A stretch of DNA of 64,000 nucleotides from the NCBI GenBank assembly GCA_963704165.1, contig CAVPHD010000008.1:10279-74278 (forward strand). The letters are read 5' to 3'. The translations under genes and the position numbers were made by a program. The notes below the pieces were generated by a model. The model was not told the origin of the DNA, searched no databases, and saw nothing but the letters and a program-made list of their open reading frames with translations. The number at the start of each line of letters is the position of its first letter. The first letter of the stretch is position 1. This document shows positions 1 to 64,000 of the stretch, piece after piece. Origin of the DNA: an uncultured delta proteobacterium (GTDB lineage Bacteria; Myxococcota_A; UBA9160; SZUA-336).

Positions 1-661
1 CGAGCCCGACGACGCTGCCGCGAGCTTCGCCCCCGCTGCGACCCGCCGAGAAGCGCAGCGACATCTCGCCGAGCGCGCTCTTGCCCCGGACCACGCGCGC
101 GCTCGCCTCGCCCTCGATCCGCCGACCGAATCCCGCGCGCTTGGCCTCGACGTGCAGGCCGCGGATCTCGTACGGATCCCCCGATGCGGGCGTGTACGTG
201 ACCTCGGCGTCGCGGACCGAGAGCCCGACCGGTGGCAGTCGGCCGAGGTCGAAGGCGGGTCCGCCCGCCGCACCCGCCGCCCGCAGGCGGAGCACCGGTC
301 GCTCGAGCACCCAATCGAGCGGCAGGAACTGCCCGGCCAGAAGTCGCGGCCACGCCTGGCGGCCGATCGCGCGTTCGACCTCGAGAAGGGGCGCCTGATC
401 CGGCTGCGCGGAATCCGTGACGCGGAGATTCGCGAACTCGACCTCGAGGCTCGCGCCCGGGCGGAACGAGATCGAGCCGATCTCGACGTGCCGCCCGAGC
501 ACGCGCGAGAGCGCCCCCGCGACGAACTCGGCATCCGCGGTGTAGATCAGCGCCGCCAGTCCGCCCACCGATGCGAGCCCGAGCAGGAGTGCCGCGATGC
601 CGAGGCGGCGCCAGATCCGCCGCGCGCGACGGGGCTCCGGCCTGGAGTCGGGCTGCGACAG
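1..661 (-). CDS. AsmA-like/DUF748-type membrane-anchored protein (5' part; runs off window start)
   Basis: Manually read open frame (L/M)SQPDSRPEPRRARRIWRRLGIAALLLGLASVGGLAALIY...LSRVLGRHVEIGSISFRPG, i.e. an N-terminal TM helix followed by an AsmA-like beta pattern. CTG start inferred because an in-frame TGA lies just upstream. Confidence 0.5.
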   Translation of the reverse strand, partial: MSQPDSRPEPRRARRIWRRLGIAALLLGLASVGGLAALIYTADAEFVAGALSRVLGRHVEIGSISFRPGASLEVEFANLRVTDSAQPDQAPLLEVERAIGRQAWPRLLAGQFLPLDWVLERPVLRLRAAGAAGGPAFDLGRLPPVGLSVRDAEVTYTPASGDPYEIRGLHVEAKRAGFGRRIEGEASARVVRGKSALGEMSLRFSAGRSGGEARGSVVGL

Positions 662-920
662 GTCGTTCCCCCCTCACCGATATGGCGGTCCAGCTGCGTA
701 TCACATGCCGGCACGCGGCGCGCGCAGGCTCGCGCAAGACCTTTGCAAATTCGCCCGGGGCGGTCGCCTCTCCCGCTCGCGGGTTTGCCGCGTCCGAACG
801 GCGTAAGCACCGGCCACAGCTAAAGAAGCGGAGCGACGGTCCCGATCGGATGCGGTGAATACGCAATGGGGAGCGCCTATGAGGGTGGGCCCCCTACTTG
901 ACCGGGAGGAGCTCCACGGC

Positions 921-1163
921 ATGGAGCACATGAGCTTCACAGAGCAAATGAATGAAGGGCAGCCGCGGAAGCGGAACCGGGTGCGTGAGCTACGCGAGAA
1001 CAAGCTCATGACCCAGGCGCAGCTGGCCAAGAAGGCCAGGGTCGCTCTCCGCACGATCCATTCCGTGGAGAAGGGAATGAACTGCCGGATGGATACCAAG
1101 CGCAAGATCCTGATCGCGCTGGGCATGCGCTTCGAGGACAAGGACCAGGTCTTCCTCGACTGA
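921..1163 (+). CDS. XRE/Cro-family helix-turn-helix transcriptional regulator
   Basis: NRVRELRENKLMTQAQLAKKARVALRTIHSVEKG HTH_3 pattern; GGAGGA upstream of ATG 921. Confidence 0.85.
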   Translation: MEHMSFTEQMNEGQPRKRNRVRELRENKLMTQAQLAKKARVALRTIHSVEKGMNCRMDTKRKILIALGMRFEDKDQVFLD

Positions 1164-1185
1164 ACTCGAAACGAGAGTTCGAAAG

Positions 1186-1224
1186 AAGAGACACGCCACC
1201 CGCGGAGGGGGCGTGTCTCTTTTC
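1186..1224 (+). terminator. Rho-independent terminator
   Basis: 12-bp stem AAGAGACACGCC/GGCGTGTCTCTT followed by T-run, just after HTH gene stop. Confidence 0.75.
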
Positions 1225-1257
1225 TCGTCTGGGCACGCGAGCGGCTAGAATCCGGCG

Positions 1258-3597
1258 ATGGCGCGCGCGTCCGCGAACTTCCTGCGTGATGTAGGACGGC
1301 TGCTCACTCGCAGCCACGATCTCGAGGAGACACTCGAGAACGTCGTTCGCCTGGTCGCACGCTGGATGCACGCCTCCGCGTGCTCGATCTACGTGCTCGA
1401 AGAGGATGGCGAGACACTCGTTCTGCGTGCGACGCGCGGCCTGAATCCGGCGGCCGTCGGCCGGGTGCGCATTCGCGTGGGGCAGGGCATCGCCGGCCGC
1501 GCGCTCGAGCAGCGCGAGACGATCGCGGTGCCGGACGTGCGTCTCGAGCCGCGCGTGCAGGCGGTGGCGCTCTCCGGCGAGCAGCGCTTCCGTTCGCTCG
1601 TCGCGGTTCCGCTGCTGGTCCGCGACGAGCCCGTGGGCGTGCTGACGGCACGCACCGCGCGGGTCCGCGTCTTCCCACGCGCGCAGCTCGAATTGCTCGA
1701 GATGATCGCCGCTCAAGTCGGCTCGATCGTGCTGAACGCGCAGCTTCTCGACCGGGCCCTCCGTGAGCGCGCACCCGGCCGGTCGTTCGTCGCGCGGGCG
1801 CCGGAGCCGCCCGCGCGAGGGACCGTGCTGCGCGGCGTGGGCAACTCGCCCGGGATCGCGCGCGGACGCGTGCACCTGATCGCAAAGCGGCTCGACGTGG
1901 CCGCGATCGACTATCAGCCTGCGCGCACGGCTGCGTCCGAGTGGCGCGCGGTGCAACGTGCGCTTCGCGAGACCGTGCGGCAGTTGAACGATCTGCGCGG
2001 GGCCGTCGGCGACCGCTTCGGCGAAGAGCTCGCCGACGTCTTCACGACGCACATCATGGTGCTCGAGGACCAGGGATTTCGCGCCAAGCTACGTCGTGGC
2101 ATCGATCGCCACGGCAATGGCGCTCGTGCGCTGGTCGATACGATGCAAGGCTACGCCGCGATCTTCGCCGCGACACCGGACGAGACCGTGCGCGAGCGTG
2201 CCGCGGACATCGAGGACGTTCTGCAGCGAGCCGTCGGTGAGCTCGTCGGCGTCCGGCTGCACAACCCGCCGCTGCGAAACGGCGTGATCGTCGTCGCAGA
2301 GCAGATCGCGCCGAGCGAGTTCGTGCTGCTCGAGACCGAGAAGATCGCGGGGATCGTCACCGAGCATGGCGGGCCGACCAGTCATGCGGCGATCTTCGCG
2401 CGATCGCTCGAGATTCCCGCGGTTTCCGGTGTTCCGGGCATCGCCAACCGATTGCGCCCCGAAGACCAGGTGATCGTGGACGGCCTCGAGGGCGTCGTGA
2501 TCGCCAACCCGACTCGCCCGCAACGCGCCGAGTACGCCGTGATCTCCCAGCGCTACCACGCGACGCGTGGCCGACTCGACGAGTTGCGCGGACTGCCGAG
2601 CGAGACGCGCGACGGCCGGAAGATCCGACTGTCGGCGAACGTCGGCGGGCTCTCCGATCTCGACCTGGTCAAGCGCTATGGAGCCGAGGGAATCGGATTG
2701 CTGCGCACGGAGGTGTACGCGCTCGGGGCCCGCGGGTTGCCCGAGGAAGACGAGCAACACCGCGCCTACCTGCGCGTGGCCGCGCTGATCGCTCCCGACC
2801 CGGTGGTGATCCGCTGCTTCGACCTCGGAGGCGACAAGGCACTTCCAGGCGAGTCGATCCGCGAAGCCAACCCGCAGCTCGGCTGGCGCGCGATCCGCAT
2901 CCTGCTCGACCGTCCGGAGCTGTTCCGCGCGCAGCTCCGAGCGATCGTCCGAGCGAACGTGCACGGCAACCTCCGCATCATGCTGCCGATGATCGCCTCG
3001 CTCGACGAGCTCGAGGCGTCGCGCGCGCACCTTCGGGCCGTCTGCGCGGAGCTCGGTGCGACGGCGCCACCGCTCGGTGTCATGATCGAGACACCCGCGG
3101 CGGTCGTGATCGCGCATCATCTGGCCAACCAGTCGGACTTCTTCTCGATCGGCACGAACGACCTGATGCAGTACACGCTCGCGACCGATCGCGAGAACGA
3201 GCGGGTCGCCACGATCTACGATCCGTTCCACCCAGGCGTGCTCGCGCAGATCCAGCGCGTGGCCGACGTCGCGCGCGAGTTCGGCCTACCGTGCTCGGTC
3301 TGCGGCGAGCTCGGCGGAAATCCGATCGCGGCGCCGCTCCTGATCGGGATGGGAATCGAGGAGCTCTCGATGGCGCCGTTCTCGACGCTCGCGTTGCGCC
3401 AGGTCGTGCGCGGAACCGACGCGGCCGCGATGACGGCCTGCGCGCGTGAGATCGCGGGCGCCGCCCGCGGAGGCGACGTGCGCGAACGTCTCGCACAGAC
3501 CTACGAGTCTCTCGGCCTGCTCGCCGACCCCGATCTCGGTCCTCTGATGCGACATCTGCTCGGCTCGCGCGTTGACAGGCGAGAGAGCCCCCGATAG
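1258..3597 (+). CDS. ptsP: GAF-domain phosphoenolpyruvate-protein phosphotransferase (enzyme I-Ntr)
   Basis: N-terminal GAF domain, GGPTSHAAIFARSLEIPAV phospho-His motif, EGIGLLRTE, DLGGDK, FFSIGTNDL, SVCGE. Confidence 0.93.
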   Translation: MARASANFLRDVGRLLTRSHDLEETLENVVRLVARWMHASACSIYVLEEDGETLVLRATRGLNPAAVGRVRIRVGQGIAGRALEQRETIAVPDVRLEPRVQAVALSGEQRFRSLVAVPLLVRDEPVGVLTARTARVRVFPRAQLELLEMIAAQVGSIVLNAQLLDRALRERAPGRSFVARAPEPPARGTVLRGVGNSPGIARGRVHLIAKRLDVAAIDYQPARTAASEWRAVQRALRETVRQLNDLRGAVGDRFGEELADVFTTHIMVLEDQGFRAKLRRGIDRHGNGARALVDTMQGYAAIFAATPDETVRERAADIEDVLQRAVGELVGVRLHNPPLRNGVIVVAEQIAPSEFVLLETEKIAGIVTEHGGPTSHAAIFARSLEIPAVSGVPGIANRLRPEDQVIVDGLEGVVIANPTRPQRAEYAVISQRYHATRGRLDELRGLPSETRDGRKIRLSANVGGLSDLDLVKRYGAEGIGLLRTEVYALGARGLPEEDEQHRAYLRVAALIAPDPVVIRCFDLGGDKALPGESIREANPQLGWRAIRILLDRPELFRAQLRAIVRANVHGNLRIMLPMIASLDELEASRAHLRAVCAELGATAPPLGVMIETPAAVVIAHHLANQSDFFSIGTNDLMQYTLATDRENERVATIYDPFHPGVLAQIQRVADVAREFGLPCSVCGELGGNPIAAPLLIGMGIEELSMAPFSTLALRQVVRGTDAAAMTACAREIAGAARGGDVRERLAQTYESLGLLADPDLGPLMRHLLGSRVDRRESPR

Positions 3598-3608
3598 CGT
3601 GGCCGACG

Positions 3609-4058
3609 ATGCCACCCGGGAGTGATTCCGACCGGCGCGCCCACAAGAAGATGTCGGATCACCTCTCGCGCCACGGTCTGAAACAGACGCGTCAGCGCGA
3701 GGCGATCCTCGACGCCTTCCTCGCCGCGAAGGGCCACGTGACGAGTGAAGAGCTCTACGAAGCGGTGCGCGTGCACAGCCCCGCCCTCGGTGCGGCGACG
3801 GTATACCGTGCGTTGAAGCTCTTCTGTGAAGCGGGAGTCGCGCGCGCGCATCACTTCCGCGACGGCATCACGCTCTACGAGCGCGAAGGCCATCATCACG
3901 ACCACCTGATCTGTCAGGGCTGTGGGGCGATCGTCGAGTTCGAGCGCGACACGATCGAAGAGGAACAGCTCAAGGTCGCGGAAGAGCACGGCTACGTGCT
4001 CACGCAGCATCGGCACATCCTCTACGGGATCTGCCCGAGGTGCCAGAAGAAGCACTAG
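3609..4058 (+). CDS. fur: Fur-family transcriptional repressor
   Basis: TRQREAIL, ATVYRALKL, HHHDHLIC..CG, C-terminal YGICPRC. Confidence 0.9.
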   Translation: MPPGSDSDRRAHKKMSDHLSRHGLKQTRQREAILDAFLAAKGHVTSEELYEAVRVHSPALGAATVYRALKLFCEAGVARAHHFRDGITLYEREGHHHDHLICQGCGAIVEFERDTIEEEQLKVAEEHGYVLTQHRHILYGICPRCQKKH

Positions 4059-4675
4059 CCGCGCGGCGTGTTCGGAAGTTCGTTCACGTCGCCCGGACGC
4101 GCCGGGAAGTGCTGGGCGAGGATCTCTCCGCAGCGGTGGATCCCGTCGGTCAGGCCCGCTTCGGCGCGCTGCTCCTTGATCCCGGCGACGACGCGCGTGA
4201 CGACGTCGTCCCAGGTACCCGCGTCGACCCGCGCGTGGATGCCGCGGTCGGCGAGCACGATCACGCGGTGCTCGAGCAGCGAGACGTAGATCAGGATTCC
4301 GGTCCGATCGCGCGTCTCGACGAGTCCGGCTTCGTGAAACGCGAGAGCCGCCGCGCGCGCGACGCGCGCCTCGACGACGTCGGCCGGCGCCAGCCAGCGA
4401 AGCAGCGCGCCGCGCCCGAAGATCCACGCGCCCGCCGCGAAGACACCGATCTGCGTCGCCATCCACCAGGGCCCGAGTCCGGGCGCGAGCGTGAACGCGA
4501 TCCCGGCGGACGCGAATGCGAGGAGCGCGGCCGCACCGAAGCGCACGTCGGCCCAGGCGTCGCTGCGTCGGACGATCACCGGAACGATCTCGCCCGACGT
4601 CGCGCGCTCGGCCGAGTGCACGGCCGCCTCGATCGCCGCGATCCCGTGTTCGCCGAGGAGCTCGCGGACGCGCAT
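4055..4675 (-). CDS. TPM-domain (DUF477-related) membrane protein
   Basis: AERATSGEIVPVI, TRDRTGILIYVSLLEHRVIVLADRGI, DVNELPN; in lemA operon. Confidence 0.85.
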   Translation of the reverse strand: MRVRELLGEHGIAAIEAAVHSAERATSGEIVPVIVRRSDAWADVRFGAAALLAFASAGIAFTLAPGLGPWWMATQIGVFAAGAWIFGRGALLRWLAPADVVEARVARAAALAFHEAGLVETRDRTGILIYVSLLEHRVIVLADRGIHARVDAGTWDDVVTRVVAGIKEQRAEAGLTDGIHRCGEILAQHFPARPGDVNELPNTPRG

Positions 4676-5409
4676 CACCACCGCCCTGAAGCGCCGCCGC
4701 CGCCGAAGCCGCCGCCGCCGCCCGAGAATCCACCCCCGCCGAATCCGCCTCCGCGCGGGAACACTCCGCCCGTACCGCCCCGGTGCCGCGTGCGCGGCCC
4801 GCCGAAGGCGGGCGCGAAGAAGAATCCGCGCAGCAGCATGGTCCCGACGACGAACGCGATCCAGAGCCCCACCACCCAGAGCGGTGCGCCTTGTCCTTCT
4901 CCGCGCGAGGGCACGGGAAGATCCTCGCCCGAGATCCGATCGAGGATCGCGCGCGTGCCCGCCTCGACGCCGCGGTCCATCCGACCGGCCCTGAATTCCG
5001 GAAGGATCCACTCGCGAATGATGCGCGCGGCGATCACGTCGGGCAGCACACCTTCGAGTCCGTAGCCGACCTCGATCCGCACCTGCCGCTCGTTCGGCGC
5101 GACCGTCAGGATCACGCCGTTGTCGAGGCCCCGCTGTCCGACCTTCCACGATTCCGCGATCTGGATCGAGTAGTCCTCGATCTCGAGCTGCTCGAGCGAG
5201 GGCGTGATGTGCACGACGACCTGATGACCCTTCGTGCGCTCGAACTCGACGAGCCTGGCCTCGAGCGCGCGCGCGTCCTCCGCGCGAAGCAGACCGGCCC
5301 GATCGAGTACGTGCGCACGCAGATCGGGAATTTCGAGCGCGCGCACCGTCGGCGCGAGCAGGAGAAACGCGAACGCGCAGAGCAAGGCGCGCGCCGGACT
5401 CGTGCTCAG
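4675..5409 (-). CDS. TPM-domain protein (YgcG-like) with Gly-rich tail
   Basis: VLDRAGLL, WKVGQRGLDNGVIL, RIEVGYGLEG, GGGGFGGGGASGRW; start uncertain (CTG overlapping lemA stop). Confidence 0.85.
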   Translation of the reverse strand: MSTSPARALLCAFAFLLLAPTVRALEIPDLRAHVLDRAGLLRAEDARALEARLVEFERTKGHQVVVHITPSLEQLEIEDYSIQIAESWKVGQRGLDNGVILTVAPNERQVRIEVGYGLEGVLPDVIAARIIREWILPEFRAGRMDRGVEAGTRAILDRISGEDLPVPSRGEGQGAPLWVVGLWIAFVVGTMLLRGFFFAPAFGGPRTRHRGGTGGVFPRGGGFGGGGFSGGGGGFGGGGASGRW

Positions 5410-5996
5410 AATTTCACCTCGGGTGGCGCTTCCGCGCCGGCCGTGGCTTCGAACGTCGGACGCGGTTCCGCACCCAGGATGAAGCGCGCGGTCAGGTTCG
5501 TCGGGAAGAAGCGCACGAGCTTGTTGTACTCGGCGACGGCCTCGACGTAGCGCTTGCGAGCCACCGTGACGCGGTTCTCGGTGCCTTCGAGCTGGACCTG
5601 AAAATCGCGGAAGGCCGCGGTCGCCTTCAGATCGGGGTAACGCTCGACGACGACGAGCAGGCGCGAGAGCGCGCTCTGGAGCGATCCCTGCGCGGCCTGC
5701 AGCTTCGCGAACGCCTCGGGGTCGTCGAGCACGCTCGCGTCCATCTTCACGCTCGTCGCGCTCGCGCGCGCCTGGATCACGGCTTCGAGCGTCTCCTTCT
5801 CGAAGTTCGCCGCGCCCTTCACGGTGCTCACCAGGTTCGGGATCAGGTCGAGCCGCCGCTGGTACTGGTTCTGGACCTCGGCCCAGGCGGCCTTGACGTT
5901 CTCGTCCGCTCCCTGGATCGAGTTGTAGCCGCACCCGGAAACCAGCGTCGCGAGCAGGACGAGCGCGCAAGCCATTGAACGGTTTGGGTTTTTCAT
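5406..5996 (-). CDS. lemA: LemA family protein
   Basis: SGCGYNSIQ, WAEVQNQYQRRLDLIPNLV, ERYPDLKA, QLEGTENR. Confidence 0.93.
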   Translation of the reverse strand: MKNPNRSMACALVLLATLVSGCGYNSIQGADENVKAAWAEVQNQYQRRLDLIPNLVSTVKGAANFEKETLEAVIQARASATSVKMDASVLDDPEAFAKLQAAQGSLQSALSRLLVVVERYPDLKATAAFRDFQVQLEGTENRVTVARKRYVEAVAEYNKLVRFFPTNLTARFILGAEPRPTFEATAGAEAPPEVKF

Positions 5997-6040
5997 GCCG
6001 CCGAGAATACCGTCGCGGCCCCGTGAGGCAAGATCGTAGT

Positions 6041-6055
6041 TGATAGTCATTCTCA
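6041..6055. promoter_or_regulatory. Fur box (7-1-7)
   Basis: TGATAGT-C-ATTCTCA matches TGATAAT-n-ATTATCA at 12/14; AT-rich patch 20 nt upstream of bfd-like gene. Confidence 0.75.
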
Positions 6056-6075
6056 TCTAGCGTACGCTCCCGGCC

Positions 6076-6297
6076 GTGATCGTCTGCAGCTGCCACGGCG
6101 TGACCGACCACGAGATCCGCTCGGCGGTGGACTCCGGCGCGCGCACGCCACGCCAGGTCGCCGCGACCTGTCGCGCCGGCTCGTCCTGTGGCGGCTGTCT
6201 CGCGACCGTGGTCGAGATCCTCTCCGAGTCGCAATACGAGCGCCGACCGGTCGCGTCGATCTCGGTGGACGAAGCCCGAGACCTCGTCTCCGCGTAG
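6076..6297 (+). CDS. bfd: Bacterioferritin-associated ferredoxin-like [2Fe-2S] protein
   Basis: MIVCSCHGVTD...AGSSCGGC motif. Confidence 0.8.
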   Translation: MIVCSCHGVTDHEIRSAVDSGARTPRQVAATCRAGSSCGGCLATVVEILSESQYERRPVASISVDEARDLVSA

Positions 6298-6337
6298 CGC
6301 TTGCTAAGCTCGAACTCCCGGTCCAAGGGAGGCACGC

Positions 6338-6679
6338 ATGGCGAAGCGAATCGACTGGCACTACCAGCGCAACGGTTGAACGAGTTGTACCCGGGCGTCC
6401 AAGTTTCTGGACGCGAACAAGCTCGTCGCAGCCGAGACCGTGTCCGCGAGCCAGAAGCTCGGTCAGGCCGACGCAGCTCGGCTCGTGAAAGCGGCCAAGC
6501 AGGTGATCGTCGCGAAGGGGAAGCTCGTGCGGACGTTCGCACCCGGTGGGAAGGCGCCGGCCGAGATCGTCGAGGCCGTTCTGGGCCCGACCGGAAACCT
6601 GCGCGCGCCCACGCTCGTCGTCGGCGACAAGCTGCTCGTCGGCTGGAACGAAGAGGCCTATCGCGCAGCGCTGCTTTGA
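6338..6679 (+). CDS. ArsC-family (thioredoxin-fold) selenoprotein, in-frame UGA at 6377-6379 (UxxC)
   Basis: GGAGG RBS + ATG 6338; MAKRIDWHYQRNG-TGA-TSCTRASKFL continues in frame to LGPTGNLRAPTLVVGDKLLVGWNEE; hairpin downstream of UGA. Confidence 0.82.
6395..6414 (+). promoter_or_regulatory. Putative bacterial SECIS hairpin
   Basis: GCGTCCA-AGTTTC-TGGACGC, a perfect 7-bp stem whose loop starts 22 nt after UGA with G at loop position 2. Confidence 0.6.
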
Positions 6680-6686
6680 GCGGGCC

Positions 6687-7835
6687 GTGCAGCTCTCGCG
6701 CGTGACGCTGCGCGAGCACCTCGTCGGGGAGCTGCTTCCGCTCTGGGAGAGGCACGGCCTCGATCGGGTGCGCGGCGGGTACTGGAATCGGCTCGGCCCC
6801 GACCTGCGTCCACTCCTCGACGGTCACAAGCGTCTGCTCGTGCACGCGCGCCAGATCTTCGCGTTCACGCGCGGCGTCGAGCTGGGCGCGGGCGCGTGGG
6901 CGCGCGCGGCCGCCGCGCACGGACTCGAGTTCCTCGTCTCGCGATTCAGGGATACGCGTCACGGCGGCTGGTTCACGAGCACCGATGACGCGGGCGCGCC
7001 GCTCGACCGGCACAAGGATCTGTACGGCCACGCGTTCGTGATCTTCGCGCTCGCGCATCACCACCGCGTCTTCGGCGAGCCGGAGTCGGCGCGACTCGCG
7101 CGCGAGACGCTCGGGCTCGTGTACGAGCGCTTGCGAGATCGCGTTGCGGGCGGGTTTCTCGAGGGCGCGAGCGAGGACTGGAAGCCGATCGCCGGACCGC
7201 GCCGCCAGAATCCGCACATGCACCTCGTCGAGTCGCTGCTCGCGCTCGACGAGATCGGGTCGGACGCCGACGCACTTCGCGAAGCGCACGCGCTCGTCGA
7301 GCTTCTCGGCGCGCGTTGGATCGACGCGCGGACGGACGCGCTCGGCGAGCACTTCGACCCGAGCTGGCAGCTTCTCGCGGGCGACGTCGGACGAATCGTC
7401 GAGCCCGGCCACCACTTCGAATGGGTCTGGCTGCTCGACCGGCTCGACGCGCGCGAGCCGAGGGAATCGACGCGGGCGCTGGCCCGACGGCTTTTCGACT
7501 TCGCGCGCCGATTCGGCGTCGATACGGACGGCGGTGTCCTCGATCAGGTCGATCGCGTCGGAAACCCGCTCGCGACCGGCAAGCGCCTCTGGCCGCAGAC
7601 CGAACGCGTGAAGGCGCTGGCCGCGCGCGCGCATGCGACGGGCGACGCCGATCTGCGTCGCGAGCTCGACGCGGGTCTCGGGTACTGCTTCGCACGCTAC
7701 GTCGATCCGGCCACGCGCGGCTGGCACGAGCAGCTCGCGCGCGACGGCAGCGTCGCGTCCGAGGCCCAGAACGCGACCAGCGTCTATCACGTGGTGTCCG
7801 CGATCTGCGAGGCGATCGAGACGATCGACACCTGA
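6687..7835 (+). CDS. AGE-family epimerase/isomerase (N-acylglucosamine 2-epimerase/mannose isomerase-like)
   Basis: HARQIFAF, KDLYGHAFVIFA, RRQNPHMHLVE, VEPGHHFEWVWLL, RLWPQTE, SVYHV. Confidence 0.88.
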   Translation: MQLSRVTLREHLVGELLPLWERHGLDRVRGGYWNRLGPDLRPLLDGHKRLLVHARQIFAFTRGVELGAGAWARAAAAHGLEFLVSRFRDTRHGGWFTSTDDAGAPLDRHKDLYGHAFVIFALAHHHRVFGEPESARLARETLGLVYERLRDRVAGGFLEGASEDWKPIAGPRRQNPHMHLVESLLALDEIGSDADALREAHALVELLGARWIDARTDALGEHFDPSWQLLAGDVGRIVEPGHHFEWVWLLDRLDAREPRESTRALARRLFDFARRFGVDTDGGVLDQVDRVGNPLATGKRLWPQTERVKALAARAHATGDADLRRELDAGLGYCFARYVDPATRGWHEQLARDGSVASEAQNATSVYHVVSAICEAIETIDT

Positions 7836-8059
7836 GGCGCGGTTCGGGAGCTCTTCTCTTCTCCCATTCTGCGTCTGAATTGCACGCCGTCTGCCTTCGC
7901 TTCGATCTCCGTGGCGATCGCTGCGATCGCGGAAGTGCGTCGAGTGGCCACACAGTAGAGAACGGATCCACGGAATGACTTGCGCATCGCGTGAGATTCA
8001 CTGACTCGAGGGGAGTTCCCTCTGGTAAGATCCACAGTCCGATTCATTGGAGATGCTCG

Positions 8060-9508
8060 ATGAGCCCAAGCCGAGTGTTCAGGGGCGGATGTGCAGGTCT
8101 GGTCTGTGCCCTGCTGATCGCAGGTCTCGCGTGGCCGATCGGAGCCCATGCGCAGGTTCCGAATCGCATCGACTACCAGGGACTGCTGCTCGATTCGGGC
8201 GGCCTCGCGATCAACGGCAGTCAGACGCTCACGTTGCGGATCTGGGACGACGCGGCGTCGGTCGCGCCGGCGTCGCTTCTCTACGAGGAGATCCATCTCG
8301 GCGTGCTGGTGACGGACGGGGTCTTCGACGCCCAGATCGGAGCGGGCACGGCCACGGTCAACGGCGTGTACACGGTCTTCAGCGAGCTGATCTTTCAGGG
8401 GCCGAACCGCTGGCTCGAGGTTCGTGTCGGATCGGAGACGCTCTCGCCGCGGCAGCCGTTCGGCTCGACGGCTTACTCTCTTCAGTGTCAGAACGCGATC
8501 AGCGTCGTGAACAGCAGCATCGGCTCGAGCTCGATCGCCGACGGCTCGATCCAGGCGGCCGACATCGACTCGAGCCAGGTCCAGCAGCGCGTCTCGGCGA
8601 GCTGTCCCGCGGGGCAGGCAATTCGCAGCGTCGCGTCGAGCGGCGCCGTCACGTGTGAGTCGACGCTGGGCGTCGGGGCGAACAGCGTGATCTCGAGCTC
8701 GATCGTCGATGGCGCGATCCAGGCGGCCGACGTCGACTCGAGCCAGGTCCAGCGGCGCGTCTCGACGAGCTGTCCCGCGTGGCAGGCGATTCGCAGCATC
8801 GGTTCGACGGGCACCATCACGTGTGAGTCGACCCTGAACGTCGGGCCGGACACCGTGACCTCGAGCTCCGTCGTCGACGAAACCATCACGGCTGCCGACA
8901 TCGGGCCGTCGGGCGTAGGCAATACGGAGCTGAACGCCAGCCACGCCTACACCGTCGGCGGGATGACGGTCAACGGGCAGCTTGCAGTCAACTCGGCGGC
9001 CGACGTCGTGATCCGAGACGATTCGAATGCCTTCCGCTGGTACGACAGTGCAGGTGTGACCCAGCACGGTGCGGTGTGGGTAAGTGCATTCGAGAATCAG
9101 TTCTACGATTTCAACCAGGGTCGCAGCATCTTTCTTTCCAACGCCGACGGCATTGGAATCGGCACGAGTTCGCCGGTATCGGGGTATACCGTCACCGTTC
9201 CCAGCCTGCGGGTCAGCGGCAACTCGAGTGTCGGCCTCACGCAGGTGGGCGCGAGCTATGCCGTGAGCGCGGCCGTTGCTTCCTGTCACTCCCATGGGAA
9301 TCTGCCCTGTTATGAGGGCAACGGCACCGTCACCTGCCCCGTGGGTACCCGCGTGGTCGGAGGGGGTGCCGCCGGCGTCGGTGTCGGTTCGCGCTACGGG
9401 TCGGTCGGGTCCAGCTATCCGTTGAACTCGACCCAATGGCGCTGTTCCTCGACGTACGACCTCTCGACGAGCCACTGGTGCTACGCGATCTGCGCGCGGC
9501 TCGAGTAG
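8060..9508 (+). CDS. Secreted fibre/adhesin-like protein with internal 56-aa repeats
   Basis: Signal peptide; QVPNRIDYQGLLLDSGG...RWLEVRVGSETLSPRQ N-terminal module seen in tail-fibre-like proteins; Ser-rich repeats; Cys-containing C-terminal domain. Confidence 0.6.
   Translation: MSPSRVFRGGCAGLVCALLIAGLAWPIGAHAQVPNRIDYQGLLLDSGGLAINGSQTLTLRIWDDAASVAPASLLYEEIHLGVLVTDGVFDAQIGAGTATVNGVYTVFSELIFQGPNRWLEVRVGSETLSPRQPFGSTAYSLQCQNAISVVNSSIGSSSIADGSIQAADIDSSQVQQRVSASCPAGQAIRSVASSGAVTCESTLGVGANSVISSSIVDGAIQAADVDSSQVQRRVSTSCPAWQAIRSIGSTGTITCESTLNVGPDTVTSSSVVDETITAADIGPSGVGNTELNASHAYTVGGMTVNGQLAVNSAADVVIRDDSNAFRWYDSAGVTQHGAVWVSAFENQFYDFNQGRSIFLSNADGIGIGTSSPVSGYTVTVPSLRVSGNSSVGLTQVGASYAVSAAVASCHSHGNLPCYEGNGTVTCPVGTRVVGGGAAGVGVGSRYGSVGSSYPLNSTQWRCSSTYDLSTSHWCYAICARLE
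8525..8905 (+). repeat. Intragenic tandem repeat, 168-nt period (about 2.3 copies)
   Basis: Units start TCGAGCTC at 8525, 8693, 8861; encode SSSI.DG.IQAAD.DSSQVQ.RVS.SCPA.QAIRS...G..TCESTL. Confidence 0.85.
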
Positions 9509-9524
9509 GGATGGGGTTCGGCAC

Positions 9525-10205
9525 TTGAGTCCCCGTCTTCTCAAGATCTGGGCGGTGACCGCGTCGGCGGCCGCGCTCGTCCTGCTCGGCGTCGTGGTTG
9601 GCCGATCGAGCGTCGGTGGATCCGGCGGCGCCGTGCCGATCGCCAGGCCGGATGCGCCCGTGCGCGGATCGACGGAAGCCGAGGCCGCTCTGGGCCCGAA
9701 CTTCTCCATCCCCACGTCGTTCACGGGCCTCGCGACCGAATGGCGGACCGAGACGGGCGGCACGGCCGATGCCGGCTACGCAATTCTCTTCGAGCCGCAG
9801 AGTCGTCGGATGATCGTCGATCGCTGTCTCCACCGTGGGTACTTCGACCTCGCCGCGAACCGACCGGTCGAGCCTGGCGAGTTCTGCAAGACGGTGCTGT
9901 CCGGGAGCCTCTCCTCGCTCGAGGAGAAGGAAGCCAAGGTCACGACACGGGACGGCGCGTCGGTCGATGCGTCTCTCGCGCTCGTCGAGGACAGCGGCGT
10001 GAAGCGGCTTCGCATCGCGTTCGGGGACCACGAGATGCTTCTGGTTCCCGGGAGCAAGAACGATCTCTTCCAGGAGATCGAGCGGACGCCTCGAATCGAG
10101 GAGCAGAAGCGCCGCCAGTTCGAGTACGCGGAGGCGGAGTACCAGAAGCAGCGTCGCGCGCAGCAGGCGCGCGCGGAGGCGAACGATGAACTCCCGAAGG
10201 ACTGA
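9525..10205 (+). CDS. Hypothetical membrane-anchored protein
   Basis: N-terminal hydrophobic segment; fills gap in co-directional cluster. Confidence 0.6.
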   Translation: MSPRLLKIWAVTASAAALVLLGVVVGRSSVGGSGGAVPIARPDAPVRGSTEAEAALGPNFSIPTSFTGLATEWRTETGGTADAGYAILFEPQSRRMIVDRCLHRGYFDLAANRPVEPGEFCKTVLSGSLSSLEEKEAKVTTRDGASVDASLALVEDSGVKRLRIAFGDHEMLLVPGSKNDLFQEIERTPRIEEQKRRQFEYAEAEYQKQRRAQQARAEANDELPKD

Positions 10206-10209
10206 AGCG

Positions 10210-10821
10210 ATGTGGCTCGTGCGGGCGGTTCTCCTCGCGAGTCTCCTGGCGGGACCGGCCGTCGCCGGCGACAAGACCAGCGCCTCGTTCGTTCTCCGCG
10301 GCGCGCACTTCAACGCGGGCGGAAACGGCGCGCTCTACTCGACCGCGCCCGTGCCGGGCTTCGGCGTCGTCGGCGCGACGGTCGGCCAGTCCCACCCGAT
10401 CACGCCCGCGGGGTCCGCCACGACGCTTCGAACGGCGTGGCCCGGCTTCTGGCCGCTCTTCGCGGGGGAGCTCCCGACGCTCGATCTCGATGCCGACGCC
10501 CGCCCCACCTTCCTCGACAACTGCCCGTGGTGGGCCAACGCGGCCCAGACGCCGAGCTTCGAAGATCCGGCGATCGGCCTCGCCTGTCTCTGCGGCGACG
10601 TGGATGACGACGGTTGGGTGACCGGAACAGATGAGGCCGCCTATCGGGATGGTCTCGCGGTTCCGCTCGGCACCGCGATCGTCGCGCCCGAGAAGTGCTC
10701 GGTGATCGGAGACCCGCGACCGTGCGACGTGCTCGACCGGGCCGTCGTCTCGCGCGCACTTCTCGGCAGCGAACCGGGCATCGACCAGCGCTGCGAGGCG
10801 GCGCTTCCACCGCTTCCCTGA
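10210..10821 (+). CDS. Secreted protein with TSP3-like and dockerin-like Ca-binding motifs
   Basis: Signal peptide; DLDADARPTFLDNCP...NAAQ; CLCGDVDDDGWVTGTD. Confidence 0.6.
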   Translation: MWLVRAVLLASLLAGPAVAGDKTSASFVLRGAHFNAGGNGALYSTAPVPGFGVVGATVGQSHPITPAGSATTLRTAWPGFWPLFAGELPTLDLDADARPTFLDNCPWWANAAQTPSFEDPAIGLACLCGDVDDDGWVTGTDEAAYRDGLAVPLGTAIVAPEKCSVIGDPRPCDVLDRAVVSRALLGSEPGIDQRCEAALPPLP

Positions 10822-10827
10822 CGCCCG

Positions 10828-11382
10828 TCACTCCTCCGCGTCGATGACCTCGTCGACGCACGCGATCAACGCGGCGTCCTGCTTGCCCTTGCACCCGGGC
10901 GCGATGCCGTTCTCGACCATCTGCTGATACATCTGCAGCTCGATCGGATCGATCTCCGTGTCACCCGCAGCCTGGCCGTCGCCGTCGTCGCCGTCATCAT
11001 CACCGAGATCCACTCCGCTCGGCAGCGTCACACCCATGCCCTTCAGCATCTCGTCCTGCTTCTTCATCGCGGCATCGATCTCGCGCTCGCGTGCCTTCTC
11101 GGCGGCCTCTTCGCGCTTCTCGGCTTCGGCCCGCCGCGCATCGTCGCGTTCGCCGATCTCCTTCTGCAGTCGCGCTTCGGCTTCGCGCTGCTTCTGATCG
11201 ACTTGGTTCTTGCGGCACTCGGCTTCACGCCGGCTCTTCTCGGCGTACTGATCGGCGGTCGGTTTGGATCCGTCGGTGTTGATGAGCACCCATTCGTAGT
11301 TGCACGACGGCTCCGCAGCGCGCGCACCGTCGGATCCGAAGAGCATGGCGATCAGAACGGTTCCCAATACGAGCAGCTTCAT
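10828..11382 (-). CDS. Hypothetical secreted coiled-coil/acidic protein
   Basis: MKLLVLGTVLIAMLFG signal peptide; E/K/R-rich helix; acidic linker. Confidence 0.6.
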   Translation of the reverse strand: MKLLVLGTVLIAMLFGSDGARAAEPSCNYEWVLINTDGSKPTADQYAEKSRREAECRKNQVDQKQREAEARLQKEIGERDDARRAEAEKREEAAEKAREREIDAAMKKQDEMLKGMGVTLPSGVDLGDDDGDDGDGQAAGDTEIDPIELQMYQQMVENGIAPGCKGKQDAALIACVDEVIDAEE

Positions 11383-11415
11383 CTCGTTCCCCCATCGCAT
11401 TTCGGACAATTCCAG

Positions 11416-12342
11416 TCACTTCACGAAGTCGAGCGTGTGCTCGGCGATTCGTCGGATCTCGGGAGTCAGGTTCGTGGTGAGCAGACGCTCGAGGTAGGGC
11501 ACCGAGCTCTCGTCGCCGATGACGACCAGGCCCGCGAGCGCCGCACGCACGACTTCGGGCGAAGGATCGCTCAATGCCGCGTGCAGGGCGGCGAGCGCCG
11601 CGGTCGAATCGTCGTCGTCGACGATTCGGTTCAAGGCGAGTGCGCGCGTCGCGGGGTCGGGGTCGTTGGCCGCAATCCTGTAGACGAGGTCGTGCCCGGG
11701 CCCGCCGACGTAGACGGCCTCGAGGCCCAGAATTCGAACCTCTGGCGAGGAGCTCGTGAGCTGCTCGACCGCGAGCGCATCGCGCGTCTCTTCTTCCACC
11801 CGCTCCCGTTCGCGTTCCTCGGGCGTTCGCGTGTCGACGGGGCGCCGGAAGCGGCCGAGCTCGATGAACTTGCCGTCGCTCGAGAGGGTTGGGTGTCGAG
11901 CGCTGCCGGACGCGGCGTCTCCCACGACGATGCGCGAGAGCACGTCCGCTCCGCGCGCCTCGTCGCGTCGGTATTCGCCGTGATACTCGACGCCCGAGAG
12001 AAGCTCGGCCAGGGCCACCTCGAGCGTCACGTCTTCGAGCTTCACGGTGATCCTCAGCGGGGGCAGGGCGCGCGCATCGAGCTCGAAGCCGGCCTTCTGT
12101 GCGAGCCGGCGCAGAAGACTTTCGCGTTTCGCATCGCGCGCGACGATCGAGACCCGACCGTTGGCAACGGTGATGCGCGGGCGGTTCCGGACGCGCTCGC
12201 GCAGCGCGGCGCCGAGGTCGGTCGCAGTCTCGTCCTTCGTCGCTACGGGAGCGTCGGCGTCGCGCCGCTCGCTGCACGCCATGGGCGCCGCGAAGAGCAA
12301 CAGGACGGCAAACCAGACCATTCTCCGCTGGACTCGCTCCAT
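11416..12342 (-). CDS. Putative lipoprotein with C-terminal HEAT repeats
   Basis: MVWFAVLLLFAAPMAC lipobox-like; LSDPSPEVVRAALAGL HEAT pattern; secretin-N/STN-like segment (ITVKLEDVTLEVALAELL). Confidence 0.65.
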   Translation of the reverse strand: MERVQRRMVWFAVLLLFAAPMACSERRDADAPVATKDETATDLGAALRERVRNRPRITVANGRVSIVARDAKRESLLRRLAQKAGFELDARALPPLRITVKLEDVTLEVALAELLSGVEYHGEYRRDEARGADVLSRIVVGDAASGSARHPTLSSDGKFIELGRFRRPVDTRTPEERERERVEEETRDALAVEQLTSSSPEVRILGLEAVYVGGPGHDLVYRIAANDPDPATRALALNRIVDDDDSTAALAALHAALSDPSPEVVRAALAGLVVIGDESSVPYLERLLTTNLTPEIRRIAEHTLDFVK

Positions 12343-12368
12343 CTCCGCTTCCTCTCCCGCTCCGACGC

Positions 12369-13754
12369 TCAGAACTGAAAGTAGATGAAGGGCCGGCCCG
12401 TCGCCGCGAAGACCGCGATTGCCAGCACGGTGCCCGAAACCAACGCGATCCGCCCCGGCCAGCCGAGACGCTCGAGGAGATCCTCTTTGTAGTTCCAGAA
12501 GCAGATCGCGTGAATTCCCGCGAGGACCGCGATGAACAGCGCCCACTCCCAGGGAACACCGCGACCCGATGCAAAGCTGAAGACCTTTCCGACCATCAGC
12601 CACGCCTGCTCGGCGCTCGCCACCCGGAAGAGCATCGCGGAGAAGACCAGGAGGAAGACGTTGATCAGCCAGCCGACGAAGAGCTTGCCGCGGAAGGCGG
12701 GCAGCGCGAATCGCTTGCGGCGCATCGTCACCGAGTAGACGGCGAGGATCAGTCCGTTGTACGCGCCCCAGAGCACGAAGTTCCAGGCGGCTCCGTGCCA
12801 GAGCCCGAGCAGAGTCCACGTGACGATGATGTTGAACGCGAAGCGCGCGTCGCCGACGCGCGAGCCACCGAGCGGCTTGTAGACGTAGTCGGTGAACCAG
12901 TTCCCCATCGTGATGTGCCACGAGCGACGGTAGAGGATCGGATTGTGGCGAAGCTGTGGGTAGTCGAAATTCAGCGGCAGGTGGAAGCCCAGCACCGACG
13001 CGAGCCCGCGCGCCATCGTCGAGTAACCGGAGAAATCGCAGTAGATCTGCACCCAGAACGCGAAGCTCGCCAGCAAGACGGCTGCTCCGGAGTAGCCCTG
13101 CGGATTCTCGAAGACCCGGTCGGCGAGCAACGCCAGATTGTCGGCGACGACGACCTTCTTGAAGAGCCCGAGCAGGAAGAGCTCGACGCCGCGCAGGACT
13201 TCGCGCTCGGTGACCGGCTCCGTGCGCAGGAGCTGCGGCATGAACTCCGCGGCGCGCAGGATCGGCCCTGCGATCAGCTGCGGGAAGAACGTCACGTAGA
13301 GCGCGAAGTCGAGGAAGCTCTTGCAGGGTTCGCCCTGGCCCCGGTACATGTCGATCGAGTACGACATCGACTGAAACGTGTAGAAGGAGATGCCGAGTGG
13401 GATGACGACGTCGAGGTAGAACGGCTCGGGGTCGATGCCCGACACGAACGCGACGTTGTCGAGGAAGAAGTTCCCGTACTTGAAATAGACGAGGACCCCG
13501 AGGTTTCCGACGACGCTGGCCGCGAGCCACGCGCGCCGCGCGCCGAGCGAGCTCGCACGCGCGATGCGCTTGCCCGTCTCGAAATCGAGCAGCGTCGAGT
13601 AGAGCAGCAGCAGGACGAAGGGCGGGTTCCAGGTCGCGTAGAAGAAGTAGCTCGCGGCGAGCAGCAGGACGTGTCGCGCGCGGCCGCGCAGAAGCGGCGC
13701 GAGGGCCAGCACGAGCGCGATGAAGACCACGAACTCGTAACTGTTGAACCGCAC
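12369..13754 (-). CDS. MBOAT O-acyltransferase (AlgI/PatA/DltB-like)
   Basis: PLGISFYTFQSMSY, FFPQLIAGPI, QIYCDFSGYS, GLWHGA, PFIYFQF. Confidence 0.93.
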   Translation of the reverse strand: MRFNSYEFVVFIALVLALAPLLRGRARHVLLLAASYFFYATWNPPFVLLLLYSTLLDFETGKRIARASSLGARRAWLAASVVGNLGVLVYFKYGNFFLDNVAFVSGIDPEPFYLDVVIPLGISFYTFQSMSYSIDMYRGQGEPCKSFLDFALYVTFFPQLIAGPILRAAEFMPQLLRTEPVTEREVLRGVELFLLGLFKKVVVADNLALLADRVFENPQGYSGAAVLLASFAFWVQIYCDFSGYSTMARGLASVLGFHLPLNFDYPQLRHNPILYRRSWHITMGNWFTDYVYKPLGGSRVGDARFAFNIIVTWTLLGLWHGAAWNFVLWGAYNGLILAVYSVTMRRKRFALPAFRGKLFVGWLINVFLLVFSAMLFRVASAEQAWLMVGKVFSFASGRGVPWEWALFIAVLAGIHAICFWNYKEDLLERLGWPGRIALVSGTVLAIAVFAATGRPFIYFQF

Positions 13755-13763
13755 CCCGAGGGC

Positions 13764-14837
13764 CTACGGACTCTCGGCGAGGCGCGGGCCGATGGTATCG
13801 GCGACGGCCGCGGTGAGCCGATCGCGCCCGCGTTCGTTCAGGTGCACCCAATCGTCGAAATGATCTTCGTCGAAATCCGGGAGCTGGTCCGCTCCGATCA
13901 GATCGAAGTCCTCCGCGAGCGCGAGCGCGCGCAGCGCTTCCCGGTACGGGGGAATCCGGCGGCGCGCACCGAGCAGGAGCGGGATGGGATGCACGGGGGC
14001 ATCGATCACGATCAGCCGTCCGCCACGTTCACGCAGCTTCCGGGCCAGGCGAGCGAGCGCGCGCGAGTTGGCGTTGGGATAGTCGTCGGCAACGCGGTCG
14101 CGCAGCCATGCTTCCCACGCCTCGTCGCCACCGCCGCGGACGAGCTCCTCCAGCTTTGCGCGATCTCGCTCGAACTCGAGCTGCCGCCATTCGACCCGTC
14201 CCAGACGCACGAGCGCGACCTGGCGCAGCGCGCGGCGATGGCGCGCGAAGATGCTCAGCTCGCCGACGAGACCGTCGAGGTGGAAACTCGGGTCGGCGAG
14301 AACTTCCGCGGCGCTGAAGAGCTCTGGAACGGCGCGCACGTCGTACGCGTGGACGCGCCCGAGATCGGTCCGCGTGCGAAGCGCCGGCGCGGAGGCCACG
14401 AAGATCGCTGCGCGCGGCTCGAGATCCGCCACCGCGTCGGCCAGCATGCCGTAGGTCAGCGCGGGCGAGCCGCCGAGCGTCGCCTTCGGAAATCGCAGCG
14501 CCTGCGCCGCGAAGCGCTGCTCGAGCATTGCGGAATCGAGTCCGCGGTCCGCGATGCTGTTGCCGAGGATCGGGACGCTGCGCCGATCCCGAGGCGTCGC
14601 GCGGAGCACCGCCTCGACGCGATAGGGATCGACCACGAGCGGGGGAGCTTCACGCGCAACCCAGGCCCAGTGGGCCGGCCAGAGCACGAGCGCGCGGTCC
14701 GCGGCGAAGAGCAGCGCGAGCGGTCCAATGACCAGGAGCAGCGCGAGGCGCAGCCCCGCCCGTCGACTCCCCGCGCCGTCCGCACCGATCGGTCCACCCG
14801 TCACCACAGCTCCGGCACGCGCGTCGACACGCTTCAC
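13764..14837 (-). CDS. SGNH-like extracytoplasmic acyltransferase partner (AlgJ/PatB/DltD-like)
   Basis: N-terminal TM helix, ILGNS and DWVHLN (DxxH) motifs; directly upstream of MBOAT gene. Confidence 0.65.
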   Translation of the reverse strand: MKRVDARAGAVVTGGPIGADGAGSRRAGLRLALLLVIGPLALLFAADRALVLWPAHWAWVAREAPPLVVDPYRVEAVLRATPRDRRSVPILGNSIADRGLDSAMLEQRFAAQALRFPKATLGGSPALTYGMLADAVADLEPRAAIFVASAPALRTRTDLGRVHAYDVRAVPELFSAAEVLADPSFHLDGLVGELSIFARHRRALRQVALVRLGRVEWRQLEFERDRAKLEELVRGGGDEAWEAWLRDRVADDYPNANSRALARLARKLRERGGRLIVIDAPVHPIPLLLGARRRIPPYREALRALALAEDFDLIGADQLPDFDEDHFDDWVHLNERGRDRLTAAVADTIGPRLAESP

Positions 14838-14960
14838 TCGTTGGCGCGAGTCACACGGTCGCCTCGAAACACGACGACCCGACCCACGGGCTCTGGAGCC
14901 GGGATCGGGCCGTCACCTGACATCGCTCGTTTGCGGCGCGCGCGCCGCAGAGCCGGTCAG

Positions 14961-15407
14961 CTATTCCTCGTTCAAGCAGAAGTCGAGGCAGTCATCCCGC
15001 GCGATACCACAATCATCTTTGGCATCGCTCGAGTCCTCGCTGAGGAACGAGTTGAACGCTCCCTGATCCGCACGGTCCTCGTTCTGACAGTCTCGTCGGT
15101 CTTGAGGATCTTCGATGTCGTTGCAGTTGTGCGTGTCGGCCTTGATCAGGGTGGTGACGGATTCCTTCATGCATCGGGTCGAGGCGCTTGCAACGCCCTT
15201 GCAGCCCCGGAACAGCGCCCGGCACTGGTTCTGGCAGTTCCGGACATTGGGTGAGAAATCTCCGCCTTCGGCGGCGTCCGTGAAGATCTCGACGGAGTAC
15301 GTAGGAATCCAGCACCCGTAGCTGCTCGCGGATGCCGTGGACGATGCCACGAGTACGGCCGCAGCGGCGCAGATCCCAACCAGTCCGAGCAGTGTGCTCT
15401 TGAACAT
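14961..15407 (-). CDS. Cys-rich secreted hypothetical protein
   Basis: MFKSTLLGLVGICAAAAVLVA signal peptide; regularly spaced Cys in helical mature part; GGAGG RBS. Confidence 0.65.
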   Translation of the reverse strand: MFKSTLLGLVGICAAAAVLVASSTASASSYGCWIPTYSVEIFTDAAEGGDFSPNVRNCQNQCRALFRGCKGVASASTRCMKESVTTLIKADTHNCNDIEDPQDRRDCQNEDRADQGAFNSFLSEDSSDAKDDCGIARDDCLDFCLNEE

Positions 15408-15556
15408 CCGAGAACCTCCCTCTACGCGAAACCCATGAGCCGCCCGCGCGAACACCATCGGCGCGGCAGATTCACGGACGAATCTAACCCGGTGCGATTC
15501 TCTCAGATCTGCCATGGCCTTACCAGCCCTGTTTCGGTATCGCCCATCCGGAGACC

Positions 15557-17194
15557 ATGGAGGACAGCGCGATGCACAGACAGACTGCCCGGCGACGCAC
15601 CCGAGTCCGCGGGGCGTGGCTCGTCGCGTTCGCATTCGTCTGTCTCGGCACGGCGACCGTTTCGCGATCCGAAGTCACCGAGCCCACGACGCCGCAGGCC
15701 GCGCTGCGTCTGTACCTGGAGGCGGCGCGCGCGGGGGACTACACGAGCGCGGCGCGGCACCTCGATCTCCGCGGACTTCCGCCTTCGCTTCGCGACGATC
15801 CTCCCCGCCTCGCGCGCCAGCTCAAGGTCGTGCTCGATCGAACGCTCTGGGTGGACCTCGAGTCCCTCTCGAACGAGCCCGACGGTGCCCGAGACGACGG
15901 ACTCCCGCCAAGCCAGGATCTGGTAGGCACGATCGCTCTCGGCGAGCGCGAAACGCCGGTTCTGGTCTCGCGCTCCGGACCACCCGAAGGGGCGCGGGTG
16001 TGGCGGATCTCCACCAAGACCCTCGCGCAGGTTCCGGAGCTGTACGGATCGCTCGGCGCGACCTGGATCGAAGAGCAGTTGCCCGAGTCGATGACGCGCG
16101 TTCGCGTGCTCGAGCTCGAGCTCTGGCAGTGGCTCGGGCTGCTTGCGCTCGCGCTGATCTCGGGCGCGGCCGCTTTCGCTGCGGTCTCCGTCGGGCTGAT
16201 GGTGGCGCGAGTCGCCTCGCGGCGGCGCGGCGTTCCGCTCGACGATCGGGTCGCAGAGATCGCGCGCGGGCCGCTGCGTGCGTTCGTCGCGGTCCTGGTC
16301 TTCGCGGCGGGGCAATCCGCATTCGGCCTGCCCGTTCCGGTGTCGCGGTTGCTTCGCGGCACGGAGCAGGTGGCGCTGCTCATGATTGCGACCTGGCTGC
16401 TGACGCGCAGCGTCGACGTCGCCGCTTCGAACATCGGCTCGCGCATGGCCTCGGAGGGCCGCTCGGGCGCCGTCTCGATCGTTTCGCTCGGCTCGCGCGT
16501 GGCAAGACTGGTTCTCTGGGCGCTCGCCGCGGTGGCCTTGATACAGAACCTCGGCTTCGACGTGACGGCGCTCTTCGCCGGCATCGGGCTCGGCGGACTC
16601 GCACTCGCGCTCGCGGCGCAGAAGACGGTCGAGAACCTCTTCGGCGGACTCACGCTGCTCGTCGACCAGCCGGTGCGCGTCGGCGACTTCTGCCGTTTCG
16701 GTGGGCGCGTCGGCACGGTCGAGGAAGTGGGCCTGCGCTCGACGCGCGTGCGCACGCTCGACCGCACCCTCGTGACCATCCCCAACGGGGAGTTCGCGGC
16801 GCTTCAGCTCGAGAACTTCACGCACCGCGATCGCATCTGGCTGCAGGCCACGCTCGGCCTGCGTTACGAGACCACGCCCGATCAGCTGCGCTGCGTGCTC
16901 GAGGATCTGCGCGAGCTCCTGCGCTCGGACTCGAGCATCGATCGCGACTCCGCGCGCGTGCGCTTCGTCGGGTTTGGCGCCTATTCGCTCGACCTCGAGG
17001 TCTTCGCCTACGTCCGTGTCACCGACTTCGCCGAGTTCCTGCGCATCCGCGAAGAGATCTACCTGAAGATGATGGACGTGATCGCCGGCGCGGGCAGCGG
17101 ATTCGCATTCCCGTCTCAGACGATCTACGGCGCCCCCGACACGGGGATCGATGCCGAGCGTGCGCGCGCGGCAGAGGCCCGCGTCCGCGATTGA
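15557..17194 (+). CDS. Small-conductance mechanosensitive channel (MscS family)
   Basis: GIGLGGLALALAAQKTVENLFGG, GTVEEVGLRSTRVRT, FAFPSQT. Confidence 0.92.
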   Translation: MEDSAMHRQTARRRTRVRGAWLVAFAFVCLGTATVSRSEVTEPTTPQAALRLYLEAARAGDYTSAARHLDLRGLPPSLRDDPPRLARQLKVVLDRTLWVDLESLSNEPDGARDDGLPPSQDLVGTIALGERETPVLVSRSGPPEGARVWRISTKTLAQVPELYGSLGATWIEEQLPESMTRVRVLELELWQWLGLLALALISGAAAFAAVSVGLMVARVASRRRGVPLDDRVAEIARGPLRAFVAVLVFAAGQSAFGLPVPVSRLLRGTEQVALLMIATWLLTRSVDVAASNIGSRMASEGRSGAVSIVSLGSRVARLVLWALAAVALIQNLGFDVTALFAGIGLGGLALALAAQKTVENLFGGLTLLVDQPVRVGDFCRFGGRVGTVEEVGLRSTRVRTLDRTLVTIPNGEFAALQLENFTHRDRIWLQATLGLRYETTPDQLRCVLEDLRELLRSDSSIDRDSARVRFVGFGAYSLDLEVFAYVRVTDFAEFLRIREEIYLKMMDVIAGAGSGFAFPSQTIYGAPDTGIDAERARAAEARVRD

Positions 17195-17237
17195 GCTGCA
17201 TCCGTGGAGAGCGCGAGTGCCGGCGTGACGCCGGCTC

Positions 17238-18545
17238 TCAGAAGCGAAAATCCAGACGGGACTGCAGCACGCGAGACGTTCCCTCGTTCGCGTTCTCGCG
17301 CGTTCGCGAAACGACGTAGCCCACCTCGACGCGCACCCAGGCGTTCAGCGTCCAGACGACGCCGACGTTCAGGCTGCGGAGAACGCCGCCCGCCACGTCG
17401 CCGTCGTCGAGGTCGAGCCAGGAATAGCGCGCCGCGATCTCGACCGCGCCGGGCTGCGCGAGCGAGAACTCGAATTGGTTTTCCGGCACGATCCGCTCGA
17501 AGATGGACTGCGTCGTGTCGTAGGGCCGCGTCTCGCCCGTGATCACGTACGCGATCTGAAGGTAGGCGCCGGCGAGCCGAACCGACGCGTCCCCGTCCCG
17601 GCTCACGCCCGAGCGCAGGATCTCTCCCTGGACCGTCAGCGGTCCCTCGCGCCAGGCCGCTTCCAATCCGAGCAGGTTCGCGTCGCCTTCGAGGTCGCCG
17701 GTGTCGACGAGGTAGGGCATGAGGTAGCTCTCGGGGCGCGCTCGATAGCGGATCTCTCCGACGCCCGAGAACGTGTAGCTCCAGCTCGCCCCGAGGTGAA
17801 GCAGACGGTTCGCGGCCGTGCCGTCATCTCCGAACGGACGCCAGGCGACGCGCGCGCTTCCACGCAGCGGCGAGTCGGACGAGTCCGCAAAGCTCTGCGA
17901 CTGCCCCACCGACGAGACGTTCAGTGCCCACGTCACCGCGGCGTCGGAGAAGAGTCCGTCGAGCTGAACACCCAATCGGCTGCCGGGGGCGAACGCGCCG
18001 ACGGGTGAGCCCACTTCCATCAGGCTGCGATCGGAGCTGCCGGCGAGCGCTTCGAGGCTCACGGGCGGATCGAAGTAGCCGACCCGCAGCCGATTGAACC
18101 CGCGGTCGAAGCGCCACTGCACGTAGAAGTCGTTCAGGTAGAAGTCGCCGCTCTCGAAGCCGAACGCGACCTTGTACTCGGTGTTCACGCCGTAGTGCAG
18201 CGTGCCTCGGGTCTCGATCCGCGCGCGACGAACTTTCCCCGTCCAGCCCCGACTCGAGATGTCTCCGCGGCGCAGTCCACCGTCGAGGAACACGCTGCCA
18301 CCGATGCGTCCGTCGATCTCGAACCTGCGCAGCTCGGGCAAGGGCAGACCCTGCAGCGACTCCGGAATTCGCCGCGCGACGTGGTAGGTCGGGCCCGCGT
18401 CCCATCCGAGCTCGAAGTCGAACTGGCTCGGTGGTGGCGATTCGTCTGGGGTCGTCTCGGCCGTTCCCGGCGGTGCGACGCCGATCAGCCACGCCGCGAG
18501 AATCCACGGCCGCGCTCGTGCGAAGGGCGATATCACGGTCTCCAA
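17238..18545 (-). CDS. Phosphate-selective porin O/P family outer-membrane protein
   Basis: VRRARI, SLEALAGS, YRARPE, GAVEIAARYSWLDL, C-terminal Phe. Confidence 0.8.
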   Translation of the reverse strand: METVISPFARARPWILAAWLIGVAPPGTAETTPDESPPPSQFDFELGWDAGPTYHVARRIPESLQGLPLPELRRFEIDGRIGGSVFLDGGLRRGDISSRGWTGKVRRARIETRGTLHYGVNTEYKVAFGFESGDFYLNDFYVQWRFDRGFNRLRVGYFDPPVSLEALAGSSDRSLMEVGSPVGAFAPGSRLGVQLDGLFSDAAVTWALNVSSVGQSQSFADSSDSPLRGSARVAWRPFGDDGTAANRLLHLGASWSYTFSGVGEIRYRARPESYLMPYLVDTGDLEGDANLLGLEAAWREGPLTVQGEILRSGVSRDGDASVRLAGAYLQIAYVITGETRPYDTTQSIFERIVPENQFEFSLAQPGAVEIAARYSWLDLDDGDVAGGVLRSLNVGVVWTLNAWVRVEVGYVVSRTRENANEGTSRVLQSRLDFRF

Positions 18546-18671
18546 TCCAGGCCTGCCGGGCGCGGCGCCCGGATTCCCCCATTGGCAGAGCGGGCCGCCG
18601 GCCTGAGATAATCATCCGCAACGTACCAGCGACGCCGCCTTCGAGGTCGATCGGGCGCACAGGAGAGCACC

Positions 18672-19936
18672 ATGCAGATGAACGTCCAGCCGATCTCGTC
18701 CCTGCCGGACAAGATCAACCAGATCCGGCTCCTGACGGCGGAGATCGTCAACCAGGAGATCCTGCCCAACGAGAACGCGCTCTGGCGCTGGCGCCGGGAC
18801 GGCTCGATCGAGCGAGAGCGAGAAGTCGGACGCGCGAAGAAGCTGCGCGAGGCGATCCAGGCGAAGGTGAAGCAGGCGGGCCTGTGGGCGCCGCACCTGC
18901 CCGAGGAGTACGGCGGCTGCGGACTCTGACGTTCCTCGAGCACGCCTACATGAACGAGGTGCTCGCCTACGCGACCGGCGCCGCGGCGCTGTTCGGCGTG
19001 GTCGCGCCGAACTCGGGCAACCAGAAGATCCTGCTCAAGTACGGCACCGAGGAGCAGCGCAAGAAGTGGCTGCGTGCCGCTGACCGAAGGCGAAGATGGA
19101 GTCGGGCTTCTCGATGACCGAGCCCGACAGCGCCGGCTCGGACCCGCGCTCGATCAAGACGACCGCGCGCCGCGAGGGCGACGAGTGGGTGATCAACGGC
19201 CACAAGTGGTTCACGTCGAACGGCATCCGCGCCGACTTCTTGATCGTGATGTGCCGGACCGACGATCCCGACGGACCGGCGGAGGCACAACGGCAAGATG
19301 ACCCAGATCATCGTGCCCGACCGACACGCCGGGCGTGAACATCGTGCGCGGCATCGACGGTCTGGGGCCACGTCGGCGACCACGCCGAGATCATCTACGA
19401 CAACGTGCGCGTGCCCGGTCGCGAACCAGCTCGGCCGGACCGGCTCCGGCCACAGGCGGCCCAGGACCGACTCGGCGCCGGCCGCGTCTACCACTGCATG
19501 AACTCGGTCGGCCAGATGTGGCGCGCCTTCGACCTGATGGTCGAGCGGGCACGGACGCGCGAGGTGCACGGCGGCCTGCTCGCGACGAAGCAGTTCATCC
19601 AGGGCTTCATCGCCGACTCGTACATCGACATCCAGGCCGCCCGCCTGATGACGATCCACTGCGCGGAGCAGATGGAGAGCGGGCGTCGATGCGCGGACCG
19701 ACATCTCGGCGATCAAGATCTTCGTACCCGCGGCCTACACAGCGCGTCGTCGACCGCGCCATCCAGGTCTGGGGCGCGGCCGGCGTCACGGGCGACCTGC
19801 CGCTCGCGGCCATGTACCAGGGCGCGCGCACGCTGCGGCTCGCCGACGGTCCCGACGAGGTGCACAAGATCCTGATCGCGAAGAACGTGCTGAAGCAGTA
19901 CCACGGACGGGCGAGGGCTGGGACTTCGGCAACTAG
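18672..19936 (+). pseudogene. Acyl-CoA dehydrogenase, multiply frameshifted (pseudogene or sequence error)
   Basis: Consecutive fragments in different frames: GLWAPHLPEEYGG, FSMTEPDSAGSDP, INGHKWFTS, AQDRLGAGRVYHC, VVDRAIQVWGAAGV, RLADGPDEVH. Confidence 0.8.
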
Positions 19937-19963
19937 ACGGCTTCGCGCTCGGACCGCGACACC

Positions 19964-21055
19964 TTGAGCGTCGGCCTCCTGCCGCTGCGCGTGTACGGCT
20001 CCGAGATTTCGTACTTCACGGGCAAGCTCGAGGGATATCTCCGCTTCAAGGAGATCCCCTACGAGCGCATCGAGAAGAACGCATTTCGCCTGCTCGCGCG
20101 AAGGACGGGCGTCGCCCAGATTCCCGGAGTCGAGCTCGCCGACGGGCGCTTCATGACGGACACGACGCCGATGATCGCGTGGCTCGAGACGCAATTCCCA
20201 GAGCCGCACGTGATTCCGGCGGATCCGCTGCAGTCCTTCGTGAGTCGCCTGCTCGAGGACTACGCCGACGAATGGCTGTGGCGCCCCGCGATGCACTACC
20301 GCTGGTCGTACCGGACCGATGCACGGCATCTCTCCCGCAGAATTGCCGACACGATCCTCGTCGACGTTCGTGCGCCCGCGTTCCTGAAGCGCTTCGCCAT
20401 CCGCACCCGACAGCGCACGGTGTTCGTGCGCGGCGACGGCGTGAACGCGAGCACGCGTGCGCACGTCGAGGCCGTCTACCGGCGAACGTTGAGCCAGCTT
20501 CAGGCCATCCTCGTCGATCGGCCATTCCTGCTCGGCGAGGTGCCGACACTTGCCGACTTCGGGTTCTTCGCCTCGATGTTCCGGCACTTCGGCATCGATC
20601 CCACCGCCTCGACGATCATGCGCGAGACGGCGTCCGACGTGTACGCGTGGGTCGCGCGCGTCTGGGATGCGCGCGCGAGCCGGACGCGGGGCGCGATCGA
20701 GTCCGGCATTCCCGCGGCGTGGGGCTCGGTGCTCGATTCGGTCGGCACGGCCTACCTGCCGCACCTGTGCGAGAACGCCGTGGCGTGGAAGGCGGGGCGG
20801 TCGCGCTTCGACGTCGCGATCGAGGGCGTGCGGTACGAGCGGCTGCGCACTTCGCGCTACCGCGTCTGGTGTCTCGAGCAGATCCGAAGCCACTACACCG
20901 AGCTGCCCGCGGCCGCGCAGGAGCAGGCGCGCGCGTTGCTCGAGCGACACGGTTGTTGGGAGCCGCTCTGGCGCGTGGCCGAAACCGCGTCCGGCGTGGA
21001 CCCGGACGGCCACGCGCCATTTTCGCCGGGTTGTTCGATGACCGGACGTGACTGA
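19964..21055 (+). CDS. Glutathione S-transferase family protein
   Basis: SYFTGKLEGYLRFK, DTTPMI, EDYADEW, PFLLGEVPTLADFG. Confidence 0.82.
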   Translation: MSVGLLPLRVYGSEISYFTGKLEGYLRFKEIPYERIEKNAFRLLARRTGVAQIPGVELADGRFMTDTTPMIAWLETQFPEPHVIPADPLQSFVSRLLEDYADEWLWRPAMHYRWSYRTDARHLSRRIADTILVDVRAPAFLKRFAIRTRQRTVFVRGDGVNASTRAHVEAVYRRTLSQLQAILVDRPFLLGEVPTLADFGFFASMFRHFGIDPTASTIMRETASDVYAWVARVWDARASRTRGAIESGIPAAWGSVLDSVGTAYLPHLCENAVAWKAGRSRFDVAIEGVRYERLRTSRYRVWCLEQIRSHYTELPAAAQEQARALLERHGCWEPLWRVAETASGVDPDGHAPFSPGCSMTGRD

Positions 21056-21124
21056 CCGGAGGCGATGCGGGTAGTCTGTCGTGAGCTTCGGCCGGATTTC
21101 GGACGCGCCGATCCAGGAGGTCGC

Positions 21125-22369
21125 ATGAACCAGTCCCACACCGATCCCTACTCGGTGCCCCTCGACAAGATCGACGTTTCCGACTCGGAGCTCTTCGAGA
21201 CGGACAAGCTCTGGGGGTACTTCGAGCGGCTGCGAAAGGAAGATCCCGTCCACTACTGCGCCGACAGCGAGTTCGGCCCGTACTGGTCCGTCACGCGCCA
21301 CGAGCACATTGTCGAGGTCGAGAAGAACCCCGAGATCTACTCGTCGGCTCGAAGCATCGTGCTCGATGATCCCGATCCCGAGTTTCCGCTCGAGGCGGGC
21401 TTCATCACGATGGACGGCCCGAAGCACGACGCGCACCGCAAAGTCGTTCAGCCGGTCGCGGCGCCGCGAAACCTCGCGTATCTCGAGCCGCTGATCCGCG
21501 AGCGCGCTGCCGAGATCCTCGACGGACTGCCCGTCGGCGAGACCTTCGACTGGGTCGATCGCGTTTCGATCGAGCTCACGACCGGCATGCTGGCGACGCT
21601 CTTCGACTTTCCCTGGGAGCAGCGGCGCAAGCTCACGTACTGGTCGGACATGACGACGACGCGTCCCGGTGAAGAGGGTTCCATCGCGGCGACCGAAGAG
21701 GAGCGCCGCGCCGCGCTGCTCGACTGCCTCGCGACCTTCACCGAGCTCTGGAAGCAGCGCGAGAACAAACCGGAAGGAGACCGTCTCGACTTCATCACGG
21801 CGCTGGCGAATTCCGATACGACGCGCGGACTCGATCCGATGGAGTACCTGGGAACGCTGATCCTCTTGATCGTCGGTGGCAACGACACCACGCGCAACTC
21901 GATCTCCGGCGGCGTCGTCGCGTTGAACGAGAATCCCGACCAGTACCAGAAGCTTCGCGACGACCCGAGCCTGATTCCCAACATGGTGAGCGAGATCATC
22001 CGCTGGCAGACGCCGCTCGCGCACATGCGCCGGACGGCGACGCGCGACACGGAGCTCGGCGGCAAGCGGATCAAGAAGGGCGAGAAGGTCGCCATGTGGT
22101 ACGTGTCGGCGAATCGCGACGACGCCGTCTTCGACGGTCCGGACGAGTTCCGCATCGATCGCAAGAACGCGCGGCAGCATCTGTCGTTCGGGCTGGGCGT
22201 GCACTTCTGCATGGGAAGTCGCCTCGCGGAGATGCAGCTTCGCGTCCTTTGGGAGGAGATCCTGGCGCGATTCCGGTTCGTCGAGCTGGTCGGAGAGCCC
22301 GTTCGGGTCCGGTCCTGCTTCGTGAAGGGGTACACGCACCTGCCGGTGCGCGTGCATCCGTGGTCGTGA
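21125..22369 (+). CDS. Cytochrome P450 (CYP153-like)
   Basis: LIVGGNDTTRNS, EIIRWQTPLAHMRR, HLSFGLGVHFCMG heme motif. Confidence 0.93.
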   Translation: MNQSHTDPYSVPLDKIDVSDSELFETDKLWGYFERLRKEDPVHYCADSEFGPYWSVTRHEHIVEVEKNPEIYSSARSIVLDDPDPEFPLEAGFITMDGPKHDAHRKVVQPVAAPRNLAYLEPLIRERAAEILDGLPVGETFDWVDRVSIELTTGMLATLFDFPWEQRRKLTYWSDMTTTRPGEEGSIAATEEERRAALLDCLATFTELWKQRENKPEGDRLDFITALANSDTTRGLDPMEYLGTLILLIVGGNDTTRNSISGGVVALNENPDQYQKLRDDPSLIPNMVSEIIRWQTPLAHMRRTATRDTELGGKRIKKGEKVAMWYVSANRDDAVFDGPDEFRIDRKNARQHLSFGLGVHFCMGSRLAEMQLRVLWEEILARFRFVELVGEPVRVRSCFVKGYTHLPVRVHPWS

Positions 22370-22593
22370 AGGTCCTTCGCTTCCTGCTCGTGCACTGGGT
22401 CGGCGCGCTCGCGGGCCTCGGCGTCCTGCTGACGCTGATCGTGATCCTGCAGAACCTGGAGCCGATCGAGTTCGATCTCTTGTTCTGGACCGTGCCGGCG
22501 CTTCCCAAGCTGGTCCTGATTCTCGTCTCGATGGCGCTCGGCGCGGCGATCGCGGAAGTCGCGCGCGTCCTGCTCCGCCGGCCGCGAGTCTAG
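22366..22593 (+). CDS. LapA/DUF1049-like small membrane protein
   Basis: IVILQNLEPIEFDLLFW between two TM helices; GTGA overlap with P450 stop. Confidence 0.7.
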   Translation: MKVLRFLLVHWVGALAGLGVLLTLIVILQNLEPIEFDLLFWTVPALPKLVLILVSMALGAAIAEVARVLLRRPRV

Positions 22594-22617
22594 GCCGGGA
22601 AGCCCGAGAGCGGCTGG

Positions 22618-22830
22618 CTAGCGCCGGCGGCGATCGACGTCGCCGGAGCAGAAGTTCCCGACCAGGTTGACCTTCCCGGTCTCGATCAGGTGCTGGATCG
22701 TGGCCACCACCTCTTCGTCCGTAGCCGCCTCGTCCGCGACGGCGGCAACCAGGTCGAGCAGGGTCAGCGTCTCGGGGTGATCCGCTTCCAGCGTCTCGAG
22801 TTGCGCGAGGCTATGGGCGACTTGGGTCAT
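22618..22830 (-). CDS. Small hypothetical protein
   Basis: TLTLLDLVAAVADEA..DEEVVATIQHLIETGKVNLVGNF; GGGGAG RBS. Confidence 0.65.
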   Translation of the reverse strand: MTQVAHSLAQLETLEADHPETLTLLDLVAAVADEAATDEEVVATIQHLIETGKVNLVGNFCSGDVDRRRR

Positions 22831-23026
22831 TCCGAACGGCTCCCCTCTACTTCGCAGATGTGCAGAAGCATCGGGCGTGCCAACGGGTGTCATGTGCACG
22901 AGACGCGCGGAAGTGGGCGGATATTCGAGGCCGGCGACACTGTCGCGCGCCTGCTGCACCCTCGGATGTGGCCGGGATCCGTCAGCCCGGTGACGGTTCT
23001 CGTCAACGCCCCGTCGGTCGGCGATA

Positions 23027-23659
23027 TCAGCGAATCAGGCTCGACCAGCGCGCGTCGCCGGCGCGGAAGATCAGGATCCGATGCGGCAGGACCAGGGTCA
23101 CGGAGTTGGCGCCGAGAGTGCTCCGTTCCGGAGTCTCGCCGGGACTGAGCGGGTATTCGACGAAGCCGCTCGAGAGCGGCGAGAACGCGACCGCTCTTCG
23201 AGGCGTGACGACCGCAGCGACGTTCTCGTCGGCGAGGACTTCGATCGGCTTCTCGCCCGGGCCCAGGCCGAATTCCCGCCACGACGCGATCTGCGGCGAG
23301 AACGCGAGGATCCGCGCCGGAAACGCCACCACGACCAGGCGCTCGCGGATCTGCAGGTCGCGTTCGCCGGGCGCGGACTCGGAGACCCGGTAACGCGCCT
23401 CGGCGAAGTTCGCGGCGCGCGCCTGGACCGCGAGCAGGCGCCGCGAAGTGACCGCGACGCCGATGCTCCCCTCGGTGCGCAGCGCGACGACCGTCTCCCC
23501 GAGCTCGAGCGGGGCGAGTACCGCCGCGAAGCCAGCGGCGGTGACGGCGAGCACCCGGTCGTCGACGTGCGTGAGCGTGACGCGCTCGTCGGGTCGAGAG
23601 CCCGCGTCCGCACCCGCGACGAGAGGTGCGATCCCCAGGCAGACGGAGAGTGCGAGCAC
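23027..23659 (-). CDS. Hypothetical secreted protein with repeated beta motifs
   Basis: Signal peptide; repeated V.V.T.RR..AFS units. Confidence 0.6.
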   Translation of the reverse strand: MLALSVCLGIAPLVAGADAGSRPDERVTLTHVDDRVLAVTAAGFAAVLAPLELGETVVALRTEGSIGVAVTSRRLLAVQARAANFAEARYRVSESAPGERDLQIRERLVVVAFPARILAFSPQIASWREFGLGPGEKPIEVLADENVAAVVTPRRAVAFSPLSSGFVEYPLSPGETPERSTLGANSVTLVLPHRILIFRAGDARWSSLIR

Positions 23660-23673
23660 GCGAGCGCGTTCGC

Positions 23674-24474
23674 TCAGAACTTGTCCTTCAGCGCGCGCAC
23701 GGCGCCGAGCACGCTGACGGGATCTGCGAGCGTGCCCGGCAGAAGCTTGCGCACGTTCGCGAGGAGCTCCGGTGAGTCCACGCGCATGAACGGATTGGTC
23801 GCGCGCTCGTCGGCAATCGTCGAAGGTACGGTCATCTCGGCGTCGGTCGCGTCGTGCCAGTCCGCGGCCGCCCGTGCGCGGGCCGCGACCACCGACGCCA
23901 TTCGAGCGACGAGCGCCGGGTTCTCCGGCTCGAGCGTGAGCGCGAAGCGAAGATTGGATTCGGTGTACTCGTGCCCGCAGTAGACGCGCGTCGCGTCGGG
24001 GAGCCGCGCGAGCTTCACGTTCAGTGCCTCGTGCATCATCCTCGGGTTGCCCTCGAAGAGCCGCCCGCAGCCCCCGGCGAAGAGCGTGTCGCCGGAGAAG
24101 ACCGCGCCCGGAAAGACGTACGCGACGTGACCGCGCGTGTGCGCCGGGATGAACACGACCTCGGCCTCGAGCCCGCCGACGCGCACGCGGTCGCCCTCGT
24201 TCACGCCGTCGGTGAAGCCGGGAATGCGCGCCGAATCCGAGACGTGTCCGATCACGGGCACGCCGAAGCGCGCAGCGAGATCCGGATTCGCGCCGCTGTG
24301 ATCGAGGTGATGGTGCGTGGAGAGCAGCTTCGTCACGCGCACGCCGAGCTTCTCGACGCGCGCGATCACCGGTGCGGCCTCGGGTGCATCGATCACGGCC
24401 GCCTCGTTCGAAGCCGGATCGATCACGAGGTAGGTGTAGTTGTCGCGCAGCGTCGGGATGCGTTCGATTCGCAT
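23674..24474 (-). CDS. gloB: Hydroxyacylglutathione hydrolase (glyoxalase II)
   Basis: THHHLDHSG, HTRGH, FSGDTLFAGGCGR, YCGHEYT, TNPFMR. Confidence 0.93.
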   Translation of the reverse strand: MRIERIPTLRDNYTYLVIDPASNEAAVIDAPEAAPVIARVEKLGVRVTKLLSTHHHLDHSGANPDLAARFGVPVIGHVSDSARIPGFTDGVNEGDRVRVGGLEAEVVFIPAHTRGHVAYVFPGAVFSGDTLFAGGCGRLFEGNPRMMHEALNVKLARLPDATRVYCGHEYTESNLRFALTLEPENPALVARMASVVAARARAAADWHDATDAEMTVPSTIADERATNPFMRVDSPELLANVRKLLPGTLADPVSVLGAVRALKDKF

Positions 24475-24492
24475 GCCGGGAAGTCTACCCGA

Positions 24493-24918
24493 TCAGGCGA
24501 ACACGACCTCGAGATCCGAGCAGACGAGCTTGCACAGGCGCTCGGCGACGAGGGCTCGGAGCTCGGGGCCGTCGCCCCGCGCGACGTGAAGCTCCACGCG
24601 CAGACCCGCGACCGAGAGGAGCTCGATCTCGGTCCCCGCGGGCAAGCGCGCGGCGATGCTGCCGAAGAGCGCCGAGTCCACGCGCCGCAGCGCCTCCGAT
24701 TCGCCGCGCAGCCGGTTCTGGCGCCGGACGGCCTCGGGCAACGGCGTGCCGCGCAGATCGGCGAGGATCTCCTCGAGATCGGGCCGACAGCTTCCGCAGC
24801 CCCCTCCGGCACCGAGCGTCTCGGCGATCGAGTCGACATCGACCAGCCCGTGCTCGCGGACGAAATCCACGATTCGCCGGCTCGAGAGCCCCATGCAGCG
24901 ACAGATCAGCCGATCCAC
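24493..24918 (-). CDS. BFD-like [2Fe-2S]-binding protein with NifU-like C-terminus
   Basis: ICRCMG...GAGGGCGSC. Confidence 0.7.
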   Translation of the reverse strand: MDRLICRCMGLSSRRIVDFVREHGLVDVDSIAETLGAGGGCGSCRPDLEEILADLRGTPLPEAVRRQNRLRGESEALRRVDSALFGSIAARLPAGTEIELLSVAGLRVELHVARGDGPELRALVAERLCKLVCSDLEVVFA

Positions 24919-24942
24919 CCGGATCTCATCGGCCGAAGGCCG

Positions 24943-25803
24943 CTAATCCCCCAGCAGAGAGAGCTGCCGGCCGTTCTCGTCCGCGTCCGCGGCATTCAGG
25001 GCCGGAACTCCGGGGCGCTCGGGGGCCGCGGAGCGAGCGGCGTCGGGCGCGTCCGGGCACAAGCCGGCGTAATCGCACCAGCGGCAGAGCGGCCCCGGAC
25101 TCGTGGCGAACTCGCTCTCGCGCTCGATCGAGTCGATCAGCTGCATGGTCTCGCGCCGCAGCGCGTCGAGCGACTCGGACGAACGCCGCGAGCGCAACGT
25201 CTTGTTGAAGATCAGGTAGTGCCACACGAGCTCGACCTGCTTCACGTCCGGATAGGTCTGCTCGAGTCCGATCTGGTACAGCGCGAGCTGGCGATCGCGG
25301 TCGACCTGACGTTGCTGCGGCAGCCGCGCGCTCGTCTTGTAGTCGTGGATCTCGAACACGCCCTCGCCCTGGTGCACGATCCGATCGACGATGCCGAGCA
25401 TCTTGTAGCGACCGTCGTCGTCGAGCCGAAGTCGAAGCCGCTCCTCGAGCGCGACCGTCTCGCCCGACGTGAACGGATACCAGGTGCGGTAGTAGTTCTC
25501 GAGGCAGCGCGCACCGCGTTCGAGGTAGTACTCGCGCGGGTTCTCCGCGCGGACGATCACGATCTTGTCGTGCCAGCTCTGCTCCCAGTCCTGGCGATGC
25601 CGTTCGAGCACCTGCGCGAGGCTCGGGGGCCGACCGTTTCGCGCGACGTGGTGGTACAGACGTTCGAGGATTTCGTGGACACGCTTGCCCATGAACGCCT
25701 CGACGCCTTCGGTCTCGACCTTGATCTGTTCGACGTAGCGGTACTTGAACTGGCGCGGACAGTTCTCGTACGACGAAAGGCGCGAATGGCTGTACTCGGT
25801 CAC
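24943..25803 (-). CDS. PD-(D/E)XK nuclease (RecB/AddB-like, four-Cys Fe-S staple)
   Basis: SHSRLSSYENCP, GIVDRI, IHDYKT, QLALY, CRWCDYAGLC. Confidence 0.85.
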   Translation of the reverse strand: MTEYSHSRLSSYENCPRQFKYRYVEQIKVETEGVEAFMGKRVHEILERLYHHVARNGRPPSLAQVLERHRQDWEQSWHDKIVIVRAENPREYYLERGARCLENYYRTWYPFTSGETVALEERLRLRLDDDGRYKMLGIVDRIVHQGEGVFEIHDYKTSARLPQQRQVDRDRQLALYQIGLEQTYPDVKQVELVWHYLIFNKTLRSRRSSESLDALRRETMQLIDSIERESEFATSPGPLCRWCDYAGLCPDAPDAARSAAPERPGVPALNAADADENGRQLSLLGD

Positions 25804-25916
25804 GCTCCCCCCAGAGGCCCGGCCAGTATGCGTTGCCGGGTCCGCTTTGAAAATCCCGGCCCCGCGAGTAACCTTGCCGCGGGGTGGGAGGTCGAAGGGT
25901 GAAGGGAGTCCGGGAC

Positions 25917-26750
25917 GTGTCCACCTTGACCGAATCGATCGCGAATCACCTGATCGCCAAGCGCGACCAGAACGATCCCGTCAGCGAAGCGCGCCGCCAG
26001 CCCTGCCCGGATACCAAACGGGTCGTCGATGTGCTCGAGAATCTGCGTGCAATCATCCTCGAGCAGACCCCGTCGGAGCGGCTGAATTCCGATCTCGAGG
26101 TCGTGCACGGGTTGCTCTCGGGACTGGTCGGTTCGGACCTCGCGTCGCGCTTCCTCGAGTACCTGCCCGACATCCGCCACTGCGTCGGCATGGACGTCGA
26201 GGCGGCCTTCAAGGGCGATCCCGCCGCGAAGTCCTACGCCGAGGTGATCGCGGCGTATCCCTCCGCGTACGCGGTCTCGACCTATCGCATCGCGCACGTG
26301 CTCTACGACCTGGGTGCGCCGATCGCCGCGCGCATCATGTCGGAGCACGCGAAGAGCAAGACGGGAATGGACATCCACCCCGGGGCGACGATCGGCTGCC
26401 ATTTCTTCATCGATCACGGCACCGGCGTGGTGATCGGTGAGACCGCGGTGATCGGCAACCGCGTGAAGATGTATCACGGTGTGACGCTCGGAGCGTTCTC
26501 GAACAAGCAGGGCCGACTCGATTCGGGCACGAAGCGCCATCCGACGATCGAGGACGACGTCACGATCTACCCCAACGCGACGATCCTCGGGGGCAGCACG
26601 GTGATCGGCGAAGGCTCGGTGATCGGTGGAAACGTCTGGCTTCACGAATCCGTGCCGCCGAACTCACGCGTGCAGATCACGCCGCCGCAGCTGCAGGTCA
26701 AGCGCAAGGATTCGGAGTCCGGGTCGATCGATCCCGCCTACGACATCTAG
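25917..26750 (+). CDS. cysE: Serine O-acetyltransferase
   Basis: GDPAAKS, DIHPGATIG, FIDHGTGVVIGET, KRHPTIED. Confidence 0.9.
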   Translation: MSTLTESIANHLIAKRDQNDPVSEARRQPCPDTKRVVDVLENLRAIILEQTPSERLNSDLEVVHGLLSGLVGSDLASRFLEYLPDIRHCVGMDVEAAFKGDPAAKSYAEVIAAYPSAYAVSTYRIAHVLYDLGAPIAARIMSEHAKSKTGMDIHPGATIGCHFFIDHGTGVVIGETAVIGNRVKMYHGVTLGAFSNKQGRLDSGTKRHPTIEDDVTIYPNATILGGSTVIGEGSVIGGNVWLHESVPPNSRVQITPPQLQVKRKDSESGSIDPAYDI

Positions 26751-27514
26751 CTCGAGAGCTCGAGCCCGACGGGGCAGTGGTCGGATCCGCGCACGGCCGT
26801 CTGATGGCGCACGCGCGTGACGCGCTCCATCAGCTCCGGATTGGCGACGAAGTAGTCGAGCCGCCAACCGATGTTCCGCTCGCGGACTCCGGGGCGGTGG
26901 CTCCACCACGTGTAGTGACCCGGCTCGGCGCAGAGCGTTCGGAACGTGTCGACCCAGCCGTGGCGGCCGAGAAAGCGCTCCATCCAGGCGCGTTCCTCGG
27001 GCAGGAATCCGGCGTTCTTCGCGTTCGCCTTCGGATTCGCCAGATCGATCTCGCGATGCGAGATGTTGTAGTCGCCGCAGAGAAGCACGTTCTTCCCCGC
27101 GCGGCGGTAGCCATTCACGAGCCGCAAGATCGCCGCGCAGAACCGGAGCTTGTAGTCCAGCCGTCCGTGCTCGCGCTGGCTGTTCGGGAAATAGGCGTTC
27201 ACCAGCACGAAGTCGCGGAACTCGGTGCGCAGCACACGGCCCTCGCAATCGAACTCCTGCGCGCCGATTCCGTAGACGACGTCGATCGGCTCCACGCGCG
27301 TGTACGTCGCCACGCCGCTGTAGCCGGGTCGATCGGCCGGGTGGAAGTACGCGTGATAGCCGCGCGGATTTCGCATCGCCTCGGTGAGCTGCTCGGGCCG
27401 GGCCTTGATCTCCTGCACGCAGACCGCGAATGCGCGCTGCCCGGCGAACCAGTCGAGAAAGCCCGCACGCTCCGCCGCGCGCAGGCCGTTCACGTTCCAG
27501 GAGAGGAGATGCAC
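26747..27514 (-). CDS. xth: Exodeoxyribonuclease III / AP endonuclease
   Basis: SWNVNGLRA, QEIK, GYSGV, GDYN, YTWWS, GWRLDYF, SDHCP. Confidence 0.93.
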   Translation of the reverse strand: MHLLSWNVNGLRAAERAGFLDWFAGQRAFAVCVQEIKARPEQLTEAMRNPRGYHAYFHPADRPGYSGVATYTRVEPIDVVYGIGAQEFDCEGRVLRTEFRDFVLVNAYFPNSQREHGRLDYKLRFCAAILRLVNGYRRAGKNVLLCGDYNISHREIDLANPKANAKNAGFLPEERAWMERFLGRHGWVDTFRTLCAEPGHYTWWSHRPGVRERNIGWRLDYFVANPELMERVTRVRHQTAVRGSDHCPVGLELSS

Positions 27515-27599
27515 GCTCGAGATCTTCAGTTGACCCAAAGCCATGCGCAACTGTGGCACGGTGCCTCCGCAGATCGACGAGATCTGCCGATAGGAACGC

Positions 27600-28193
27600 A
27601 TGTGGAAGGCTGGACTTCTCCTGGTCCTGCTCTTCTCGGTCGGGCATTTCGCCGTGGGCTACCTGCGCACGAATCCGCTCGATCCCGTCTTCGAAGGCGG
27701 GGAACTCATCGTCGAGACGAGGGAGCACGTCGTGCGGCTCGTTCGAGAAGGTCCGCTACAGGGACGCTATCTGGTCGCGAGCGCCACGAGCGAGGACTGG
27801 AGCGACGCGCCCGCGAACGCCGAGCTCTTGCTCGTCGGCGTCTCGGCAGCGACCGCCCACCTGCTCGCCGATCCCGATCAGCGCAGCTACGGCTCCGTTC
27901 CGGAACGGCAGCTCCTGGATCTTTCGTCGCCGCTCTCGCTGATCGCCTCGACGCGAAGCGTCTACGGTGAGCTGCACGGTCTTCTCGACCTGTACGAGAA
28001 ACGCGCTCGCGATCGGGGCGCGTGGGTCTGCGTGTCGATCGAAGGCGAGATGCTTCGCGTCGACTCGGCCGACTCGATCGACACCGGGAGCAACGCCACG
28101 CGCGCGTTCCAGAAGCGGACGGACGGAACCCGTCTCGTTCTGGCCACGCAGCTTCGTGTCGAGGACTGTGCGAACCTGGCTGAACGGCGCTAG
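27600..28193 (+). CDS. Hypothetical membrane-anchored protein
   Basis: N-terminal TM segment; fills gap between convergent genes. Confidence 0.6.
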   Translation: MWKAGLLLVLLFSVGHFAVGYLRTNPLDPVFEGGELIVETREHVVRLVREGPLQGRYLVASATSEDWSDAPANAELLLVGVSAATAHLLADPDQRSYGSVPERQLLDLSSPLSLIASTRSVYGELHGLLDLYEKRARDRGAWVCVSIEGEMLRVDSADSIDTGSNATRAFQKRTDGTRLVLATQLRVEDCANLAERR

Positions 28194-28412
28194 CTAGCGC
28201 GACCGCAGCGCCGCGACGCTCGAAGCCGTCGAGACGCCGTACGGAACCAGCAGGGTCAGGCCGACCTTGAACACGTGCTCGGCGTCGATCTGCCCGCGAA
28301 TCAGCACATCCCCGTGATTGATCGCGACCAGGATCGTGCCGACGAGAAGCATCGTGCGGAGCGCGCGTCGCACGACCAGCGGATCTCTCGCGAGGCGCAG
28401 CCATTCCGACAC
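28194..28412 (-). CDS. NrtS-like small membrane protein (nitrate/nitrite transporter family)
   Basis: RALRTMLLVGTILVAINHGD...LLVPYGVST pattern at end of frame; GTG start. Confidence 0.7.
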   Translation of the reverse strand: MSEWLRLARDPLVVRRALRTMLLVGTILVAINHGDVLIRGQIDAEHVFKVGLTLLVPYGVSTASSVAALRSR

Positions 28413-28426
28413 GGCCGCAGGGTAGC

Positions 28427-31400
28427 TCAGCCTCGCGCGGAGAGCGCGGCGAGCTTGCGATCGACGATCGGGCGCAGCTCTGCTGCGCGCGCGGCCTTGA
28501 TCTCCTCGTAGCCGCGGACGCCCTCCGCGAGGCGGACGATCTCGAGCGCCTCGCCGAGGTTCTCCGCACGGAGTCGCGAAGCCAGCTCGTCGAGCACGCC
28601 CTCGTACCAGCGCGCGAGCTCGCGTTCGAGCCTTCGCGCGCGCGTCCAGCCGAACGGGTCGAGTGGCGTGCCGCGAACGCCGCGTGCGCGGACGAGGGCC
28701 GCGAAGAGCGGCTCGATCCACGGACCGAGAGCGAGCTTCTTCGAGAGCCCGAGCGCGCGCAGAAGCGGCGGGTGCAGGTGGTAGCGGATGCGCGGCTCGC
28801 GTGCGGAATGGCGGCGCAGCCAGCGACGGTGAGGACCGCGAAGGAGCAGACGCGCGACCTCGTACTCGTCCTTGTACGCGAGGACGCGGTAGAGCTCGCG
28901 CGCGGCGGCGTTGCAGAGCTCGGGGGATTCCGGATCGATCGCGGCTTCGGCCTCGGCCAGCCGCGCGATGCGGTCGCAGTAGCGCTCGGCCAGGCGCCTG
29001 CCTTGGTAGTCGACGAGATCGAGCGCGAAGGCGGCGATCCGGTTCGTGACCTGATCGCAGTCCTTCGCGTGTTGGAATCGTCCGAGCGCCTCGTGCAAAG
29101 CGCTCCAGCTGCGGCCGAGCGTGCGTGCGGCGCGTTCGATCGCGGGCTCGTCGCCGATCGCGGGCGGGGTCGCGTCGTCGAGGAGTCGAGCGACGAGCTC
29201 GGCATCGCAGGCCGAGGCGCGACCCAGCCGCACGGCGCGCAGGTTCGCGTCGATGGCGATGCCGTTCTCGCGGATCGCGCGCTCGAGCGCGCGAAGCGAG
29301 AGCGGCACCAGGCCCCGCTGCCAGGCGAATCCGAGCAGGACCAGATTCGCCGACAGGACCTGTCCGAGCGCGACCTCGGCGAGCAGCTCCGCGGGAACCC
29401 GTTCGAGCGAACGCGTCGCACCGAGGAGCGGGGCGATCTGCTCGCTCGGCTCCGGGGGCCGGAAGTCCGGCGTACCGACGTCCGCGCCGGTCGGGACGCA
29501 GAGTTCGTGGACGATCGCGCGCGTGCGCGCGGGATCGAGCGCACGCAGCGATTCGCAATCGGCCGCGCCGAGCGGATCGAAGGCGAGCAGGACGTCCGCG
29601 CGTCCCGGCTCGATCCGCGGGCTGCCGACGAGCGGTTCGCGCGAGAGCACGCAGTGCGAGACGACCTTTCCGCCGCGTTGCGCGAGGCCGGTCTGATCGA
29701 GGTGCATCGCGAACAGGCCGTCGTGCTCGGCCGCGCGGACGAGCAGCGCGTCGATCGTGACGACACCCGTGCTGCCGATTCCGACGAGCTGAAGCTCGAA
29801 GCGGTTCCCGTCCCACTCGGGAAGCGGCGGCTCGGGCAAGTCGGAGCCGACGAACGATTCGAACGCCATCGGCTCCGCAGGCGAATCCTCGACGGTGAGA
29901 AACGCCGGGCAGTCCCCGTCGAGGCAGGCGCGGTCGTCGCTGCACGAGCCGGCATGAACGCGCGTCTTGCGGCCGAGCGTGGTCGCGACCGGCCGAAGCG
30001 AGACACAGGACGATTTCACGCCGCAATCGCCGCAGCCCTCGCAGACGTCCTCGTTGATCACGACGCGCTCGGACGAGCGCGCGAGCACGCCACGACGCTC
30101 GAGTCGCTGCTTCTCGTTCGCGCAGAGCTCGTCCCAGATCATGACCGTGACGCCGGGCTGCTCTCGCAGCTCCCGCATCGCCGCGTCCCAGTCGCTTCGC
30201 TCGACTCGCCGCAGACGAGGCTCGTACCCGGCGAGCACATCGACTCCGGGGTCCCGGCTCATCACGACGATCTCGCGAACACCGTCGGAGAGCAGGTCGC
30301 GCACGACCGCCGCGAGCGGCTTCGCGCCGGTCGCGTTCTGGCCTCCGGTCATCGCCACGACCCCGTTCCAGAGCAGCTTGAACGTGATCGCGACGCCCGC
30401 CTCGACGCAGGCGCGGACCGCGAGCCGGCCGGAGTGGAAGTACGTGCCGTCGCCGAGATTCTGGAAGAGATGTCGCGTTTCGGTGTAGGGAGCGAGCCCG
30501 ATCCACTGCGAGCCCTCGGAGCCCATCGCGCCGAGCAACCGCACTTCGCGCTCGGGCATCAGCAATGCCATGGTGTGGCAGCCGATGCCGCCGCCCGCGA
30601 CCGAGTCCTCCGGGAGCTTCGTCGACGACGCGTGCGGACAGCCGCTGCAGAAGTGAGGTGCGCGCGAGGGCTCGGCGCCGGAGTCTGCGCGCGCCAGCGC
30701 CGCCTCGAGCGGAGCGAGTCGAGCGATCAGCGCCGGCTCGTCGAGCCGTACGGAGAGCCAGGGCGCGAGATCCTGCGCGAGCGTGCCTCCGCTGATCTCG
30801 TGGCGCTTCGCGAGCCAGGCGTCCCCTCGCTCGTCCCGCTGTCCGAGCACGCGCGCGCGCATGTCCGTGTCGTAGAGCGCGCTCCGCACCTGCTCTTCGA
30901 GTCCCGCGCGTCGCGAATCGACGACGACGATCGCCTCGAGCCCGGACGCGAACTCGCGCACGCGCTCGGCTTCGAGCGGCCAGACGAGGTCGATCTTCAG
31001 GAGCCGGAGTCCGAGCCGTTCGCGCCGGGCTTCGTCGAGCCCGAGCAGGTCGAGTGCGCTCTCGAGCTCCCGGTACAGCGAGCCTGCGGCGACCAGTCCG
31101 ATTCGGTCGCGCGCGTGTCGCGAGGTGATCGGGTTCAGGCCGTTCGCTCGTGCGAAGCGGTGCACCGCCTCGAGCCGGCCGAAGACCAGATCCTGCTCGA
31201 TCCGCAGGACGTTCGGCGGCAGGAGCTGCGTGTCGATGCGCTTGGTGAACGGGCCGCTCGGCAGCGCGAACTCGGGAAGCGCGATCTCGTTCTCGACGTC
31301 TTCGAGCTCGATGATCCGGCCCGCGTCCGCGACGTCGGCCACGATCCGCAGGCCGCTCCACAGGCCCGAGTAGCGCGAGAGCGCGATCGCGAGCCGTCCG

Positions 31401-31954
31401 AGCCGGAGCACGTCGCCCGGGTCGGCGGGTGCGAAGAGGGGGATCCACGCGTGGGCGAACGCGTTCTCGCTGTGACTCGGCAGCGACGAGCTCTTGCAGA
31501 ACGGATCGTCGCCGACGACCGCGAGCGCGCCGCCGCTGCGTCCGGTGCCGACGAAGTTCGCGTGGCGCAGCGCGTCGATCGAGCGGTCGAATCCAGGCGC
31601 CTTTCCGAACCAGAAGCCGAGCACGCCGTCGTAGCGCTCGTGCGGGAACGTCTCGACGAGCTGGGTGCCCGCGACCGTTCCGGCCGCGATCTCCTCGTTC
31701 AGCCCGGGAACGAATCGCACGTCGGAGCGCTCGAGCAGCGGCGCGAGGCTTGCGAGCAGCGAATCGAGGCCCGCGAGCGGTGAACCGGGATATCCGGAGA
31801 GGAGCGCGCCGGTGCGGAGCCCCGCGTGCGCGTCGCGTCGAAGCTGATCGAGTGCGAGACGCACGAGCGCCTGCAAGCCCGTCAGGTGAATGCGTCCGCG
31901 GGTTCGCGTGTAGCGTTCCCAGAGCGGCGGATCGGGTCTGAGCGTGGCGCTCAT
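28427..31954 (-). CDS. Fused indolepyruvate:ferredoxin oxidoreductase family protein
   Basis: SGYPGSPL, PHFCSGCPH, GDGTYFHSG, VCEGCGDC, GLAQRGG, AYKDEYEVAR. Confidence 0.92.
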   Translation of the reverse strand: MSATLRPDPPLWERYTRTRGRIHLTGLQALVRLALDQLRRDAHAGLRTGALLSGYPGSPLAGLDSLLASLAPLLERSDVRFVPGLNEEIAAGTVAGTQLVETFPHERYDGVLGFWFGKAPGFDRSIDALRHANFVGTGRSGGALAVVGDDPFCKSSSLPSHSENAFAHAWIPLFAPADPGDVLRLGRLAIALSRYSGLWSGLRIVADVADAGRIIELEDVENEIALPEFALPSGPFTKRIDTQLLPPNVLRIEQDLVFGRLEAVHRFARANGLNPITSRHARDRIGLVAAGSLYRELESALDLLGLDEARRERLGLRLLKIDLVWPLEAERVREFASGLEAIVVVDSRRAGLEEQVRSALYDTDMRARVLGQRDERGDAWLAKRHEISGGTLAQDLAPWLSVRLDEPALIARLAPLEAALARADSGAEPSRAPHFCSGCPHASSTKLPEDSVAGGGIGCHTMALLMPEREVRLLGAMGSEGSQWIGLAPYTETRHLFQNLGDGTYFHSGRLAVRACVEAGVAITFKLLWNGVVAMTGGQNATGAKPLAAVVRDLLSDGVREIVVMSRDPGVDVLAGYEPRLRRVERSDWDAAMRELREQPGVTVMIWDELCANEKQRLERRGVLARSSERVVINEDVCEGCGDCGVKSSCVSLRPVATTLGRKTRVHAGSCSDDRACLDGDCPAFLTVEDSPAEPMAFESFVGSDLPEPPLPEWDGNRFELQLVGIGSTGVVTIDALLVRAAEHDGLFAMHLDQTGLAQRGGKVVSHCVLSREPLVGSPRIEPGRADVLLAFDPLGAADCESLRALDPARTRAIVHELCVPTGADVGTPDFRPPEPSEQIAPLLGATRSLERVPAELLAEVALGQVLSANLVLLGFAWQRGLVPLSLRALERAIRENGIAIDANLRAVRLGRASACDAELVARLLDDATPPAIGDEPAIERAARTLGRSWSALHEALGRFQHAKDCDQVTNRIAAFALDLVDYQGRRLAERYCDRIARLAEAEAAIDPESPELCNAAARELYRVLAYKDEYEVARLLLRGPHRRWLRRHSAREPRIRYHLHPPLLRALGLSKKLALGPWIEPLFAALVRARGVRGTPLDPFGWTRARRLERELARWYEGVLDELASRLRAENLGEALEIVRLAEGVRGYEEIKAARAAELRPIVDRKLAALSARG

Positions 31955-32014
31955 GTCCCAGAAGCTATCGGAGCCGGGTCTCGCGCGCTTGAGGTTCGAT
32001 TGCGCGCAGTCGCG

Positions 32015-32965
32015 TCATTTGCCCGACAGTGGCGCCACGATCTTTTCTGCGAAGTTCTCGACGACGGCCTGATCGCGGGCCTGGATCACGATGTACGAAA
32101 GCCCGAAGCGTTCGCGCCGCTTCTCGAGCCCGTCGCGGATCTCCGCGGGCGAGCCGGTCAGGAAGATGGGGCAGCTCGCGACCTGCTCGACGGTCATGCC
32201 GGTATTCGCGGCGAGACCCGCACGCAGTCCTTTGGCGTCGTCGGTGATCGCGACGACGAACGTCAGCGAGTTCAGCTCGACGTCGTCGAAGCTCCGGCCC
32301 GCGCGCTCCGCTCCCTCGCGCACGCTGCGCAGCTTCTCGTCGATGCGTTCGGGTGCGAGGTCCGCGGCGCTGTTCTGCGTGACCTTTCCCTCGGGCAGGC
32401 TCGGATTGATCCCGACGATGTCCGCGTACCGGCCGGCGAGTCGAAGCACGCGGGGTCCACCGCCGCCGATCAAGATCTTCGGCCGCGCACCCGCGGGCAG
32501 CTCGGCCGCCTGCGCGATGTTCTCGATCTGGTAGTGCCTGCCGTGAAACGTCGTGCGCTCGTTCTCCCACATGCTGCGAATGATCTGCAGCGCCTCGTCG
32601 AGCCGCTCGATGCGAAGTCCCGGTCGGTCGTAGGCGATGCCGGCTTCGTCGTAGTCCGTCTTCATCCAGCCGGCGCCGATCCCGAATTCGTGTCGCCCGT
32701 TCGAGAGCAGCTGGATCGTCGCCGCCCCCTTCGCGTGAATCACCGGGTGGCGGTAGTCGACGTCGTACACGAGCGATCCGACGTTGAGCTTCGTCGTCAC
32801 CGCGGCCGCGGCCGAGAGCAGCGCCGTCGGATCCCACTGCGGACCGAAGTGGTCGGGGCAGAAGACGGTCGAGTAGCCGAGCCGCTCGTACGACCGCACG
32901 CGTTCGATCCAACCGTCGGCGGGAAGTGCGGAGACCTGGATCGCGAAGCGAAATGGTTTGGCCAT
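32015..32965 (-). CDS. LLM-class (putatively F420-dependent) oxidoreductase
   Basis: PDHFG, LSNGRHEFGIGAGW, ILIGGGGPRVLRLAGRYADIVG. Confidence 0.85.
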   Translation of the reverse strand: MAKPFRFAIQVSALPADGWIERVRSYERLGYSTVFCPDHFGPQWDPTALLSAAAAVTTKLNVGSLVYDVDYRHPVIHAKGAATIQLLSNGRHEFGIGAGWMKTDYDEAGIAYDRPGLRIERLDEALQIIRSMWENERTTFHGRHYQIENIAQAAELPAGARPKILIGGGGPRVLRLAGRYADIVGINPSLPEGKVTQNSAADLAPERIDEKLRSVREGAERAGRSFDDVELNSLTFVVAITDDAKGLRAGLAANTGMTVEQVASCPIFLTGSPAEIRDGLEKRRERFGLSYIVIQARDQAVVENFAEKIVAPLSGK

Positions 32966-33031
32966 CGCGCGATGCTACTCGATCGGTCGGGCTTTGGCGG
33001 CGTGCCCGTGTTCACCTACGATCCGGGGCGC

Positions 33032-33715
33032 ATGATCGACACCATCCACGCCGTGCAGACCCCGGAGGGGGTCGACCTCGCGCTGCGTGTGGCGGGGCCG
33101 GTGCCGCGCGCACTCGCGTGGGGCGTGGACGCATTCCTGCAGGGAGGGATCGCGATCGGAATGCAGATCGCGTTCGGCGCGTTCGCCGGGTTTGGAACCG
33201 GGCTCGTACCTGATCGGCCTGTTCGCATTGCTCTGGTTCTACCCCGTGTACTTCGAGGTGCGCGCCCACGGGCAGACACCGGGCAAGCGCTTCATGGGGC
33301 TGCGCGTGCTTCAGGAGAACGGAACGCCCGTCGGCTGGTCGGCTTCGGTCTTGCGGAACTTCCTGCTGGTCGCCGACTTTCTACCGGTGCTGTATCTCGC
33401 GGCGCTGATCTCGATGATCTCCGATTCGAGCTTCCGGCGGCTCGGCGATCTCGCGGCGGGAACGCTCGTCGTCTACGCCGATCCCCCACGCGGCCGGTCC
33501 GACTCCGATTCCCGGACGTGGCCCCGATCGCGCCCGCGTTTCCGCTCACGCTCGAAGAGCAGGCGGCCGTGATCGCGTTCGCGGAACGCGCGGGAAGTTT
33601 CTCGGCCGAGCGCGCCGCGGAGCTCGCCGCGATTCCGCGCGCGCTCGCGGGCGACGACGATCCCCGCGCGCGACTCATCGCCCAGGCCGCGCATCTGGTC
33701 GGGCGCGCCTCGTGA
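33032..33715 (+). CDS. RDD family protein (frameshifted near 33205 and 33500)
   Basis: TPEGVDL..AGPVPRALAW.VD, then GQTPGKR..GLRV and RRLGDLAAGT in a different frame. Confidence 0.8.
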   Translation: MIDTIHAVQTPEGVDLALRVAGPVPRALAWGVDAFLQGGIAIGMQIAFGAFAGFGTGLVPDRPVRIALVLPRVLRGARPRADTGQALHGAARASGERNARRLVGFGLAELPAGRRLSTGAVSRGADLDDLRFELPAARRSRGGNARRLRRSPTRPVRLRFPDVAPIAPAFPLTLEEQAAVIAFAERAGSFSAERAAELAAIPRALAGDDDPRARLIAQAAHLVGRAS

Positions 33716-34669
33716 AGCTCGAGATCTTCGAGGCGCGGGGTCGCGAGCGCTGGGATCGATTCGCGCGTCTTCTCGCAGAGGTCGAGCGCGGAAGGGTCGC
33801 CGCACGCGGCCGAGCTTCCCCATCTCTACCGGCAGCTCTGTCACGACCTCGCGCTCGCCCGTGAGCGCGAGATCTCGGGCACGCTCGTGTCCGAGCTGAA
33901 CGAGTTGGCGCTGGCCGGTCACCGCCTGCTCTACCAGGCGCGAACCGGAGAGGTCCGCGGGATCGGACGCTTCCTCGCGACCGATTTCCCGCGCGCGGTT
34001 CGAAGCGAGTGGAGACTGGTCGCGAGCCTGCACGCGCTCTTCTACGGCCTGGCGCTCGTTCTCGGGATCCTCGCGTGGCTCGATCCCGACCTGATCTACA
34101 GCTTCGTGTCCCCGGAAAGAGTGAGTGAGGTCGAGGCGATGTACGATCCGTCGGGCGCGGACACAGCACTCCGCGGGGCGGACACCGACGCGACGATGTT
34201 CGGCTTCTACATCTGGAACAACGTCTCGATCGCGTTCCGCACGTTCGCGAGCGGACTCGCGTTCGGCGTCGGGACGCTCGTGAGCGTCGTCGCCAACGCT
34301 CTGAATCTCGGACTCATCGCGAGTCACCTCGCACGCGAGGGCTCCGCGGAGCCGTTCTTCTCGTTCGTGATCGGACACGGATCGTTCGAGCTCACCGCGA
34401 TCCTCTTGTCCGGCGTCGCGGGCATGCGGCTCGGTCTCGCGGTGCTCGCACCGGGCGCCCGCAGCCGCATCGCGGCCCTGCGAGCGGCGGCCCGGTCGAG
34501 CCTGCCGATCATCGCCGGTGCGGCGCTCATGCTCGTGCTCGCGGCGGGGATCGAAGCGTTCTGGTCGCCGCGCGATCTGCCGGCCGGGCTCAAGTACGCG
34601 GTGGGCGCAGGTCTGTGGCTGCTCGTCGGACTCTGGCTCGGAACCGCGGGGCGTTCGCGTGCAGACTGA
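33712..34669 (+). CDS. Stage II sporulation protein M (SpoIIM/DUF95) family membrane protein (frameshift near 33800)
   Basis: LYRQLCHDLALAR, FYIWNNVSIAF, HGSFELTAI, AAGIEAFWS. Confidence 0.85.
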
Positions 34670-36161
34670 CCGGATCGCCGTGCACGTCCGACCTCGCGCG
34701 GGCTACGAGGCGATCGATCTCGGGTTTCGCTTTGCGCGTGCGGTGTTCTGGCCGCTCTTCCCGGCACACGCGCTGATCGTCGGCTCGGTCTCGCTCGCGC
34801 TCTACGCGGGTCTGCCCGACCGGCTCTGGCTCGCGAGTTTCTTCGTCTGGTGGCTGAAGCCGCTCTACGACCGGGTCGCGCTCGCGGTACTCGCGGAAGC
34901 GCTCTTCGGCCGCGTTCCGACGCTGGTCGAGACACTCTCGAGCGTGCCGCGGTCGATCGCGACTTCGGGGCTCCTGCACTCCCTGACGTGGCTTCGGCTC
35001 TCGCCGCTCCGCACGTTCACAGCGCCGGTGCTTCAGCTCGAAGGGCTGCGCGGAATCGAGCGCTCGCGTCGGGTGAGCGTTCTCGTCGGCCGCGATTCGC
35101 GTGCGGCGTTCGGGCTCCTGTTTGCGTGCGGGATCTTCGAGCTCGTGGTGCTCGCCGCCGGACTGCAGTTCGTCGCGACGTTCCGGCCGGAAGGGCAGGT
35201 CGGACAATTCTGGATCGCGCTCGCAGAGGGAGGAGCACCGGGAATCCCGTGGATCGAGGCTTTGCTCTACCCGCTCGCGATCGCGGTGATCGAGCCGCTC
35301 TTCGTCGCCGGCGGGTTTGCGCTGTACGTGAACCGGCGCATCTGGCTCGAGGGCTGGGACATCGACCTCGCGTTCAGAAAGCTCGAGCAGCGCGCGTCCG
35401 CGGAGTCGTCACACACGCGGCCGGCCCGCGCGCTCACGCTCGGCCTCCTGGCGTTCGCACTGCTGCTTCCGGCGGCGGCGAGCGCGGAAGGCGAAGTCGA
35501 GGCGCCGCCCTCGTGCGAGACACCCGGACCCGACGGCGCGGGTGCGTGCATCGACGCGGTGCTCGCGGGCGAGGAGTTCGCGACCGTCGAGCGGGTCGAG
35601 CTCTGGCTGCCGAAGTTCGAAGCGCCGAGCCCCGAGGGCGAGCCGGGATGGATCGCGCGGCTCGGCCTGTGGCTGGGTTCGATCGCGGCGGCGTTCCTGC
35701 GGATCGGCGCCTGGCTCGCGCTCGGAGCGATCGTCGCGGCGATCGCGATCGCGATCGCACGGTCTCTGCGCGCGCGCGAGCGAAGCGCCGTGACGGTGTC
35801 GGACGACGAGGTGCGGGTGCGCCTCGGCCTCGACCTGCGGCGCGAGGCACTCCCGGCCGATGTCGTCGCCGCGGCGCGCGCGCGTTTTGCGAACGGCGAC
35901 GCGCCGGGCGCGCTGTCCCTCCTGTATCGGGGAGCGCTGGTCCACCTGGTGCAGAAGCTGCGGCTGTCCATTCCCGCGAGCGCGACCGAGGGGGAGTGCG
36001 AGCGCATCGCGCGGGACTCAGTCGACCCATCGGTCGCGAGTGACTTCGAAGCGTTGTCGCGGGCGTGGGTGTTCAGCGCCTATGCCCATCACAGGCTCAC
36101 ACCCGCGGAGTTCACGGAGCTCTGCCATCGCTGGCAGCCGCACCTGGAAGAGAGCGCGTGA
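34659..36161 (+). CDS. DUF4129-domain membrane protein
   Basis: WWLKPLYDR, YVNRRIWLEGWDI, ALSLLYRG, SATEGEC. Confidence 0.8.
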   Translation: MQTDRIAVHVRPRAGYEAIDLGFRFARAVFWPLFPAHALIVGSVSLALYAGLPDRLWLASFFVWWLKPLYDRVALAVLAEALFGRVPTLVETLSSVPRSIATSGLLHSLTWLRLSPLRTFTAPVLQLEGLRGIERSRRVSVLVGRDSRAAFGLLFACGIFELVVLAAGLQFVATFRPEGQVGQFWIALAEGGAPGIPWIEALLYPLAIAVIEPLFVAGGFALYVNRRIWLEGWDIDLAFRKLEQRASAESSHTRPARALTLGLLAFALLLPAAASAEGEVEAPPSCETPGPDGAGACIDAVLAGEEFATVERVELWLPKFEAPSPEGEPGWIARLGLWLGSIAAAFLRIGAWLALGAIVAAIAIAIARSLRARERSAVTVSDDEVRVRLGLDLRREALPADVVAAARARFANGDAPGALSLLYRGALVHLVQKLRLSIPASATEGECERIARDSVDPSVASDFEALSRAWVFSAYAHHRLTPAEFTELCHRWQPHLEESA

Positions 36162-37399
36162 TGCGCCCGCATCGACGCGCGGCTTGGGTCGGACTCGCAG
36201 CTGCGACGGCTGCGGGGATTGCGCTCTTCTTCTCCTCGTGCGAGAAGCGCGCGATCGACATCCCGCGCGGCTATCAGGGCGAGGCGGCGCGAAATCCGTA
36301 TCTGGCGGCGCAGCGCATGCTCGAGCGGCTCGGAACCACCGCGTCGAGTGTCCGCGATCTGTCGAACGTGTCCGAGCTCCCACCGGCCGACTCCACGCTG
36401 ATCCTTCCGACGCCGCGGCGCACACTCGGGCGCGCGCGCACGCGCGAGCTCCTGCGCTGGGTCGAGAACGGCGGCCATCTGGTCGTCGTGACCTGGCAGC
36501 TCTTCGACGACGAGAACCGCCTGCCCGATCCCGTGCTCGACCCGCTCGGCGTGCGACAGTATCTGAACGAGCTGCAGCCGCAGGATCCGGAGGAGTCCGA
36601 GCCCGAGTCGGACCCGTCCGCGCCGCTCGTCACGAAGGCGAGCGCGACCAGGATCGCCGACGAACCGGACGAAGCCGAGCCCGAGCTCGCGCGCGTGTGG
36701 TTTCCGGATCGCGACGCGCCGCTCGAGGCCGAGTTCGATCCCGGTTTCCGGATCGAGCTCACCCCCGAAGCGCTGCACGCGCGGGTCTTCGAGATCGCCG
36801 ACGCGAACGGGACGCACGGGGTCACGTTGCGCGCGGGCGGTGGGCTGGTGACGGCATTGACCGACGACTACTTCCTGACGAATTCGGTGATCGCCGACTG
36901 GGACCACGCCGAGCTCGTCTACCGAATCGCGCATCTCGATGGGCGCGAAGGGCCGGTGTGGTTCGTGTTCGGAGACGAGTACCCCGGCGCGCTCGCGCTG
37001 ATCTGGCAGCACGGGTGGATGATCGTCACGAGCGCGCTCGTCGTGCTCGCGCTCTGGCTCTGGTCGGCCTCGCGGCGATTCGGCCCGATCGCGCCCGACC
37101 CGTCGATCGAGCGGCGCGAGCTGATGGAGCACGTGCGCGCCGCGGGCCGATTCGAGTTCCGGCACGGCGCTTCGCGAGAGCTGCTCGCCGCGACGCGCGA
37201 CGCGCTGCTCGAACGCGTGCGCGAGCGTCACCCGAGCTTCCCGACGCTCACGCCCGTCGAGCAGGCGGAGCACCTCGCCAAGCTTTCCGGCCTGCCGAGC
37301 GAGAACGTCGAGCGCGCTCTCGCGTTTTCCGACGAAGTCGATGCGAGTCGCTTCGCGCAGAACGTCGCCACCCTCGAGAAGATCAGGAGATCGCTATGA
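36161..37399 (+). CDS. DUF4350-domain protein
   Basis: EAARNPYLAA, WVENGGHLVV, RRFGPI, EHVRAAGRF; operon context. Confidence 0.78.
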   Translation: MRPHRRAAWVGLAAATAAGIALFFSSCEKRAIDIPRGYQGEAARNPYLAAQRMLERLGTTASSVRDLSNVSELPPADSTLILPTPRRTLGRARTRELLRWVENGGHLVVVTWQLFDDENRLPDPVLDPLGVRQYLNELQPQDPEESEPESDPSAPLVTKASATRIADEPDEAEPELARVWFPDRDAPLEAEFDPGFRIELTPEALHARVFEIADANGTHGVTLRAGGGLVTALTDDYFLTNSVIADWDHAELVYRIAHLDGREGPVWFVFGDEYPGALALIWQHGWMIVTSALVVLALWLWSASRRFGPIAPDPSIERRELMEHVRAAGRFEFRHGASRELLAATRDALLERVRERHPSFPTLTPVEQAEHLAKLSGLPSENVERALAFSDEVDASRFAQNVATLEKIRRSL

Positions 37400-38385
37400 G
37401 TTCCCAGAATCCCACGGCCCCACGCGAAGCGTTCGAGCGCGCCTCCGAGCTCGCGCGGAGGATGCGCGCGGAGATCCGCAAGGTCCTCGTCGGCCAGGAC
37501 GAGGTCGTGGATCAGGCGCTGGTCGCCCTCTTCGCAGCCGGTCACCTGCTGGTCGAGGGCGTGCCGGGCCTCGGCAAGACGCTGCTCGTGCGAGCGCTGG
37601 CGCGGACGTTCTCCGGCCTCAGCACGCGAATCCAGTTCACTCCCGACCTGATGCCCGCCGACGTCGTCGGGCACGTGATGTACGAGGCGTCCACGGGGGA
37701 GATGCGCCTGCGCCGCGGGCCCGTCTTCACGAACCTGCTGCTGGCCGACGAGATCAACCGCGCGCCGGCGAAGACGCAGGCGGCCCTGCTCGAGGTGATG
37801 CAGGAGCGCCAGGTCACGCTCGAGGGTCAGTCGCTCGAGGTTCCGTCGCCGTTCATGACGCTCGCGACGCAGAATCCGATCGAGCTCGAAGGGACCTATC
37901 CGCTTCCCGAAGCGCAAGTCGATCGCTTCCTGCTCAAGGTGCAGATCGACTACCCGAGCGAGGCCGAGGAGCTCGAGCTCGTGCGCCGCGTCGCTGTGGG
38001 CGTGGTCGGCGACACCCTCGACCTGTCTCCGGTCGAGGCGGTCGCCGACGCGGCGGGCGTGGTGTCGATCCAGGCCGCGGCCGCGAGCGTCTTCGTCGAC
38101 GAGCGGATTTCCGACTACGCCGTCCGCCTCGTGCGCGCGACCCGAACCTGGCCGGGCATCGCGCTCGGCGCGGGGCCGCGTGGCGGGCTTGCGCTCGTGC
38201 GCGCGTCGCGGGCGAGCGCGCTGCTCGACGGTCGCGGCTTCGTGACACCGGACGACGTCAAGGCGATCGCCCGGCCGGCGCTGCGCCATCGCCTGCTGAT
38301 CTCGCCCGAGATCGAGCTCGAAGGACAGCGCCCGGACGCGATCCTCGCCGCGGTCCTCGCCCAGGTGGAGGCGCCGCGCGTTTGA
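37396..38385 (+). CDS. MoxR-family AAA+ ATPase
   Basis: GVPGLGKT, RIQFTPDLMP, LLADEINR, ATQNPIE.EGTYPLPEAQ. Confidence 0.95.
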   Translation: MSSQNPTAPREAFERASELARRMRAEIRKVLVGQDEVVDQALVALFAAGHLLVEGVPGLGKTLLVRALARTFSGLSTRIQFTPDLMPADVVGHVMYEASTGEMRLRRGPVFTNLLLADEINRAPAKTQAALLEVMQERQVTLEGQSLEVPSPFMTLATQNPIELEGTYPLPEAQVDRFLLKVQIDYPSEAEELELVRRVAVGVVGDTLDLSPVEAVADAAGVVSIQAAAASVFVDERISDYAVRLVRATRTWPGIALGAGPRGGLALVRASRASALLDGRGFVTPDDVKAIARPALRHRLLISPEIELEGQRPDAILAAVLAQVEAPRV

Positions 38386-39680
38386 GTCCATCGCGCGCAT
38401 TCGTCGCGCTGGCGGCGCTGGTGCTCGCGGTCGGGGTCGCCGCCGCGTTCCTGCCCGTGCTCCTGCCGGTTTGGTGGGGGACGCTCGCGCTGCTCGCGCT
38501 CGCGGGGCTGATCGACGCGAGCCTCGTGGCCGGTCCGTTCGAGGCGACCCGGAGCGCCCCGCAGACACTCGCGATCGGAACGCGGCACGCGATTTCGGTC
38601 GAGCTCGCGAACCGCGGTCGCCGCAGCTCGCGCATCGTCGTCTTCGACCACGTGCCGGCCGGTCTTGGCGCGACGGGACTTCCGCGCGCGTTCCGGCTCG
38701 GGCCCGGCGAGCGCGCGAGCTTCGAGTACGAGATCGCGCCGTGGTCTCGCGGTGAGCTCCGAATCGGTGCGCTCGAGCTCGTCGCGAGCTCCGCGCTCGG
38801 ACTCTGGCGGCGGCGTCTCCGCGCGGGAGAGGAGCAACGCGTTCGTGTGTACCCGAACTTCCGCGCCGTCTCGCGCTACGCGTTGCTCGCGGCGGCGAAT
38901 CGATCCGGCGAGCTCGGCATCCGCCGTCGTCCCCGTCGGGGCGAGGGGCTCGAATTCCACCAGCTGCGCGAATACCGCCAGGGCGACAGCCTGCGACAGA
39001 TCGACTGGAAGGCGACCGCGCGCCTCCGACGCGCGATCTCGCGCGAGTACGAGGAAGAGCGCGACCAGCAGATCGTGTTCCTGCTCGACTGCGGCCGCAA
39101 GATGCACGCGCGCGACGGTGCGCTCTCGCACTTCGATCACGCGCTCGACGCCGTCCTGCTGCTCTCCCACGTGGCACTGCGACAGGGCGACGCGGTGGGA
39201 CTGCTCGCGTTCAGCGGCTCCGAGCGCTGGCTCGCGCCGCGCAAGGGCGCGAAGCAGCTCGGCCGCGTGCTGAACTCGGTGTACGACCTCGAGAGCAGCT
39301 CACGCGCCTCGGACTATCTGGCGGCCGCGCAACGGCTCGCGACGCGGCTGCCCAAACGCGCGCTCGTGGTCGTGGTCTCGAATCTCCGCGACGAGGACCA
39401 CGAGGAACTCTTGCTCGCCGCTCGTCTGCTCGGACGCCGTCACCTGGTCTTCGTCGCGAGCATGAAAGAGCGCGCGCTCTCGGCCGCGCTCGAGGCGCGT
39501 GTCCACGACCTGGACTCCGCCCTCACGATCGCCGCGACGCATCAATACCTGCTCGCGCGACGTCGCGCCCACGAACTCCTGCGCCGAAGCGGCATCCTGA
39601 CGCTCGATGCCGAGCCGCACGAACTCGCCGTCGCGCTCGTGAACGGCTACCTCGACGTGAAGTCCGCCGGGGTTCTGTGA
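38382..39680 (+). CDS. DUF58 (vWA-associated) protein
   Basis: GEGLEFHQLREYRQGD, IDWKATAR, LLDCGR. Confidence 0.9.
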   Translation: MSPSRAFVALAALVLAVGVAAAFLPVLLPVWWGTLALLALAGLIDASLVAGPFEATRSAPQTLAIGTRHAISVELANRGRRSSRIVVFDHVPAGLGATGLPRAFRLGPGERASFEYEIAPWSRGELRIGALELVASSALGLWRRRLRAGEEQRVRVYPNFRAVSRYALLAAANRSGELGIRRRPRRGEGLEFHQLREYRQGDSLRQIDWKATARLRRAISREYEEERDQQIVFLLDCGRKMHARDGALSHFDHALDAVLLLSHVALRQGDAVGLLAFSGSERWLAPRKGAKQLGRVLNSVYDLESSSRASDYLAAAQRLATRLPKRALVVVVSNLRDEDHEELLLAARLLGRRHLVFVASMKERALSAALEARVHDLDSALTIAATHQYLLARRRAHELLRRSGILTLDAEPHELAVALVNGYLDVKSAGVL

Positions 39681-39705
39681 CGAGCCCCCGGCGCGAAGCG
39701 CGAAG

Positions 39706-39897
39706 TCACTCGGTGATGCTGATCGCCTGCCGCGGGCAGAGGCGGACGGCGGCCTCGACCTTCTTGCGCAGCGCCTCGGGCGGGTTCTCGATCAGGATGT
39801 GCAGGTTGTCGCTCTCGTCGACGCGGAAGACCTCGGGGGCCTGATCGACACACACGGCGTTGGCTTCGCACAGGTCGTAGTCGACGACGACTTTCAT
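39706..39897 (-). CDS. Ferredoxin (3Fe-4S type, P450 partner-like)
   Basis: MKVVVDYDLCEANAVC..APEVF...AVRLCPRQAI. Confidence 0.88.
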   Translation of the reverse strand: MKVVVDYDLCEANAVCVDQAPEVFRVDESDNLHILIENPPEALRKKVEAAVRLCPRQAISITE

Positions 39898-39979
39898 GGA
39901 TCGCTCCTGCAAGTTTGCGCGGACGAAGCCTACCACGGCGCGCGCGTTCTGGCGGTGGTTTGAGCGGGCGAAAACGGTC

Positions 39980-40561
39980 ATGCTTGGCCGCGACGTGGAG
40001 GACAGGGAAGCGCGAATCATCGCGACCGCGGTCGCACTGGCGGAGCGCGGCGGCTTCGAGGCCGACCGTCTGCGCGACGTGGCCGCGCATTCCGGGGTCG
40101 CGCTCGGCACCCTCTATCGCCACTTCCGCAGCAAGGACGAGCTGCTCGTCGCGGCGCTCGCGAGCGAGGCCCGGGGACTGGCCGCGCGCATGGCGAAGCA
40201 TCCGGCCGACGGCTCGACATCGCTCGACCGCGTGATGTCCTACTTCGGCGCGGCGACGCGCACGCTCTGCCGAAAGCCGAAGCTCACGAGGGCGGTGCTG
40301 CGCGCCGCGAGCTCCGACGAGCCCGAGCTCGCCGGAAAGATCCGCGCCTTCCACGGCGTGTCCGGGGACCTGCTGATCCAGGCCCTGCGCGGAGATCCGA
40401 GCGCGACGCTCGAAGCGTCGAGCGAGCGTGACCAGCGCGTCTGCGCGGTGCTGCAGCAGGTCTGGTTCGCCGCCCTGATCGGCTGGATGAGCGGACTGCA
40501 CAAGCAGTCCGCCGTCGTCGCGCAGGTTCGCAGCGCCGCCGAGCTGCTGATCCGCCGGTAG
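39980..40561 (+). CDS. TetR-family regulator (KstR-like)
   Basis: LRDVAAHSGVALGTLYRHFRSKDELL; VWFAALIGW. Confidence 0.85.
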   Translation: MLGRDVEDREARIIATAVALAERGGFEADRLRDVAAHSGVALGTLYRHFRSKDELLVAALASEARGLAARMAKHPADGSTSLDRVMSYFGAATRTLCRKPKLTRAVLRAASSDEPELAGKIRAFHGVSGDLLIQALRGDPSATLEASSERDQRVCAVLQQVWFAALIGWMSGLHKQSAVVAQVRSAAELLIRR

Positions 40562-40569
40562 TCGGCGCG

Positions 40570-41728
40570 TCAGGATTTCGCGAGCGAAAGCTCGAGTCGC
40601 TCGAGAATCTGCGTCAGGATCGAGCGCGAGGTCGCGAAGTTGAGACGCACGAATCCCTCGCCGCCGGAACCCGTTCTCCGTCCATCCGAGAGCGCGACGC
40701 GCGCGCGTTCGAGGAAGAACGTGAACGGATCCGGCGCGAGCCCGAGCGCGCGGCAGTCGAGCCAGGCGAGATACGTCGCCTCCGGCGAAACGTGCGCGAT
40801 GCCGGACAGGCGCTCCTTCACGAACTTCGAGACGAAGGCGCGATTGCCGTCGAGATAGGCGAGCACCTCGTCGAGCCAGGGCTGGCCGCTCGTCCAGGCG
40901 ATCTCGCTCGCGACCAGGCCAAAGCTGCCGAGACCACCGCGAAGATGGCCGGGCAGCGAGCGGAATCGCGTCTTCAGGGACGCGCTCCCGAAGACCGCGA
41001 CCGCGCAGCGAAGTCCCGCCATGTTGAAGGCCTTGCTCGCCGACGTGAGCGTGAGCGTGCGGGCGCAGATCTCGGGTCCGAGCGTCGCGATCGGAATGTG
41101 GCGGTGACCGGGGAAGACGAGATCGCCGTGGATCTCGTCGGAGATCACGATCAGATCGCGTTCGATCGCGATCTCGGCGATCCGCTCGAGCTCCGCGCGC
41201 GTGAACACGCGGCCGGTCGGGTTCTGCGGATTGCAGAGGATGAGGATGCGCGCGCGGCCGTCGCACTTCGCGCGCAGATCGTCGAAGTCGATCTCGTAAC
41301 CGCGCGGTCCGCCGACGAGCTCGTTCACGATCAGCGGCCGGTCGAGATCCGCGGTCGCGTTCAGGAACGGTGGGTACGCCGGGGTCTGCACCACGACCCC
41401 GTCGCCCGGCTCGGAGAGCGTGTGAATGCCGAGGTAGAGCCCCTGCACGACGTCGCTGATCACGAGCACGTCGTGCGGATCGACCGTCCAACCGAAGCGC
41501 TCGAGCGCGCCGCTTGGCGAAGACCGTCGGCAGCGCGCTCGGGGTCGGGTTGACCGGATAGCCCAGGTCGGAGATCCGCACGGCTTCCCCGAGGTAGCGC
41601 GAGATCGGCTCCGCGACCGGGAAGTCCATGTCCGCGACCCACGCCGCCAGCACGTCGGCCGGGTACTGCGTCCACTTCTCACCGCGCCGTCGGCGCAGGG
41701 TCTCGATCGAGAGGTCGTCGAAGCTCAC
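40570..41728 (-). CDS. PatB/MalY-family PLP-dependent C-S lyase (frameshift near 41510)
   Basis: WVADMDF in the 5' frame; LCNPQNPTGR, SDEIHGD, SASKAFN, EATYLAWLD in the 3' frame. Confidence 0.85.
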
Positions 41729-41738
41729 GCGTTCGATT

Positions 41739-44700
41739 CTAGCCGAGCCGCTCGCGGTTTCCGCTGCGCAGCCAGATCAGCTCGAGAGCAGGCTCCGGTT
41801 CACCCGGAAAGGCCAGCGCGACCCCGCGGGCGTAGGTCGAGAGCTGCTCGCGGTAGTGGGCACGCGCCGCGTCGTCGGGCGCCCTGTCCGACTTGTAGTC
41901 GGCCACCACCAGACGCCCGTCGGTGTCGCGGTAGAGCAGATCGATCGTCCCGTTCCAGGCGGTGTCGCCGTCGCGAAACGAGATCGGCAGCTCGCGGCCG
42001 AGTACGTTGATGCTCGCGAGGTAGCCGGGCAGCTCGCTCGCGGCGATCTCGGCGGCGAGCGCCCGTGACTCGCGGACGAGCAGATCGGCGTCGAGTGACT
42101 CGTCGGCCGCCACCCGCCGGGCGGCGAACTCGACGAGACCTTCGAGTGTCCGCGGGTCGCGGAAGTCCCAGCGTTCGAACGCATCGTGGAGAGTCGTTCC
42201 GATCGCGCGTCCGCGTCGGGCGCTCGGGGGTTCGGGCGGCGGCGGCAGCGGCGCTTCGGGTTCGAGATCGCTCGCGAGCTCGCGTGCCTCGGCGTCTTCG
42301 CGCAGGCCGGAGGGACTCCGGAACGGCGGACGCGCCGCGTTCCGGGCGATCTCGACGGCGCGCGAAGCACGCGCGACCGCTTCGCTCGTCGGTGTCGCTG
42401 CGGTCGCAGGCAGGGACGCCTCGACGCTCTCGGGCACGGGCACGGATCGCGCGATCACGTCCCGCTCCTCGCAGAGCGGCTCTTCGCTATCGAGGCCCTC
42501 TGCCGGGTATCCCCACGGCTTCAGGTAGTGGACGAAGGCCTCCGCCGGTGGCTTCGACTTGCGCGGGGCGTGCACGAAGATCAGGCGCCTTTCGGCGCGC
42601 GTGCACGCGACGTAGAAGACCCGTCCCGCCTCTGCGACCTCGTGGATCGTCTCCTGACGCTCGTGCTCGATCCAGCTCGAGGAGATCCCGGCTCGCGTCG
42701 AGATCGCGACGGCGTGCCCCGCTTCGACCCGCGCCCATTCGACCTCGACGCTCTCCTTCTCGCCGCCACCCTTCCCGCGTGAGAGATCCGGCAGGATCAC
42801 GACCGGGAATTCGAGCCCCTTGGCGCCGTGGATGCTGAAGAGGCGCACGCGATCGGGGCTCGCCTCGGCGTCGCCGGGGGACGTGCGTCGCTCCTCCGCC
42901 TCGAGCTCGCGCACCAACTCCGCGAGGTCGCGTCCGGGCCGGGCCTGCGCGACCTCGACCAGGTGCTCGACGAGATAGCCGAGGTCGGCGCCGCGTCGCT
43001 CCCCGTCCCGCGCGCCGGCGTGGATCGCGAGCAGCGGCGTCTCCTCGACGAGCGCCGTCAGCAGGCGTTCCGGTGCAGCCGAACGCGCGAGCGCGTACAG
43101 CTCTCGAAGCAGGCCGAAGCCACGCGAGAGCTGCGGGAGCTCGTCGGCGGGCGGTTCGACATCCGGATACGCCCAGCAAGCCTCGCGCTCGCGTCCACCG
43201 AAGCGGCCTGCCCACTTCGCGAGCTCAGCGTCGGGAACGGCGCCGAGAGGCGAGCGCAGGACCCCGATCACCGCCGGGGCGTCGGCGGGATTTGCGAGCG
43301 CACGCAGCAGCGCCAGAAGCTGTTTGCTCGCGGGTTGGGACTCGAGCTTCTCGCTGCGGCCGATCAGGCACGGGATGCGACGGTTCTGCAGCGCGCGGGC
43401 GTAGAGGTGGACGTCCCCCATTGCGCGGAAGAGGAGCGCAACGTCCTTCGGCTCGAGTCGCTTCGACGTGATTTCGGACTCGACCCAGGCGGCGATTGCC
43501 TCGGCTTCGGCGTGCCGCGCTTCGTCCGCATCGCGCTTCGATTCCGTACCGCCGACGGTCCAGACCTCGACGCTGGCGTCGCGATTCGGAGGGAGCCCCG
43601 ACGAGAGGCCTTCGTAGCCCGAGTAGGCGAGCTCGGGATCCGGATCGGATGTGGAGAGCACTTCTTCGAAGAGGCGATCGATGGGTTGGAGGACCTCCGG
43701 GACCGCGCGGAAATTCGTGACCAGCTCGAGTCGGGCGCCGCCGTTCCGCTCCACCACGTGCGCGGTCGCGTTCTTGTACGCCGAGATGTCGGCACCGCGA
43801 AAGCGATAGATCGCCTGCTTGGGATCGCCGACGATGAAGAGCTTCCCCGCCGCGAGCTTCGTGTCGTAGGCGTCCTGCGCGGGCTCGGAACTCGGATCCT
43901 CGGCGATCAGGAACACGATCCGGTACTGCAGCGGGTCCGTGTCCTGGAACTCGTCGAGAAAGAGCGTTTCGAAACGGGCTCCGAGCTCGCGGCGGATCTT
44001 CGGGTGTGCGAGGACGAGGTCGTGCGCCAGTGCGAGAAGCGCGTCGTAGGGCAGAATTCCCTGGACGCGCGCCTCTCGTTTCACGGCGCTCGCGTAGGGC
44101 GCGATCAGACCGAGCGCGTCGGAGAGCAGCTCGTCGTCGATCTTGCGCAGGCGGACGAGAGTCGGATAGAGGTCGTTCGCGAGATCGGCAGCGTCCGCGT
44201 AGCCCGACTTCGTCGGTGGCGTCGTGTCGAGCAGGCTCCGATCCTTGCCTCGACCGCTGGTGCAGCGCGCACCGTCGAGCGCGGCACAGCAGGCCGAGAG
44301 GCCGTCGTCGAGAAGCACCTGCAGCGCGCCCCGAGCGGCTGCGAGCCAGCTCTCGGGTCCATCCGCCGGAGTCCCGGAGAGAAGCGCGTCGATTCGCGCG
44401 AGCGCGGACCTTGCCGTGACGTCGAGGATCGAGCTCGCCTCCAGCAGTCCGCTCTCGATGACCGGCTCCGGGACCTCGAAGGAGGAGCACGCGCGACCGA
44501 GGATCTCGAGCTCGGCGAGGTCGAGCAGCGCGAGCACGCGACTCCAGACGGATTCGCGGGTGCCGCCGGGACCGTCGTCGCCGGACAGGAACGCGGACCA
44601 CGTCTCGCGCCGCAGCTCCTCGAAACCCAGTCCGTTCTCGACGGAGAAACGCGGATCGACTCCCGACTCGATCGGGAATCGGCGAAGGAGTCGCGCGCAG

Positions 44701-45092
44701 AAGCTGTGGATGGTCGAGATGTCCGCGCGCTCGAGATCTCGAAGACGAAGCGAGGCCAGCGCTTCGATCCGCTCGATCGAGACGTGTTCGAGGAGCCAGA
44801 CGTACGCACGTCCGGCCGCGCTGGCCAGATCCGCGTCCGCGGGGGGCGTGTGCGCGCGAGCGAGCCGTACCAGCTCGGCGAGACCCGCGGCGAGGCGCGT
44901 GCGCATCTCCGCGGTCGCCTTCTCGGTGAACGTGATCGCGGTGAAGGCATCGACGTCGAGATCGCGCGCGATCATCTGACAGATGACGCGCTCGACGAGA
45001 AGACTGGTCTTCCCGGTTCCCGCGCCGGCGACGACGATGACGTTCTCGTCGAATGCGTGCGCGGCGCGTTCGCGCGCGGGAGCGTCGTTCAC
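41739..45092 (-). CDS. addA: AddA-like UvrD helicase-nuclease
   Basis: AGAGTGKT, DEFQDT, VGDPKQAIYRFRGA, HGAKGLEF, YVACTRA, C-terminal GTIDLL..DYK. Confidence 0.85.
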   Translation of the reverse strand: MNDAPARERAAHAFDENVIVVAGAGTGKTSLLVERVICQMIARDLDVDAFTAITFTEKATAEMRTRLAAGLAELVRLARAHTPPADADLASAAGRAYVWLLEHVSIERIEALASLRLRDLERADISTIHSFCARLLRRFPIESGVDPRFSVENGLGFEELRRETWSAFLSGDDGPGGTRESVWSRVLALLDLAELEILGRACSSFEVPEPVIESGLLEASSILDVTARSALARIDALLSGTPADGPESWLAAARGALQVLLDDGLSACCAALDGARCTSGRGKDRSLLDTTPPTKSGYADAADLANDLYPTLVRLRKIDDELLSDALGLIAPYASAVKREARVQGILPYDALLALAHDLVLAHPKIRRELGARFETLFLDEFQDTDPLQYRIVFLIAEDPSSEPAQDAYDTKLAAGKLFIVGDPKQAIYRFRGADISAYKNATAHVVERNGGARLELVTNFRAVPEVLQPIDRLFEEVLSTSDPDPELAYSGYEGLSSGLPPNRDASVEVWTVGGTESKRDADEARHAEAEAIAAWVESEITSKRLEPKDVALLFRAMGDVHLYARALQNRRIPCLIGRSEKLESQPASKQLLALLRALANPADAPAVIGVLRSPLGAVPDAELAKWAGRFGGREREACWAYPDVEPPADELPQLSRGFGLLRELYALARSAAPERLLTALVEETPLLAIHAGARDGERRGADLGYLVEHLVEVAQARPGRDLAELVRELEAEERRTSPGDAEASPDRVRLFSIHGAKGLEFPVVILPDLSRGKGGGEKESVEVEWARVEAGHAVAISTRAGISSSWIEHERQETIHEVAEAGRVFYVACTRAERRLIFVHAPRKSKPPAEAFVHYLKPWGYPAEGLDSEEPLCEERDVIARSVPVPESVEASLPATAATPTSEAVARASRAVEIARNAARPPFRSPSGLREDAEARELASDLEPEAPLPPPPEPPSARRGRAIGTTLHDAFERWDFRDPRTLEGLVEFAARRVAADESLDADLLVRESRALAAEIAASELPGYLASINVLGRELPISFRDGDTAWNGTIDLLYRDTDGRLVVADYKSDRAPDDAARAHYREQLSTYARGVALAFPGEPEPALELIWLRSGNRERLG

Positions 45093-47920
45093 CGTCGCGC
45101 CTCTCGCAGTTCGAACCAGCGCCTGGAGATGCCCGAGGATCGCACGCGTTCACGGCTGGCGGGTTCGGTTCGTCGACACGCGATCGTGTAGGCACAGTAG
45201 CGGCACTCGGCGCGATCTTCGTGAAACGGAAACACCCCCGCCGAGAGCAGCCGGGTGAGCTCGGCGAGCACCGGACGTGAGAGATCTTCGATTCTCGCAA
45301 GCGGAAGGCTGCGCTCGGCTCGCCGGTCGCCGTCGCGATCCCGTTCCGGGCGCAGCGGCACCGGAAGCGCCTCGCCCGTGACCGCCGCGGTGTCGCGAAC
45401 CGTCGAGACCGCGAGGGCGTAGAGCGGGATCTGCAGCGACGCGCCCCGCTTCACCCGCGTCTCGTTCACGGGCCTGCCGAAGTCACGGCCGGTCTTGTAG
45501 TCGCCGACGCGGAGCACGCCGTTGGAATCGCGGACGATGCGGTCGATCTGGCCCTTGATCGCGAGTTCGATCCCTTCGCCGAGGTCGAGGATGGCCTCGA
45601 TCGGATCTTCGGTCTCGAGCTCGTCGATGCCGCCGGGCAGAAGCTCGTGGAGATCGCGTTCCAGGAAATCCTCGAGGGCGCGTCGGAGGAGCTCCTGGTA
45701 CGCGCTCCAGACCGCGGGCCTTCGCTCTCGGATGCGAGCTCGGGCTTCCGTCGCGGAGTCCGCGAGCGCCGGCGCGAGCAGACCGCGCGCGCGCTCGAGC
45801 GCGACACCAGGCGATGTACCGGCGCGCAGCAGGCCGAGGTCGAAGAGCTGCCGGTAGACGAGCCGGAGCGTCGCGTGCACGAGAGAGCCCGCTTCGGCAG
45901 GATCGAGGGCGTCGGCCGCGGGCTCTTCGAGTTCCCGCGCGCCGAGGATCCGCTGGAAGAAGGCTTGCAACGGGCAACGGCCGAGACGGTCGATGAAGCT
46001 CGGTGAGAACGCGCCCGGCAGAGTCAACGCGTCGGCTCCGACGGAGCCGTCGTACGGCAGCGCGTTCGCGCGGGTCGCCTCCGTCGCCCGAAGCAGCGCG
46101 TGCCCGGCGTCCAAGATGCGCGCGGACCCGGAGACCCGGGACGCGGACGCGCGTGCGAACGTCGGAGCGTCACCCTTGGGTGTCGTCAGCATCGACAGGA
46201 CGTCGGTGCCCGGCGCCGCGAAGGGCAGATCGCGGAGCAGCCCCGAAGGCGCGAGCGCACGGCCGGCACCGTCGGCGATCGGGAACGAGACCACAACGTG
46301 CTCTCGTGCCTGCGCGAGCAGCAGTCCGAGGAGGAAGCGCTCCTCGGGAATCGCCCATTCCCGAATCGGAACCGGGCGACGCAGGGTCTTGCGCAGTGCC
46401 GTGCGCACGCGATCGGGAAGGAACGGATCGTCGGCGGAATCGCGCGGCCAGGCGCCGTGCACCATGCCGATCAGGAAGAGATGCGAGCAGGGGAGGCCGC
46501 GCGCCTGGATCGCGTCGAGGATCCGCACCCCTCCACCGTCGCTGGGACTCCAGCTCGTGGAGCGTTCCAGAAGCGCGGCTTCGAGCGCGGTCGTGAGCTC
46601 GATGCCGCTCGGCGCTCGCTTCGCGCGCGCCTTGCGATCGACGTCGTCGAGAACTCCCACGCTCTCGAGAGCGGCGCGGCACTCCCCGCCCGCGAGGTCG
46701 CTCGCGAGCCCGAGCGCGATCGCAACCGCGTCGGTGAAGCTGCGCGCGGCGGCGAACTCCGCCCGGGCCGTGAAGAGGCGCTCGAGCTCGGCGCGAAGCT
46801 CGCGGAGCTCCGGCGAGGGCTCTCCCGCGTCGAGCGCGGCTCGCCAGTCCGCGTCGCCGCGAATCACGGCTCCCGTGCGTGCGAGTCGCTCGGCGAGCTT
46901 CGCGACTCCGCGCTCGCAGATCCGGTCGAGCAAGCGCACGACCGGCGCGCGTTCGAGATCGCGGCCGAGCGCGCGCACGAGATCGAGCCAGGTGCGCGCC
47001 TCGGGCGCGGCCACGGCGGGACGCGTGAGCGACGAGGTCACCGGAATTCCGTAGCCGTCGAAGATCGGCGGCAGCCATGCGGCGTAGGGCTCGAGGGAGC
47101 GCGCGACGATCAGGATCTCGCGCGGCGCGACGCCGGTCTCGATCAGGGCGAGCACCTCGCGAGCGACGTGTTCGAGCTCCTCACGCGGCGTTCGCGCCTG
47201 AAGCACGCGGAGCGCGTCCTCTGGAATCGTGCCGTCGCGCGTCAGCGCCGGGTCGGCGACGAGCTCGATCGCCTCGGGCCGGAAGCGCCACGGCCATTCC
47301 TCGCGCAGTCGCTCCGCGTGGTCGTTCGCCCAATCCGGCTGGAAGAAGCGCAGGCCGTCGGACGGCAACGCCCCGGCGATCGCTTCGATCAGATCACCGG
47401 CCGATCCGACGAGCTCCGTCGCTCCGTGCACCTCTGCACTCGTGTACCCGCGTCGCGCGACCCAGGCCGGAGCGCCGCGTGCGGCGAGGCGGAACAAGCC
47501 GATCCGGTCGTACGAGCCATCGCCCTCGAGCTCCGTCAGCGCTCGTTCCACGTCGGTGTAGAGCGCGCGCAGGTCGGCGACCTCGTCCGGGAGCGAAGCC
47601 GGCGCGACGCCCGCGTCCCGAAGGTCGCGAAGCGTCGAGGCGAGGGCCGGCGCGAAGCCGGGGCGCTCCGTGATCAGCGGTCCGAAGCGATCACTTCGCT
47701 GCGCGCAGACCGCGATCAGACGCGTGAACGCGATTCCGCCGAGTCGATGTCGGACAGGGGTTCCGGTTTCGGCCGCGCAGCGCTCCGCGAGTCCACGCAG
47801 GTTCAGGAACTCGCGGCCGAGCAACGCGGCGCCGCGCGCGTCGTCGAGCGCGCGAAGCCGTCGCTCGCGCAGGACGCGCGACGATGCCGCGATCTCGAGG
47901 ACGCGCTCGACTCCGCTCAC
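45089..47920 (-). CDS. addB: AddB-like subunit with PD-(D/E)XK nuclease
   Basis: GRCP, GQIDRI, DYKTG, QIPLY, CRYCAYTIAC; GTGA overlap with addA. Confidence 0.8.
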   Translation of the reverse strand: MSGVERVLEIAASSRVLRERRLRALDDARGAALLGREFLNLRGLAERCAAETGTPVRHRLGGIAFTRLIAVCAQRSDRFGPLITERPGFAPALASTLRDLRDAGVAPASLPDEVADLRALYTDVERALTELEGDGSYDRIGLFRLAARGAPAWVARRGYTSAEVHGATELVGSAGDLIEAIAGALPSDGLRFFQPDWANDHAERLREEWPWRFRPEAIELVADPALTRDGTIPEDALRVLQARTPREELEHVAREVLALIETGVAPREILIVARSLEPYAAWLPPIFDGYGIPVTSSLTRPAVAAPEARTWLDLVRALGRDLERAPVVRLLDRICERGVAKLAERLARTGAVIRGDADWRAALDAGEPSPELRELRAELERLFTARAEFAAARSFTDAVAIALGLASDLAGGECRAALESVGVLDDVDRKARAKRAPSGIELTTALEAALLERSTSWSPSDGGGVRILDAIQARGLPCSHLFLIGMVHGAWPRDSADDPFLPDRVRTALRKTLRRPVPIREWAIPEERFLLGLLLAQAREHVVVSFPIADGAGRALAPSGLLRDLPFAAPGTDVLSMLTTPKGDAPTFARASASRVSGSARILDAGHALLRATEATRANALPYDGSVGADALTLPGAFSPSFIDRLGRCPLQAFFQRILGARELEEPAADALDPAEAGSLVHATLRLVYRQLFDLGLLRAGTSPGVALERARGLLAPALADSATEARARIRERRPAVWSAYQELLRRALEDFLERDLHELLPGGIDELETEDPIEAILDLGEGIELAIKGQIDRIVRDSNGVLRVGDYKTGRDFGRPVNETRVKRGASLQIPLYALAVSTVRDTAAVTGEALPVPLRPERDRDGDRRAERSLPLARIEDLSRPVLAELTRLLSAGVFPFHEDRAECRYCAYTIACRRTEPASRERVRSSGISRRWFELREARR

Positions 47921-47926
47921 GTTTGC

Positions 47927-49072
47927 CTAGCGCAGCTCCCGGAAGAACTTTCGGATGTCCTCGACGAGAAGCTTCGGCTCCTCGAGCGCGGCGAAGTGGC
48001 CGCCGGTCTCGAAGACCGACCACTGCTTCACGTTGAAGGCGGCCTCGGCCCACGTGCGCGGCGCCTTGTAGAGCTCCTTCGCGAAGATCGCCCCCGCGGT
48101 CGGCACCTCGACCCGGCCCTCGGCCGCGCCGAAGCGGCCCGAGCGCATCGACTCGCAGTAGAGCCGCGTCGACGACGTGATCGACTGCGTGGTCCAGTAG
48201 ATCATCACGTTGGTGAGCAGCTCGTCCTTCGTGAAACGCGACTCGACGTTCCCATCGCAGTCGCTCCAGGTGCGGAACTTCTCGACGATCCAGGCCGCGA
48301 GGCCGGCCGGGGAATCGTTCAAGCCGTAGCCGAGCGATTGCGGCTTGGTCCCCTGGATCTGCTGGTAGCCGGTCTCGTTCTTCTGGAAATTCCCCATCTC
48401 GCCGAGCCAGCCGAGCTCTTCCGGCGTCACGCCCTCCATCGGATTGGCGACACCGGCCGGTGGACCCGCGACGAGCATGTTCATGTGGATGCCCGCGCAA
48501 TGCGTCGGATCGACGCGGGCGACCCACGACGTCGCGATCGCACCCCAGTCCCCGCCTTGCGCGCCGTAGCGCGAGTACCCGAGCTGGCCCATCAGGGCGG
48601 CGACGGTTTCGCCGACGCGGCGGATGTCGAAGCCGGGCTCGTGCGGCGGCTCGCTCCAGCCGTAGCCCGGCATCGACGGGCAGACGACGTGGAACGAGTC
48701 CTCTTTCCGTCCACCGTGCGCGGCCGGATCGGTGAGCGGGCCGATGATCTTGTGGAATTCGTACACCGACCCCGGCCAGCCGTGCGTGATCACGAGCGGA
48801 AATGCGCCGGGATCCTTCGAACGCTGGTGAATGAAGTGCACGTCGAGATCGCGCACCTTCGTCTTCCAGTGCTCGAACTGGTTCAACGCGCGTTCGTGCG
48901 CGCGCCAATCGTACTTCGACTGCCAGTACGCGACGAGCTCGCGCAGGTACGAGAGCTCCGTTCCGTAATCCCAGTTCGCGCCCTCGAGCTGATCGGGAAA
49001 GCGCGTGCGCGCGAGGCGATCCGCGAGATCCTTCAGCACGCTGTCGGGAACTTCGATCTTGAAGCGCTGCAC
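47927..49072 (-). CDS. Epoxide hydrolase (microsomal/EHN type)
   Basis: HGWPGS, PSMPGYG, QGGDWG, DSPAGLAAW, GGHFAALE. Confidence 0.92.
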   Translation of the reverse strand: MQRFKIEVPDSVLKDLADRLARTRFPDQLEGANWDYGTELSYLRELVAYWQSKYDWRAHERALNQFEHWKTKVRDLDVHFIHQRSKDPGAFPLVITHGWPGSVYEFHKIIGPLTDPAAHGGRKEDSFHVVCPSMPGYGWSEPPHEPGFDIRRVGETVAALMGQLGYSRYGAQGGDWGAIATSWVARVDPTHCAGIHMNMLVAGPPAGVANPMEGVTPEELGWLGEMGNFQKNETGYQQIQGTKPQSLGYGLNDSPAGLAAWIVEKFRTWSDCDGNVESRFTKDELLTNVMIYWTTQSITSSTRLYCESMRSGRFGAAEGRVEVPTAGAIFAKELYKAPRTWAEAAFNVKQWSVFETGGHFAALEEPKLLVEDIRKFFRELR

Positions 49073-49139
49073 GTTCGGTCCTCCAACGGATGGCGAAGTC
49101 CGGGCGCGATTATCGCTCGTCGCGCGCGAGAAGTTGTGG

Positions 49140-49168
49140 TTGACACCGTCGTGTCGCGGGCGTAACTG
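49140..49168 (+). promoter_or_regulatory. Putative sigma70 promoter
   Basis: TTGACA-17 nt-TAACTG (perfect -35, imperfect -10) with no credible protein gene downstream on this strand. Confidence 0.5.
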
Positions 49169-49175
49169 TGTGATT

Positions 49176-49465
49176 GTCGGTCGAGGCCGAGCCGAGGAGA
49201 CATGAGGGCTCGTTCCTGCGGCACGATCGCAGGCTCGGATGATCGGCCGACGCTCGAGAAGTCGCGGGACGAGCGAGCGGGTGCTCCGGTGAGCCACCGG
49301 GGACGTCAAATCAAAGCCGGGAGGACCGGGGACGGTTTTCCGACGGGCCGGCGCCGAAAAGCGGCGAGTCATCCGCCGCGACGCCGGGATGCACACCGCC
49401 GGAGTTCTCCGGTCGCGATCCTCGATCCGACCGTGTCCAGCATGCCGGCGAATTCGAGGACCGAC
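49176..49465 (+). ncRNA. Candidate structured ncRNA of unknown family
   Basis: Starts 7 nt after -10; 5' GTCGGTCGAGG pairs with CCTCGATCCGAC (49420-49431) or GACCGAC (49459-49465); several internal hairpins. Confidence 0.4.
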
Positions 49466-49529
49466 TCACCGCGCAAGAAAGTCCCGAGGTCGAGCCTCAC
49501 CGCCACCCGCGGCCTCAGTCGCCACGTTC

Positions 49530-52500
49530 TCAGCGGAAGTCGTGCGAGCGCGGCAGGAGCCCGGCCATGGCGTCGCCGTCGAGGCGCTCGAAGCGGCGGG
49601 CGCGGACGTGGATCACGCCGTCCTGATTTTGGACCGGGCCCTCGACGAGCAGGAGGCCGGCGGACTGCACGAGCGCGCGGTGGCGTTGGAACATGTCGGG
49701 GACGACGATCGCGTTCGAGGTGCCGGTCTCGTCCTCGAGGGTGATGAAGAGGAAGCCCTTCGCGCTGCCGGGGCGCTGGCGCACGATCACGGCGCCGGCG
49801 ATGCGCACCCAGGCTCCGTTGCGCGCATCGCGTAGCTCGGCGGCGCTCTTCACGCCGCGCGCGCGCAATCGCTCGCGGAAGTGCGACATCAGGTGCGCGC
49901 CCGTGGTGATGCCCGTGCCGCGGTAGTCCGCGACCGTCTCGTCGAAGCCGGTCATCTCGGTGAGCGGCGAGGGCGCGGTCGAGGTCGCGCCCGAGAGCAG
50001 TCCGCCCTGCAGCGCGGCCACCTGCCAGAGCGCCTCGCGCCGCGCCAGGCCCAGGCTCGCGCAGGCGCCGACCGAGGCGAGCTTCTCGAGCTCGTCGCGG
50101 TGAAGGGCCGCGCGGTGTGAGAGATCGCCGAGCGACGCGTAGGGGGACTGGGCCGCGATCCGCTCACCCGCCTCCTTGCGCAGCCCGTCGACGTAGCGAA
50201 GTCCGAGGCGCACGGAGCTCGGCGTGTCGTCGTCATCGACGTGACAGAGCCAGTCGCTCTTCTGCACGTCGATCGGCAGCGTGCGCACGCCGTGGCGCGC
50301 GGAGTCCTGCACGAGCGTGGCGGGGCTGTAGAAGCCGAGCGGCCAGTGGTTCAGCATGGCGGTGAGAAAGCACGCGGGGTGGTGCGCGCGGATGTACGCC
50401 GACGCGTACGCGAGCAGCGCGAAGCTCGCGGCGTGGCTCTCGGGGAAGCCGTAGAGCGCGAACGACCCGATCTGTTTCACGACCTCGTCCTGCGCCGCGG
50501 GGTTGACTCCGTTCTGTGTCATGCCGTTTCGCAGCTTGGCGACGATCGACGCCATGCGATCGACCGAGCGCTTGAAGCCCATCGCGCGGCGCAGCTCCTC
50601 GGCCTCGCCGCCGGAGAAGCTCGCGATCGCCATCGCCATGCGCAGGAGCTGTTCCTGGAAGAGCGGCACGCCGAGGGTGCGCGCGAGGATCGGCTCGAGC
50701 AGCGGGTGCGCGTACGTCACCGGCTCGCGGCCGGCGCGGCGCTGCAGGTAGGGCTGCACCATCTGGCCCACGATCGGTCCGGGGCGGATGATCGCGACCT
50801 CGACGACCAGGTCGTAGAACGTCTTCGGCTTCATGCGCGGCAGCGTCGCCATCTGCGCGCGGCTCTCGACCTGAAAGACGCCGATCGTGTCGGCCCGCTG
50901 CAGCATCTGGTAGGTCAGCGGGTCGTCGGCGGGAATCTTCGCGAGATCGACGTCGGCGCCGTCGTGCGTGCGCACGAGCGGGATCACGTCCTCGAGCACC
51001 GCCATCATGCCGAGCCCGAGCAGGTCGATCTTGATGATGCCGAGATCCGCGCAGTCGTCCTTGTCCCACTGGATCACGGAGCGGCCCGGCATGCGCGCGG
51101 GCTCGAGCGGGACGACCTCGTCGAGGCGCCCCTGCGCGATCACCATGCCGCCGGAGTGCTGGCCGAGGTGGCGCGGCAGGTTCTGCGTCTCGTGCACGAG
51201 CCGGACCAGGTGGCGCACGCGCGGCGCGTCGGGGTGCACGCCCGACTCGCGGAGCTGCCGCTCGAGCACGTCGTGCTCGTCTTTGAACTCGTGGCGCGAC
51301 ATCAGCTTCGCGAGGCGTTCGATCTGGTCGGGCGCGAGCCCGAGCACCTTGCCCATCTCGCGCACCGCGCTCTTCGCGCGGTAGGTGATCACGTTCGCGG
51401 TCATGCCCGCGCCGTGCGGGCCGTAGCGCCGGTAGACGTACTGGAGGATCTCTTCGCGCCGTTCGCCCGACGGCAGATCGATGTCGATGTCGGGCCACTC
51501 GCCGCGCTCCTCGGACAGGAAGCGCTCGAAGAGCAGCTCGTAGCGCACCGGGTCGATCGCGGTGATGCCGAGCGCGTAACACACGATCGAGTTGGCCGCC
51601 GAGCCGCGCCCCTGGCACAGGATCCCGCGCGCGCGGCACTCGCGCACGATGTCCCAGACGATCAGGAAGTAGCCGTCGAGCGCGAGCCGTCCGATCAGGC
51701 CGAGCTCGTGGTCGAGCTGCGCGCGCGCCTTCTCGGGCACGCGTCCGCCGTAGCGCTCGCGCGCGCCGACGAAGGCGAGCTCGCGCAGCTTTCCCGGCAG
51801 CGTCTCGTCCGCGCCGAGCGGGAAATCCGGGAACGCGTAGCCCAGATCTTCGAGCCGGAACTCGCAGCGCTCCGCGACCGCGAGCGTGTTCGAGAGCGCC
51901 GCGGGCAGGTCGGCGAAGCGCTTCGCGACCTCGGCCGGCGCGTGCACGTGGCGTTCGGCGTTGGGCAGAAGCAGGCGCCCGGCGTCGTCGAGCCTCGCGG
52001 AGCTCGCGATGCAGGTGAACGCGTCGAGCAGCCGCTTGCCCGCCGGCCGCGCGTGGCGCACGTCGCCGGTCGCGAGCGGCGCGATGCCGGTCGCGAGGAG
52101 CCGCCGGTTCGCGCGCTCCTCGTCCGGGTCGCGGTGGCGCCAGAGCTCGCCGTACGCGTCCGCGCCGAAGATCTCGCGGACCGGCTTCGCGAGCCGTGGC
52201 TCGCGCACGACCGCGACGAGCCCGTCCGCGTGCGTGCGGAGCTCTTCCCAGGTGACGCGGCTCTGCGGCTTCGGGCAGCGCGCGTGGCCGAGCGTGAGCA
52301 GGCGACACAGATTGCGGTAGCCCGAGCGGGTCCGGACGAGCAGGGTGACCCGGCCGCCGTCGGGCGGTGGATCGCTCTTCCGCCTAGGCGGCCCTTCGCC
52401 GAGCAGAACCGCGCGTGCGCCGACGATCGCGCGAAGGCCCGAAGCACGCGCGGCGCGCGCGAAGCGCGGCAGACCGTACACGCCGTGCACGTCGGCGAGC

Positions 52501-52619
52501 GCGAACGTGCCGTGGTCCAGCTCGGCCGCGCGCGCGACGAGATCCTCGGGCGCGGAGCTGCCCTCGAGAAAGCTGAAGGCGCTTCTCGCGCCGAGCTCGA
52601 TGAACGGGGGGGAGGGCAC
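49530..52619 (-). CDS. dnaE2: Error-prone DNA polymerase III alpha
   Basis: SAFSFLEGSS, GRGSAANS, PDIDID, PRHLGQHSGG, QWDKDD, YGFPESHA, C-terminal SHDFR. Confidence 0.95.
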   Translation of the reverse strand: MPSPPFIELGARSAFSFLEGSSAPEDLVARAAELDHGTFALADVHGVYGLPRFARAARASGLRAIVGARAVLLGEGPPRRKSDPPPDGGRVTLLVRTRSGYRNLCRLLTLGHARCPKPQSRVTWEELRTHADGLVAVVREPRLAKPVREIFGADAYGELWRHRDPDEERANRRLLATGIAPLATGDVRHARPAGKRLLDAFTCIASSARLDDAGRLLLPNAERHVHAPAEVAKRFADLPAALSNTLAVAERCEFRLEDLGYAFPDFPLGADETLPGKLRELAFVGARERYGGRVPEKARAQLDHELGLIGRLALDGYFLIVWDIVRECRARGILCQGRGSAANSIVCYALGITAIDPVRYELLFERFLSEERGEWPDIDIDLPSGERREEILQYVYRRYGPHGAGMTANVITYRAKSAVREMGKVLGLAPDQIERLAKLMSRHEFKDEHDVLERQLRESGVHPDAPRVRHLVRLVHETQNLPRHLGQHSGGMVIAQGRLDEVVPLEPARMPGRSVIQWDKDDCADLGIIKIDLLGLGMMAVLEDVIPLVRTHDGADVDLAKIPADDPLTYQMLQRADTIGVFQVESRAQMATLPRMKPKTFYDLVVEVAIIRPGPIVGQMVQPYLQRRAGREPVTYAHPLLEPILARTLGVPLFQEQLLRMAMAIASFSGGEAEELRRAMGFKRSVDRMASIVAKLRNGMTQNGVNPAAQDEVVKQIGSFALYGFPESHAASFALLAYASAYIRAHHPACFLTAMLNHWPLGFYSPATLVQDSARHGVRTLPIDVQKSDWLCHVDDDDTPSSVRLGLRYVDGLRKEAGERIAAQSPYASLGDLSHRAALHRDELEKLASVGACASLGLARREALWQVAALQGGLLSGATSTAPSPLTEMTGFDETVADYRGTGITTGAHLMSHFRERLRARGVKSAAELRDARNGAWVRIAGAVIVRQRPGSAKGFLFITLEDETGTSNAIVVPDMFQRHRALVQSAGLLLVEGPVQNQDGVIHVRARRFERLDGDAMAGLLPRSHDFR

Positions 52620-52623
52620 GGCG

Positions 52624-54249
52624 CTAGTCGTAGATCCCGTCGACGAACCAGGAGTCGTCGGGCAGGTTGTGGTACAGGCGGTAGACGCCGCCGTCGGAGA
52701 GCTCGACGTCCCAGTAGTCGCGCGCGAAGCGGGTTTCTCCCCACCACTCGCCGAAGAGGCGCCAGGGTCCGGCGGCGTTTCGCACGCGGCCGCCCTCGGA
52801 GTCGAGCGGGGCGTCGGCGACCAGCGACACGTACACCGGAGGCTCTCCGCCCCGGTCCGGTGGGGCCCGGCGCGCGGGCGGCCGCGCGCCACCCACGACT
52901 TCGCTCGACTTCGTCTCGCTGCGCACCGCGCCTTCGGCGCGGCTTGCTCCGTACACACGAACGCTCTGCGGCGGCCGCACGGCGCGGAGCGCCATGACAC
53001 CGCGCGGTGACAGGGGCTCGTATTCGGACGCGGCGGGCGGATCGCTCCTGCGCTCGTGCGCGATGTGGAATTCGGCGAGCGTGGCGGCGTCGGGCTGGTG
53101 GGTGTCCTGGACGCGGGGCGCGCCGACCTGGCCGGGGCCGCAGAGCGACTCGATGCGCGCGATGGCGATGGCGAGCTCGCCGGGGGAGGGGAGCGGCGGC
53201 AGGAACAGATCGAGCTGCGCGGTCTCGACGCAGTCCGGTGTCGCGACGAGACGCGCGTGAAGCACGGCTTCCGGCGGGGGCTCCGACTCGAGCGACAGAC
53301 GCACGAGCGCGAGCAGCACGTTCGTCTCGAGCGTGGGCGCGGCCAGGCCGAGCTCGCGCGCGAAGAGCGTGCCGCTCTCGAGCCCGAGCTCGAGCCGAAG
53401 CCGGCGCAACGCGAAGCCGCGCACGCGCAGCCGGCGCAGCAGCCGATCGAGCGCGCCGCGCAGGAAGAACGCGAGCGGCTCCAGGTTCGCGATCGGCCAT
53501 TCGGATTCCGCGCTCTCCTCGAAGCGAAGCTCGGGCGGGTGTACACGAAAAGGCGACAGGTCCTCGCCGTTTGCGCGGCGCGCGAGCCGGACGCCCGCTT
53601 CGCCCAGACGCGCGCCGAGCGACGCGCGCGGGAGCCGCGCGAGCTTGCCCAACGTGCGCACACCCCAGCGCGAGAGCCGGTCGGCCAGCTCGCCCGCGGG
53701 CTCGAGCAGGTCGAGCGGGAGCGGCACGAGAAAGCTCGCGGCCTCTTCGGCGCGCAGGATGCGCCCGCCCTCGCGGTGGCGCGCCGCGAGCTCCGCGACC
53801 GTGCGTGTCGGCCCGATGCCGAGCCGCGCGCTCGCCGGTCCGATCCCCGCGAGCCCGACGTCCGCGAGCCGCGCGTCGAGCGCGGTCAGCAGTCCCCGCT
53901 CGCTGCGAAACAGCGCCTGGGTTCCGGCGAGGTCGATGAAGACGAGGCCGGTCCGGGCGCGCATCACGCGCGGCGAGATCGAGCTCGAAACGTCGGCGAG
54001 CGCGTGCTCCGCCGAGCGCATGGCTTCGAGCGAGAACGCGCGCACGATCAGGTCCGGCTCCGACGCGCGCGCCTGCGCGACCGAGAGCCCGCGCAGAAAT
54101 CCCGCGACGATCGCCGGGCTCCGCTGCGAGCGGCCCGAGCGATCCGGGGGCTCGACGATCGCCACGCGCCGCCCCGCGAGCTCCGGCTCCGCGCGCAACG
54201 CGGCGGCGAGCGGAAGATCGGGAACCCAGAGACAGGCAAAGCGATCCAC
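52624..54249 (-). CDS. imuB: ImuB Y-family polymerase-like protein
   Basis: Degenerate Y-family fold, QLDLF clamp motif, GPWRLFGEWW...RDYWDV..SDG.VYRLY...WFVDGIYD; upstream of dnaE2. Confidence 0.85.
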   Translation of the reverse strand: MDRFACLWVPDLPLAAALRAEPELAGRRVAIVEPPDRSGRSQRSPAIVAGFLRGLSVAQARASEPDLIVRAFSLEAMRSAEHALADVSSSISPRVMRARTGLVFIDLAGTQALFRSERGLLTALDARLADVGLAGIGPASARLGIGPTRTVAELAARHREGGRILRAEEAASFLVPLPLDLLEPAGELADRLSRWGVRTLGKLARLPRASLGARLGEAGVRLARRANGEDLSPFRVHPPELRFEESAESEWPIANLEPLAFFLRGALDRLLRRLRVRGFALRRLRLELGLESGTLFARELGLAAPTLETNVLLALVRLSLESEPPPEAVLHARLVATPDCVETAQLDLFLPPLPSPGELAIAIARIESLCGPGQVGAPRVQDTHQPDAATLAEFHIAHERRSDPPAASEYEPLSPRGVMALRAVRPPQSVRVYGASRAEGAVRSETKSSEVVGGARPPARRAPPDRGGEPPVYVSLVADAPLDSEGGRVRNAAGPWRLFGEWWGETRFARDYWDVELSDGGVYRLYHNLPDDSWFVDGIYD

Positions 54250-54294
54250 GGAACCCAGGCCCTCGTCCCCGTCTCACGCTCCCCAGCGCAGTCG

Positions 54295-54324
54295 ATTTTC
54301 GCCTTATCTTCGCCTTCGGGTCAA
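54295..54324 (-). promoter_or_regulatory. Putative imuB promoter with direct-repeat operator
   Basis: Minus strand TTGACC-CG-AAGGCGAA-GAT-AAGGCGAA-AAT: 8-bp direct repeat with 11-bp period just after a -35-like hexamer. Confidence 0.5.
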
Positions 54325-54340
54325 GTCCCTCTCTTAAGAG

Positions 54341-55297
54341 CTAAGGGTCGAGCGGGCTGCGCACCCCGCGTCCGCCGCGGTTCAGCACGTGCGTGTAGAT
54401 CATGGTCGTCTTCACGTCGCGGTGGCCGAGCAGCTCCTGCACGGTGCGGATGTCGTAGCCCGCAACCAGAAGGTGTGTCGCAAAACTGTGTCGGAGCGTG
54501 TGGCAGCTCGCGGGCTTCGCGATTCCCGCCGCGCGAACTCCACGCTTCACCGCGCGCTGCACGACCGTCTCGTGCAGGTGGTGGCGCCGCTCGATGTCCG
54601 ACTCCGGATCGCGGAAGCGCCGGCTCGCGGGGAAGACCCACTGCCAGCCCCATTCGCGCGGCGCGCCCGGGTACTTCCGCGCGAGCGCGTCGGGAAGCGC
54701 GACGGCGCCGGATCCCGATGCCAGGTCCTTCGAATGCAGCGCGCGGGCGTGCGCGAGCTGCGCGCGAAGATCCGCCACGAGCGATCGCGGCAGCATCGTC
54801 ACGCGGTCCTTCCGTCCCTTGCCGTCGCGCACCGTGATCTCGCCGCGCTCGAACTCGAGATCCTTCACCCGCAGCCGCAGACACTCGAGCAGCCGCAGAC
54901 CCGCGCCGTAGAGCAGCGCGGCGACCAGACGCGACTCACCCGCGAGCGTCGCGAGCAGCGCCCGGACCTCGGCCTCTGTGAGCACGACCGGCAGGCGCGC
55001 CGGCATTCGCGCGCGAACCAGATCGTGAAGCTCGAGCTCGAGCGCCGGCGCGTCGAGAACGTTGCGGTACAGGAAGACGAGCGCCGCCAGCGCCTGGTTC
55101 TGCGTCGACGCCGCGACCCGACCGGCGACCGCGAGATGGGAGAGGAACGCGCTGACCTCGGCCGCGCCCATCGCGCTCGGGTGTCGCTTCCCGTGGAAGA
55201 GCACGAAGCGCTTCACCCACTGCGCGTACGCCTGCTCCGTGCGCCGGCTGTAGTGACGGACTCGACACGCCTCGCGCACCCGGTCGAGCAGCCGCAC
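54341..55297 (-). CDS. intI: Integron integrase
   Basis: [36 protein letters not shown], IntI-specific insert ([16 protein letters not shown]), [21 protein letters not shown]; start uncertain. Confidence 0.96.
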
Positions 55298-55591
55298 CTG
55301 CCGCTCCGAGCCCGCTCTGCCCCGCCCGCTCGTCCCGCCCACCTGAGGTCTCCCCGCGCGTGACGGACCGCAGAGCCGACGTCCCGAAGGCGCGACCGCG
55401 ACCCGACGCACGCACTCTCGAGGGGCGAGAGACGAGAGCGAGAACCGAGCGCCCCGCAGCGCAGGCCACTCGTCGCCCGATCCTAGCGACATCCCCGAGC
55501 CCCCGGCAGTCACCGCCCACATCGCGCTCGCGCAAGTGTTACCGAGGCGCCACGTTCCGACGAAGGAGCTGAGCAGGGACGGAGACTTTGG

Positions 55592-55620
55592 TTGACGAGG
55601 CCGCTGCCGCGCGAAATGAT
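55592..55620 (+). promoter_or_regulatory. Putative cassette promoter Pc
   Basis: TTGACG-17 nt-AATGAT oriented toward the array, about 40 nt before the crossover. Confidence 0.5.
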
Positions 55621-55644
55621 ACCGAGGCGCCGGTCAGGGTGTCC

Positions 55645-55668
55645 GGTGCAGCACAATATTTGTTAGGC
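55645..55668 (+). other. attI recombination site (crossover G|TTAGGC at 55662)
   Basis: GTTRRRY core preceded by AT-rich CAATATTT, between divergent intI and first cassette; complementary GCCTAA at end of cassette 1. Confidence 0.75.
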
Positions 55669-55685
55669 AGCACGCCACGCCCCGG

Positions 55686-55714
55686 TTGCTTGCTTGTATA
55701 TACAGATGTATGCT
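55686..55714 (+). promoter_or_regulatory. TA-cassette internal promoter with palindromic operator
   Basis: TTGCTT-17 nt-TATGCT enclosing palindrome TGTATATACA (55695-55704); GTG start 7 nt downstream, suggesting a leaderless mRNA. Confidence 0.6.
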
Positions 55715-55720
55715 TGCGGG

Positions 55721-56011
55721 GTGCGCTTCGCGTGGGATCTCCGCAAGAGTGCAGAGAACCTACGAGTGCGCGGATTCGACTTCGAATTCGCGACCCTGGT
55801 CTTCGAGGGTGCCACGCTGGAGCGTCAAGACGAACGCCGGGACTACGGAGAGCATCGAGTTGTCGCGATCGGATTGGCTCAGGGGCTCGCGCTCACCGTC
55901 GTCTACACAGATCGGGTCGAGGCCGGCGTTGCAGTTCGTAGAATCATCTCGGCTCGGATGAGCAATCGCCATGAACGCCAAGCGTACTTCGAAGCGCTCG
56001 CGCAAGAGTGA
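55721..56011 (+). CDS. brnT: BrnT family toxin (cassette 1)
   Basis: FAWDLRKSAENLRVRGFDF, DYGEHR, VVYTDR, RIISAR. Confidence 0.9.
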   Translation: MRFAWDLRKSAENLRVRGFDFEFATLVFEGATLERQDERRDYGEHRVVAIGLAQGLALTVVYTDRVEAGVAVRRIISARMSNRHERQAYFEALAQE

Positions 56012-56282
56012 GAAGCCCCGTCGGGGTAGAGCGAACCTAGCCCGTCTCCGCAAAGCGACGGAGCGGACGATTCGGCGAAGTTCTCCACCGGAACTTGCCG
56101 ATCTTCCGGCCGACTTCTTCGAGTCGGCGTCGATCGTTCATCCCGCGCCGAAGCAGCCGATCTCGCTGCGTGTCGATGAGGACGTTCTGAAGTGGTTCAA
56201 AGCACAGGGACCCAGATATCAGTCGCGAATCAACGCGGTGCTCCGCGCCTACATGGCAGCGATTCAAAAGGGTGCTGCCTAA
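55971..56282 (+). CDS. brnA: BrnA family antitoxin (cassette 1)
   Basis: KQPISLRVDEDVLKWFK..G.RYQSRINAVLRAY. Confidence 0.9.
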   Translation: MNAKRTSKRSRKSEKPRRGRANLARLRKATERTIRRSSPPELADLPADFFESASIVHPAPKQPISLRVDEDVLKWFKAQGPRYQSRINAVLRAYMAAIQKGAA

Positions 56283-56294
56283 TATCTGTTGGGC
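56271..56294 (+). other. Second attI-like site replacing the attC of cassette 1
   Basis: GGTGCTGCCTAATATCTGTTGGGC, 19/24 identical to attI 55645-55668. Confidence 0.65.
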
Positions 56295-56309
56295 GGACAG
56301 AGAATCCTG

Positions 56310-56474
56310 ATGAGCGATCCCGTGATGAGCGACGGAGACAAGCAGCTCTTCACGATGTTCGCCGTCGCCTTCCTCGTACTTCAGATTGCGAAGTACTTCT
56401 TCCGCCCTCGAGCCAAGCCTAGTGCTTCGGACGCCAAGACAAAGCAAAGCGCCCAGGTCGACCACGACGAGTGA
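56310..56474 (+). CDS. Small single-TM hypothetical protein (cassette 2)
   Basis: Only plausible ORF in cassette 2; one hydrophobic helix. Confidence 0.45.
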   Translation: MSDPVMSDGDKQLFTMFAVAFLVLQIAKYFFRPRAKPSASDAKTKQSAQVDHDE

Positions 56475-56596
56475 GCGCGACCACTACCTTCACCCCGACA
56501 CGGTAACGGCGGACGTGCCCCAGACCTGTCCGCCTACGGTGCTCAGTCGACACACACCTATCTGAGGAGACGCATGAGCTGGATCCACCCTGTGCC

Positions 56597-56729
56597 GCCC
56601 AACAAGGGCTTGCAGCTGCCGAGCGCCCGCTTTGGTCTGTCCACCACCGGGAGCGTCTGGCATCATACGGTGTAGGTTCAATCAACAACGCGGCGCGGGC
56701 TCTCGCAGCTGAAGCCCAAGTCGTTAGGC
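56597..56729 (+). repeat. attC site (133 bp), cassette 2
   Basis: R'' GCCCAAC, L'' GCTTGCAGCTG / L' CAGCTGAAGC with extrahelical G, R' GTTAGGC. Confidence 0.9.
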
Positions 56730-56768
56730 CGCACAAGCCACCATTAATTGCTCTCGGAGGGCGTCCGA

Positions 56769-57170
56769 ATGCAGAACCCCCAATCGATCAAGCGCCCGCT
56801 GCGGGCACATGATGTCTCAGCCGAGATCTGGTACGCCGGGACGGACCGCGAGATTCGTGGCCGAGCACTCTGCGATGTTGGAGGCAAGGCCAAGGTCGGC
56901 GTTGGCTTGATGGAACTTCCCCCAGGCTCGAACACGAAACCAAGCCATTGGCACTCTCACGAGGAAGAACACCTTTACGCGCTATCTGGCTCAGCAGTCC
57001 TTCACCTCGGCACGGAGCAGCACCAATTGGCAAGCGGTTCATACGTCTGCTTCCCAGCAAACCAAGCGGCTGGGCACCATCTCGAAAATCTGGGCCCCGA
57101 GGCTTTCGTGTACCTCATCGTGGGTGAACGTATCTCCGATGACAAAGTCACTTACCCGAGTGCGGCCTAA
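56769..57170 (+). CDS. Cupin-domain protein (cassette 3)
   Basis: LPPGS...HWHSHEEEHLYALSG, FPAN..AGHHLEN; stop lies within R'' GCCTAAC. Confidence 0.88.
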   Translation: MQNPQSIKRPLRAHDVSAEIWYAGTDREIRGRALCDVGGKAKVGVGLMELPPGSNTKPSHWHSHEEEHLYALSGSAVLHLGTEQHQLASGSYVCFPANQAAGHHLENLGPEAFVYLIVGERISDDKVTYPSAA

Positions 57171-57188
57171 CCCCTCGCTCAAGCGGAG
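57165..57188 (+). repeat. Left arm of cassette-3 attC, truncated by IS3
   Basis: GCCTAAC-CCCTC-GCTCAAGCGGAG, then IS terminus. Confidence 0.75.
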
Positions 57189-57218
57189 TGATCTTCCCCG
57201 GGTAAAGTGGACACGGGG

Positions 57219-58088
57219 TTAAGAGACTGAGACAGTCGGGATCTTCTCATAGTCCTCCGGTGACTTGTAGCCGAGTGTCGAGTGCAGGCGCGTTCGGTTG
57301 TAGAAGCCTTCGATGAACTCGAAGATCGCGGCGCGTGCTTGCTCCCGCGTTCGATAGTGCTCGTGGTACACGAGCTCGGTCTTGAGCGTGTGGAAGAAGC
57401 TCTCCGCGACGGCGTTGTCGAGGCAGTTGCCCGGTCGGCTCATGCTGCACACGATTCCGTGTCGATCGAGCAGCTCTTGGTAGGACGCCGAGGCGTACTG
57501 ACCGCCCCGATCCGAGTGATGCACGAGTCCCGGCGCGGGCCGCCGGCGCGCGAGGGCCATTCCGAGTGCGTCGAGCGCGATCGCCTTCGCGACGCTCGCA
57601 TTCATTGCCCAGCCCACGATGCGGCGCGAGAAGAGATCGATCACGATCGCCAGGTGCAGCCAGCCTTCCCCCGTGCGAACGATCGTGATGTCGGCCGCCC
57701 AAACTTGGTCCTTCCGATCCGCGTGGAAGCGTCGTTCGAGCACGTTCGGAGCGGACGGCATCTCCTCTCGCTTGGTTGCAATCGCGCGAAAGCGACGCTT
57801 GGTCTTCGAGCGGATTCCCTCGTCGTGCATGAGCCGCGCGACTCGATGGCGTCCGCAGGCGACGCCTTGCTTGCAAAGCGCGGCGTAGACACGCGGCGAG
57901 CCGTAGATCGCAGGACTGCGCGCGTTGATCCTTCGAATCCGCTCGGTGAGCGCAGGGTTCTCATGCTCGCGCACGCTCCGAGGCCGACACCGCCACGCGT
58001 AGTAGCCGCTGCGGGAGACCTCGAGGACCGCGCACATCACGCCTACTCGGGAAGTCCCCCGATGCTCCTGGACGAACCGGAACTTCAT
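57219..58088 (-). CDS. IS3 OrfB DDE transposase
   Basis: WAADIT, HHSDRGGQY, DNAVAESFF..LK.E, YNRTRLHSTLGY. Confidence 0.95.
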   Translation of the reverse strand: MKFRFVQEHRGTSRVGVMCAVLEVSRSGYYAWRCRPRSVREHENPALTERIRRINARSPAIYGSPRVYAALCKQGVACGRHRVARLMHDEGIRSKTKRRFRAIATKREEMPSAPNVLERRFHADRKDQVWAADITIVRTGEGWLHLAIVIDLFSRRIVGWAMNASVAKAIALDALGMALARRRPAPGLVHHSDRGGQYASASYQELLDRHGIVCSMSRPGNCLDNAVAESFFHTLKTELVYHEHYRTREQARAAIFEFIEGFYNRTRLHSTLGYKSPEDYEKIPTVSVS

Positions 58089-58390
58089 TCCTGGTCGTCC
58101 GCGAAGTAGGCCAGTGCATTTTTCAGGATGTCCCGCTCTTGGGTCATCCGTTCGAGCCTCTTGCGCAGATCGGCGTTTTCCTGGGCGTCAGGTGAGCGAA
58201 CGCCCCGATCCGGGAACACCTCCGCGGGCCGCTTCTTCTCGAGCGGGTCCTTCCAGCGTTGAAGCAAGCTGCGGGCAATGTCGAGGCTCTGCGCGACGTC
58301 GGTCGCTGCGCGGCCCTGCTTCAGGAGAGCGACGGCGTCCTTCTTGAACTGCGGAGTGAACGTTCTTCGAATCCGTGATTCTCGAGGTAT
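58085..58390 (-). CDS. IS3 OrfA (HTH); start codon appears as ATA
   Basis: RRTFTPQFKKDAV...LQRW...ERDILKNALAYF open frame after GAGG RBS; ATGA overlap with orfB. Confidence 0.8.
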   Translation of the reverse strand: MPRESRIRRTFTPQFKKDAVALLKQGRAATDVAQSLDIARSLLQRWKDPLEKKRPAEVFPDRGVRSPDAQENADLRKRLERMTQERDILKNALAYFADDQE

Positions 58391-58453
58391 GAGGCACCTC
58401 TCTGCGGATCATGGTAGACCCTGTCGAGGTGTCCACTTCCTTGGGGAAGTGCC

Positions 58454-58565
58454 GACGAGCGCCCGCTTCGGTCTGTCCACCACCGGAAGCGTCTGTCATC
58501 ATTCGGTGTAGGTGCAATCAACAACGCGGCGCGGGCTCTCGCAGCTGAAGCCCAAGCCGTTGGCC
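58454..58565 (+). repeat. Right part of a second attC of the cassette-2 type
   Basis: 58457-58565 matches 56621-56729 at 101/109 by manual comparison; ends GTTGGCC. Confidence 0.9.
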
Positions 58566-58599
58566 AACACCCACTGCCTATCACGAAAGGAGATCCCCC

Positions 58600-60062
58600 A
58601 TGAGCAACAAGAAGAAACTCACCACCAGCGGCGGCTGCCCCGTCGTCGACAACCAGAACGTCATGACCGCCGGTCCGCGTGGCCCGCAGCTGCTACAGGA
58701 TGTCTGGTTCCTCGAAAAGCTCGCTCACTTCGACCGCGAGGTGATCCCCGAGCGGCGCATGCACGCCAAGGGTTCGGGCGCGTACGGCACTTTCACCGTC
58801 ACCCACGACATTGCGAAATACACCCGCGCCAAATTCCTCTCGGCAATCGGCAAGAAGACCGAAGTCTTCGCCCGCTTCTCCACCGTGGCCGGCGAGCGCG
58901 GCGCGGCCGATGCCGAGCGCGACATTCGTGGCTTCTCCGTCAAGTTCTACACCGAGGAAGGCAACTGGGACATGACCGGCAACAATACGCCGGTGTTCTT
59001 CCTGCGCGATCCTCTGAAGTTTCCCGACCTCAACCATGCGGTCAAGCGCGATCCGCGCACCAACCTGCGCAGTGCCGAAAACAACTGGGACTTCTGGACA
59101 CTGCTACCCGAAGCGCTGCACCAGGTCACCATCGTCATGTCGGACCGCGGCCTGCCCGCCAGTTACCGCCACATGCACGGCTTCGGTTCACACACCTTCA
59201 GCTTCATCAACGCGCGAGAACGAGCGCTACTGGGTCAAGTTCCACTTCAAGTCGCTGCAGGGCATCAAGAACATGACGGACGCCGAAGCCGAGGCCGCCG
59301 TCGGCGTTTGCCGGGAAACGCACCAGCGCGACCTGTATGAAGCCATCGAGCGCGGCGAGTTTCCCGAAGTGGCAATTTGCCGTGCAGGTGATGCCGGAGA
59401 AGGATGCCGAGAAAGTGCCCTACCATCCCTTCGACCTGACCAAGGTCTGGCCGCACAAGGACTACCCGCTGATCGAAGTCGGTATCCTCGAACTCAACCG
59501 CAATCCGGAGAATTACTTCGCCGAGGTCGAGCAGGCCGCCTTCAATCCTGCGGCCGTGGTGCCTGGCATTTCCTTCTCGCCGGACAAGATGCTGCAGGGC
59601 CGCCTGTTCTCGTATGGCGACGCGCAGCGTTACCGGCTCGGCGTGAATCACCAGCAGATTCCGGTGAATGCGCCGAAATGCCCGGTCCACAACTACCACC
59701 GCGACGGCGCCATGCGCGTCGATGGCAATCACGGCAGCACGATTGGCTACGAGCCGAACAGCAAAGGCGAGTGGCAGGAGCAGCCGGACTTCCGCGAGCC
59801 ACCGCTGGCGAATCGACGGTGCCGCCGACCACTGGAACTTCCGCGAAGATGATGACGATTACTACAGCCAGCCGCGCGCCTGTTCCAGCTGATGAGCCCG
59901 GCGCAGCAGCAGGTGCTGTTCGAGAACACCGCCCGCTCGGTCGGCGGCGCCTCCAAAGAAGTGCAGTTGCGCCACGTTCGCAATTGCCTGAAGTGCGACC
60001 CGGCCTACGGCACCGGTGTGGCCAAGGCGCTGGGCGTTCCGTTGAGTGAAGTGCCAAAGTAA
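58600..60062 (+). CDS. katA: Monofunctional heme catalase (cassette 4; several frameshifts)
   Basis: [53 protein letters not shown]; frame changes near 59215, 59365, 59810 and 59880. Confidence 0.9.
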
Positions 60063-60070
60063 CCGGCGTC

Positions 60071-60139
60071 GGCTGACCCAGCGCTCAACCGGACGCTGCG
60101 CGAAAAAGCTGTGCAGCGCCGGTCAGCTCTACGTTGGGC
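60071..60139 (+). repeat. attC site (69 bp), cassette 4
   Basis: Degenerate R'' GGCTGAC; arm ACCGGACGCTGCGC pairs with GTGCAGCGCCGGT; R' GTTGGGC. Confidence 0.8.
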
Positions 60140-60166
60140 GGCGTCAGCAGCTCGGAGAAGTGACCG

Positions 60167-60706
60167 ATGAGCGACCAGACGTTGACCTGCACCTGCAGGA
60201 AGGTTGCCCTTGGGCTTGAAGGCGGCCCGATCGTGAGCGTTGAGTGCCTCTGCGCTGACTGCCAGAACGCGGCGACGCAATTGCAGTCGTGGCCTGATGC
60301 TCCTCTCGTATTGGATCAGAATGGTGCGACGCGGTTCGTCCTCTACCGCAAGGACCGCGTTCGGTGTCTCACGGGAGAGGAGTGGTTGCGAGAGCACCGG
60401 TTGACCGAGGATTCCAAGACACGGCGCGTCGTTGCGGTGTACTGCAAGACACCCATGTTTCTGGAGTTCAAGAACGGGCATTGGCTGAGCATCTACGGCG
60501 GTCGTTGGCCGGAAGAAACCCTGCCTCCACTCGAGATGCGGACGATGTGCCGCGATCGGCCCGAAGATGTCGAGCTCCCAGACGACGTGCCCAACCCCAA
60601 GACTCACACCCTGGCGTTCTACGCGAGACTCCTTCGAGCTTGGGCTGCCATGGGGTTTCGAACGCCAGAGGTGGGGTTTGTGCACGGAAAGCTCGAAGCC
60701 CAGTGA
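60167..60706 (+). CDS. GFA/Mss4-like Zn-binding protein (cassette 5)
   Basis: CTC...ECLCADCQ...TRRVVAVYCKTPMF. Confidence 0.75.
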   Translation: MSDQTLTCTCRKVALGLEGGPIVSVECLCADCQNAATQLQSWPDAPLVLDQNGATRFVLYRKDRVRCLTGEEWLREHRLTEDSKTRRVVAVYCKTPMFLEFKNGHWLSIYGGRWPEETLPPLEMRTMCRDRPEDVELPDDVPNPKTHTLAFYARLLRAWAAMGFRTPEVGFVHGKLEAQ

Positions 60707-60759
60707 CTTGCTGGTCGGAGGCAGACGCCGCCCAACAAGGCGTATCTGGACTCCTCGTT

Positions 60760-60984
60760 CAAGCGAATTCTGAATCGGCGATCGACCTGAGGCGGTGAGT
60801 TCGAACTGCAGTCGTATCTCCGGCCTCTTTCGTGGAGCGCTCGGCTCCGGGCCATGATGGGAAGTCGCGCGGGGTGCCAATCGCTGACAGCGGCCTTGGT
60901 GGCCAAGCTTGTTGTCGGCATCGTCCCCGCGCCGGTCAGAACCCGTGCGCCATCAGGAACGGTCGCTCTCGGTGCAGATCGAGT
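60760..60984 (-). ncRNA. Putative bridge RNA/seekRNA of the IS1111 element (boundaries approximate)
   Basis: Contains segments matching both sides of the attC target and both element ends, flanked by stems (GCGCGGGG/CCCCGCGC, TTGGCC..., CCGG/CCGG). Confidence 0.75.
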
Positions 60985-61610
60985 TCAGGGCACTCCGCAC
61001 TCATTTCGGAGTTGGAAGGGCTCTTCGTTGCGCCACACCGCCCAGACGATACGCGCGAGCTTGTTGGCGAGTGCGACGGCGGCCTCGTTGTGGCCGCGAG
61101 CCGTCTCGCGCGCGAGTGCCCAGGCGCGCAGGCCGTCGCGTGGGGCGTTGCTGCGCTTGGCGTGGGCGAGCACGGAGCGCGCGCCGTGGACGAGCAGCAT
61201 GCGCAGGCAGGGATCGCCGCGTCTGCTGATGCGGCCGAGCTCGCGCAAGAGACTCCGAACAGTGTTGAGCCGCACGGTTCTCGCCGCCATCCAGCTCGAG
61301 CGCATGCGGTGCAGCGCCGCGAGCACGTGCTGATCGACGGTCTTGATCGGGACCGTGCAGAGACCGTCGTTGCGCAGCGCTTGGAGCCGCGCCCTCGCGT
61401 CGGCGCGGTCGGTCTTGTTGCGCAGCAGGTGGCGGCGAACCGCATGGGGCGGAAGCAGGACGACCGAGCGTCCGTAGCTCTCCGCGGTTCGGCCCCAGAA
61501 GTGCGCGGTGCCGCAGGCTTCCATCACGATCGTGGCGGGCGCTTGCGCGGCGAGGAAGCTCGAGAACTGGCCGCGCGTCAGCCGACGCCGATCGTTGTAT
61601 GCTCGTGCAC
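60985..61610 (-). pseudogene. IS110-family transposase remnant
   Basis: MHEHTTIGV then stop; VMEACGTAHFWGR, KTDRADA, RISRRGD..LR.LLVHGARS, VALANKLARIVWA; first Asp motif and Ser-containing segment deleted. Confidence 0.88.
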
Positions 61611-61876
61611 GTGGGCTCCTCCTCCCCAGAGCTTCTGGGGTCGAGGCGACTCTGGCACTCGATGCCCCGCGAGTCGCGGGGGGAGTCCATCCCATCGCTG
61701 CAGCTGACCGGGCCACGGCGCGTTCCAATCGGTCTTCGCTATCGTTTGGCATTGAAAATCGGGCGCTTCCGGCCACCAGCGGCGGCGCGCCCGGCAGCTG
61801 AGCGCCCGATCCGTGGGGCGGACCGTAGCGACCCGAGGTACCGGTAAGTCGAACTGCGTACGATGCGAGGTTCCCG

Positions 61877-63094
61877 ATGAGCACCACCATCTCGACCAGC
61901 GACTCCAACGAACGTTCGGATGTGGGGTCATGGTGGCAACGTCACCGGCGACAAGTTTCGCTCGCTGTCCGAATCGTGCTGGTTCTCTCCATCGCGGTCG
62001 GAGGGATCTGGTGGTTCCTCTTTGCGCCGGTCGCGGTCACCACCCACACGGTGGCGACCGGAACAATCGCCGCTGAGGTCATGGGCACCGGCACACTGGA
62101 GGCGCGCACTTCAGCGATTGTCGGACCCAAGATCGGCGGGCTGATCGTGAGTATCTCCGTCGATCAAGGGGATCGGGTGAAGGCTGGCTCCCTCATGTTT
62201 CAGTTGGAGGACAGCGACATCAGGCAGCAGGTCCAGATGGCGAAATCCGAGGTCGCGGCAGCGATGGCGACATTGGATAGGCTTGGTGCCGCGCGGCGGC
62301 GGGCGGCGGCGGTGCTCGCTCAGGCGAAGACGAACCACAAGCGGATTGACGAGTTGCTCTCGAGCAAGGTGGTGTCGCAGCAAGATCTCGACAAGGCGTT
62401 CGAGGCCTTGTCGATCGCCGAAGCCGAGTTGTCCACCGCTGGTGCGGCAATCATCGAAGGAGAGAAGCGGATGGATGCCGCGGAACGATTCCTGGAGTAC
62501 CAGCGAGCCCGCCTCCACGACACCACGATCGAAGCGCCGTTCGATGCGCTGGTCGTGCGGCGCGAGCGAGAGGCTGGCGACGTCGTAACCGCCGGGACGT
62601 CGGTGCTGCAACTGGTGTCGACGGATCAGATGTGGATCACGTCGTGGGTGGACGAGACCGAGTTGGCGCGACTCGCCAAGGACCAGCCGGCGCGCGTGGT
62701 GTTCCGCTCCGAGCCCGGCGTTGCCTATGAGGGCGTGGTGGCACGAGTCGGGCGCGAGGCCGACCGCGAGACGCGCGAGATCGTGGTGGACGTGCGGGTG
62801 GAGAAGTTGCCCGCGAACTGGGCCGTGGGCCAGAGAGCCGAAGTCTACATCCAGGTCGACCGCAGAGACGGCGTGACAACCCTCCCGGCGTGGCTGGTTC
62901 TGGTTCGAGATGGAAGGACGGGCGTCATGTGGGACGACGACGGCACGGCCAAGTGGCGGGAGATCACGGTAGGGCTGCGCGGGCGCGAGAACGTCCAAGT
63001 CACCGGCGGCTTGTCGCCCGGCGATGTCGTCGTGAGCCTGGCGGCGCAGAGTTCGGGGCCGCTGCGAGACGGGCGGAGGATCAGGCCGGAATGA
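61877..63094 (+). CDS. Efflux periplasmic adaptor subunit (MacA/HlyD-like)
   Basis: GTGTLEA, VDQGDRVKAG, IEAPFDA, VDET, VTGGLSPGD. Confidence 0.9.
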   Translation: MSTTISTSDSNERSDVGSWWQRHRRQVSLAVRIVLVLSIAVGGIWWFLFAPVAVTTHTVATGTIAAEVMGTGTLEARTSAIVGPKIGGLIVSISVDQGDRVKAGSLMFQLEDSDIRQQVQMAKSEVAAAMATLDRLGAARRRAAAVLAQAKTNHKRIDELLSSKVVSQQDLDKAFEALSIAEAELSTAGAAIIEGEKRMDAAERFLEYQRARLHDTTIEAPFDALVVRREREAGDVVTAGTSVLQLVSTDQMWITSWVDETELARLAKDQPARVVFRSEPGVAYEGVVARVGREADRETREIVVDVRVEKLPANWAVGQRAEVYIQVDRRDGVTTLPAWLVLVRDGRTGVMWDDDGTAKWREITVGLRGRENVQVTGGLSPGDVVVSLAAQSSGPLRDGRRIRPE

Positions 63095-64000
63095 ACCTGG
63101 CCGCCCGCGACATCCGGTACAGCCTTGGCCGCTTCGTCCTCACGACCATCGGTGTGGGGATGCTTCTGATGGTCGTGATGGGTATGGGTGGCATCTATCG
63201 CGGGCTGGTGGATGATGCGTTGGTTGTGACACGCGGCGTCGGAGCCGACCTGTGGGTCGTGCAGCACAGCACGCGCGGACCCTTCGCCGAAGTCTCCCGC
63301 CTGCCGCGCAGCGTCGTTGATCGTGTTGCCGCGGTGCCGGGTGTGACCGATGCCCGCGAGTTTGTGTTTCACACCATTCAGCGCGAGCACCGGGGCCAGC
63401 CGCTGCGAATGGGCGTGCTGGGCCTCGGCTGGCCCACCGACAAGGGCGAGGGGCTGCCCCTGGTCGCCGGTCGGGTGCTCGCCCAGAACCACTACGAGAT
63501 GATCGCCGACGAGTCGCTGGGACTGGCGCTCGGTGAAAGGCTGCGGCTGGGCAAGGAGACCTATGCGGTGGTCGGGCTGACCCGCGCCATGGTCTCTTCC
63601 GGCGGCGACGGTATCGCGTGCTTTACCAGCCGCGATGCACAGGCAATTCAGTTCGACGAGCCTGGCGAATCGGCCCGGCTGGAGCGCCAGGCCCGACGCG
63701 CTCGCGCGGACGAGATCGACTTTGGCCGTACGCAGCCGTCGGTACTGGAGCGAGCGTCGGGCTCGTCTCGCGCCATCGCCGCGCTCCCGGGTCCGTCGGT
63801 GAGTGCCGTGATCGCACGGCTCATGCCCGGCGCCGACCCGGACGCCGTGCTGCGGACGTTCGATGGTTGGAGCGATGTCACGGCGTATTCCGCGGCGCAG
63901 CAGGAGGACCTGCTCCTGAAGGGGAGCGTGGACCGCGCTCGCCGGCAGATTCTGCTCTTCCGCGTGCTCCTCACCGTCATCTCCGCGGTCATCATGGCCC
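63091..64000 (+). CDS. ABC transporter permease (MacB/FtsX-like), runs off window end
   Basis: MNLAARDIRYSLGRFVLTTIGVGMLLMVVMGMGGIYRG, ADLWVVQ; ATGA overlap with adaptor gene. Confidence 0.85.
   Translation, partial: MNLAARDIRYSLGRFVLTTIGVGMLLMVVMGMGGIYRGLVDDALVVTRGVGADLWVVQHSTRGPFAEVSRLPRSVVDRVAAVPGVTDAREFVFHTIQREHRGQPLRMGVLGLGWPTDKGEGLPLVAGRVLAQNHYEMIADESLGLALGERLRLGKETYAVVGLTRAMVSSGGDGIACFTSRDAQAIQFDEPGESARLERQARRARADEIDFGRTQPSVLERASGSSRAIAALPGPSVSAVIARLMPGADPDAVLRTFDGWSDVTAYSAAQQEDLLLKGSVDRARRQILLFRVLLTVISAVIMA

Follow-up and report, generated by a model that had tools for sequence, protein, structure and literature searches.

What is an insertion sequence (IS) that has lost the working parts of its recombinase and has kept both ends and an apparent guide RNA, and could it still move? 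The question is raised by a short element that splits an attC site in an uncultured delta proteobacterium, within the 64,000-nucleotide stretch that we analysed (assembly GCA_963704165.1, contig CAVPHD010000008.1; hereafter the window). We are confident that it is a 953-bp deletion derivative of the IS1111-attC group at the family's usual attC position in a chromosomal integron, with a recombinase without two segments that carry catalytic residues and a bridge/seekRNA in which one loop is predicted to pair with attC and another with the termini of the element itself.

Read directly, the element starts with TATCTGG at 60743 and finishes with TCCCAT at 61695 (Table 1), and all the coordinates and strings that an earlier, sequence-only reading had listed are present in the letters. 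Its anatomy is that of an IS1111 element, with subterminal repeats in the range of ~11-13 bp, short asymmetric extensions and a long non-coding region 3' of the transposase gene, which runs for 242 nt from the stop codon (60985-60987) to the right end at 60743 and compares with just ~85 nt 5' of the start codon. The family ends ATGRRATGGACTCCTCC...GGAGGAGTCCAGATA bear an 11-bp repeat (TGGACTCCTCC / GGAGGAGTCCA), perfect in most relatives, with asymmetric terminal extensions of ATGRRA (6 nt) and GATA (4 nt); only ~9/11 positions match between the two arms of the window's copy, which counts against the reading given above. Of the 72 elements for which both ends were called, the 71 besides this one span 1351-1583 bp (median of all 72, the window's 953 bp included, 1410 bp). 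The element is thus a deletion derivative of the IS1111 family that has kept both ends and the RNA region. It is single-copy, the searches turned up no second example of this deletion form, and its orientation opposes cassette transcription. CG stands beside both ends (60741-60742 and 61696-61697), as the sequence-only reading had remarked, but this proved peculiar to the present copy: relatives carry TG at 60 of 62 distinct left junctions, and CG in place of TG on the left flank creates an A-C mismatch with the 5' side of the donor loop.

Table 1 Features of the element, its guide RNA and its integron context, in window coordinates.
Feature	Position	Strand	Basis
Integron integrase gene intI	54341..55522	-	TIGR02249 integrase_gron and Pfam
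Intact attC: R'' GCCCAAC, R' GTTAGGC, L''/L' pair containing CAGCTG	56597..56729	+	Direct read and fold
GFA / DUF6151-like cassette ORF whose attC holds the IS	60167..60706	+	Pfam GFA, 29.4 bits
Interrupted attC, left part: R'' GCCCAAC (60730-60736), AAGG, CG (60741-60742)	60730..60742	+	Direct read
IS1111-attC-group insertion sequence, deletion derivative, 953 bp	60743..61695	- (transposase sense)	Ends match family ends ATGRRATGGACTCC ... GGAGTCCAGATA
Right subterminal inverted repeat, transposase sense CGAGGAGTCCA, then 4-nt extension GATA	60747..60757	-	Family ends comparison
Bridge/seekRNA gene	60800..60968	-	Covariance model R1, 178.7 bits
Donor loop 3' side GGAGAUACGACUGCA; AGAUACGA = right end + CG + first left-end base	60807..60821	-	Family alignment
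Donor loop 5' side UUCCCAUCAU, complementary to left end ATGGGA and bases just before	60854..60863	-	Family alignment
Target loop 3' side CUGUCAGCGA = left flank CTG-CAG + CG + A, one U bulged	60881..60890	-	Family register comparison
Target loop 5' side CAACAAGCU, predicted pairing with top strand of right target flank CTTGTTG	60906..60914	-	Between P2 and P3, family covariation
Transposase remnant, GTG start 61608-61610, stop 60985-60987, frameshifted at deletion 1	60985..61610	-	Pfam and tblastn
Deletion 2 junction, LLRELG joined to RISRRGDP, ~117 codons gone (P0003 residues 149-265)	61225..61242	-	Comparison with P0003, tblastn
Deletion 1 junction, ~20 codons gone (P0003 residues 10-29), frame shifted	61577..61593	-	Comparison with intact P0002/P0003
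Left subterminal inverted repeat TGGACTCCCCC + 6-nt extension ATGGGA	61679..61695	-	Family ends comparison
Interrupted attC, right part: CG, L'' CTGCAGCTGACCGGGC, L' GCCCGGCAGCTGAG, R' GTGGGGC (61813-61819)	61696..61819	+	Direct read

The transposase retains both domains expected of the family, the DEDD (RuvC-like) domain and the C-terminal Tnp/Transposase_20 domain, each truncated (DEDD_Tnp_IS110 profile positions 37-152, Transposase_20 positions 53-81). By tblastn the remnant covers only residues 21-148 and 260-347 of the intact homologue P0003; intact homologues are ~346 aa long and 80-85% identical to the remaining parts. At deletion 1 the window reads HEHTTIGV and then RRRLTRGQF in another frame, at the point where intact P0002/P0003 read TTIGVDLAKSVFE...SLRRRLTRGQF. 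An alignment with IS621 pairs D11, E60, D102, D105 and S241 of that recombinase with D10, E53, D90, D93 and S258; deletion 1 takes out D10 and deletion 2 takes out S258. Mutating any one of the five IS621 residues abolished recombination, according to the sections consulted of PMC11208158. The proposal that two internal deletions had removed catalytic parts of the transposase and spared the ends and the RNA therefore holds, in that the D11 and S241 counterparts are both gone, and the window's copy cannot make the recombinase. The assembly, 84% complete, was also searched for an intact IS110 homologue, and no intact family transposase was found in it.

The interrupted site proved to be what it had been taken for, a genuine attC within a genuine integron. 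An integrase gene matching TIGR02249 at 468.5 bits (cut-off 265; G000:C8:64625-65569, or window 54347-55291), with the Pfam domains Phage_integrase and Phage_int_SAM_4, lies 5.4 kb upstream, the same array contains canonical attC sites, and the cassettes between integrase and site include BrnT/BrnA, a cupin and a catalase. An attC is an imperfect palindrome, with some bases left unpaired, that has an R'' box (RYYYAAC) at one end and an R' box (GTTRRRY) at the other. Both boxes are perfect in the sister site 56597-56729 and in the homologous site L142 (GCCTAAC...GTTGGGC), and the R' box of the interrupted site, GTGGGGC, fits at 6/7. The bottom strand of the intact sister site forms a single long imperfect hairpin (-37.7 kcal/mol, z = -3.64) that 0/200 shuffles equalled; the interrupted site with the IS taken out folds with z = -2.6 to -2.7, has an extra G and A on the top strand of L''/L', and is in its right part 76-85% identical to the uninterrupted copies L002, L142 and L143. 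Its R'' box begins 24 nt after the end of the GFA cassette ORF, and the insertion, by splitting the attC, would likely prevent excision of this cassette. Uninterrupted copies carry a single CG at the insertion point, L142 reading AACAAGG-CG-CTGCAG (GCCTAACAAGG-CG-CTGCAG in longer form) and L002 reading AACAAGC-CG-CCGCAG. The expectation that an empty allele would show a single CG is therefore supported by homologous or paralogous attC copies, but not at the locus itself, no empty allele of which turned up in the 31 other genomes of the family.

To place the element among known ones, we compared its transposase with those of 72,556 plasmids, where the best matches were ISPa25 (51.3%), then ISPa62 and ISPa21 (48%). 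ISPa25 is reported to target attC and, together with ISPa21, ISKpn4 and ISPst6, makes up the IS1111-attC group (PMC11187229, in the part consulted, citing Tetu & Holmes 2008 and Post & Hall 2009). As in that group, there is one insertion position and one orientation in attC: up to the IS, the junction reads GCCCAAC-AAGG-CG in the window, GGCTAAC-AAGT-CG in ISPa25 and GCTAAC-AATT-CA in a Klebsiella element, and the RNA end faces the cassette ORF in all three. The distance to AAC in ISPa25 (..CCATATA-CG-ACTTGTTAGCC) equals that in the window, and in the plasmid relatives in class 1 integrons the RNA end adjoins the R'' box. Shared position and orientation, with ISPa25 as best plasmid match, indicate that the sequence-only reading had probably assigned the element to the right lineage.

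The non-coding region contains a conserved structured RNA. The covariance model R1 matches 77 of 78 related loci, one copy each, directly 3' of the transposase gene, and also matches ISPa25 (71.1 bits), the Klebsiella element (53.3 bits) and ISPa21 (50.3 bits). In alignment A3, whose pair counts lean towards the model structure because it was fitted to the model, 91.7% of cells are paired, compared with 35-41% with the partners slid, and 27 of 37 pairs show a compensatory change. The closing helix P4 covaries through CGAC/GTCG, CGGAC/GTCCG, GGACT/AGTCC and GCGGA/TCCGC, and helices P2 and P3 around the target loop are 96-98% paired, again with compensatory changes. The window's RNA breaks 2/37 model pairs (median 4 in relatives) and deviates at 3 of the 61 columns conserved at ≥95%, its blemishes being an extra T in the 3' strand of P4 and one broken pair in the upstream hairpin. 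Judged by its sequence, the RNA gene of this copy appears undamaged; this intactness may reflect a recent deletion and not selection. An integrated copy is also without the junction promoter described in the literature. A scan of 58000-64000 against Rfam (E <= 1) returned no relevant family, and among sequencing runs none recorded as RNA has the stretch, the best run sharing only 0.14 of the sampled words.

Four guide-like segments had been picked out in this region, and comparison with related non-coding regions places them in two guide regions of the RNA, in internal loops supported by covariation. Segment 1 (ACAACAAGC, minus-strand 60915-60907) lies opposite segment 2 (GCTGTCAGCG, minus-strand 60891-60882) across one internal loop, the target loop, whose two sides match opposite target strands around the insertion point. 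The 'extra T' noticed in segment 2 is the regular one-base bulge of 10-nt loops: at positions -4 to -6 of these, the one-base-shifted match is 0.60/0.77/0.47, compared with 0.40/0.33/0.13 in direct register. The target loop is hypervariable, the donor loop conserved, and the target loop covaries with the flanks. On the 5' side, which in the window is complementary to its own flank at 7/9 positions, 30 of 49 distinct sequences are complementary at ≥7/9 to their own right flank versus 162 of 2352 cross pairings (6.9%); on the 3' side the own mean is 3.59/6 and the cross mean 1.79. The observed scores were reached by 0/10000 permutations in either case, results that overstate independence because related loci share ancestry. 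Fixed-register scoring under-counts segment 1, as the loop/stem boundary moves one base in some members; the 5' scores above allow for offsets, in own and cross pairs alike. Seven members (L054, L084, L087, L100, L103, L105 and L108) match quite different flanks at 9/9. A genome-wide search with the target pattern at 2 mismatches gave no excess (53 matches, 114 for the reversed control), its sole notable outcome being three sites 1 mismatch from the target, all in an attC cluster on contig 12.

The second loop matches the element ends, with few independent changes in the family. Segments 3 (TCCCATC, minus-strand 60862-60856) and 4 (AGATACG, minus-strand 60819-60813) stand on either side of a conserved hairpin, in a donor loop bounded by helix P4, which covaries, and by the P5/P6 hairpin; the former matches the element end as claimed, and the latter fits the predicted circle junction 8/8 (AGATACGA). 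AGAUACG fits CAGATA-CG throughout the family, the RNAs of ISPa25, ISPa21 and the Klebsiella element have AUAUACG with the right end CCATATA, and those of the ISKpn4-like Klebsiella element and ISPa21 have UACAG opposite the left end CTGTA. ACUGCAG, which follows segment 4, was considered as a guide to the CTGCAG target and rejected, because UGCAGUC is conserved family-wide whatever the target and part of it lies in helix P4. Nor did we detect a handshake-type guide: the dinucleotide after GAUACG matches the first two bases of the right target at 0.62 in own and 0.48 in cross pairs (834/10000 permutations, not significant), and the last two bases of the left target at 0.58 and 0.59.

By analogy with IS621, ISEc11 and ISKpn4 as described in the literature, an intact relative would excise as a circle, its donor loop would hold the circle junction ..CCAGATA-YG-ATGRRA.., its target loop would hold both attC strands on either side of the CG, and strand exchange would then be carried out by a tetramer of the DEDD/Ser recombinase.

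Two other accounts of the locus would do away with an attC-directed guide altogether. One is that the four matches are chance similarities in a GC-rich non-coding tail and that the guide RNA does not exist; the matches are only 7 nt long, and the palindrome CAGCTG in the target eases alternative registers (GUCAGC, for instance, also fits the outer-flank GTCAGC). We regard this as extremely improbable, since the family comparison contradicts it: structure and loop placement are kept at 77/78 loci, no permutation reaches the observed loop-flank covariation, and ISPa25, ISPa21 and the Klebsiella relative have homologous RNAs, in a lineage whose seek/bridge RNAs (ISKpn4 and ISPst6; ISPa25 predicted) are a subject of PMC11187229 in the part consulted. 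The other, very unlikely though less so, is that the flanking repeat is a generic intergenic, REP-like palindrome, and the element an ordinary REP-targeting IS1111. REP sequences are targeted by other IS1111 members (PMC11187229, same part), the genome has just 3 BLAST-level copies of the repeat, and the R' box of this one is imperfect. However, the integrase scores above its curated cut-off, the 5.4-kb interval is filled with cassette-sized ORFs, each followed by a site with R''/R' boxes, the homologue L142 has canonical boxes, and ISPa25 uses the identical insertion point in the attC sites of class 1 integrons.

Mobility is a separate matter. The element is most likely an immobile relic with an RNA gene that is still undamaged, because the window's copy cannot make the recombinase and the assembly is without an intact homologue, and any movement would likely require a related recombinase from elsewhere. 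The anatomy allows the suggested mobilisation in trans, but the assembly offers neither a helper transposase nor a second copy of the deletion form. A working non-autonomous mini-IS, with ends and its own guide RNA and mobilisable by a related transposase in a MITE-like manner, is accordingly an improbable reading. It would account for the retention of both ends, the subterminal repeats and the undamaged RNA, an independent two-ended derivative of ~492 bp occurs in genome G060 with the best RNA score of all (192.6 bits), cargo between IS ends has been moved in published work (PMC11187229, as far as consulted), and the three contig 12 sites offer near-targets. Against it, the 84%-complete genome yielded neither an intact transposase of the family nor another copy of the RNA, scanning for the exact 26-nt junction of deletion 2 gave 0 matches in metagenome contigs, and in a class sample two-ended derivatives make up 2 of 23 RNA places, the degraded copies being mostly right-end relics without the left end. 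We hold it improbable, to the same degree, that the window's element and the ~492-bp one are the first natural 'RNA-only' mini-IS, that is, two-ended IS1111 derivatives whose sole cargo is their own programmable bridge RNA and which related transposases move in trans; if so, such an element would bring its own target specificity, here for an environmental attC class, into any cell with a compatible recombinase.

With this element, the attC-targeting IS1111 lineage known in clinical class 1 integrons reaches into the chromosomal integrons of uncultured soil/sediment bacteria, and its guide is a natural one for a further attC class. Together, the 77 related RNAs offer a series of natural guides with altered targets, some aimed at several kinds of attC and others at non-attC sites, which could be searched for pairing rules, for example the one-base bulge that is tolerated or the fixed TG beside the left end.

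The element resembles MITE-like IS derivatives, in which the transposase is deleted internally and both ends are kept. MITEs are, however, defined by amplification to many copies, whereas this element is single-copy and, unlike them, also needs and carries its own guide RNA. With ISPpu9 of Pseudomonas putida, an IS110-family element, it shares a small RNA gene downstream of the transposase gene (Ssr9 in ISPpu9), copies of which also occur without the transposase; unlike it, ISPpu9 targets REP sequences, and its modular movement has been shown experimentally (PMC12288879, in the part consulted). The likeness to the IS621 bridge RNA lies in a single RNA with target-binding and donor-binding internal loops, each of which reads one DNA strand per side of a central dinucleotide (excerpts of PMC11208160 and PMC11208158), and in a recombinase that joins a DEDD RuvC-like domain to a Tnp domain with a catalytic Ser. 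In contrast to IS621, the window's RNA is encoded at the right end behind the gene, its guides follow the IS1111 order, in which the top-strand match comes first, as the same excerpt of PMC11187229 gives for IS1111, its subterminal repeats are long, and handshake-type covariation was not detected in its family.

The closest likeness is to the IS1111-attC group itself. Bridge/seekRNAs of IS1111 elements, including attC-targeting ones, are already published, with RNA expression, transposase binding and the need for the RNA in movement determined experimentally for ISKpn4, ISPst6, ISEc11 and ISPa11 only, as far as the consulted part of PMC11187229 goes. The window's element shares with the group a DEDD transposase (51% identity to ISPa25, 48% to ISPa21), 11-bp subterminal repeats of nearly the same sequence with ends TG-ATGGAA.. 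and ..ATA-CG (IS boundary at the hyphen), an RNA 3' of the transposase gene that the same covariance model finds, and insertion between the R'' and L'' boxes, 4 nt and a dinucleotide past AAC, so oriented that the RNA end points to the cassette ORF. Unlike the group's known members, it comes from a chromosomal integron of an uncultured environmental bacterium and not from a clinical class 1 integron, its guide is set for CAACAAG / CTGCAG and not TAACAAT / TTGAAC, its right end is CAGATA and not CATATA, with the RNA changed to match, and it is a single, internally deleted copy, all in all an unremarkable relic of a known type, which leaves current understanding in place.

As the sequence-only reading had proposed, the element occupies a real attC, and this lies within a real integron. 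An integrase match above its cut-off is followed by cassettes and attC sites (see table), one of which (56597-56729) folds on its bottom strand into a single long imperfect hairpin (z = -3.64), and uninterrupted sites of the same type carry a single CG (loci L142, GCCTAACAAGG-CG-CTGCAGATGACC...GTTGGGC; L002, GCCGAACAAGC-CG-CCGCAGCTGAC). Once the insertion sequence is removed, the interrupted attC folds with z of roughly -2.6, and its R' box, GTGGGGC, is one base away from consensus.

Integron features, in order downstream of the integrase on the plus strand, and guide segments of the element
Feature	Position	Strand	Remark
Integron integrase, TIGR02249	54347-55291	-	468.5 bits, cut-off 265; Pfam domains agree
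GTTAGGC box, putative attI	55662-55668	+	sequence read
BrnT toxin/BrnA antitoxin cassette	55694-56282	+	first after putative attI box
Small ORF		+	between BrnT/BrnA cassette and attC 56597-56729
attC	56597-56729	+	GCCCAAC and GTTAGGC boxes
Cupin cassette		+	after attC 56597-56729
IS3-family element	~57216-58450		after cupin cassette
IS3-family orfB	57219-58088		rve and HTH_21 domains
3' part of IS3-split attC	58450-58566	+	nearly identical to interior of attC 56597-56729
Catalase cassette	58600-60062	+	two or more reading frames
Short attC	~60081-60139	+	GCTCAAC...GTTGGGC
GFA-like cassette		+	between short attC and interrupted attC
Interrupted attC holding the element		+	last in order
Segment 1, ACAACAAGC	60915-60907	-	sequence read
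Segment 2, GCTGTCAGCG	60891-60882	-	sequence read
Segment 3, TCCCATC	60862-60856	-	sequence read
Segment 4, AGATACG	60819-60813	-	sequence read

The IS3-family element splits another attC of the same array, and no Pfam match was found for its short upstream frame (58085-58267). The catalase frames cover Pfam Catalase positions 1-217 (58600-59340) and 245-381 (59337-59852); either the gene is frameshifted or the assembly is wrong at this point. Elsewhere in this assembly (contig 12, ~195170-199585, the region of L002), one strand carries four sites that resemble the target (AACAAG..CG..GCAG), 1-2 kb apart, and three of these differ from the window target by one mismatch; the group looks like a second attC cluster, and no integron integrase above cut-off was found there.

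The element runs from TATCTGG at 60743 to TCCCAT at 61695, and every string quoted in the earlier reading was found where it had been placed. It measures 953 bp, compared to 1351-1583 bp in the other 71 of 72 elements with both ends called (median 1410 bp, window copy counted in). On the minus strand, its sole long frame (60985-61908) gives Pfam matches only from profile position 37 of DEDD_Tnp_IS110 and from position 53 of Transposase_20; homologous transposases have about 346 residues. Two intact homologues, P0002 and P0003, read ..HE(H/N)TTIGVDLAKSVFE..SLRRRLTRGQF.. in their N-terminal stretch and ..LLRELGIAIP...KLGRISKRGDP.. later on. At the corresponding places, the window transposase passes from HEHTTIGV through a frame change to RRRLTRGQF, and joins LLRELG straight onto RISRRGDP. 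These breaks, together with tblastn coverage limited to P0003 residues 21-148 and 260-347, indicate that the first deletion takes out residues ~10-29 and the second ~149-265. Alignment to IS621 (PDB 8wt6) gives D10, E53, D90, D93 and S258 as counterparts of its D11, E60, D102, D105 and S241, mutation of any of which is reported to abolish IS621 recombination (PMC11208158). Both D10 and S258 are missing, and the predicted product is thus, as claimed, a dead recombinase.

The 3' non-coding regions of relatives from the same class align with conserved blocks, and nine of them were used to build a covariance model, R1. This model has 91 matches in 92 sources, including 77 of 78 transposase-profile loci (the exception is L107) from metagenome-assembled genomes labelled delta proteobacterium, Acidobacteriota, Terriglobia, Thermoanaerobaculia, Gemmatimonadota and Eisenbacteria. 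Over 73 distinct rows, in an alignment that is model-fitted and so favours the model, 91.7% of cells are paired compared to 35-41% with slid partners, and 27 of 37 pairs show two-sided changes. The modelled RNA opens on its 5' side with a pair of small hairpins, continues with stems P1 and P2, an internal loop and hairpin P3, and then has P4, a short helix that encloses a second loop around a P5/P6 hairpin and covaries as CGAC/GTCG, CGGAC/GTCCG, GGACT/AGTCC and GCGGA/TCCGC. The first loop has segment 1 on one side and segment 2 on the other, and the second loop likewise has segments 3 and 4, so that all four guide-like segments fall in internal loops rather than stems.

The first (target) loop is hypervariable and the second (donor) loop conserved. 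On its 5' side, the target loop is reverse-complementary to the right flank, with 9/9 matches to their own, unrelated targets at L054, L084, L087, L100, L103, L105 and L108. At least 7/9 positions match the own flank in 30 of 49 distinct loops but in 6.9% of cross pairs, the same three offsets being permitted for both, and none of 10000 permutations reached the observed sum. The 3' side corresponds to the left flank's final bases followed by CG, positions -1 to -3 matching their own flank at 0.90, 0.84 and 0.73 compared to 0.26-0.36 for cross pairs. Nine-nucleotide loops pair contiguously, and in 10-nt loops, the window's among them, a single base bulges out behind position three; the 'extra T' remarked upon in segment 2 is therefore one instance of a regular bulge. 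Matches to the element ends lie in the donor loop, where UUCCAUCA is complementary to TG-ATGGRA and AGAUACGA reads ..AGATA-CG-A; this loop shows few independent changes in the family. Two sets of loci, L087-L094, which are eight full copies in a single Terriglobia chromosome, and L095-L099, represent same-family lineages whose guides have turned to non-attC sites (one pairs guide CACAUGUCC with flank GGACATGTG), which we read as a natural re-programming of the guide and then a burst of copies.

The reported CG on both flanks is present (60741-60742 and 61696-61697), but its duplication is peculiar to the window copy, as 60 of 62 distinct relatives (L032-L109) have TG at the left junction, whatever their target. 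The right-flank dinucleotide is variable (CG in 38 of 65, then CT, CA, TG and others), and TG thus behaves as though it belonged to the element. Of the four guides, one on the donor side pairs with TG and the other three carry CG, making the 'core' asymmetric. In alignments, the right end of the element (60757-60775) holds a -35-like TTGAAC (TTGACA in some relatives) that circularization would place ~17 nt before the TGGGAT/TGAGAT of the left end (61683-61697), with the family TG two bases upstream of the latter, like an extended -10. IS1111 elements are described as having a junction promoter, which this predicted arrangement resembles.

In the window RNA, 2 of 37 model pairs are broken, where relatives have a median of 4, and the sequence deviates at 3 of 61 columns conserved at 95% or more: one change breaks a pair of an upstream hairpin, a U-to-C gives the donor guide perfect pairing with the ATGGGA end of this copy, and the third is an extra T in P4. 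Mobilization in trans would be a possibility, against which several observations speak. Neither an intact family transposase nor a second RNA copy was found in the 84%-complete assembly, where the element is single-copy, the junction of the second deletion was not found anywhere in the metagenome collection, and the left-flank CG departs from the family TG. The RNA occurs at 23 places in 13 of 151 sampled genomes of the class, with a complete transposase gene at 6, an internally or 5' truncated one at ~7 and none at 6, the remainder being cut by contig ends; only the window element and a ~492-bp element in genome G060 keep both ends without a complete gene. The latter (L013/L120, contig 12, 724-1251), inserted in the same attC type, retains the right end, a left end that is degenerate, a few codons at either extremity of the transposase gene, and the RNA, which at 192.6 bits has the highest R1 score of all.

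Among 72,556 plasmids, the transposase finds its best match in ISPa25 (51.3%), with ISPa62 and ISPa21 next (48%). ISPa25 and a Klebsiella relative lie in class 1 integrons, flanked by qacEdelta1 on one side and a resistance cassette on the other, with ends TG|ATGGAATGGACTCCTCC...GGAGGAGTCCATATA|CG-ACTTGTTAGCC; they share with the window element this architecture, the distance from the R'' AAC and a transposase gene directed towards the cassette, which probably places the element in the known attC-targeting IS1111 lineage. R1 also matches ISPa25 (71.1 bits), the Klebsiella element (53.3 bits) and ISPa21 (50.3 bits), all with right end CATATA and RNA AUAUACG, the latter two also with left end CTGTA and RNA UACAG. 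Right-end bridge RNAs are predicted for 93% of ISfinder IS1111 entries (PMC11208160). According to PMC11187229, seekRNAs of the attC-targeting ISKpn4 and ISPst6 co-purified with their transposases, that of ISPa25 was predicted, and IS1111 seekRNAs carry the top-strand match before the bottom-strand one, the same order as in the window element and its family. The sequence-only finding is a correct reading, and the element is a new, decayed representative of a known attC-targeting kind in an environmental chromosomal integron.
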